Positions 1-32,000 of a DNA stretch of 32,000 bases are shown here, one piece after another (the stretch's first letter is position 1; each line of letters starts with the position of its first letter). Source of the DNA: Candidatus Iainarchaeum sp. (lineage in GTDB: Archaea > Iainarchaeota > Iainarchaeia > Iainarchaeales > CSSED10-239); contig JBBISB010000001.1 of the NCBI GenBank assembly GCA_037441475.1, forward strand, positions 246,418 to 278,417, written 5' to 3'. The position numbers and the translations under genes were made by a program. Below the pieces are notes generated by a model, which was not told where the DNA came from, made no database searches, and saw only the letters and a list, made by a program, of their open reading frames with translations.

Positions 1-143
1 TTTTCATCAAAATCAAAGGTTGCTTTTCCTGTTGCAAAGTTTATTTTTGAATCTATTGTAGAATCTATTTTTTTTAAATTATTATTGATATTGTTTACAT
101 ATGAAGAGCAATGTATGCCTGTTATTAAATATTTTTTATTCAT
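1..143 (-). CDS. 5' end of an HMA-domain protein, probably a heavy-metal P-type ATPase (continues beyond window)
   Basis: Reverse translation from ATG at 143: MNKKYLITGIHCSSYVNNINNNLKKIDSTIDSKINFATGKATFDFDE. This has the HMA pattern (ITG-x-x-C ... VNLAT-K-A-V-YD type), but CxxC is degenerate (HCSSY). The start overlaps the upstream stop (ATGAATAA). Confidence 0.45.
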   Translation of the reverse strand, partial: MNKKYLITGIHCSSYVNNINNNLKKIDSTIDSKINFATGKATFDFDE

Positions 144-456
144 ACTTCTTCTCTTGAGCTTTATATGTTTTAAATATATCTAAAGATAGGATTTCTTCTT
201 TATTTGTTTTAGAAGAATCATAAGTTATTAAAAAATTATTAAACAAAGAAAATTTAACCTCATAAAGACCATCAATTGTTTTAAGTTCATCTGTAATTAA
301 CGGTGCGTGCCCTGAACAAGGAATATTAACTGATATTGAGAAAGTTTCTAATGAATCTTTATCACCGTTAGTTATTGGAAGAGCAGAAACATTCGCAAAC
401 AATGGGAAGATAAACAAAAACAAGAAGATGTTTATACCTATGGTTAATCCATACAT
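136..456 (-). CDS. C-terminal fragment of an HMA/membrane protein (TM helix plus HMA-like domain with PCSGHA motif)
   Basis: Listed ORF with a hydrophobic N-terminus. 'FSISVNIPCSGHAPLITDELKTIDGLYEVKFSLFNNFLITYD' looks like a ferredoxin-like HMA fold. The reading frame continues upstream in other frames (see pseudogene 457-955). Confidence 0.5.
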   Translation of the reverse strand: MYGLTIGINIFLFLFIFPLFANVSALPITNGDKDSLETFSISVNIPCSGHAPLITDELKTIDGLYEVKFSLFNNFLITYDSSKTNKEEILSLDIFKTYKAQEKKYE

Positions 457-955
457 AGTTAAAAGATAAGCTTTCTTTTTTTTATTATACCTTTTAAAGA
501 TAAAAGAGAGTTTTGTTTAAGATAGATTACTGATGTAAGTGTTGCAAAGAAAAGAGATATTATTATAAGTATGTAAAAGATGTTTGCATTCATTAAAAAA
601 GGTTTAAAAAAATTAATTAAGACAGTTGAACCTAAGATAGATGCAATAATAAAAAATATACAACCAATATGTGGAATTATACCTAAGAGTATGCCTTTTT
701 TTACAGAGTTATCTTTAATATCTGTTTTATAACCTAACTTGTTTATTTCCTTTTTAATATTTGTTAAAGAAATCTCATTTGATTTAAAGGATATTATTAC
801 CTTATCATCACTTAGAATAGGGCTACCTTAACAATACCTTTCTTTTCTAAAAGAGAATCTTTAATGTTTAAAACACAACTTTTACAAGTAATGCCTTTTA
901 CATCTATTGTAGCCGTGGTTAATTTTTTTTGTTCACATAAAAAGTAACACTGAAA
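457..955 (-). pseudogene. Upstream fragments of the same HMA-membrane gene, split across two further frames
   Basis: Frame A (955->815): ..CEQKKLTTATIDVKGITCKSCVLNIKDSLLEKKGIVKVALF*, an HMA N-half with CxxC and no ATG/GTG/TTG start in frame. Frame B (827 downward): GSPILSDDKVIISFKSNEISLTNIKKEINKLGYKTD (HMA C-half), then TM segments 'GIIPHIGCIFFIIASILG..NANIFYILIIISLFFATL'. It joins the 136-456 frame around the T8 run at 476-483. Confidence 0.45.
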
Positions 956-996
956 CTACTTATATATAATTGTATGAAATTAGTTTCAAGGTTATT

Positions 997-1488
997 TCAG
1001 TGTTTTAAGATAACAACGTTTGTCATTCCACGTCTTTTTCTTTCAATGATATTTTTACCTTCAAGCTTATCAAGAAGCCTTGTAACCTTTACTTTTGAAA
1101 GTTTAGATTTATCAACAAGTTCTGATTGAAAAATGGTTCCTTTTGAGTCAAGAATATGGTTATAGATTAAAGCTTCTTCTTTATCTAAAGAAGCTAGTAT
1201 CTTAGAGGAATCTTTAAACTGTATTTGAGAGGTTTTTGAGATTATATCTTTTTGTTTGTTATTAAACTTATTTGAAAATATTAAATAAAGACCTAAAAGT
1301 AAAACAAAGATCATTATTCCTAAACTTATGCTTGTTTGAAAATTAATAGTACCCCACATAGGACATTCTGGGCCATGAGTACAGGAAGTTGCTACCATCT
1401 TTGTTAAGGCTTTATTAAAGGAATAGATAATGAAACCTATTAAGACAGAAATACCTATTATTAAATAACCTATATTTTTATTATCCAT
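997..1488 (-). CDS. Membrane-anchored winged-helix transcriptional regulator (COG2512-like)
   Basis: Two N-terminal TM helices flank 'CTHGPECPMWG'. The C-terminus 'LIYNHILDSKGTIFQSELVDKSKLSKVKVTRLLDKLEGKNIIERKRRGMTNVV' is a typical MarR/ArsR-like wHTH. Confidence 0.7.
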   Translation of the reverse strand: MDNKNIGYLIIGISVLIGFIIYSFNKALTKMVATSCTHGPECPMWGTINFQTSISLGIMIFVLLLGLYLIFSNKFNNKQKDIISKTSQIQFKDSSKILASLDKEEALIYNHILDSKGTIFQSELVDKSKLSKVKVTRLLDKLEGKNIIERKRRGMTNVVILKH

Positions 1489-1614
1489 GATAAATCATAT
1501 TGATTGAAACTTAATTTAAATTTTGTGTTTTAAAAAAAATATTATGTGATTAAAAATAATAAACAAAGATGGTATTAAATATTATAACTAATAAAAAATT
1601 TGTTTAAAAGAAAA

Positions 1615-1917
1615 CTAAAGATCAATATCTTTTCTAATATCCTCTAAAGATATACTTGACGAAAAGCCTTTCTTTTTAGCCTCATCCATAACCTGCCATA
1701 TAGAAAGATTATTTTCTTTAGAAACCTCTCCTAAAGACTTTTTTCCTTCAGACCATTCTTTTAAAGAAACTTCTAGTTTGTAATCAAGGTAAGAATTCAT
1801 TATAAGCTTTCTTAAAAAAGAAGAAGTATCTAAATGTTCTTTTTCAGCTAAATAAGTTATATCCTTATATACAGAATCTTTTAATCTTAGTGTAGTTGCT
1901 TTAAGCATTTTTATCAC
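1615..1917 (-). CDS. UPF0175/COG2886-like antitoxin (RHH-like N-terminus plus HTH)
   Basis: 'TTLRLKDSVYKDITYLAEKEHLDTSSFLRKLI' is RHH-like. 'LKEWSEGKKSLGEVSKENNLSIWQVMDEAKKKGF' matches the UPF0175 'LYeeGkiSLGkAAELAGms..eF...L...GI' pattern. It overlaps the PIN gene by 17 nt. Confidence 0.65.
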   Translation of the reverse strand: MIKMLKATTLRLKDSVYKDITYLAEKEHLDTSSFLRKLIMNSYLDYKLEVSLKEWSEGKKSLGEVSKENNLSIWQVMDEAKKKGFSSSISLEDIRKDIDL

Positions 1918-2398
1918 CTATTATTAATTTATAAAAGTGAGAGATAATTTCTTGTTTATAAAACCCATCTTTTGAAAGAAAGTTAATTGAAAATAAAATA
2001 TTTTTTTTAGTTATTTTTTTAAGAGTATAAAGTTTATAGATAATTTCTGGAGTTGTCGCATAATTTATATTTTTTAATTTACATATATTTATTGCTTTTT
2101 TATCATCAGTAAATAATAAATCTGCATTTATTTCAAGATATAAAGAAATTGCTTCTCTTTCACCTTTATTTATGTTTAAAGAAATTAATTTTTTTACATC
2201 TTTTACTATTATTTGTTTAGAAAGTATGTAATCATTTATTTTTTTTGCATCTTTATAACCTTCCTTTATACCACTAACAACAGTTTCATTATAAACCTCT
2301 CTTGGAATAACTACATTATTATTTTTTAAAAAGATAGAGAGTATTTTTGATTTTTCAAGTAATATTAAAGAACAACTATCAGAGACAATTAACTTCAT
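1901..2398 (-). CDS. PIN-like nuclease toxin (DUF3368/PIN_3 type)
   Basis: 'MKLIVSDSCSLILL...VVIPREVYNETVV.GIKEGYKDA...NKGEREAISLYLEINADLLFTDDKKA' fits the DUF3368 PIN consensus (VSDtSPLI, IP.aVyeEv, GEAEAI.LA, DD.kAR). The start was moved to the internal ATG at 2398; the listed ORF extends to 2443. Confidence 0.7.
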   Translation of the reverse strand: MKLIVSDSCSLILLEKSKILSIFLKNNNVVIPREVYNETVVSGIKEGYKDAKKINDYILSKQIIVKDVKKLISLNINKGEREAISLYLEINADLLFTDDKKAINICKLKNINYATTPEIIYKLYTLKKITKKNILFSINFLSKDGFYKQEIISHFYKLIIGDKNA

Positions 2399-2489
2399 AA
2401 ATATATAGAGCACCAAAAGATTTATAAGAGAACCTACTAGCACCTATTTTTAAAAATAGTAAAAAAAGAAGAAAATTAAATAAAAAAAG

Positions 2490-5333
2490 TTAAAAAGAGA
2501 AAGAAACTTCTTTCTCTATTAATTTTTGTTTGTTGTCAGAAGATAATGTGTCCAAGATATCAAGAGCTGTATTTGTTGCCTCTTCAATCCTTTGCTTATT
2601 TTCTTCAAGGAAAGACTTAGAGTCACAAGATATCTTTAAGGAAACCTTGTCATTTGGATTTAACTTCATCTTTTTTCTCTCAGACTGTATAAGCCTTGTA
2701 AGCTCAGAAACTTCCCAAACGTTATTGTAGGAAGAATCAATCTCCTCACTTATGAAAATAACTATATCTTTGTCAACCTCTTTTTTAGAAAACTTATAAG
2801 TTGGCTCAGTACTTGAGAAAGTTACTTTTTCAATGTTTGTCATCTCCTCTATAATCTCCTTAAAGATAGAAAAGGAAATAAAGTCTTTTAAGACAACATG
2901 CATCTCAGGTAATATCCACTTAAGTCTTTTCTTCATATCCTCTCTTAAGGAAAGAGCTGTTTTTACAACCTCTTGAGAAATATCAAAGCTTTTTTCAAAA
3001 TCAACATCAATTAATGTTTCATTAACTGAAACATTGTAATAAAGATGTATTGATTCTTTTTCCTTAACAGAAAACTTCTGGTACATGTACTCTGTAAAAT
3101 GAGGAACTATTGGAGAAATTAAAACTAAGCTTGAGGAAAAGATATATGAAAGAACATGATTTTCGTCCTTTCTCTTTCTTAAAAGCTTAACATATATTCT
3201 ACTAAAGTCTTCAAGCAAGAACTTTTCAAAATCATTTACAACCTTTGAATAGTTGGTTGTTGAAAAGTTTGCATAACTATTCTTTAAAAGAGCATTAAAC
3301 CTTGAAAGAATCCATCTATCCTCAAGAAGCATATCTTCTGCATTAACACCTAAAGTAGTTGTAAACAATTGCTTTTCATCATAAAGAGCAATGAAGTTAT
3401 AAAGGTTTTCTAAAAGATTTAAAGTTCTTCTAACCTCTTCAAATTTCTTAGAATCTAAAACAATGTCTTCTCCATTAAACTCTTTTGCAAAATAATATCT
3501 ATAGTAATCAATTGAGGTTTGAGAAAATCTTTCAAGTAAAGGAATATCATTACCCTCTGATTTTGAAAGTTTTCTTTTATCTCCAGCAAGAACCATACCA
3601 TGCATTGAGATTTGTTTAAAAGGTGCTTTATCAAAGGCAATTACAGAAGCTATTATTTGTGAATTCCACCATCCCCTTATCTGGTCAGAACCTTCTAAAT
3701 TTGCATCAGCTGGCCAAAATTTATCAAACAACTCTGTTTTAAAAGGATAACCTAAAGATGCCCATGAAGCTACAGCTGAATCAAACCAAACATCAAAGAC
3801 TTCAGGTATTCTTTTTACCTTTGTTCCACACTCACAGGTTATTTCTATGTTATCGATATATGGCTTATGAATATCCATGTTTAAATTTACTTCAGGAGCT
3901 TTCTTTTTTAAATCTTCTAAAGATTCAAAGACATGAACCTTTTGACAAGAAGTACATTTCCAGATAGGAACTGGTATTCCCCAGTATCTTGCTCTTGAGA
4001 TTGGCCAATCAGAGAGATTTTTAAGCCAGTTTGAGAATCTGTCTTTTCCCCAAATAGGGTACCATGAAATTTCATTTTCATTAAGTTCTAAAAGTCTTGG
4101 TTTTAAATCTTCAACTCTTAAAAACCATTGAGGTAAGGAAACCATTATTAAAGGATTATGACATCTCCAACATGTAGGGTAACTATGTTTTACTTTTCTC
4201 TTAGCTAAGATGCATCCTTTTTCATGAAGATATTTTAAAATATCAATATCAAGTTCTTTAACTTTTTTACCTTTTCCAAAAGAAACTGTATCATCATATT
4301 CTCCTGACATTTTAACTGGAGAAAATACTGGAATATTAAACTCTCTTCCAACTTGATAATCTTCTTTACCATGTCCAGGTGCACAGTGGACTAAACCAGA
4401 ACCATCTTCTAGGTTTACATGTCTTGCAGAAGAGATTATTTTATATGAATTTTTTGTATAGTCTTCTGGAAGAGTTAACCATTCTCCTAAAACAGGAAGA
4501 TATTCTTTTCCTACAAGCTCTTCTCCTAAATATTCTTTTCCTAAAGTATGGTTTTCAAAATTAAATTCTTTAACAAGATTTGAAACTAAATCTTTTGCAA
4601 CAATATATTTTTTATTATTTGAGATAAGCTCAACATATGTGTATTTAGGGTGAACCATGATAGCCATGTTAGCAGGTAAGGTCCATGGGGTTGTTGTCCA
4701 AATAACAAAGAAAAGAGAAGAATCTTCTTTTGACTGGATAGGTACAAATATAGAAACATCTGTTAATTCTTGATATTCAATTTCATTAAAAGAAACTGAA
4801 GTTTCACAATCAGGGCAGATATGGATAGGGTATTTATCATGAAATAAAAGCCCTTTATCAACTGATTTTTTAAAAGTCCACCAAGCAGATTGCATATAGC
4901 TTTGATCTAAGGTTCTATAAGGATGTTTCCAATCCATCCATTGTCCTAAGTTATAAATATCTGTAGACATTTCAGAGATATGTTTAGTTGCAAAATCATA
5001 ACATTCTTTTGAAAATTTTTCAATACCAAAAGCTTCAATATCTTCTTTTGATTTTAAATCATATTTCTTTTGAACCTTTCTTTCTATTGGTACACCATGA
5101 GTATCAAAACCTGGTATATCTAAGACTTTAAAGCCTTCTTGTCTTTTATACCTATAAAGGATATCTTTTAAGATCCTGTTCATTGCTGTTCCTAGATGTA
5201 TATACCCTGTTGCATATGGAGGGCCATCTATAAAGTAATAATGTTTATCAGACTCTCTTTCTCTAACCTTTTTTGGAATATTGTTGTTTTCCCAAAACTC
5301 TTTTATTTCTTTTTCATTTTGATTTGAAAACAT
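2490..5333 (-). CDS. ileS: Isoleucyl-tRNA synthetase
   Basis: Class I HIGH region 'PPYATGYIHLGTAMNRILKD', IleRS-specific 'WTTTPWTLPAN', 'PTCWRCHNPL', and KMSKS as 'KLSKSEGN'. An SD-like AGGTAGG lies upstream of the ATG. Confidence 0.95.
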   Translation of the reverse strand: MFSNQNEKEIKEFWENNNIPKKVRERESDKHYYFIDGPPYATGYIHLGTAMNRILKDILYRYKRQEGFKVLDIPGFDTHGVPIERKVQKKYDLKSKEDIEAFGIEKFSKECYDFATKHISEMSTDIYNLGQWMDWKHPYRTLDQSYMQSAWWTFKKSVDKGLLFHDKYPIHICPDCETSVSFNEIEYQELTDVSIFVPIQSKEDSSLFFVIWTTTPWTLPANMAIMVHPKYTYVELISNNKKYIVAKDLVSNLVKEFNFENHTLGKEYLGEELVGKEYLPVLGEWLTLPEDYTKNSYKIISSARHVNLEDGSGLVHCAPGHGKEDYQVGREFNIPVFSPVKMSGEYDDTVSFGKGKKVKELDIDILKYLHEKGCILAKRKVKHSYPTCWRCHNPLIMVSLPQWFLRVEDLKPRLLELNENEISWYPIWGKDRFSNWLKNLSDWPISRARYWGIPVPIWKCTSCQKVHVFESLEDLKKKAPEVNLNMDIHKPYIDNIEITCECGTKVKRIPEVFDVWFDSAVASWASLGYPFKTELFDKFWPADANLEGSDQIRGWWNSQIIASVIAFDKAPFKQISMHGMVLAGDKRKLSKSEGNDIPLLERFSQTSIDYYRYYFAKEFNGEDIVLDSKKFEEVRRTLNLLENLYNFIALYDEKQLFTTTLGVNAEDMLLEDRWILSRFNALLKNSYANFSTTNYSKVVNDFEKFLLEDFSRIYVKLLRKRKDENHVLSYIFSSSLVLISPIVPHFTEYMYQKFSVKEKESIHLYYNVSVNETLIDVDFEKSFDISQEVVKTALSLREDMKKRLKWILPEMHVVLKDFISFSIFKEIIEEMTNIEKVTFSSTEPTYKFSKKEVDKDIVIFISEEIDSSYNNVWEVSELTRLIQSERKKMKLNPNDKVSLKISCDSKSFLEENKQRIEEATNTALDILDTLSSDNKQKLIEKEVSFSF

Positions 5334-5369
5334 ATTTTTCGCCTACCTACCTTTAAAGCTTAAGATTTT

Positions 5370-5410
5370 GGCAAAAGATTAAAATTAGAAAATGGTTAAT
5401 CTTTTTTGCC
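5370..5410 (-). promoter_or_regulatory. Imperfect palindrome between a TATA-like box and the ileS start (candidate operator or hairpin)
   Basis: ggcaaaagattaa (5370-5382) is complementary to ttaatcttttttgcc (5396-5410) with a 2-nt bulge and a 13-nt spacer. A TATA-like 'ttatatattaatg' on the minus strand lies immediately upstream. Confidence 0.25.
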
Positions 5411-5545
5411 CATTAATATATAATAATACTTATGATTATAGAAATTAAGTTATTTTTAGAAAAACTTAAAGTATTATCTGAGACCATAAATATCTTATAG
5501 ATACAAAATATTTATAAAGGTATAATATTTATTATTTAAAGAATA

Positions 5546-6247
5546 TTAATACTCACAACCTTGCCAATAAAGGCTTTCTATTAAGCTACTTATATCGTAG
5601 TTTAATTGAGAATCTATTTTTATAATTAAAATTTGTATATCACAACTATCTTCAACTTGCCCACCAAAAGAAAAGGTTATTCCTCCAAGAAGGAAACCAC
5701 CTTCTGTTGATGGGGTTACTGCCCATAAACTATCTAACCTTTTACCACCAATTATTTTTTCTTTTAATAGATTCCCATTTAAGTCTGTTTTTGCAACATA
5801 AAAATTAGAATAATCATACTCATCATCATACAGATTTCCTTGTCCTCTGCCAAAAATATAATAACCATCAGAAATTCCAAATATTTGGATAGTAGTATCA
5901 TAATTTGAACCAACAAAGGTTTTGTTCCAATCAAGGTTTCCTGAAAAGTCTGTTTTTAAAAGATAAATAATATCCTCTCCGAAAGAATATGTTTGCCCTA
6001 AAACCAAATAACCACCATCAGAGGTTTGCAAAATACTGTTTGGAATTTCTAAAGAGTCCCAGCTTGAGCCACCAAAGGAGTGTGCAAAAAGAGCAGGGGT
6101 TTTTCCAGTAACAATGTTTTTTAAAGGGATATAATAACCATCAGAAGTATATAACTCCATATCAAATTTTCTTTCAACAGGTATTGGAATTGACATTTTT
6201 TGTAATTGATTTCTTTTTATGATTACTGGTGTTTGTAAAGTTTTCAT
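5546..6247 (-). CDS. Beta-propeller-like repeat protein (T/S-DGGY repeats), function unknown
   Basis: Repeated units: 'TSDGYYIPL', 'TSDGGYLVLGQTYSFGEDIIYLLKTDFSGNLDWNKTF', 'ISDGYYIFGRGQG..YVAKTDLNGNLL', 'STEGGFLLGGITFSFGG'. They resemble the 'SDGGYilaG.T.S.G....D.wliKtD..Gn..W' repeat of archaeal surface proteins. The gene starts 5 nt downstream of the pilin gene. Confidence 0.6.
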   Translation of the reverse strand: MKTLQTPVIIKRNQLQKMSIPIPVERKFDMELYTSDGYYIPLKNIVTGKTPALFAHSFGGSSWDSLEIPNSILQTSDGGYLVLGQTYSFGEDIIYLLKTDFSGNLDWNKTFVGSNYDTTIQIFGISDGYYIFGRGQGNLYDDEYDYSNFYVAKTDLNGNLLKEKIIGGKRLDSLWAVTPSTEGGFLLGGITFSFGGQVEDSCDIQILIIKIDSQLNYDISSLIESLYWQGCEY

Positions 6248-6252
6248 ATTGT

Positions 6253-6555
6253 TTAGTAAAGGTGATTGCTTTCTGAAAATATTTTATAACCAATAATTTC
6301 TATATCTTTATCATAAGTGCTTATATTTTTAAAAACTAAAGAACCATTATTAAAACTATCAAAGGAAAGTAAAATGGTTTTATCTGCTTCTTTATGAATA
6401 GTAGTTGTTTGGTCTAAAGAAAATGTAGTAAAGCCTTTTCCCCAGGAAACTATTATACCTATTATTGCAACTGCAACAACTATTAAAAGAATAGTTGCTA
6501 TTAATGGAGAAATACCTTTCTGGTTTTTTATTTTTAAAAAAATCTTTTTTATCAT
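6253..6555 (-). CDS. Archaeal type IV pilin-like protein (class III signal peptide, Pilin_N/DUF1628 type)
   Basis: 'KNQKG|ISPLIATILLIVVAVAIIGIIVSW' has the canonical prepilin-peptidase site followed by a hydrophobic helix. Confidence 0.8.
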   Translation of the reverse strand: MIKKIFLKIKNQKGISPLIATILLIVVAVAIIGIIVSWGKGFTTFSLDQTTTIHKEADKTILLSFDSFNNGSLVFKNISTYDKDIEIIGYKIFSESNHLY

Positions 6556-6660
6556 AAATGAAATTAACCTCTATAATTGTTTTTTATAAATAGCTATAAA
6601 GTAAATAAAAAAGAAAGCACAAAAACCTTTTAAAAATATTTAATTTAAATATACAATAAT

Positions 6661-7761
6661 TTACTCATTTTCTTCCTTAAATTTTTCTCCTGAAGCAAGC
6701 TCTTTTAATTTATTTCTCTCAGTAAAGAAGAACATAAAGGTAGTGGTTATGTTTGTTAAAAAGATAACTAAAAAGGTAATTGGTAAAAGAATTAAGGTAT
6801 ATTTATTTACAATACCCATAGCTAGAGGATAAGTTGCAAGAACAGCAGCTGCAAGTCCCCTTGCATGAATAGAAAGAATATACTTTGTATCTTGCTTAAT
6901 TGTATGGTCGTTTGAAAAGATGTATATAGAGATATATCTAGAAGCAATGATTATTGAAATTAAAAAGACTACAATTAAGATAACATTAAAATTAACTGAA
7001 GAAAGATCTAAAATAATACCAAGATAAATGAAAAAAAAGGCCTTTATAAAAAGACTAATCTCAGCTTGAAACCTAAAAACTTCATTTAAGCTAACAACAT
7101 TATCTAAGCTTAATGTCTTCATTTTAAATATTTTTAAAATTTCATTAGAGTTTCCTAAAACCAAACCAAAGATTAAAACACCAAAAGCACCATTTCCTTT
7201 TAAAAAATCAATAAGAACATACATTATAAATAAAAAGGATAAAGTAAGAAGATAAGAAAACTGTCTTGTAACATTAAAATCTCTTAAAATTTTTGTCCAA
7301 AAAATACCTGCAACCACACCAATCACAGTTGCTATGGCAAAAGCAGAGATTATGTTTTGTGTAACAAACTGAATACTTGATTTTTGAGTAACTATTATCT
7401 CCAAGATAGTTATAAAAACAATAATACAAAGAACATCTGTTATTGCAGACTCTAAAGTAACTAAAGTCTTTGTTTCTTCCTTAGATTTAGAGGCCATTAC
7501 AAGAGGAATAACTACAGCTGAACTAATACCACCAATTGCTGTTCCAATCAATAAACCATATAAAACAGGCATTGAAAAAACATAATGTAAGATAACTGCT
7601 GAAAAAAGAACAGTAAAAAAGAAAACAATGATTGTAAACATTGTAGCTTTTCCAATCTCTCTTAAGACCTTATAAAAATTAAGATGTAGTCCGCCTTCAA
7701 AAAGAAGAAGCATTAAAGCTAAGGACCCAAAGAAAGAAGACATGCTTTTTAAAAGAACCAC
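6661..7761 (-). CDS. Cation/proton antiporter (NhaP/CPA family), N-terminally cut off by an in-frame TAA
   Basis: Polytopic membrane protein with 'LLLFEGGLHLNF'. The same frame continues upstream to an ATG at 7923 (MVEANILFLVFSFIFLIAFFGNLFF*KTRFSDITILLIIGFLIS...), interrupted only by TAA at 7846-7848. Confidence 0.8.
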   Translation of the reverse strand: MVLLKSMSSFFGSLALMLLLFEGGLHLNFYKVLREIGKATMFTIIVFFFTVLFSAVILHYVFSMPVLYGLLIGTAIGGISSAVVIPLVMASKSKEETKTLVTLESAITDVLCIIVFITILEIIVTQKSSIQFVTQNIISAFAIATVIGVVAGIFWTKILRDFNVTRQFSYLLTLSFLFIMYVLIDFLKGNGAFGVLIFGLVLGNSNEILKIFKMKTLSLDNVVSLNEVFRFQAEISLFIKAFFFIYLGIILDLSSVNFNVILIVVFLISIIIASRYISIYIFSNDHTIKQDTKYILSIHARGLAAAVLATYPLAMGIVNKYTLILLPITFLVIFLTNITTTFMFFFTERNKLKELASGEKFKEENE

Positions 7762-8000
7762 TTGTTCTGCTGTTATAAAGTTAAAAACAGAACTTATAAG
7801 AAAACCAATTATTAAAAGAATAGTAATATCTGAAAATCTAGTTTTTTAAAAAAAAAGATTACCAAAGAAGGCTATTAAGAAAATAAATGAAAAAACTAAA
7901 AATAAAATATTTGCTTCTACCATAAATCAATCACATATAAATATTATATATCTTAAACAAACAGATTTAAATAGATTTCTAAATCTTTTAAAAAATTAAT

Positions 8001-9371
8001 TTAGTCCTTAAAAGAATCATAAAGGTTATTTATCTTAGAAACAACTTTATCTTGTAAAGATTCTGTATTTTTGTTCAGATCAATTTTGTTTTTCTTAAAC
8101 TCATCTAAAAGATCTATGATTGTTTCATAGGAGTAACCTTTTGAAATTAAGATAAAATAAACCTTATCTTTTGTTAAAGTATCTTTGTAAGGAAGAAAGG
8201 AATTGTATAAGGTTTTTAACATATCCTCATGACTTTCCTTAAGCTCAGAGACATGATGTATCTTATGTACAATCTCAGAAGAGATACTTCTTTCTTCTTC
8301 CTTTGATTGTTTCATTTTAAATTTAATGTTTCTATAATAATCCCAATCAGAGGAATTTATTTTTTCTATAGTCTCTTGAACATCTTTTATCTCATCAATA
8401 TTTTTTTTAAGATCAAGAATCTTTTGGTCAATCTCTTTTATTTGTTTATAAAGAAGGACGATGTTGTCTATAGTTTGACTTACTTCTTCATAAGAGGTTT
8501 TTTCAGTAGTGTTTACAAACTCCTCATTTGCTTGCATAACTAGATCCTTAAGCCCAAAAACACTTACTTGTTTATTATCTAAGATAGATATAACGTCTTG
8601 CTTTCTAATACCTCTTCTTGTTAAAGCAGTAACTGTTTTTTTAATAATGTTTCTTTTTTCTTCTCTCATTTTAAAGAAATCAGAAAGAATATCTTCTTCT
8701 TTTTTTATGCTTTTTTTATTTTCTGTTAATTGCTTTTTATTAATGTTTACAAGGTTTAAGTAAAAGTTTGTTGGAAGCTTTGAGATTAAAACACTTTCAA
8801 AAAGAAAAATTAAAAAGATTATTAAAGAGACTGCAATTGGGAAAAACTTAGTTTCCTTTATAAAGATAAAAAAATCTACTTTTGTTAAAATAAGATAAAC
8901 AATAACAGAGATTAATACTCCTGATAATATTAGGATGTTTTTTGTAAAACTAATGTTTTTAAGTATTAAGTATACCTTTACAGCTGACTCTTTTGTAAAC
9001 CCAACAGTTTTTTGTATAATGTCAATGGACTTTTCTTTTTCAGAAAGATTAAGGTTATAAAAAACCTCTTTAAACCTTCTAACCATTTTTTCAATATTCT
9101 TTTCAGAATCATCAATGTTTATTTTTGTAAGAACTTTTGCAAGATCATTTGGTCTGTTTATGAAGCTATAAAAGAAAGAAGTTGTTTTTGTTGAAAAAAT
9201 ACCAATTAAAAATAAAATACCTAAAATAACTAAGGAAATTATAAAAGAGATGTTGCTTGAAGAACTTTTAAAAACTTCAAAAAAATAAAGTACAGAAAAG
9301 ATTAATGAAGTTAACAAAACACTTAAGATCCAGAAGAAAAATCTACTTTCAAGCCTGTAAGAATAACCCAT
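8001..9371 (-). CDS. Uncharacterised 4-TM membrane protein with C-terminal coiled coil and small helical modules (intact paralogue)
   Basis: 2+2 TM helices are separated by a soluble loop. A conserved 'LPTNFYLNLVNINK' follows TM4. A long K/E/I-rich coiled coil comes next, and the C-terminus is 'LYNSFLPYKD..ISKGYSYETIIDLLDEFKKNKI..VVSKINNLYDSFKD'. It is clearly paralogous to 21603-23019. Confidence 0.75.
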   Translation of the reverse strand: MGYSYRLESRFFFWILSVLLTSLIFSVLYFFEVFKSSSSNISFIISLVILGILFLIGIFSTKTTSFFYSFINRPNDLAKVLTKINIDDSEKNIEKMVRRFKEVFYNLNLSEKEKSIDIIQKTVGFTKESAVKVYLILKNISFTKNILILSGVLISVIVYLILTKVDFFIFIKETKFFPIAVSLIIFLIFLFESVLISKLPTNFYLNLVNINKKQLTENKKSIKKEEDILSDFFKMREEKRNIIKKTVTALTRRGIRKQDVISILDNKQVSVFGLKDLVMQANEEFVNTTEKTSYEEVSQTIDNIVLLYKQIKEIDQKILDLKKNIDEIKDVQETIEKINSSDWDYYRNIKFKMKQSKEEERSISSEIVHKIHHVSELKESHEDMLKTLYNSFLPYKDTLTKDKVYFILISKGYSYETIIDLLDEFKKNKIDLNKNTESLQDKVVSKINNLYDSFKD

Positions 9372-9436
9372 ATCTATTATATATAAGCAGATTAAATTTA
9401 TAAAGCTTTATTATTTATATAAAAAAAAGAAAAAAG

Positions 9437-9511
9437 TGGGAATGGCAGGATTCGAACCTGCGACCTTTGGTGTATAAGACCAATGCTCTAACCAGGCTAA
9501 GCTACACTCCC
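9437..9511 (-). tRNA. tRNA-Ile (anticodon UAU)
   Basis: Manual cloverleaf: GGGAGTG TA GCTT AGCCTGGTTA GAGC A TTGGT CT-TAT-AC ACCAA AGGTC GCAGG TTCGAAT CCTGC CATTCCC A. All four stems pair and no CCA is encoded. Confidence 0.85.
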
Positions 9512-9536
9512 AAATTGTTTTTTAAAAAAAGATAAT

Positions 9537-9881
9537 CTATTCTACAACATCTTTAGACATTTGATTCTCTGTATTAACAATAATGTCCTCTAAAACTTCC
9601 TTAAACTCTCCAAATCTTCCAAGATTCAAGCGTAAAGATTTTTTAAACTCAGAAGAATATAAGTTTTCAAACAAATAAACCTTTCCTTCATAAAGAGAAT
9701 CAATGGATGCATCCCATAAAGTTAGATAAACAGTTCCAGTATCATCTCCTATTAAAACCTCACAAACCCTATGTTCAATTTCATCAAGTCTTGAGACAAC
9801 TTTTCTTAAAGGAGTTTTTAAAATAACCTTACATGTCAGAGTTATTTTTTTTTGAAACTGTCTTATATCTTTAACCTTCAT
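9537..9881 (-). CDS. Single OB-fold ssDNA-binding (short RPA/SSB-like) protein
   Basis: 'HRVCEVLIGDDTGTVYLTLWDASIDSLYEGKVYLFENLYSSEFKKSLRLNLGRFGE' matches the short archaeal OB-fold pattern (v.e.lvGDeTG.i.ltlWd......eGd.v.i.ngy...f.g.l.LnvGr.G). Confidence 0.65.
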   Translation of the reverse strand: MKVKDIRQFQKKITLTCKVILKTPLRKVVSRLDEIEHRVCEVLIGDDTGTVYLTLWDASIDSLYEGKVYLFENLYSSEFKKSLRLNLGRFGEFKEVLEDIIVNTENQMSKDVVE

Positions 9882-9987
9882 ATCTTTTTCAAAATTTTTA
9901 ATTTATAACTTTTTAAAATTTACAAGTTATAAATATTTATTAAATGTAAGTGTTTATATATTTTTCTTTTTTAAAGAAATCTAACCA

Positions 9988-11610
9988 CTACATAAAGTTA
10001 CCAGGCATACCTGGCATACCTGCTCCTTTATTCTTTGAAGATGCTGCAATAATGTCATCTATCCTTAAAATCATTTCAACAACCTCAAAAGAAGAGTTAA
10101 TGATTTGTGTCTTAAGGTTAAGTGGTTCAATAACATTTAAGTCCTTCATATCAGATATCTTGCTTTTAATAACATCTACACCAAAGTTCTTGTTATTGAT
10201 ATCTTGGTGTATGCTTCTTAAAGAAACAAGGGTATCAATTGCATCAAGACCTGAACTTTCAGCTAAGATCTTAGGAATAATCTCTAAGACGTCTGCAAAA
10301 GATTCAATTGCAAGTTGTTCTCTTCCACCAATTGTTTTTGCATAACTTTTAAGTCTTAAGGAAACTTCAATCTCACAAGCTCCTCCACCAGCAACATACT
10401 TTCCTGACTTTAAAGAGGAAAGGACAGCACCTATTGCATCAGTAATTGTTCTTTCAGTCTCTGATAAGACTTGCTCTGATGAACCTCTTAAAAGAATAGT
10501 TACTGTGCCTGTGTTTTTAGGATTTTCAATAAATAACATATTCTCTCCAGCTATTCTTTTTTCATAAACTTTACCAAAGAAACCTAAATCAGTTTCAAAA
10601 AAATCATTTATTCTTGTAATTATTTTTGCTCCAGATGCTTTTGCTAAAATCTCAATATCAGATTGTTTTACTCTCTTTATAGCAGAAATACCTGCTTTAG
10701 ATAAATAATGTTCAGCCAAGTCATCTATTCCTTTTTGACAGAAAACAATGTTTGCTTTTGAAAGTTTTATTTTTTCAACCATTTTCTTTAACTGTTCTTC
10801 CTCTTGTTCAATGAATGCTTGTAATTGATCTGGAGAGGTTATCTGTATCTTAGTGTCATTTTCAGGTTCTCTAATCTCTAAAGCTGTATTTAAGATAGCA
10901 ATTTTACAGTTCTCTAAGGACTTTGGCATTTCAGGATGAACAATCTCTTTATCAAGAACAATACCATCTATTATTTTTGTTTCAGAAACAGATGCACCTA
11001 GTTTTTTTTCAATTCTGATTTTATCTCTTTGAGCGTCTTTATAGTTTTTTTCATTTAAAACCATTAAGATAGCTTCAACAACTGCTTTTGATAAAAAGGT
11101 ACAATAATCTGAGGCCTTTCCTGTCATTGATGTTTTTGCAATACTTAAAAGAAGATCTTTATCTTTTAAAGAAATATCTTCTGATATCTCTTCATAAAAG
11201 GAGATTGCTTTTTCAGAGGCCATTTTATATCCTCTTATAATGATTGAAGGATGTATGTTTTCATTAAGTAAGTTTTCAGCTTTTGAAACAAGTTCACCTG
11301 CTATTATTACACTTGAAGTGGTACCATCTCCTACCTCATCATCCTGTGTTTTTGCAAGTTCAACAAACATCTTACCGATAGGGTGTTCTATTGACATTTC
11401 CTTTAAGATAGTTGCTCCATCATTACTTATTGTTACATCTCCCATCTCATCAACAAGCATTTTATCCATTCCTCTAGGACCTAATGTTGATTTAATTGAG
11501 TTAGCTACTGCTTTTGCAACAAGTATGTTGATTTTTTGAGCATCTTTACCTCTCTCTCTTCTTGTTCCTTCGCTAAACATTGCGTTATTTTGTGTTTGAG
11601 AATCTGCCAT
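9988..11610 (-). CDS. ths: Thermosome subunit (group II chaperonin)
   Basis: '[30 protein letters not shown]', '[10 protein letters not shown]', 'GGGA.E' and a C-terminal '[12 protein letters not shown]' tail. The start is set at the ATG at 11610, preceded by AGGTGAT; the listed ORF begins 9 nt upstream at a GTG. Confidence 0.95.
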
Positions 11611-11711
11611 AAATATCACCTTCGTTTATAGGTTTTTTTTTAAATATAAAAAAACTAAAAAATAAAAAAAAACTATTAGTTATTTTTAAAAATAACTAAC
11701 AGATATTAAAA

Positions 11712-12122
11712 TTACTCGTGAAATTTTCTTTCAACATCGTTTACTAAAACATCACAATCTGCTTTGATTTTTTCTAAAGCCTTTATGATTCTTATTTTTT
11801 CAAGCTCAATTGTTTGTATATTTTCAAAAGTCTCTATTGATTGTTTAAACATACCATAATCAACATAGCTGTAATCAAACTCATTCATTTTTTTACAGAT
11901 AGTTGTAACTATTCTTCCTAAAAAAAGATTCATTTCTTTTTTAACAACAGACTTGATTTGTTTATTAGGATCAAGACTCTCTCTCATAAGTCTTACAACT
12001 CTTGCATTAGGGAAAGGTAATTTTTCATCATCTTCTAAGATTTCTTCTTCATCTAATATTACTGCTTCTTTATTTTCAAGAACTTCTTCTTGTTTTGCAT
12101 GTTTTTTTTCAATATCGCTCAT
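11712..12122 (-). CDS. Divergent histone-fold (CBF/NF-Y/archaeal-histone-like) protein with acidic N-terminal and helical C-terminal extensions
   Basis: 'KLPFPNARVVRLMRESLDPNKQIKSVVKKEMNLFLGRIVTTICKKMNEFDYSYVDYGMFKQSIETF' fits alpha1-L1-alpha2-L2-alpha3 of the histone fold (compare 'ELPIAPIGRIIKDAG..'). N-terminus is 'EEEILEDDEK'. An SD-like AGGGG lies upstream. Confidence 0.6.
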   Translation of the reverse strand: MSDIEKKHAKQEEVLENKEAVILDEEEILEDDEKLPFPNARVVRLMRESLDPNKQIKSVVKKEMNLFLGRIVTTICKKMNEFDYSYVDYGMFKQSIETFENIQTIELEKIRIIKALEKIKADCDVLVNDVERKFHE

Positions 12123-12301
12123 ATATTCTAAACCCCTTTAAAATTATGTAATTATTACTATATATTATATATTACAAAGTATTTAAATAGATTATTATTA
12201 GGGGAAAAACACCTTTAAAATAGCTTATAAAAAAGAGAGATTTATTAAGAAAAAAAGTATTGTTTAAAAAGTAAAAATAAGAAGAAAAAAGAGGGAAAGA
12301 C

Positions 12302-12475
12302 TTAATAGTCAGAATCACTATCGTCTGAATCGTCATCCCATTCATCATCAATTGATACTTCTTCATCTTGAGAATCTAATTGATCTTGTTTTTTCTTTTT
12401 AGGATCTTCGTCATAATCAAACTCTGAAAAATCATAGTCTGAATCGCATTTTAAAACATCTTGTATATTATTCAT
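12302..12475 (-). CDS. Small, extremely acidic protein (57 aa), not in the ORF track
   Basis: My translation: MNNIQDVLKCDSDYDFSEFDYDEDPKKKKQDQLDSQDEEVSIDDEWDDDSDDSDSDY*. GGTGAT lies 6 nt upstream of the ATG. It falls below the track's apparent 60-aa cutoff. Confidence 0.45.
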   Translation of the reverse strand: MNNIQDVLKCDSDYDFSEFDYDEDPKKKKQDQLDSQDEEVSIDDEWDDDSDDSDSDY

Positions 12476-12515
12476 AAATTAATCACCCTAAATTATAGAA
12501 AATAGATAATACCAG

Positions 12516-12590
12516 TGGGAATGGCAGGATTCGAACCTGCGACCTCTCGATTATCAGTCGAGTGCTCCAACCAGACTAAGCTACACTCCC
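12516..12590 (-). tRNA. tRNA-Ile (anticodon GAU)
   Basis: GGGAGTG TA GCTT AGTCTGGTTG GAGC A CTCGA CT-GAT-AA TCGAG AGGTC GCAGG TTCGAAT CCTGC CATTCCC A. The cloverleaf is complete. Confidence 0.9.
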
Positions 12591-12730
12591 TTTATATATT
12601 ATTTATTAAAGAATAGTATATAAAAATATTTCTATTGTTAAATATTTAACTTGATAAAGAAATAAAAACCCTTCTTTTTTATAATTACATATAAAGTAAG
12701 AAGAAAATTTGTTTTTATTTTTTAAAAAAA

Positions 12731-12803
12731 AGTCCGATAGTGTAGTGGCCAAGCATACAAGGCTTTGAACCTTGTGACAGGAGTTCGAATCTCCTTCGGA
12801 CTA
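12731..12803 (+). tRNA. tRNA-Gln (anticodon UUG)
   Basis: AGTCCGA TA GTGTAGTGGCCAAGCAT A CAAGG CT-TTG-AA CCTTG TGAC AGGAG TTCGAAT CTCCT TCGGACT A. It has the A1-U72 pair typical of archaeal tRNA-Gln and a T-run immediately downstream. Confidence 0.9.
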
Positions 12804-12844
12804 TTTTATTTTTTAAAATCATAAAGAAAAGATGTGACTTAAAA

Positions 12845-13042
12845 ATGGTTTTTGGATTATTTAAAAAGAAAGAAAAAAAAGAAGAGGTTCAAGATAAAAG
12901 AATAGACTTCTCTAATTCTAAGTATCCAGAAGAAACCTGCGCCCTATGTAGCCAGAAAGGCTGTGATAAAAAATGGGGTGGACAATACTGGCATAAGAAA
13001 TGTCTTAGGTCAACTAAAGGTATGACAAAAGGAATGATTTAA
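12845..13042 (+). CDS. Small Lys-rich protein with a CxxC-x4-C-x9-HxxC putative zinc site
   Basis: Listed 65-aa ORF containing 'CALCSQKGCDKKWGGQYWHKKC'. I recognise no homologue. Confidence 0.4.
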   Translation: MVFGLFKKKEKKEEVQDKRIDFSNSKYPEETCALCSQKGCDKKWGGQYWHKKCLRSTKGMTKGMI

Positions 13043-13092
13043 AAATTTCTTTTAATAAAAAAAAATAAGAGAAAAAGAAAAAAATCTTTTCT

Positions 13093-13581
13093 TTATCTAC
13101 TAAACAAATATCTTCTGATCTTGTCTTTAATGATGTTGATGTTATTTAAGTAAACATTTAAAGAAGTTTCAAGTCTGGATGCCTCAAGATTAAACTCTTT
13201 TGCACGTCCAGCTATTAAGTATTCTTCATCTTTTTGTTTTTCAATAACTTCAAGCTCTTTTCTAACAGCAATATATCTCTTAAGAGTCATACTATAATAA
13301 CTATAATTATCTATCATGTCACTATATAACTTTCTTGTAACATCATCCTTATAGATTTGTTTACCTTCAAACATAAATTTACCTTGCTGTCTTGTGCTTG
13401 AATTTTTACCTGAAAAAATATCTGTAATAACAACATAGTGTTGCTCAAGCCAGTCAATAGATTTTGATCTATAGTTTTTTTGTTCAATTTGATTTACTTT
13501 AGGTCTCTTTAATTCAGAGATTACTGACTCATCAATTTCTACAACTTCTGTAACTTTTGTTCTTTTAAATAGTTTAAACAT
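13093..13581 (-). CDS. Hypothetical protein
   Basis: 162-aa ORF with GGTGATGGGAG directly upstream of the ATG. It is the last gene of the gatD-gatE-...-HIT minus-strand string. No motif recognised. Confidence 0.6.
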   Translation of the reverse strand: MFKLFKRTKVTEVVEIDESVISELKRPKVNQIEQKNYRSKSIDWLEQHYVVITDIFSGKNSSTRQQGKFMFEGKQIYKDDVTRKLYSDMIDNYSYYSMTLKRYIAVRKELEVIEKQKDEEYLIAGRAKEFNLEASRLETSLNVYLNNINIIKDKIRRYLFSR

Positions 13582-13698
13582 CTCCCATCACCAAATACCC
13601 TTAAATAAAAATTTTATATATATAATGTATAAATATATTTAAAAACCAATTGCTACATATAAACTTTCTTAAAACAAAAAAATAGGCTAAAAAATGAA

Positions 13699-14211
13699 CT
13701 AAAGGTTGAACTTTGTTTTAAGTTTATGCTTCTGTATTAACTCTTTTAGATTCTCTGTAACTTCTTTAGGAGAGATTGAAACTACCTCAAAATTACAAAG
13801 TCTTGGCCATCCAACATCCCCTTTATACCTTGGAAGCACGTGAAAATGAAGGTGATTTATGCTCTCACCAGCAACATTACCTATGTTACATCCTATATTA
13901 TAACCTTCTGGTTTAATATAAAGGTCTAAAGCATAGACTGCAAGATCAATAAGGTTAAAAAATTCCTCTCTTTCCTTAGAGGTAAGCTCTATAATCTGGT
14001 TTACATGCCTTTTAGGAATTACAAGTAACTGCCCTGCTGCATAAGGATATTTATTAGTCTGAATATATGCTTTTTTTGTTGAAAAAATAACATCTTCTTT
14101 TTCTACATTACAAAAAACACATGTTTTTGGGTTATTACTATTCTTTTTATTTTCTGAAGAAAAATATTCCTTTCTCCAAGGTGCATATAAAATATCATGT
14201 TTGTAAGACAT
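13699..14211 (-). CDS. HIT-family nucleotide hydrolase/transferase
   Basis: Histidine triad 'INHLHFHVLPRY', N-terminal 'LYAPWRKEYF', and 'CVFC'. The start overlaps the upstream stop (TAATG). Confidence 0.85.
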   Translation of the reverse strand: MSYKHDILYAPWRKEYFSSENKKNSNNPKTCVFCNVEKEDVIFSTKKAYIQTNKYPYAAGQLLVIPKRHVNQIIELTSKEREEFFNLIDLAVYALDLYIKPEGYNIGCNIGNVAGESINHLHFHVLPRYKGDVGWPRLCNFEVVSISPKEVTENLKELIQKHKLKTKFNL

Positions 14212-14903
14212 TAATATCTACTCTTTAATTTTTCAAAAATATAGAAAAGTATGAAAGTAAATAACATTAATAAGAAATACTTTGTAAAAGTTAAAAATAT
14301 TAAATAAAGAACATACATACCGCTTGAGATACCATGCAAAAGATAATAACTCTTCATAAAGGCAAAGTAATTAATGGATAAAAGTAAGCTTTCAAGAAAA
14401 AATAAAGACAAAGAAAGATTAATTACAGACTTAAAGAAATTATTTAAAGAAACACTTATTCTTGAGGCCTCGTATGCAAATAAGAAATACACAAACAAGA
14501 AAACAATAATGAATAAGAAATTATACCAAAAATAATAACTTGTAAAATTAGAATAATAGACAACTAAAGCAGGAGCTATAGAAAAGACTGCAAGCTTTAT
14601 TAAGAAATTACAAAAAATTACAAAAACTAATATTGAAAATAGAAATAAAAGATAATCAAAATAACTATTAAAAGTAAGCTTCTCCTCAATCCTTTTTTTA
14701 AAAGTTTGTTTTGAGAGATTTTGTTGTAAGGAAACTTCTTTACTTAAAGATGTTTTTACAGGAAGTTTGTTTACAGAAGTTTTTTTTAGAGGAAGTTCTT
14801 TTTTTACAGGAAGAGTTTTTTTAAAAGAAGTTTTCTTTAAAGGAATTTCTTTTTTAAAAACAACTTTCTTTTTTGTAATAGGTTTCTTTTTAATAGCATC
14901 CAT
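14211..14903 (-). CDS. Membrane protein with Lys-rich tandem-repeat N-terminus
   Basis: The N-terminus has two ~17-aa repeats, 'EIPLKKTSFKKTLPVKK / ELPLKKTSVNKLPVKTS', followed by about five hydrophobic helices. Confidence 0.65.
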   Translation of the reverse strand: MDAIKKKPITKKKVVFKKEIPLKKTSFKKTLPVKKELPLKKTSVNKLPVKTSLSKEVSLQQNLSKQTFKKRIEEKLTFNSYFDYLLFLFSILVFVIFCNFLIKLAVFSIAPALVVYYSNFTSYYFWYNFLFIIVFLFVYFLFAYEASRISVSLNNFFKSVINLSLSLFFLESLLLSINYFAFMKSYYLLHGISSGMYVLYLIFLTFTKYFLLMLFTFILFYIFEKLKSRY

Positions 14904-14934
14904 ATATTCTCAATAATATATTAAACTGTTTTAT

Positions 14935-16866
14935 TTAAATAGATTTGTTTTTTTCTAAAAAATAATTTAACTGCTCTTTAAGGGAAAGAGAGATTACTTT
15001 TCCATCATATTTATTTTCTGTCTTTGCCATTACCCTACCCATTATAAGGCCTACAGCTCTCTCTCTTTGTTTTAAGACAGCATCTTTATTTTCTAAAATA
15101 ACCTCATTTATTATTTTCTTTAAGTCATCTAAAGAAACCTCTTCCTTTTTATTTTCTAAGATTATCTTAGAAAGCAAAAGTGGTTCTTTTACATACTCTA
15201 TGAAAATATCTAAAAGCTTATTTATAGATATTTTTTCAAATAAATCCTTAAAAGAAAAGAAGTTATACAAAAGAGAATCTGTGACATCATCTAAATCTAT
15301 TCTATCATCTCTTGAGGCCTTTATTAAATCTTCAAGTAAAAAGACAGCCAAGGTGGTTGGGTTAATTTTATGCTCGTTTACAATCTTTTCAAAAATAGGA
15401 GCATAGTTACTTAATACCATTTTTTCTGAAAGCTGAGAGCTTATCTTAAAAGTATCTAAATATAGTTTTCTTCTCTTTTCAATAGTTAAAGGAATTTCTT
15501 GTTTAGCTAAAGAAATAACATCCTCTGTAAGGGGTATAGGAGAAAGATCAGTCTCAGGATACATTCTTGAGGAAGTGGAAAGTGGTCTTTGATACTCTGT
15601 GTTACCTTCAGGAGTAGAAGCTCTTGTTTCTTTTAAAACTCCTAAGAATAATTTATTAAGCCTATCTTCAATAACACTTCTCACAGACTCAATCTCTGCT
15701 TCTGAAGAAAAGACTATTATGAAAGAGTCTTCTTCTTTTAAAGAAAAATTACTCTTGATTAAAGAAATCTCTTTATCTGTTATACCGTAGTTAGGGAGCT
15801 CATCTAAATGGAATAAACCCTTTAAAGAGGTCCTTACCTTTAAAACACTTGCAATCTCAGTTCCAAGTCTTCTGTTTGGTTGAATCTCTCTTCCTAAAAA
15901 ACCTTTAAAAGAAGGAAGTATGAAAAGATAAGCATGCTTTTTTTCTTTAAAAGCATTGTTTACAACCTTTGAGTATGTTTCTTTAAATAAAGAATCAACT
16001 TGGTTTGTGCTTAAAGAAAAATGTGTAATATTCTTTTCTAAAAGTTTGTTTTTAATATCAATTAAGTTAAGTTGACGAACAATTTCTCTATTTATAATTT
16101 CAGGAATTAAATCTAACTCCTGACAACCCTTAATCTCAACTCTTGCACCCTCTCTTATAGAGATGTTAATGTCTTGCCTTATAGATCCAAGTCCTCTTTT
16201 TGTTTTACCAGTAGACCTAAACAACTGTCCAAGAAACAAAGCAACTTTTTTAACATCCTCAGGAGTATGCATGTCATGCCATGCAACAAGCTCAATTAAT
16301 GGAAAACCTAATCTATCTAAAGAATAAATAACCTCATCCTCTTTTCTCTCTAAAGCCCTTGCAGCATCCTCCTCTAAAAGAATCTTGTCTATCCTCACTC
16401 TTCCAAAATCAAAATCTAAATAACCATCAGTTGAGATCATGGTAGTTCTCTGGAAACCAGAAACATTAGAACCATCTACAACCTGTTTTCTCATAATGTG
16501 AGAGGTATTAACAACAGTTGAGTTGGTTAGAAAAGAAATTACTAAAGCTATTCTTAGAGCCTCTTGGTTGATGTTAAAAGGAGGTTGAGAATCTGATTCT
16601 ACTAAACAATTACAGGAGTTATAAAAATAATATTTAAAAAGTTTATTTTTATTTTGTTCTTCCTTAGCTGTTAAATCAATAGAACCTGTTTCTGAAGATA
16701 CTGCTCTTAATCTTCTTTCAATTATTTTATCAGGCTTTGTTTCATCCTTAATAAGTTTTGAAGGACAGTTACAAAATAACTTGTTTGTGTTTAACTGTTG
16801 ATGAAGCTCAAGACCACACATAAGCCCAAGAGATTTATAATCAAGGTTATTAATATCAATTTTCAT
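14935..16866 (-). CDS. gatE: Glutamyl-tRNA(Gln) amidotransferase subunit E
   Basis: 'LGLMCGLELHQQLNTNKLFCNCPS' and full GatE length (643 aa), immediately downstream of gatD. Confidence 0.95.
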   Translation of the reverse strand: MKIDINNLDYKSLGLMCGLELHQQLNTNKLFCNCPSKLIKDETKPDKIIERRLRAVSSETGSIDLTAKEEQNKNKLFKYYFYNSCNCLVESDSQPPFNINQEALRIALVISFLTNSTVVNTSHIMRKQVVDGSNVSGFQRTTMISTDGYLDFDFGRVRIDKILLEEDAARALERKEDEVIYSLDRLGFPLIELVAWHDMHTPEDVKKVALFLGQLFRSTGKTKRGLGSIRQDINISIREGARVEIKGCQELDLIPEIINREIVRQLNLIDIKNKLLEKNITHFSLSTNQVDSLFKETYSKVVNNAFKEKKHAYLFILPSFKGFLGREIQPNRRLGTEIASVLKVRTSLKGLFHLDELPNYGITDKEISLIKSNFSLKEEDSFIIVFSSEAEIESVRSVIEDRLNKLFLGVLKETRASTPEGNTEYQRPLSTSSRMYPETDLSPIPLTEDVISLAKQEIPLTIEKRRKLYLDTFKISSQLSEKMVLSNYAPIFEKIVNEHKINPTTLAVFLLEDLIKASRDDRIDLDDVTDSLLYNFFSFKDLFEKISINKLLDIFIEYVKEPLLLSKIILENKKEEVSLDDLKKIINEVILENKDAVLKQRERAVGLIMGRVMAKTENKYDGKVISLSLKEQLNYFLEKNKSI

Positions 16867-16886
16867 ACATTACCATTTATATAATT

Positions 16887-18230
16887 TTAAAAAACTAAAT
16901 CATAAGAAGAAGGAACTTCTTTTGGTGAAATTTCTCCAGCTATGTTTCTTTTAAGATACTCAATAATATCTTTCTTTTGTTTAAATCTTTTTAAAGCAAC
17001 ACCTAACTTTATTTGCATAACTTCAGGTAAAGCATCATGCCCGTCTAAATATTCAACCCCTGCATTTGAGAGATATCTTAAATTAGCATAAACCTTTCCA
17101 TTAACTCTTCCAAACAAACATTGAGAGGTCATGATAACAATTATTCCTTTTTCAATTGCTTTTTTTAAAAATGGAATAAACTGATATTCTTCAGGAAGTC
17201 TTTCTTTGTTTTCCTCACCAGTAGGAACATGCCCTAAACCAGTTCCCTCTAAGATTATTCCTTTATAGCTTTTCTGTATATACCATTCAACTATTAAAGG
17301 ATCTATGTTTGGATGCACCTTTATTAAAGCAACCTTCTCTTCATACTCTTTATAAAGAACAGGTTTTTCATTTAAGAGTGTTTGTGGTTTTTTAAAAAGA
17401 TATTCAACATCTCCTTTAGAAAAAACTTTGCATAAGAAATTATCATTAACAGCTTTAAAGGCATCTCTTCTAGAGGTGTGCATTTTTCTTGACTTAACAG
17501 CTTTAATCACTGTACAAAAATCATCATTTATTGAACCGTGCATAACAGTAAAGACACCAGGAACTTTTTCTTTAATAAAGCTTGCTGCACATATAAGGTT
17601 TAAAGAACCATCAAAGCTTGCTCTATCAGGAGATTTCTGTGCCCCAACTAAAAGAACTGGTTTGTTTATATTTTCAATCATGAAGGAAAGAGCAGAACCT
17701 GTAAAGCTTAAGGTGTCTGTTCCATGTGTTATTATTATACCATCAACTTCTTTATCATTAAGGTGTGTGAAAACAATTTCAGCTAATTTTTGCCAATCTT
17801 TGTAATAGATGTCTTCAGATGCCTTTATGTAAGGAGACTCTATTTTTGTGATGTTAACTATATTTTCAAGCTCAGGAGTGGTTGAGATTATCTCCTCAGG
17901 GGTTCTACACATTGTAACACCACCAGTAACATAATCAACATGTGTACCTATTGTTCCACCTGTGCCTATATACACAATATTTGGAAGAGCTTTATTTGCT
18001 TTTAGAGGTTTTGAGGGTATTTTTCCTAAACTTACCTTTTCTTCACATATTATTAATTCTTTTATTTCTTTTTTAAAAACACTTATATTATAACCATTAT
18101 CTAAAAGTTTTAATTTTAAAGAATCAGGAGATATTTCAACAAGGTATCCTTTATAGAGAATACTTTTGTTTCCATCTACTCTTGTAATTTCAAGAACCTT
18201 ACCAATATCATTTATTGTTACATCATTCAT
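16887..18230 (-). CDS. gatD: Glutamyl-tRNA(Gln) amidotransferase subunit D (asparaginase-like)
   Basis: 'IGTGGTIGTHVDYVTGGV', 'ITHGTDTLSFTGSALSFM', 'VGAQKSPDRASFDGSLNL'. GTGAT lies upstream of the ATG. Confidence 0.95.
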   Translation of the reverse strand: MNDVTINDIGKVLEITRVDGNKSILYKGYLVEISPDSLKLKLLDNGYNISVFKKEIKELIICEEKVSLGKIPSKPLKANKALPNIVYIGTGGTIGTHVDYVTGGVTMCRTPEEIISTTPELENIVNITKIESPYIKASEDIYYKDWQKLAEIVFTHLNDKEVDGIIITHGTDTLSFTGSALSFMIENINKPVLLVGAQKSPDRASFDGSLNLICAASFIKEKVPGVFTVMHGSINDDFCTVIKAVKSRKMHTSRRDAFKAVNDNFLCKVFSKGDVEYLFKKPQTLLNEKPVLYKEYEEKVALIKVHPNIDPLIVEWYIQKSYKGIILEGTGLGHVPTGEENKERLPEEYQFIPFLKKAIEKGIIVIMTSQCLFGRVNGKVYANLRYLSNAGVEYLDGHDALPEVMQIKLGVALKRFKQKKDIIEYLKRNIAGEISPKEVPSSYDLVF

Positions 18231-18298
18231 TAATAATCACATATATATTATACAAACAAAAGAAATATAAGCCTTGTTTTAATATTAAAAAGGTATTT

Positions 18299-18844
18299 TT
18301 ATTTATGAAGCTTAACTTCTTTTTTACCTAAAATAAAATTATGCCCTGTAAACATTAATGAGAAGATTAGAAGGGAAGCAATTAATTTTGCTATAAGGTA
18401 GTTTATTTTAAAAATTTCAACGAAGAGAGCTATTAAACCTATGTTTAATAATAGACCAAAAACAGATATTACAAAATAATTTATAAAAGAACTAAGAAAA
18501 TCTAAACTGTTTAAAGGTTTATACTTGAAAGTAAACTTCATATTAAGTAAAAAATTATTTCCAAGAGCTATTATGTATGAAAACATAGCTGATAAAAGAT
18601 AAAAAAGATTAAAAAATTCTGTAAAGATTATTAAAAATAAAAAATCAATGATTTCTCCAGAAAGACTTATAATAGAATATTTTATAGTTTTTTTATTTTT
18701 ATAAAAAAGCTTAAAGTCCATTAACCAATAGTATATCTTGTAAAATATATTACTCTTCTTATAAACCAATAGACTGTTAATAAAGCTAGGTTTATTATAT
18801 TTAAAATCAGATATTTTTGTTTGCTTCATAAAAGAACAAGTCAA
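18299..18844 (-). CDS. GtrA-like membrane protein
   Basis: Four TM helices with 'FSYIIALGNNFLLNMKFTFK', which resembles the GtrA family (N....r.w.F). An alternative start at 18721 would give a typical 140-aa GtrA. Confidence 0.7.
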   Translation of the reverse strand: MTCSFMKQTKISDFKYNKPSFINSLLVYKKSNIFYKIYYWLMDFKLFYKNKKTIKYSIISLSGEIIDFLFLIIFTEFFNLFYLLSAMFSYIIALGNNFLLNMKFTFKYKPLNSLDFLSSFINYFVISVFGLLLNIGLIALFVEIFKINYLIAKLIASLLIFSLMFTGHNFILGKKEVKLHK

Positions 18845-18932
18845 TTAAATTATATTGATTATTAGATTATTTTTCCTCTTATATATTATATAATCTATGT
18901 GTTTAAATAATTTACTATATACTATACATATT

Positions 18933-20318
18933 ATGCATAAAACAATAATTCCTATCCTACATGATATTAAAAAATATCTTGAAATTAAAAAGCTAGACTA
19001 CTTTGAAATCAGGTATGAAAACCATGATAGAAGAGTTATAAATGTTGAAAACTTAGATACTAAGGACCTATTAGAGAATAATAACCAAGGGATTGGTATA
19101 AGGGTACTTGTAGATAAGAAAGTTGGTTTTTTATCTTTAAATAACTTTGAAGAGTATAGGTCAAAGATTGATAGATTAATTGAAAATACTAAAAAAACTA
19201 ATAAAAAAACAGAAATGAATAATTTTTCAAAAATAAAAGATAAAGATATTGTAAAACATAAGGACTTTAACGAAGTGGATAACTCAACAAAGATTAAAGA
19301 GCTTATTAAAGTTAACAAAGAACTTCTTAGTAAAGAAGATAACATAAAGATACTTAACTCAGATATTATTAAGCAAGAAATAACTACTGAAAAATACTTT
19401 TTAACAAAAGAAGCTGAGATATACCAAAAAAGACCATACTCTATTATATTCTCACTAATGACTGCTAAAAAAGATAACAAGATAGAATCAAATTTAACAA
19501 GGATAGGAAACCTTGGTGGTCTTGAAAAATATTCTGTGCAGGATATTGAAAAACTACTTTTATCAAATAAAAATAAATTAAAAGAACTTTTTGAATCAAA
19601 GGCATGCCCTGCTATTAAGTCTGATATAATCCTACATCCAAATGTTGCTGATCTTTTAGCACATGAAGCTATTGGACATGCTTGTGAAGCTGACTTTCTA
19701 TTAGATAATACAACAGTTCTTAAAAAAGGATTAAAGATATCTATAAACAAGGAAGTAAATGTTACTGACAACCCAGAGATAAGAGAGTTTGGATACTTTA
19801 AGTATGATGATGAAGGAATAAAGGCAAGAAAAACAGAGCTTATAAAAAAAGGGGTTGTAAATGACTTTATGACAAACATAGAGTCTGCAACAAAACTTAA
19901 AACTAAATCAAATGGATCTGCAAGAGCTGAAAATTATAACCAGTTTCCAGTAGTAAGAATGAGTAACACTTATTTTGAAGAAGGAAAACATAAGATAGAA
20001 GATATGCTTAAAAACTTCAATGGATATCTTTTAAGTGGTTTTTCAGGCGGACAGGTTGAAACAAATGTAGGTACTTTTATGTTTGGTATAAAGCAAGCTT
20101 ACAAGTATAAGAATGGAGAGATTGCTGAAAAATATAAACAAGCTTCAATTTCAGGAAACATCTTAACATACTTAAATAACATTACAGAGATCTCAAATAA
20201 AAAAGATAAGTTTGAGATTGGTTTTTGTGGAAAGAGTGGACAAACTGCCTTTGTAGGTGGAGCAGGCCCATACATTAAAGTAAAAGATGCAATTATTGGT
20301 GGAACTAAACATGAATAA
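18933..20318 (+). CDS. tldD: TldD-family metalloprotease
   Basis: 'HEAIGHACEAD' matches the TldD HExxGHxxExD motif, with 'GFCGKSGQ' near the C-terminus. The start is set at the second ATG (18933), because the TATA-like run ends at 18896. Confidence 0.85.
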   Translation: MHKTIIPILHDIKKYLEIKKLDYFEIRYENHDRRVINVENLDTKDLLENNNQGIGIRVLVDKKVGFLSLNNFEEYRSKIDRLIENTKKTNKKTEMNNFSKIKDKDIVKHKDFNEVDNSTKIKELIKVNKELLSKEDNIKILNSDIIKQEITTEKYFLTKEAEIYQKRPYSIIFSLMTAKKDNKIESNLTRIGNLGGLEKYSVQDIEKLLLSNKNKLKELFESKACPAIKSDIILHPNVADLLAHEAIGHACEADFLLDNTTVLKKGLKISINKEVNVTDNPEIREFGYFKYDDEGIKARKTELIKKGVVNDFMTNIESATKLKTKSNGSARAENYNQFPVVRMSNTYFEEGKHKIEDMLKNFNGYLLSGFSGGQVETNVGTFMFGIKQAYKYKNGEIAEKYKQASISGNILTYLNNITEISNKKDKFEIGFCGKSGQTAFVGGAGPYIKVKDAIIGGTKHE

Positions 20319-21600
20319 AGAAGAAATTTATAAGTTTTGTAAAAAGATTACAGAAAAAGAAAAAATTGATTTTAAGTATATTCAATCAGAGAGTGAAGAA
20401 ATAAACTTAAATAGATTTTCAATAGAGAACTACTATCAGAATATTAGTGAAAGATTATTTATTAGGGTAATTGATAAAAACAGCATAGGGACATACAGTA
20501 TACAGGATATTAGAAAAGAAAAGATACTTGAAGGTATTAAAAAAGCAAAAGAGATTGCTAAGTTAAAAAAATCAACTATCAAGTACACTGATTTTGGAGA
20601 TTTTAAAAGTAAACAAAAAATTAAGTTTGATACTAAGATATCAGAGGTTAAATTTTCAGATATTTTAAGCAAGGTTAAAGAAAATCTTACAAAAGATAAA
20701 ACAGTGGTAGGATATATTGGTGGAGTATCAAAAGTTAACCTTAAGTCATTTTATATAAATAACAATACAGAGAAGGAAGAAGAAAAAAGCTATATCTTCC
20801 AAGAAACAGGAGTCTTGACAAAAAATATAAAAAAATCCTCAGGAGACTTTTCAAGCACCTACACAAGAGTTGAGGATATTGATATTAATAGTAATTTTTT
20901 GCAAGCTAAGATAAATGCACAAAACCTCTTAGATCCAGAGAAAGGAAGTAAAGGAGAATATACTTTAATCCTAACACCTGGGGTTACAAAAGAGCTTATA
21001 TCGTTTATACTTAGTGGAACAACAGGAGATATTATTGAAAAGAAAAAATCTTTCTTACATGAACATATGGGAAAACAAGTTTTTTCTAAAAACCTAAATA
21101 TTGTTGAAGACCCACACATTGATTATTTTTTAAAATCACAAACAATTGATGATGAAGGAATAAAGACTACTCAAAAAGAAATTATCAAAGAAGGGGTTTT
21201 TACAAAACCAATTTATGATTTATACAGTTCCATAAAATACAATAAAAAAGCAACTGGGAATGGTTTTTTATCAAATAACTACTCCTCAAGCTACACTAAT
21301 ATTATACAAGAAGCAGGCAGTAAAAAAATAGAAGATGTTATTGATAAGACTAAAAAAGGGGTCTTAGTTTACCAAATATTAGGGTTTCATACAAACAAAA
21401 TGTCAGATGGTAACTTTGCATTGACAATTTCTGCAGGAAAAGAGATAATTAATGGTAAATATGTAAAGACAATAACAAACCTTAACTTTTCTGGAAATTT
21501 AAAAGATATTCTAAAAGAAGTTTATTTTTCAAAAGAACAACAATTTTTTGGATCTTCACTTTACAGCTTTACAGTACTTCCAAACATTAAATTAATATAG
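20311..21600 (+). CDS. pmbA: PmbA/TldE-family protein (TldD partner)
   Basis: About 430 aa, translationally coupled to tldD by an ATGAATAA overlap. TldD/PmbA-type C-terminal region, no HExxxH, as expected for PmbA. Confidence 0.75.
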   Translation: MNKEEIYKFCKKITEKEKIDFKYIQSESEEINLNRFSIENYYQNISERLFIRVIDKNSIGTYSIQDIRKEKILEGIKKAKEIAKLKKSTIKYTDFGDFKSKQKIKFDTKISEVKFSDILSKVKENLTKDKTVVGYIGGVSKVNLKSFYINNNTEKEEEKSYIFQETGVLTKNIKKSSGDFSSTYTRVEDIDINSNFLQAKINAQNLLDPEKGSKGEYTLILTPGVTKELISFILSGTTGDIIEKKKSFLHEHMGKQVFSKNLNIVEDPHIDYFLKSQTIDDEGIKTTQKEIIKEGVFTKPIYDLYSSIKYNKKATGNGFLSNNYSSSYTNIIQEAGSKKIEDVIDKTKKGVLVYQILGFHTNKMSDGNFALTISAGKEIINGKYVKTITNLNFSGNLKDILKEVYFSKEQQFFGSSLYSFTVLPNIKLI

Positions 21601-21602
21601 AT

Positions 21603-21977
21603 TTATTTTGAAAATAAATCATAGAAACCATTAATCTTGTTTACAATCCTGTCTGTAAGGCTTGTGCTTTTATCTTTTCCAAAAACTATTTTTTTATCTT
21701 TAAATTTTTGTATAACATCCTCTACAACTTCATAAGGATAACCATAATATACAAGTGTTGAAAAAACATCATTTTGAGAAGATGTTTCTACATGTGGAAG
21801 AAAAAGATGGTAAAGGTTACTGATTAATTTTTCATACTCAAGATTCTTTTTTTCTAAAAGAGATTTAATTAATTCAGGATCTGCTTTTTTAATATTTTCA
21901 AGACCCTTAAACTTAGATTGGATAACAGATTCTTTTTTTAATTTTTTGACTTCTTTTGAAATATTTACAGAAGACAT
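21603..21977 (-). CDS. C-terminal fragment of the decayed paralogue of 8001-9371
   Basis: 'LYHLFLPHVE..LVYYGYPYEVVEDVIQKFKDKKI..IVNKINGFYDLFSK' aligns with the C-terminus of the 456-aa protein. The frame stays open upstream to the TAG at 22062-22064. Confidence 0.6.
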   Translation of the reverse strand: MSSVNISKEVKKLKKESVIQSKFKGLENIKKADPELIKSLLEKKNLEYEKLISNLYHLFLPHVETSSQNDVFSTLVYYGYPYEVVEDVIQKFKDKKIVFGKDKSTSLTDRIVNKINGFYDLFSK

Positions 21978-22061
21978 GTTTTCAAGTTTTTTTTGTCTTT
22001 CAGAAATTTCACTAACCTCTTGTTGTAGTTTTGTAACTTCCTTATAGATTTGATTAATCTG

Positions 22062-22361
22062 CTAGAAACTATCTTGTATCTTTGAAAGAGTTAACTTTAT
22101 GGCAGAATCTGATTTTCCTGCAAATAAAACATTTCCGGTGTTTTTTTCATCCTTAAGTTTATTTTCATAATCGATTTCTTTTTTAGAAGATTCAATAAAG
22201 CTTAAGATTGTTTTTTCATCAAGATCATATTTACTAAAGAAACCAACGATTGCATCTTTTGAAACATTTTGGTTTAATAAAAACTTAGTTGTTTTTCTTA
22301 CATCCCCTAAAAATTCTTTTTGCTTAGAAGTGTAATCATTTATTTTTTTCTTTTTTTTCAA
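22062..22361 (-). CDS. Middle fragment of the decayed paralogue
   Basis: It begins within A/T runs one frame off from the 227-aa ORF. Its terminating TAG is in frame with the downstream 124-aa ORF (87 nt apart). Confidence 0.5.
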   Translation of the reverse strand: MKKKKKINDYTSKQKEFLGDVRKTTKFLLNQNVSKDAIVGFFSKYDLDEKTILSFIESSKKEIDYENKLKDEKNTGNVLFAGKSDSAIKLTLSKIQDSF

Positions 22362-23019
22362 AGAATTCCTTTTGGGATGCTAAAAGTTTATCTTTATTAA
22401 TATTAATAAGGTTTAAATAAAAGGCATCAGGCATTCTTGTTACTAAGTAACCTTCTAAAACAAATAATAAGAAAATTATTATTGCAGAAATTAAGAATAT
22501 TAGACGTGAGATATGATCAAACATAGGTAGATTAGTTATAATTAAATAAAGGACAATAGAAATAACTAAACCCATTAACACAGAAAGAGTTTTTAATCTT
22601 TTAAGTTGTTTAATATTTAAAATAATCCTATTTACATACTCTCTTGAAATTCCTATGTTCGTTATAAAATAATTAATTGAAGCTTCTGAGTAGTTACTTT
22701 TACTTAAAACTGAAATTGCCTCTTTTAGCTGTCTTACAAGATCATCAATATTTTCTTCTTTATTTTTAAAATTAACTTCATCTAAAACATCTTTAATGTT
22801 TGAACTTCTTAATTTAGAGTACCAAAAGATTGGAAACTTAGAAAGTAAAATTCCTATTAAAAAAAATAAGATTAAAATTATTAAAACAATTAAAAATGGT
22901 AAAAATTGAACCTCTTTAATATATGCAAAAGATGGCAGGGTTATAATTAAATAATAGGCGATAGCTGAAAAGATAATTCCAAATATCCAAAAAAATAATT
23001 TAACTATGTTTTTGTTCAT
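22336..23019 (-). CDS. N-terminal 4-TM fragment of the decayed paralogue
   Basis: 'LFFWIFGIIFSAIAYYL', '..MPDAFYLNLININKDKLLASQKEFFEKKEK' parallels 'FFFWILSVLLTSLIF', 'LPTNFYLNLVNINKKQLTENKKSIKKEE' of 8001-9371. Confidence 0.6.
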   Translation of the reverse strand: MNKNIVKLFFWIFGIIFSAIAYYLIITLPSFAYIKEVQFLPFLIVLIILILFFLIGILLSKFPIFWYSKLRSSNIKDVLDEVNFKNKEENIDDLVRQLKEAISVLSKSNYSEASINYFITNIGISREYVNRIILNIKQLKRLKTLSVLMGLVISIVLYLIITNLPMFDHISRLIFLISAIIIFLLFVLEGYLVTRMPDAFYLNLININKDKLLASQKEFFEKKEKNK

Positions 23020-23104
23020 TATAAGTCTTTTCCAACGGTATAATTTTATTTATATGTATAATATAGATGCATTTATAAATATTATCTTTAAGAAAATATT
23101 AAAT

Positions 23105-23740
23105 ATGGATATAAATAACATTTACTCGATTCTCAAAAAAAGTCTTAAAGGCTACTCAATACCACTTGTAGAAGAGATTAATGTAAAGTCTAAAAAACCT
23201 TTTTTTGTGCTTATAGCTACACTTTTGTCAGCAAGAACTAAAGATACTGTAACTAAAGAAGTATGTGAAAGGTTGTTTATAAAGGTAAGAAATATTGGTG
23301 ATTTGATTTCAATTAATCAAAAAGATTTAGAAAAATTAATCTATCCTGTTGGTTTTTATAAAACTAAAGCCAAGCATCTTAAACAACTAGCATTAATTCT
23401 TAAGGATAAATATAAAGAAAAAGTACCAGACACCATTGAAGATTTAATTACCCTTCCTGGGGTTGAAAGAAAAACTGCAAATCTTGTTTTAGCAGTTTCT
23501 TTTAATATTCCAGCAATCTGTGTTGATACTCATGTACATAGGATAATGAACAGGATAGGATATTTAGAGAGTAAAACACCTTTTGAAACTGAAAAAATTT
23601 TAAGAAAGAAACTTCCTGAAAAACTATGGATGGATACTAATTATTTATTTGTTATTTTAGGACAATATATCTGTAAGCCTATTGGGCCAGAATGTTATAG
23701 ATGCCCTATAGAAAAAAAATGTTCTAAAAAAATTAAATAA
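23105..23740 (+). CDS. nth: Endonuclease III (DNA glycosylase/AP lyase)
   Basis: 'LIATLLSARTKD', HhH-GPD 'LPGVERKTANLVL', 'VDTHVHRIMNRIG', and a C-terminal 4Fe-4S ligand pattern C-x6-C-x2-C-x5-C. The start is set at the internal ATG at 23105. Confidence 0.9.
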   Translation: MDINNIYSILKKSLKGYSIPLVEEINVKSKKPFFVLIATLLSARTKDTVTKEVCERLFIKVRNIGDLISINQKDLEKLIYPVGFYKTKAKHLKQLALILKDKYKEKVPDTIEDLITLPGVERKTANLVLAVSFNIPAICVDTHVHRIMNRIGYLESKTPFETEKILRKKLPEKLWMDTNYLFVILGQYICKPIGPECYRCPIEKKCSKKIK

Positions 23741-23823
23741 TTATTTCTTACATAAAAAAATAATTCATGCACTACAAATACATGTGTTTATTGTAAAAGC
23801 CAAAAGTAATCACTTGAAAAATA

Positions 23824-24528
23824 TTAGTTACACCCAATCTCTTCTAAAAACTCAGGAGTATTATCTATTGTGTAATAAACCTTTCCGTTAATGTATGCAG
23901 CTGGCGCATCTGTTATATTATAATCAATAATTAATTGATTGACTATTGGTATGTAATCAACTTTTGGAAGAGCAATTGATGTAAAGTTACATTGTTTTGC
24001 AAGTCTATTAAGCTTCTCTGCAAAAAATAGAGTTTTTGCATCAGACCCTGCTTTTTCCACACTAAACTCTCTAAACTCAGGATAGAAGTAAAGGATACCT
24101 TTATTATCAATAGCCCCACACTCCTTCTCAATAGAGTTATAATGGAACCATAGTTTAATGTTTGTTAAGATGAAAAGTAATTTTGTATTATCATCAGACT
24201 CAACAATTGCATTTCTATTAATCTTTTTTAATCTTAAGTAAAGTTCATTATTAACTTTTAAATAAGACTCTAATTGATTCTTAAGAATAACACACTTATC
24301 TTTGTTTCCATCCTCTAAATAAGACTTATAAATATCATTTAGAATTATTTGTTGTTGTAAAATATTATAATCGTCTTCAATAATTTTTCTTTTATAACTA
24401 TCATAGAAAGTAATTGCAGAAAAAACAACTAAAAATAATATTATTAGGACCAGGAATACAAAGACTAAAATATTATTATTAAATCTATTTTCTTTATTTA
24501 TAAATTTTTGATCTTTTTTTACACTCAT
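23824..24528 (-). CDS. Membrane-anchored hypothetical protein (possible thioredoxin-like C-terminal fold, no CxxC)
   Basis: One N-terminal TM helix. The C-terminal 'ITDAPAAYINGKVYYT' vaguely resembles the 'GTPT..ING' strand of DsbA/thioredoxin-fold proteins. It lies directly downstream of the GT2 gene. Confidence 0.5.
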   Translation of the reverse strand: MSVKKDQKFINKENRFNNNILVFVFLVLIILFLVVFSAITFYDSYKRKIIEDDYNILQQQIILNDIYKSYLEDGNKDKCVILKNQLESYLKVNNELYLRLKKINRNAIVESDDNTKLLFILTNIKLWFHYNSIEKECGAIDNKGILYFYPEFREFSVEKAGSDAKTLFFAEKLNRLAKQCNFTSIALPKVDYIPIVNQLIIDYNITDAPAAYINGKVYYTIDNTPEFLEEIGCN

Positions 24529-24547
24529 AATAAGTCACAATCATTAA

Positions 24548-25852
24548 TTACCATTTTTTTTCAAAGTCTAAAAACTCTTTGATAATAGATATTAAGTATA
24601 CAGAAACTAATAAATACATATAGATTAAGATAAAAAATATAAAAGACAAGATATATTTATAATTAAGATTAAATCTTGTTATCCTAAAAGCAAATAAAGC
24701 ATATATTAAAAAGATGATCATTGAAAAGATAACTACATATATTGTAGAAGGAAGTACAAAACCACTAAAGTTAGGTACTATCATAATTCCACTAGAGATA
24801 AACTCAGAAGATAAAAAATAAAGGTATATTAATTGTCTTTTAAGATATATGAATATATAACTAAAAACAAAAGCAACACCTATTGTTTGAACAAAGAAAG
24901 TGAAAGGCAAAACAAATAACCCAAAAATACTATACTTAAAATTAAATAAAACATCTCTATGTTCAAAAATAGTTGCAAGCTCTCCCCTTGACCATCTTTG
25001 TCTTTGTCTAAACCATCCTCTTATGCTATTAGGAATTTCTGTAAAACCATATGCTGTTTCAGCACACCTTATTCTGTAACCAGCTTTAATTATTCTGTAA
25101 CCTAACTCCTTGTCCTCTACAAAATTAGTTATTGAATAACCCCCTAACTGATCAAATACTTTTTTTTTCATTAAAAACATAGCACCAATAGGTATGTTAA
25201 TTGAGTTCATGGCAGAAAGTATTCTTAAGTATATACCCCAATTAAGACTGTACTCAATTACTTGTACTTTCTCCCAAAAATTATTTCTATTTTCTGGAAC
25301 TAAGACACCGTTAACAGCAACCACTTTTTCTTCTTCTAAAAAACCAGTCATCTTCATTAAAACATCTGGGTTAACCATAGTGTCTCCATCTACACAAAAT
25401 ATATTTTCTTCATTAACATACTTAAGTCCTTCGTTCATGATTATAGATTTAGTGTTCATTGATTTTTGGAAGAACTTCTTATCAATAACAATTTGTTTAA
25501 CACCCTTTATATCTTTTAAAAAAGTACAGGTTCCATCTGTTATAACATATACCTTAAAAGGAATAGGGTATTTTATTTTTAATAAAGTTTTAACAGTTCT
25601 TTTAACTGGTAAGAAGTTATTATAAGCGTAGGTTACAACCCCCACAGTTGGTGTTTTTTTAGGGAAAGGTCTTGTCTTTGCAATATCAGGGTAGAAAAGA
25701 TATACAAATATAATTAACATTATTAAATATAGGAAGACAAAAGACATTATTAAGAATATAAAGAAATTTGCATTTATACTTACAAAATAAAATATAATTA
25801 TAAATAAGAAAAGGATAAAGAAAAAAATTCTTTTTTTAGGTTTTTGATTCAT
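24548..25852 (-). CDS. Processive family-2 glycosyltransferase (PgaC/NodC/cellulose-synthase-like)
   Basis: 'VGVVTYAYNN', 'VITDG', 'CVDGDT', 'VEDKELGYRI' and 'QRQRWSRG' (D,D,D,QxxRW signature), with 2 N-terminal and about 4 C-terminal TM helices. Confidence 0.85.
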   Translation of the reverse strand: MNQKPKKRIFFFILFLFIIIFYFVSINANFFIFLIMSFVFLYLIMLIIFVYLFYPDIAKTRPFPKKTPTVGVVTYAYNNFLPVKRTVKTLLKIKYPIPFKVYVITDGTCTFLKDIKGVKQIVIDKKFFQKSMNTKSIIMNEGLKYVNEENIFCVDGDTMVNPDVLMKMTGFLEEEKVVAVNGVLVPENRNNFWEKVQVIEYSLNWGIYLRILSAMNSINIPIGAMFLMKKKVFDQLGGYSITNFVEDKELGYRIIKAGYRIRCAETAYGFTEIPNSIRGWFRQRQRWSRGELATIFEHRDVLFNFKYSIFGLFVLPFTFFVQTIGVAFVFSYIFIYLKRQLIYLYFLSSEFISSGIMIVPNFSGFVLPSTIYVVIFSMIIFLIYALFAFRITRFNLNYKYILSFIFFILIYMYLLVSVYLISIIKEFLDFEKKW

Positions 25853-25860
25853 AATAACTT

Positions 25861-27147
25861 TTATTTAAAATTGTTTTGTAGATATTTATAATAACTAAAA
25901 TGTTTTTCTGATATATTTTTGATAGAATCATTATTTAAACTATAGTTTATTAGTTTTGAAGAAGAAACATTAATTATTCCAAACTCATTTTTATTATTTT
26001 TAAAGCCTATAAGGTTACTTTCTGTTGCCCCTACAAACATAACAGTATCATTTTCAGTAATGTTATTAACATCTAAAATAAACTTAAAAAGAATATCCTT
26101 AAAATCAAGATGAGAGAGAAGAGCGTAATCTTCTTGTTTATTAATATCTTTTGAAATAAATAAAAGTGGTATTTTATAACCATCAGATATTTTCATATTA
26201 TTTAGAGCTCTAGAACCATGATCAGAAGTTATTATTATTAGAGTTTCATCAAGCAAATCATTTTCTTCTAAAAAGGAATATATTTCATTTAGATAATTAT
26301 TATAATATTCAGTCCTAGATGTTTTGTTATCTATTATATGCTTATAGCTATGCCCATAAATAAACTCTTGAAATAAAAATACATTTTCATTATTTATAAT
26401 AATTTCTTTTGCATCTTTTAAAACAGATAAATCCTCGCACGCTGTTTCATAAGTAAAGATATCTAAACAATAATGTTTCTTACTTAAGTAAACATCTTTT
26501 TTTAAAGTATTAATTTCCATCCAAGCATATGGAGTTGCTATTTCAGGGACTTGAAGAGAGGAAACTAAAAAGTGTGTAGAGTAATTTTTTGCATTAAAAT
26601 AATTTACAAGATTATTTTTCTTATTAATCTCTTTTAGATAAATAGAATATGTGGAATCTAAGTATGCTTCATAAGGGATAAAGTAAGAAGAAAGCATTGT
26701 AAAGATTGCTGTTCTGCTATCTTGATTTGAAGTGTAGTAGTTATTAAAAGAGTAAGTATTAGAAGATGTTTTATTAAAAAAACTATTTTCTAAGTCTTTA
26801 CTACCTTCAAGATATTCAGAAAACATCCATTCTTCACCCACAAAGACAAGTATTTTTTTATATTTAATAGGATTGTTAGGATATTCTTTAATTTCCTTAT
26901 CGCTTATAAAAAGAGGAGTATTAAAAGAAACATCTGTATTTATGTTAACGGCCTTAAAAGAATCTTCAATATTTGTTACAAGGTCAGCATAAGGATTTGT
27001 TCTTATATTTATTACAAAGATAAGAAATATAAAAATAAAAAAGGAAATTAAGATAGAAAAGAATAGTTTTTTTTTAGAAATAGATATATTTTTATTCTTC
27101 CATAAATAAACAGAAATTAAAATGATTATAGAGAAAGAAAAAAACAC
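25861..27147 (-). CDS. LtaS/OpgB-like phosphotransferase (alkaline-phosphatase/sulfatase superfamily), catalytic part
   Basis: 'SRTAIFTMLSS' resembles the LtaS Thr-nucleophile region 'GKTSDAELTMDNS'. 'IIITSDHGS' is a metal-binding DHG motif. The listed start is a GTG, but the frame is open upstream to 27369 with no start codon. Confidence 0.8.
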   Translation of the reverse strand: MFFSFSIIILISVYLWKNKNISISKKKLFFSILISFFIFIFLIFVINIRTNPYADLVTNIEDSFKAVNINTDVSFNTPLFISDKEIKEYPNNPIKYKKILVFVGEEWMFSEYLEGSKDLENSFFNKTSSNTYSFNNYYTSNQDSRTAIFTMLSSYFIPYEAYLDSTYSIYLKEINKKNNLVNYFNAKNYSTHFLVSSLQVPEIATPYAWMEINTLKKDVYLSKKHYCLDIFTYETACEDLSVLKDAKEIIINNENVFLFQEFIYGHSYKHIIDNKTSRTEYYNNYLNEIYSFLEENDLLDETLIIITSDHGSRALNNMKISDGYKIPLLFISKDINKQEDYALLSHLDFKDILFKFILDVNNITENDTVMFVGATESNLIGFKNNKNEFGIINVSSSKLINYSLNNDSIKNISEKHFSYYKYLQNNFK

Positions 27148-27272
27148 TAAAAAAAATAATTTAAAAGAAATTATACTTTTAAAAAGAAAGGTTATAGCCT
27201 CTAGAGAAACGCCAGTTATTAAAGCTCCTCTTTGAGAAACATCATAAAAATATATATAATAGAAAGAAAATA

Positions 27273-27494
27273 TTATAAAGTTAAGAAAATAAAAAAGATA
27301 GAAAAGAACAGAGGTATAAATATTTTTAAAATAAAAAAAAAAGTAAAAAATAAAAAAAATATAGAAATATCATATAAAGAAGTTAAAAGAATAATAGGAA
27401 GACTTTTAACGAAATAAACCTTAATTACAAATAAAAAAAATATAGCTAAGAGGGTTAACTTAAACTCAGTATTAAAAATATTTATTTTTTTCAT
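27273..27494 (-). CDS. TM-helix fragment, probably the frameshifted N-terminus of the LtaS-like gene
   Basis: 73-aa all-hydrophobic ORF with GAAGGA upstream of the ATG. It overlaps the open upstream extension of the 25861-27147 frame across the A10/A6/A8 runs (27333-27359). Confidence 0.5.
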   Translation of the reverse strand: MKKINIFNTEFKLTLLAIFFLFVIKVYFVKSLPIILLTSLYDISIFFLFFTFFFILKIFIPLFFSIFFIFLTL

Positions 27495-27741
27495 AAAAAC
27501 TTTTTCCTTCTTTTTAAAGTATTTTTCTTTTAGAGTGTACTTTTAGAAGATATGTAATATATATAGGAATAGATTTTTAAAGATAAATTAAAGGGCTTTT
27601 CTCGGCCAGCTACCCCCCTTGAAAAAGAATATACCCTCTAAACACCAACTATATATTACCTTTAAGATAGACATTAAAAGCCTGCCACTTTAGATGCCTA
27701 TCTGTTAAAATTGTGTGAAATTAAAAAGTAGGAAATAGATT

Positions 27742-29193
27742 ATGGAACAACTATATTTAATCGAGTGTATTTATGAGAACGATAAACAAAGGGTAGTGAG
27801 CTTATTTTCAAAAGATCCTTACAGCAATAAATGTGACTTTACTTTCAAAGAAAGGTTTAACCCTTATTTCTATATTGACCTGCCAAAGGAACTTTTAAGC
27901 AAACTTTTATCTGATTTTAGAAAGGAGATTAAGATAGAAAAGATTTCCTCTGAAAAGATAAAGATTACAGCTAGAGATAAAGAAACCTTAGATAAGGTAT
28001 ACAAGGTAATCTCCTTTTCAACAGATAAAAACATCCTTTTAATAGAGAGTGAAAGACAATATTTAATAGAGAAGGAATGGAGTTATTATGACCTTTTTTT
28101 AATTATTTCTCAAAACAGAATAAAAAAAATTGAAAATAACAATGTAAGCTCAGTTGTTAGAAAGTATATAAGTCCTTTTTTAAAAGAGGAACAATTAAGA
28201 CTTATTGAAAAATTAACCAAAAAGCTTTTGTTAAGTAATCTTTTAAAAGTAAACCCAGCAAGTGTTAATAATCAAGAGATACTTAACACCTTGTTTGAAA
28301 ATCTATTTTTTAAAAACAAACTAGTTTTAAGTAATAAATCAAAAGTAGAATATTTAGAAAAAGAAAAAAACATTAAAGAAGGTATTAAAATGGATTTCTC
28401 AAACATCTGGCCATACCTTCTAACCAAAGACTTTTACAACCTGGGGCATGACTCCATTAACTGTGAATGTTGCATACCAAAGAACCATTTAGAGGTAAAT
28501 GTCCTTTCAAACTCCTTAGTTGAAGTTGTTTTTAAAAAGCAAGGTTATTACTTTATATCAAAGGACAGAGAATGGGGTTATAAGTATAATTTAGAGAACG
28601 AAGAAAAAGAAAATAGATTAAAATTTATGAAAAATAATTATCTTAAAGAAATTCCAGTAGGACCTTTCTATAAAGATCAAAAAGCAAAGATTCCTCTTTT
28701 AGATGCATTTAACCTTCTTTTAGAAGATGATAAAACCCTTACAAAAGATTATTCCTATCTTAAATGGTTCTGTCTTAAAGAAGAATCATACTTATCAAAG
28801 ATAATTAAAGAATATTTAAAGAAATTAAAAAATATTGAAACATTCATTAACCTAAGCACCTCAATTACCTACAACTCCTCTTTTAAAAATAAAAATGAAC
28901 TAGAGAACAACCCTCTCTTCATTCAGTACCTTACAGAGTATAAGCTAATAAATGATTTAATAGAGGAGATACCAAGGTTTATGGAGCATAGAAACACTAA
29001 GTTTTATGACCCTGTAATCTCTCAGGCAATTAAATATCTAAAACTTGAGATGGTTGAAAGAATAGATGTTGATAACAAAAGATATTTAATAGATAAGGAA
29101 AAAGTAATTGTTAAAGAAAAAAAGTTTATTGAAAAAGTAAACAACTATTTTCCACAAATAAACCTACCTATACCAAGGCTTATCTTAAATTAA
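27742..29193 (+). CDS. Truncated, degenerate family-B DNA-polymerase-like protein
   Basis: Ordered by-eye matches to archaeal PolB landmarks: 'RFNPYFYIDL', 'ERQYLIEKEW', 'LNTLFENLFFKNKLVLSNK', 'KMDFSNIWPYLL...DSINCECC', 'YLSKIIKEYLKKLK'. The exonuclease, motif B/C and thumb are not recognisable. Confidence 0.6.
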   Translation: MEQLYLIECIYENDKQRVVSLFSKDPYSNKCDFTFKERFNPYFYIDLPKELLSKLLSDFRKEIKIEKISSEKIKITARDKETLDKVYKVISFSTDKNILLIESERQYLIEKEWSYYDLFLIISQNRIKKIENNNVSSVVRKYISPFLKEEQLRLIEKLTKKLLLSNLLKVNPASVNNQEILNTLFENLFFKNKLVLSNKSKVEYLEKEKNIKEGIKMDFSNIWPYLLTKDFYNLGHDSINCECCIPKNHLEVNVLSNSLVEVVFKKQGYYFISKDREWGYKYNLENEEKENRLKFMKNNYLKEIPVGPFYKDQKAKIPLLDAFNLLLEDDKTLTKDYSYLKWFCLKEESYLSKIIKEYLKKLKNIETFINLSTSITYNSSFKNKNELENNPLFIQYLTEYKLINDLIEEIPRFMEHRNTKFYDPVISQAIKYLKLEMVERIDVDNKRYLIDKEKVIVKEKKFIEKVNNYFPQINLPIPRLILN

Positions 29194-29202
29194 AAAAAAG
29201 AA

Positions 29203-29493
29203 TTACTTTGATAAAGTAATCTCAATTGCTGAAACCTTCATAGTGGTATTATTTTCAGTTGTAATCTCTTCTGTTGAGATGTTTATAGATACAACTTTTA
29301 AAGTATTAACAAATTTATTTTTAACAATCTCAGCCACATCAACAGCCTTTGAAATTGATTTCCCTCTTGCTTTAATAACCACACTTTCAGCACCTTGGTT
29401 AAACTGTGTTATCACTGCTAAGACATAGGACATTGTAACTTTTTTTCCAATATAGATAATATTTGTTTCATTTGACATTTTAGTATCTATCAT
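29203..29493 (-). CDS. albA: Alba chromatin/RNA-binding protein
   Basis: '[51 protein letters not shown]...VSAIEITL' is a close match to the Alba consensus. AGGGGG lies upstream of the ATG. Confidence 0.9.
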
Positions 29494-29593
29494 TCTTATT
29501 TCCCCCTTTTAACCTTTCTGGAAACTAGCATACATCTAAATAATATAATGAATAGAAAGTATTTAAAATAGTGATTATTTCTATTAAAAAAGA

Positions 29594-30808
29594 CTATTTG
29601 TTTATTTTTTCATCAATCTTTTTTAAAGAAAAAATAAATTTATCAATCTCTTCAAAGGTATTATAGAAATAAAAAGAGGCTCTTGAAAGACCATTTTTAT
29701 CAAACCTTGTAACAATTGGTTCAGCACAATGTACACCTGCCCTTGTTGCGATGTTTGACATGTCATCTAAAACAGCAGAAAGATCACTTGCATCAATTCC
29801 CTTAAGCCTAAACAAAAGTATTGGAGATTGTAATTTTTCATCTAAAGGATTAAACAGTTCAAGATTATCAATACTCTTTACCTTTTCAATAGCATACTTT
29901 AAAAGAGCCTTATCTTGTTTCTCTATGTTTGTAATTCCTACTCTTGAAAGATAATCAATGGCAGAAGATAAACCAAAGACACCAGAGATGTTTGGAGTTC
30001 CAGCCTCAAACTTGTAAGGAACATTGTTTGTTGTAAAGGAAGTTGTAGATACATTTTTTATCATATCCCCTCCAAACCTGAATGGTTCTTGAGACTCTAA
30101 ATTTTTTTTCTTTGCTATTAAACACCCAATGCCTGTTGGTCCAAGCATCTTATGCCCTGTGAAAACTAAATAATCACAATCTAGAGATTTAAAATCAAGT
30201 TTCATATGAGGAGCAGATTGAGAGGCATCAATCAAGGTTCTAGCTTTGTATTTCTTAGCTATGTTAATTATTTCTTTAATAGGTACAATGGTTCCTGTGG
30301 TGTTTGAAACATGTGTTATGGCTATTAGTTTTGTTTTTTCAGATATTTTTTTTTTAAAATCATCCAGGTCTAATGTAAAATTTTCTTTAATATCTACAAA
30401 CTTTAAAGTTAAACCAATCTTTTTAGATAAAAAAAGCCAAGGAACAAGGTTTGCATGATGTTCTAAAATTGAAACTAAGATTTCATCTCCTTTCTTAAAA
30501 TAATCTGAGTTGTAAAGAGAGTACATTACAAGGTTTATAGCATCTGTACTGTTTTGACAGAAAACTACCTCTTCTTCCTTAGAGTTTACAAACTTAGAGA
30601 CCTTTTCTCTACATCCTTCATAGATAACAGAGGCTATCATAGATAGCTTATGTATCCCTCTATGTATGTTAACAGGGTACTCTAAGTAATACCTGTTAAT
30701 ACCTTCAATAACCTCTCTTGGTTTTAAGGAAGACGCTGCATTATCAAAATAGATTACTTTATTTCCCTTTAAAACACTGAAGTCTTCTCTTAACTTTATA
30801 AAATCCAT
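29594..30808 (-). CDS. sufS: Cysteine desulfurase, SufS/CsdA type (class V aminotransferase)
   Basis: 'YFDNAASS', 'HHANLVPW', 'THVSNTTG', PLP-Lys 'FTGHKMLGPTGIG', and active-site 'RAGVHCAEP'. The start is set at ATG 30808, because the upstream 18 nt look like a TATA box. Confidence 0.9.
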   Translation of the reverse strand: MDFIKLREDFSVLKGNKVIYFDNAASSLKPREVIEGINRYYLEYPVNIHRGIHKLSMIASVIYEGCREKVSKFVNSKEEEVVFCQNSTDAINLVMYSLYNSDYFKKGDEILVSILEHHANLVPWLFLSKKIGLTLKFVDIKENFTLDLDDFKKKISEKTKLIAITHVSNTTGTIVPIKEIINIAKKYKARTLIDASQSAPHMKLDFKSLDCDYLVFTGHKMLGPTGIGCLIAKKKNLESQEPFRFGGDMIKNVSTTSFTTNNVPYKFEAGTPNISGVFGLSSAIDYLSRVGITNIEKQDKALLKYAIEKVKSIDNLELFNPLDEKLQSPILLFRLKGIDASDLSAVLDDMSNIATRAGVHCAEPIVTRFDKNGLSRASFYFYNTFEEIDKFIFSLKKIDEKINK

Positions 30809-30932
30809 ACATATAATATAATACAATTATTTTAAATAGATTTTTATATGATAAATATATTAGATAAGACACTAATATTTATTAGAAAAATAAAGCCTTT
30901 AAAGAAAATTACTTCTTTTCTGAAAATAAAGA

Positions 30933-31005
30933 AGCTCGGTAGTGTAGTGGCCAAGCATGTAAGACTCTGGATCTTACGACAGGAGTTCGAATCTCCTCCG
31001 AGCTA
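30933..31005 (+). tRNA. tRNA-Gln (anticodon CUG)
   Basis: AGCTCGG TA GTGTAGTGGCCAAGCAT G TAAGA CT-CTG-GA TCTTA CGAC AGGAG TTCGAAT CTCCT CCGAGCT A. The D- and T-arms are identical to tRNA-Gln(UUG) at 12731, and a T-run follows. Confidence 0.9.
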
Positions 31006-31043
31006 TTTTTCTTTTAAAAAAGACATAAAAGCGTGACATACAG

Positions 31044-31673
31044 ATGAAAATCGGAATTGATATTGACAACACCATTGCACCTACATTTAAAACAATAATT
31101 GAATATTTAAATAAAAAATATTCTTCTAAAAAAAGACACAAGCATTCTAAAAACCCATCTGGATATGATTTGTTCCATTCAGATTTTAAAACCTTTTACC
31201 CTGATTGGAAGGAGTTTATAGAAAGTGATAGCCATCATGCCATGAAACCTATAAAGGGATCTGTAAGAGTAATTTCAAAATTAAGTAAAAAACATGAGAT
31301 TTACGTACTTACAGCAAGAGCAAGTTATCAAAGGGTATCAACAGTCTTTTGGATAGACAAGCATTACAAAAATAAATTTGAAGAAATCCTTTTCCTTGAC
31401 TACCATAACGATGATAACACCAAACCAGTATTTACAAAAGGAGATCTTTGTAAAAAATTTAAACTTGATGTAATGATAGAGGATGACTTTTTACAAGTTA
31501 TAGATATTGCAAACAAGAGCGAGGATACAAAGATATTCTTGTTTGATAAAAACAACCAGTATACCTGGAATAAAAAAAGACCACTTCCAAAAAACACAAA
31601 AAAAATAGAAAGTTGGAAGGATGTTGAAAGAGAGATTGAAAAGTTAACAAATAAAAGGACTACTGGAAAGTAG
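31044..31673 (+). CDS. HAD-superfamily hydrolase (NT5C/YqfW-like nucleotidase type)
   Basis: Motif I 'IGIDIDNTI' (DxDxT), motif II 'VLTAR', and an acidic 'MIEDD' near the C-terminus. Confidence 0.55.
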   Translation: MKIGIDIDNTIAPTFKTIIEYLNKKYSSKKRHKHSKNPSGYDLFHSDFKTFYPDWKEFIESDSHHAMKPIKGSVRVISKLSKKHEIYVLTARASYQRVSTVFWIDKHYKNKFEEILFLDYHNDDNTKPVFTKGDLCKKFKLDVMIEDDFLQVIDIANKSEDTKIFLFDKNNQYTWNKKRPLPKNTKKIESWKDVEREIEKLTNKRTTGK

Positions 31674-31899
31674 AAATATTTATTTCTTGATTTAAGTCAT
31701 TATTACCATCTGTATTTTCATCAAAAATACCCATGTTCTGTGTTGAAGAAGAATCTTGAATTATTGAGGATGAAAAATCTTCCTCTACAGAAACTTTTTC
31801 TAAAGCCAGGTTCTTTTTTGCAAGAATAGCAATGGTAATTAGAAATACAATCAAAAGGGCTAAGGCAATAATTATTCCTAAAAATAGTTTTCTATTCAT
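31660..31899 (-). CDS. Small membrane-anchored hypothetical protein
   Basis: N-terminal TM helix 'LFLGIIIALALLIVFLITIAILA' followed by an S/D/N-rich tail. Confidence 0.5.
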   Translation of the reverse strand: MNRKLFLGIIIALALLIVFLITIAILAKKNLALEKVSVEEDFSSSIIQDSSSTQNMGIFDENTDGNNDLNQEINISTFQ

Positions 31900-31909
31900 G
31901 GTTAAATAT

Positions 31910-32000
31910 CACATCATCATAAACTTAAATATCTCTGGTGCAAGAGATAATGCTTTTTTGTTAAGAAGTATCTTTGACATAAAGACAGTGGGATAATCCA
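31910..32000 (-). CDS. 3' end of an unidentified CDS entering from beyond the window
   Basis: Open frame '..DYPTVFMSKILLNKKALSLAPEIFKFMMM*' with TGA at 31910-31912, just upstream of the next ATG at 31899. Confidence 0.3.

Follow-up and report, generated by a model that had tools for sequence, protein, structure and literature searches.

The window, a stretch of 32,000 nucleotides from Candidatus Iainarchaeum sp. (contig JBBISB010000001.1), carries an open reading frame (ORF) with an ATG start that encodes a protein of 483 amino acids followed by a stop codon, and is referred to here as mini-PolB. The initial annotation, made from the letters alone, had described the product as a miniaturised homologue of family-B DNA polymerases (PolB) that lacks the exonuclease domain and thumb, has degenerate catalytic motifs and may have a structural or regulatory role. 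The strings it quoted are all found in the translation, at residues 37-50 (ERFNPYFYIDLPKE), 103-113 (SERQYLIEKEW), 116-122 (YDLFLII), 181-199 (LNTLFENLFFKNKLVLSNK), 216-244 (KMDFSNIWPYLLTKDFYNLGHDSINCECC), 350-363 (YLSKIIKEYLKKLK), 369-381 (INLSTSITYNSSF) and 441-445 (IDVDN). Because the window sits in a contig of 671 kb, assembly has not cut the ORF short, and it ends, as the annotation had stated, at a clean stop facing a convergent alba gene, which lies 9 nt beyond the end of the ORF. The features at the locus, in coordinates of the window and residues of the protein, are as follows.

27742..29193, + strand: mini-PolB, complete ORF from the ORF listing of the window, reduced family-B polymerase homologue (ORF call, AlphaFold2, Foldseek, dN/dS)
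27742..28077, + strand: PolB N-terminal domain, residues 1-112, with a beta-sheet (3-45), a beta-beta-alpha unit (63-94) and a helix (103-111, ERQYL) in the model
28078..28140, + strand: exonuclease vestige, residues 113-133, WSYYD-x-F and one beta-hairpin (strands 118-123 and 126-131 in the model)
28141..28380, + strand: helical region, residues 134-213 (helices 135-143, 148-168 and 177-191), by colinearity probably the pre-palm helix (LFEN), preceded by the second portion of the N-terminal domain
28381..28449, + strand: motif A region, residues 214-236, K-M-D218-F-S-N-I-W-P-Y-L-L...N233-L-G235 (hhalign, NF004418)
28462..28479, + strand: cysteine triad C241-x-C243-C244-x-P246 (conservation in 116 full-length members)
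28480..28764, + strand: palm insertion, residues 247-341, between motif A and fingers (comparison with Thermococcales PolB, separate fold)
28657..28743, + strand: core resembling the GINS B-domain, residues 306-334, VGPFYKDQKAKIPLLDAFNLLLEDDKTLT (Pfam, Foldseek, shuffle test)
28765..28773, + strand: W342-F-C344, fourth invariant cysteine, at the junction to the first finger helix (conservation, hhalign)
28789..28986, + strand: fingers-like long helices, residues 350-415 (helices 350-379, 381-388 and 391-415 in the model)
28993..29007, + strand: NTKFY, residues 418-422, counterpart of the PolB (A/S)RWY just past motif B (aligned to Pol2 GSRWY)
29086..29112, + strand: beta-hairpin at the motif C position, residues 449-457, LIDKEKVIV (strands 449-451 and 454-457 in the model)
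29122..29190, + strand: final palm helix and strand, residues 461-483 (helix 461-472 and strand 479-481 in the model)
29203..29493, - strand: convergent Alba gene (PF01918), 96 aa

Relationship to family-B polymerases

The AlphaFold2 model of mini-PolB (pLDDT 87.3, pTM 0.86) has 158 matches in the PDB with E<=1e-3 by Foldseek, and all 50 of those listed are family-B polymerases, each with prob 1.0 and with TM-scores normalised to the query of 0.33-0.52; the best match is 5mdn_A (E=6.4e-8, prob 1.0), and 1s5j reaches the TM-score of 0.52. Matches in the viral library BFVD are likewise mostly PolBs, with the named matches in the top 50 all being DNA polymerases bar one uncharacterized Solivirus protein. 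At the level of primary sequence, the query has no match to a Pfam or NCBIfam PolB model at the cut-offs used (PF00136/PF03104, PRK05761/PRK05762), and neither the query nor the family profiles give anything significant against Pfam, NCBIfam or PDB sequences. The informative sequence signal is instead the recurrence of weak matches over many members: among 88 diverse members of the family, NCBIfam PolB models account for 18 weak matches, scoring about 10 bits where the cut-offs are about 700, that locate to motif A and the motif C region, whereas each unrelated family matches once. Because of these recurrent matches and the Foldseek results, the resemblance to PolB exceeds chance, and structure and sequence point to it independently, which upholds the homology claimed in the initial annotation.

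According to the model, mini-PolB comprises at the fold level the N-terminal domain, palm and fingers of PolB, a fold shared with archaeal PolB1 and PolB3 of Pyrococcus, Thermococcus, Pyrobaculum and Saccharolobus (PDB 5mdn, 4fm2, 1s5j). The landmarks of these enzymes occur in colinear order, as had been proposed: FxPYFY, ERQ(F/Y)L and motif A, DFSxxWPxLL...N.G.(E/D)T.NC, are followed in the C-terminal half by (W/K)FC ahead of the fingers, by (T/R)(K/W)(F/Y)Y past motif B and by the hairpin of motif C. The Thermococcales PolB profile used for comparison is shallow (Neff 1.5), the homologue search having returned Thermococcales alone; with it, hhalign failed to align in global mode and gave colinear, weak matches in local mode. 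The best of these, family residues 204-245 against Pfu 391-430 (P=1.3e-3), is motif A, where the NCBIfam PolB model NF004418 also matches (protein ~220-257 to profile 334-370 of 717). F39-x-P41-YFY pairs with Pfu FRPYIY in a colinear, non-significant match, and the fingers-like helices align to the fingers of yeast Pol2 with P=0.066. Several of the landmark residues are well conserved, with F39, P41, R105 and L108 at 95% or more, E186 at 91%, N187 at 86% and F421 at 80%; at position 422, 56 of 116 members have Y and 41 have F.

Mini-PolB belongs to a family of 169 clusters at 50% identity, carried by 71 genomes, whose named records come almost only from Iainarchaeota, a DPANN phylum. Full-length members are uniform in length (about 455-546 aa) and the family is mostly basic, with a median pI of 8.6. 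It is at present annotated merely as hypothetical, and no earlier description of it was found in the literature. Comparison of the window copy with a homologue of 94% identity gives a dN/dS of 0.08; the family is under purifying selection, and the reading of the ORF as a pseudogene is excluded.

Wider suggestions, in which the ORF would be a gene fragment or a pseudogene in decay, would belong to a mobile element or defence system, or would match PolB through a false fold assignment, are hardly credible. In their favour are the lack of any match to curated families, the occurrence of HerA-type ATPases in defence systems as well, and the match of the HerA neighbour described below to PADLOC HerA models. 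Decay is contradicted by the dN/dS value, by uniform length and invariant residues in 116 full-length members and by the spread over 71 genomes, and a false fold match by the agreement of structure and sequence. A mobile or defence origin is unsupported, as the gene sits in a fixed chromosomal context that includes housekeeping genes, has no relatives on viral contigs and, like NurA, has no PADLOC match.

Loss of the exonuclease domain, thumb and catalytic motifs

Compared with archaeal PolB, mini-PolB is shorter by about 290 residues, and all that is left of its exonuclease domain is a hairpin. Mapped by colinearity with Pfu AFDIET, D117 (conserved in 87% of members) would stand at the position of the ExoI Asp, and F119 (98%) in place of the ExoI Glu. 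Past this ExoI-like YYDxF there is just one hairpin of about 20 residues (118-131), and counterparts of ExoII and ExoIII are absent from mini-PolB. At the other end the protein stops 26 residues past the motif C hairpin, after one helix and one strand, and all full-length relatives stop there too; the KxY region and thumb are absent from it and from these relatives. The early C-terminus and the loss of exonuclease domain and thumb were thus correctly recognised from the single sequence, and among the 116 full-length relatives not one has kept an exonuclease domain or a thumb, or has motifs B and C in intact form.

Motif A (DxxSLYPS in active PolB) is recognisable in profile comparisons, but its Asp is not invariant: the column of D218 contains D in 90, N in 16, S in 3 and E in 2 of 116 members. 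The initial annotation was right that motifs B and C are degenerate and placed both off by about 10-30 residues. The equivalent of motif B (KxxxNSxYG) is not INLSTSITYNSSF but lies at about residues 403-413 (INDLIEEIPRF), just before NTKFY, and the K, N, S, Y and G of the motif are all unconserved in these columns among the 116 members. That of motif C, (Y)xDTD(S), is not IDVDN but the hairpin at 449-457, which aligns to Pol2 LELDTDGIW and, in member P0052, to residues 508-555 of a Pol II profile; no conserved acidic residue occurs at the turn columns 450-454 in the 116 members, and both of these equivalent stretches lack conservation. The two-metal site of polymerases has thus disappeared. 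The domain losses, the degenerate motifs and a non-catalytic role all fit the data, and mini-PolB is almost certainly non-catalytic.

An active minimal DNA polymerase with a non-canonical active site, performing for example short-patch repair synthesis after resection, is accordingly given very little probability. Repair synthesis would suit the genomic context, motif A is recognisable with its Asp in 78% of members, including the window copy, and a single motif C Asp suffices in PolB2/G2 and primer-independent PolBs (PMC7544198). Against this, 19 of 116 members have N or S in place of the motif A Asp, and the acid of the motif C turn, the Lys, Asn and Tyr of motif B, the KxY region and a thumb to hold the duplex are all gone. 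The conservation maxima of the family also lie away from the catalytic cleft, at the four cysteines and the palm insertion described below. Retention of an Asp at position 218 in 78% of members makes some residual chemistry conceivable.

A four-cysteine site and an insertion in the palm

Three characteristics of the family go beyond the initial annotation: an invariant set of four cysteines, an insertion of about 100 residues with a core like the GINS B-domain, and phylum-wide synteny with nurA-herA and rad50. C241, C243, C244 and C344 are conserved in 100% of 116 full-length members, as is G307, while W342 is conserved in 98%; the triad is invariant in A3 and A4 as well. The triad falls inside the motif A hhalign match, whose end aligns with the EGC428 region of Pfu, and C344 pairs both with KFC442 of Pfu and with C763 of yeast Pol2, the fourth CysX ligand, in hhalign matches that are each non-significant alone and all colinear. 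The four cysteines flank the inserted palm residues 247-341, and their CxCC...C pattern suggests a putative metal site that would hold Zn or an Fe-S cluster.

In Thermococcales PolB the same spot carries a disulfide (C428-C442). In yeast Pol2, the CysX [4Fe-4S] cluster is bound by C665, C668, C677 and C763, and the P-domain is inserted in the palm (PMC6582351). The topology is that of mini-PolB, with three cysteines soon after motif A, a palm domain of 85-100 residues and the fourth cysteine before the fingers, whereas the spacing of the cysteines differs (CxCC in mini-PolB, Cx2Cx8C in Pol2). The insertion and the P-domain show no detectable homology, and the idea that they are related was rejected at that level, leaving topology as the common element: no hhalign match to 120 Pol epsilon fragments covers 245-343 against Pol2 678-762, and no Pol epsilon chain is among the top 50 Foldseek matches of the isolated insertion. 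A 2020 survey of PolBs reported CysX and P-domain to be absent outside Pol epsilon. The likeness is most likely convergent, or reflects a common hot-spot for insertion.

Thermococcales PolB has only about 13 residues where mini-PolB has its insertion. Modelled alone, the insertion gives a pLDDT of 84.7, and its near-invariant residues are N253, H283 (N in the window copy), R292, G307, P308 and D321. Several searches, each sub-threshold on its own, indicate that its core resembles a GINS B-domain. Pfam PSF2_N (PF25005) matches 12 of 85 members (best E 5.7e-4) and Gins51_C (PF22090) 3 of 85, all below the gathering score, with other families at 2 or fewer. GINS chains make up most of the top Foldseek matches of the isolated insertion, with prob up to 0.94 but E of at least 0.16. 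The most conserved motif of the family, GPFxxGxxxxxPLxDAxxL, aligns without gaps to residues 33-61 of human PSF2 (GPFNPGLPVEVPLWLAINL) with 9.0 bits against a shuffle maximum of 5.1, a score reached in 0 of 2000 shuffles. Reverse HMM searches of the PDB returned no GINS. In archaea the B-domain of Gins51 is a docking module for GAN and for the DP1 subunit of PolD (PMC9023282). Unlike that domain, which is attached to a GINS A-domain, the module of mini-PolB is embedded in a polymerase palm, and it has in addition a helical hairpin (276-298) and cysteines on both sides.

Gene neighbourhood

Across 71 loci the conserved neighbours of mini-PolB are HerA (56 of 71), Rad50 (47 of 71) and NurA (42 of 71), in fixed order. 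The usual layout is nurA-herA, often with the gene of a HAD hydrolase between the two, then mini-PolB directly downstream and convergent to rad50; in 24 loci no more than 184 bp separate herA from mini-PolB. Housekeeping genes in the same block are rpoK and those for S17e and aEF-1beta, of which the last, rather than mre11, lies upstream of rad50. The sub-clade of the window, including Ca. Forterrea, has lost the linkage, as its mini-PolB genes do not adjoin herA, nurA or rad50. Small genomes that are seldom rearranged may inherit synteny without a functional link.

Replication genes (MCM, GINS, PolD, PCNA, primase) are not recurrent among the conserved neighbours. This bears on the proposal that mini-PolB is a replisome scaffold bridging the MCM/GINS/GAN helicase and the real polymerase, in which the insertion would mimic or replace the GINS B contact and the conserved linkage to herA, nurA and rad50 would be incidental. 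The precedent is PolEpsilonC, the C-terminal half of Pol epsilon (Pfam DUF1744), an essential module that binds the CMG helicase (PMC7544198). There, as in mini-PolB, selection has maintained a PolB fold whose catalytic residues are gone and whose role is presumed to be structural. Rogozin et al. are said to have described inactivated PolB paralogues in Euryarchaeota too, in Biol Direct in 2008. Both PolEpsilonC and the euryarchaeal paralogues have the full exonuclease-polymerase-thumb architecture, whereas mini-PolB lacks two of the five domains, has gained an insertion with a putative metal site and is linked to repair rather than replication genes. The replisome proposal draws on this precedent, on the likeness of the insertion to a domain that in archaea binds GAN and PolD DP1 (PMC9023282), on a weak recurrent match to DUF1744 and on the clade of the window, which keeps the gene without herA linkage. 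It is nonetheless unlikely, as HerA, Rad50 and NurA are the strongest and commonest neighbours and the DUF1744 signal comes from 2 of 88 members only, with E of at least 0.018.

Thermophilic archaea possess a herA-mre11-rad50-nurA cluster (PMC7776575), with which the Iainarchaeota loci share the clustering of nurA, herA and rad50 and from which they differ in the lack of mre11 and the presence of mini-PolB between herA and rad50. No Mre11-like ORF was detected within 10 kb in the 71 loci by examination of intervening ORFs or, over about 1.1 Mb of flanking sequence, by phmmer, a motif regular expression and tblastn, with one Pfu sequence as the Mre11 probe and no positive control among the 71 loci. 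Mini-PolB itself is not an Mre11 homologue, having neither a Metallophos match nor the phosphoesterase motifs (DxH, GDxxD, GNH[DE]); its genomic position alone is Mre11-like.

It could nevertheless be a functional replacement, with mre11 lost in Iainarchaeota and mini-PolB acting as an end-recognising partner of Rad50, HerA-NurA or both, for which it may have acquired a novel nuclease site or a redox-active Fe-S cluster. The position of the gene, where the cluster of thermophiles has mre11 as well (PMC7776575), the lack of any Mre11-like ORF detected within 10 kb in the 71 loci, the presence of aEF-1beta upstream of rad50 and the near-invariant polar residues of the family (E104, R105, D117, N253, H283, R292 and D321) are consistent with such a replacement. 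It is quite improbable all the same: mini-PolB has no phosphoesterase or other known nuclease signature, the mre11 search covered loci and flanks with that single probe, and the role of an added subunit accounts for the synteny equally well.

A putative role in DNA-end processing

Taken together, the four-cysteine site, the insertion and the linkage to nurA-herA and rad50 throughout the phylum point to function. It seems that the body of an ancient polymerase was given a new use, as a scaffold for repair or replication. The most likely role of mini-PolB is that of a scaffold in DNA-end processing, and the full proposition, that it is a radically reduced, inactive PolB derivative serving as a non-catalytic scaffold of the DNA-end-processing or recombination machinery, is given about an even chance of being correct. 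The inactive PolB body would bind a DNA end or a junction of single strand and duplex, the insertion resembling the GINS B-domain would dock a partner, for which HerA-NurA, Rad50 or a nuclease of the RecJ/GAN type are candidates, and the four-cysteine site may clamp the base of the insertion.

A more specific version, more tentative and on balance doubtful, is that a PolB was exapted in Iainarchaeota as a non-catalytic, metal-cluster subunit of a HerA-NurA/Rad50 resection machine, where it would occupy the genomic, and possibly the functional, place of Mre11. The insertion, clamped by the four cysteines and possibly a [4Fe-4S] cluster, would then be a docking or sensing element.

Mini-PolB assigns a fold to an orphan family that is conserved across an archaeal phylum. 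It also shows how far a replicative polymerase can be reduced under strong selection, with two of five domains and the active site gone, while known inactivated PolB modules, such as PolEpsilonC and the paralogues of Euryarchaeota, retain the full domain set. It is the first case that could be found in which three features occur together: a cysteine cluster at the CysX position in a relative of archaeal PolB, a graft in the palm that resembles the GINS B-domain, and a PolB derivative in a nurA-herA-rad50 cluster without mre11. The family further offers a natural experiment on the role of an Fe-S or cysteine site at the base of a palm insertion. If mini-PolB is a subunit of the resection machinery, it would offer an archaeal counterpart of the CysX/P-domain arrangement now thought to be unique to Pol epsilon, and if the functional link to its neighbours is true, it would provide a testable entry to DNA-end processing in the genome-reduced DPANN archaea.

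The gene and its surroundings

The mini-PolB gene was confirmed by ORF calling as an ATG-initiated frame of 483 codons at window positions 27742..29193 (+), and all peptides cited in the initial annotation were found in its translation. Because its stop codon lies 9 nt before a convergent gene, on a contig of 671 kb belonging to a low-GC archaeal MAG (~23-33% per 1-kb window), mini-PolB is not an assembly fragment, in agreement with the initial annotation.

29203..29493, - strand: Alba gene (PF01918), 96 aa, convergent with mini-PolB, 9 nt from its end

Elsewhere in the window, ARAGORN located a tRNA-Ile with anticodon TAT (UAU) at 9436-9511 (-) and a second, with anticodon GAT, at 12515-12590. 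Most archaea decode AUA with a modified CAU tRNA, which makes it uncommon for a UAU tRNA-Ile to be encoded in the genome. Several sizeable window ORFs are without a Pfam match at E<=1e-3, namely 8001-9371 (-, 456 aa), 5546-6247 (-, 233 aa), 13093-13581 (-, 162 aa) and 14211-14903 (-, 230 aa), in agreement with a report that orphan proteins make up a high fraction in Ca. Forterrea (PMC5905446). An adjacent and overlapping TldD/PmbA-family pair, at 18897-20318 (+) and 20287-21600 (+), adjoins a GtrA-like gene and a GatD/GatE pair (14935-18230), a context that is ordinary housekeeping and unrelated to mini-PolB.

A family-B fold without the catalytic parts

Neither mini-PolB alone nor a 25-sequence profile matched anything in Pfam, NCBIfam or PDB sequences. 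The predicted structure, rather than direct sequence search, decides the question, in favor of the initial assignment to family B. The AlphaFold2 model from the family alignment is confident (mean pLDDT 87.3, pTM 0.86, no segment below 50), and Foldseek returned 158 PDB matches at E<=1e-3, the best 50 of which are all family-B DNA polymerases. The matches listed include E. coli Pol II, Pol epsilon, Pyrobaculum PolB (5mdn, E=6.4e-8) and Saccharolobus PolB1 (1s5j, TM-score 0.52 when normalized to the query), and those in a viral structure library are mostly PolBs as well.

A scan of 88 diverse members, 19-47% identical to reference member P0030, gave 18 weak matches to NCBIfam PolB models, 11 members weakly matching NF004418 ('type B DNA-directed DNA polymerase'), and one match to each unrelated family. 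The PolB matches fall on motif A (protein ~220-257 versus profile 334-370 of 717), and one covers a stretch running into motif C. Motif A is also the site of the best local hhalign alignment between the profile of 116 mini-PolB members and that of Thermococcales PolB (family 204-245 versus Pfu 391-430, P=1.3e-3; the Pfu query is 100% identical to the database copy). Further pairings are colinear and individually non-significant: FxPYFY with Pfu FRPYIY, WFC344 with KFC442 and, in Pol epsilon, C344 with C763, fingers with fingers, NTKFY with GSRWY and hairpin 449-456 with LELDTDGIW.

Domain map of mini-PolB, from the secondary structure of the AlphaFold2 model and profile alignments (residue numbers)
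1-112: PolB N-terminal domain
113-133: exonuclease remnant, WSYYDxF plus one hairpin
134-213: N-terminal-domain and pre-palm helices
214-236: motif A
241-246: CxCCxP
247-341: inserted alpha/beta domain
342-344: WxC
350-415: long helices resembling the fingers
418-422: NTKFY
449-457: motif C hairpin
461-483: final helix and strand, then protein end

The loss of exonuclease domain and thumb was correctly recognized in the initial annotation, which placed motifs B and C slightly off. D117 sits at the ExoI Asp position in the colinear alignment, and 98% of members carry Phe in place of the ExoI Glu. Since the protein ends after residues 461-483, it lacks both the KxY region and a thumb. The proposed degeneracy of the catalytic motifs also holds, as the motif A Asp column is variable among the 116 full-length members (D 90, N 16, S 3, E 2) and the motif B and C columns contain no conserved catalytic residue. 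Mini-PolB keeps the PolB fold yet lacks the marks of an active PolB, namely the exonuclease domain, motifs B and C, the thumb and scores above curated profile thresholds, and we conclude that it is not a polymerase. A residual minimal polymerase, for which the Asp kept in 90 members would speak, is very unlikely.

The Cys4 site and the palm insertion

Conservation among the same 116 members is complete at C241, C243, C244, C344 and G307, and reaches 99% at P41, L108, R292 and P308, 98% at D321, W342 and F119, 97% at N253 and 95% at H283. Set against the variable motif A, B and C columns, these values show that the Cys4 site and the insertion are what selection preserves, rather than a polymerase active site. 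The cysteine triad lies ~25 residues past motif A and the fourth Cys directly before the first finger helix, so that the four bracket an insertion of ~100 aa. Thermococcales PolB has instead a hairpin of ~13 residues, from C428 to C442, which form a disulfide pair. The topology of Cys4 and insertion is shared with the CysX motif of yeast Pol2 (C665/C668/C677/C763; PMC6582351). In a 2020 survey, CysX and the P-domain were confined to Pol epsilon, and archaeal PolBs were then without any known metal-binding domain (PMC7544198).

Homology of the insertion to the P-domain was undetectable by hhalign, in which residues 245-343 aligned to nothing in 120 Pol epsilon fragments, and by Foldseek, in which no Pol epsilon chain was among the best 50 matches of the isolated insertion. 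The insertion alone is predicted to fold confidently (pLDDT 84.7), and most of its top matches are GINS subunits, via the B-domain, including Saccharolobus GINS (9moj), human, yeast, worm and frog CMG, and T. kodakarensis Gins51C (5ghr, TM-score 0.69-0.72 on the target), with probabilities up to 0.94 and E never below 0.16. Three observations agree independently with these matches. Of 85 insertion sequences, 12 match Pfam PSF2_N (best E 5.7e-4) and three match Gins51_C, all other families having at most two; GPFxxGxxxxxPLxDAxxL, the most conserved family motif, has an ungapped alignment to human PSF2 33-61 (query 100% identical to 2e9x_B); and the score of this alignment is 9.0 bits, whereas 2000 shuffles gave no more than 5.1. 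Reverse HMM searches did not reach GINS, and the resemblance to the GINS B-domain is therefore likely but unproven. The B-domain of archaeal Gins51 docks GAN/RecJ and PolD DP1 (PMC9023282).

Distribution and selection

A word-indexed search recovered 31 relatives, almost all 481-492 aa long, and an exhaustive profile search gave 169 clusters at 50% identity, in which the full-length members are all of 455-546 aa, none of PolB size. A scan of GTDB species representatives placed the gene in 71 genomes, whose named members, all but one, are Ca. Iainarchaeum, 'ainarchaeum' or Ca. Forterrea, including a complete Forterrea chromosome. The exception, locus L074 (JAGVNS010000122.1), is labelled 'Thaumarchaeota archaeon'; its contig holds an Iainarchaeota-type nurA-herA-miniPolB-rad50 block and is probably mis-binned or mislabelled. 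Against a homologue at 94% identity, dN/dS is 0.08 (dS 0.34). The small size is therefore ancestral and maintained. These values and the 71 genomes exclude a pseudogene; no relatives were found in viral contigs and no defence-system match for mini-PolB, and an artefact, pseudogene or mobile element is scarcely credible.

Genomic neighbourhood

ORFs were called in 71 loci and clustered, and recurrent clusters were annotated. HerA occurs in 56 loci, for the most part 1-3 genes upstream and in the same orientation as mini-PolB, NurA in 42, farther upstream and in that orientation too, and Rad50 in 47, 1-4 genes downstream and convergent. The usual order is nurA-(HAD)-herA, mini-PolB, (rpoK/S17e), with rad50, aEF-1beta and CCA on the opposite strand, and in 24 loci the gap from herA stop to mini-PolB start is <=184 bp. 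The block is rearranged in the window's own sub-clade: herA, nurA and rad50 are absent from the window, from loci L001/L002 and from Forterrea-type loci, and in a related locus, L012, herA is found ~4.6 kb downstream and nurA ~6 kb upstream.

Thermophilic archaea carry herA, mre11, rad50 and nurA in one operon (PMC7776575). The Iainarchaeota cluster shares nurA, herA and rad50, but no Mre11-like gene lies within 10 kb in any of the 71 loci, and the upstream neighbor of rad50 is aEF-1beta. Outright replacement of Mre11 by mini-PolB, a stronger version of the scaffold reading favored below, could account for this gap and is nonetheless distinctly unlikely.

Several neighbors deserve separate mention. 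Iainarchaeota Rad50 is short (median 684 aa) and keeps its zinc hook (for example L056, 6454-8508 (-)). HerA (DUF87) of the lineage of family member P0025 (L003/L004/L005, 10508-13012 (+), 834 aa) contains an intein with a LAGLIDADG endonuclease. In at least 14 Iainarchaeota loci (such as L029, L031, L032, L034 and L035), nurA and herA are separated by a co-oriented gene for a HAD-superfamily hydrolase (PF00702/PF13419), which may be another unrecognized cluster member. A class-V aminotransferase/cysteine-desulfurase-like gene (PF00266; window 29594-30826 (-); ORF cluster c7, 23 loci) remains a close neighbor of mini-PolB, a few genes away at most, in both synteny types: in the query clade it is two genes downstream, and in others it precedes nurA. 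Should the Cys4 site bind Fe-S, this proximity may matter; it may also be only inherited synteny.

A possible role for mini-PolB

No earlier description of the family was found in the literature, and none of the six PolB clusters defined in the 2020 survey contains it (PMC7544198). Nor were a Cys4 site at the CysX position, a GINS-B-like palm graft and nurA-herA-rad50 linkage without mre11 found described together. Known inactivated PolB modules are the closest functional likeness, although mini-PolB is far more reduced. A replisome scaffold akin to PolEpsilonC, which would fit the GINS-like insertion and make the repair-gene synteny incidental, is unlikely. The best-supported reading is that mini-PolB is a non-catalytic scaffold. 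The family is mostly basic (median pI 8.6), and the basic, dead PolB body would bind a DNA end or junction, with the Cys4-clamped insertion docking a partner protein. The resulting complex would operate alongside HerA-NurA and/or Rad50 during recombination and the resection of DNA ends. Homologous recombination has been inferred from population data for Ca. Forterrea (PMC5905446).
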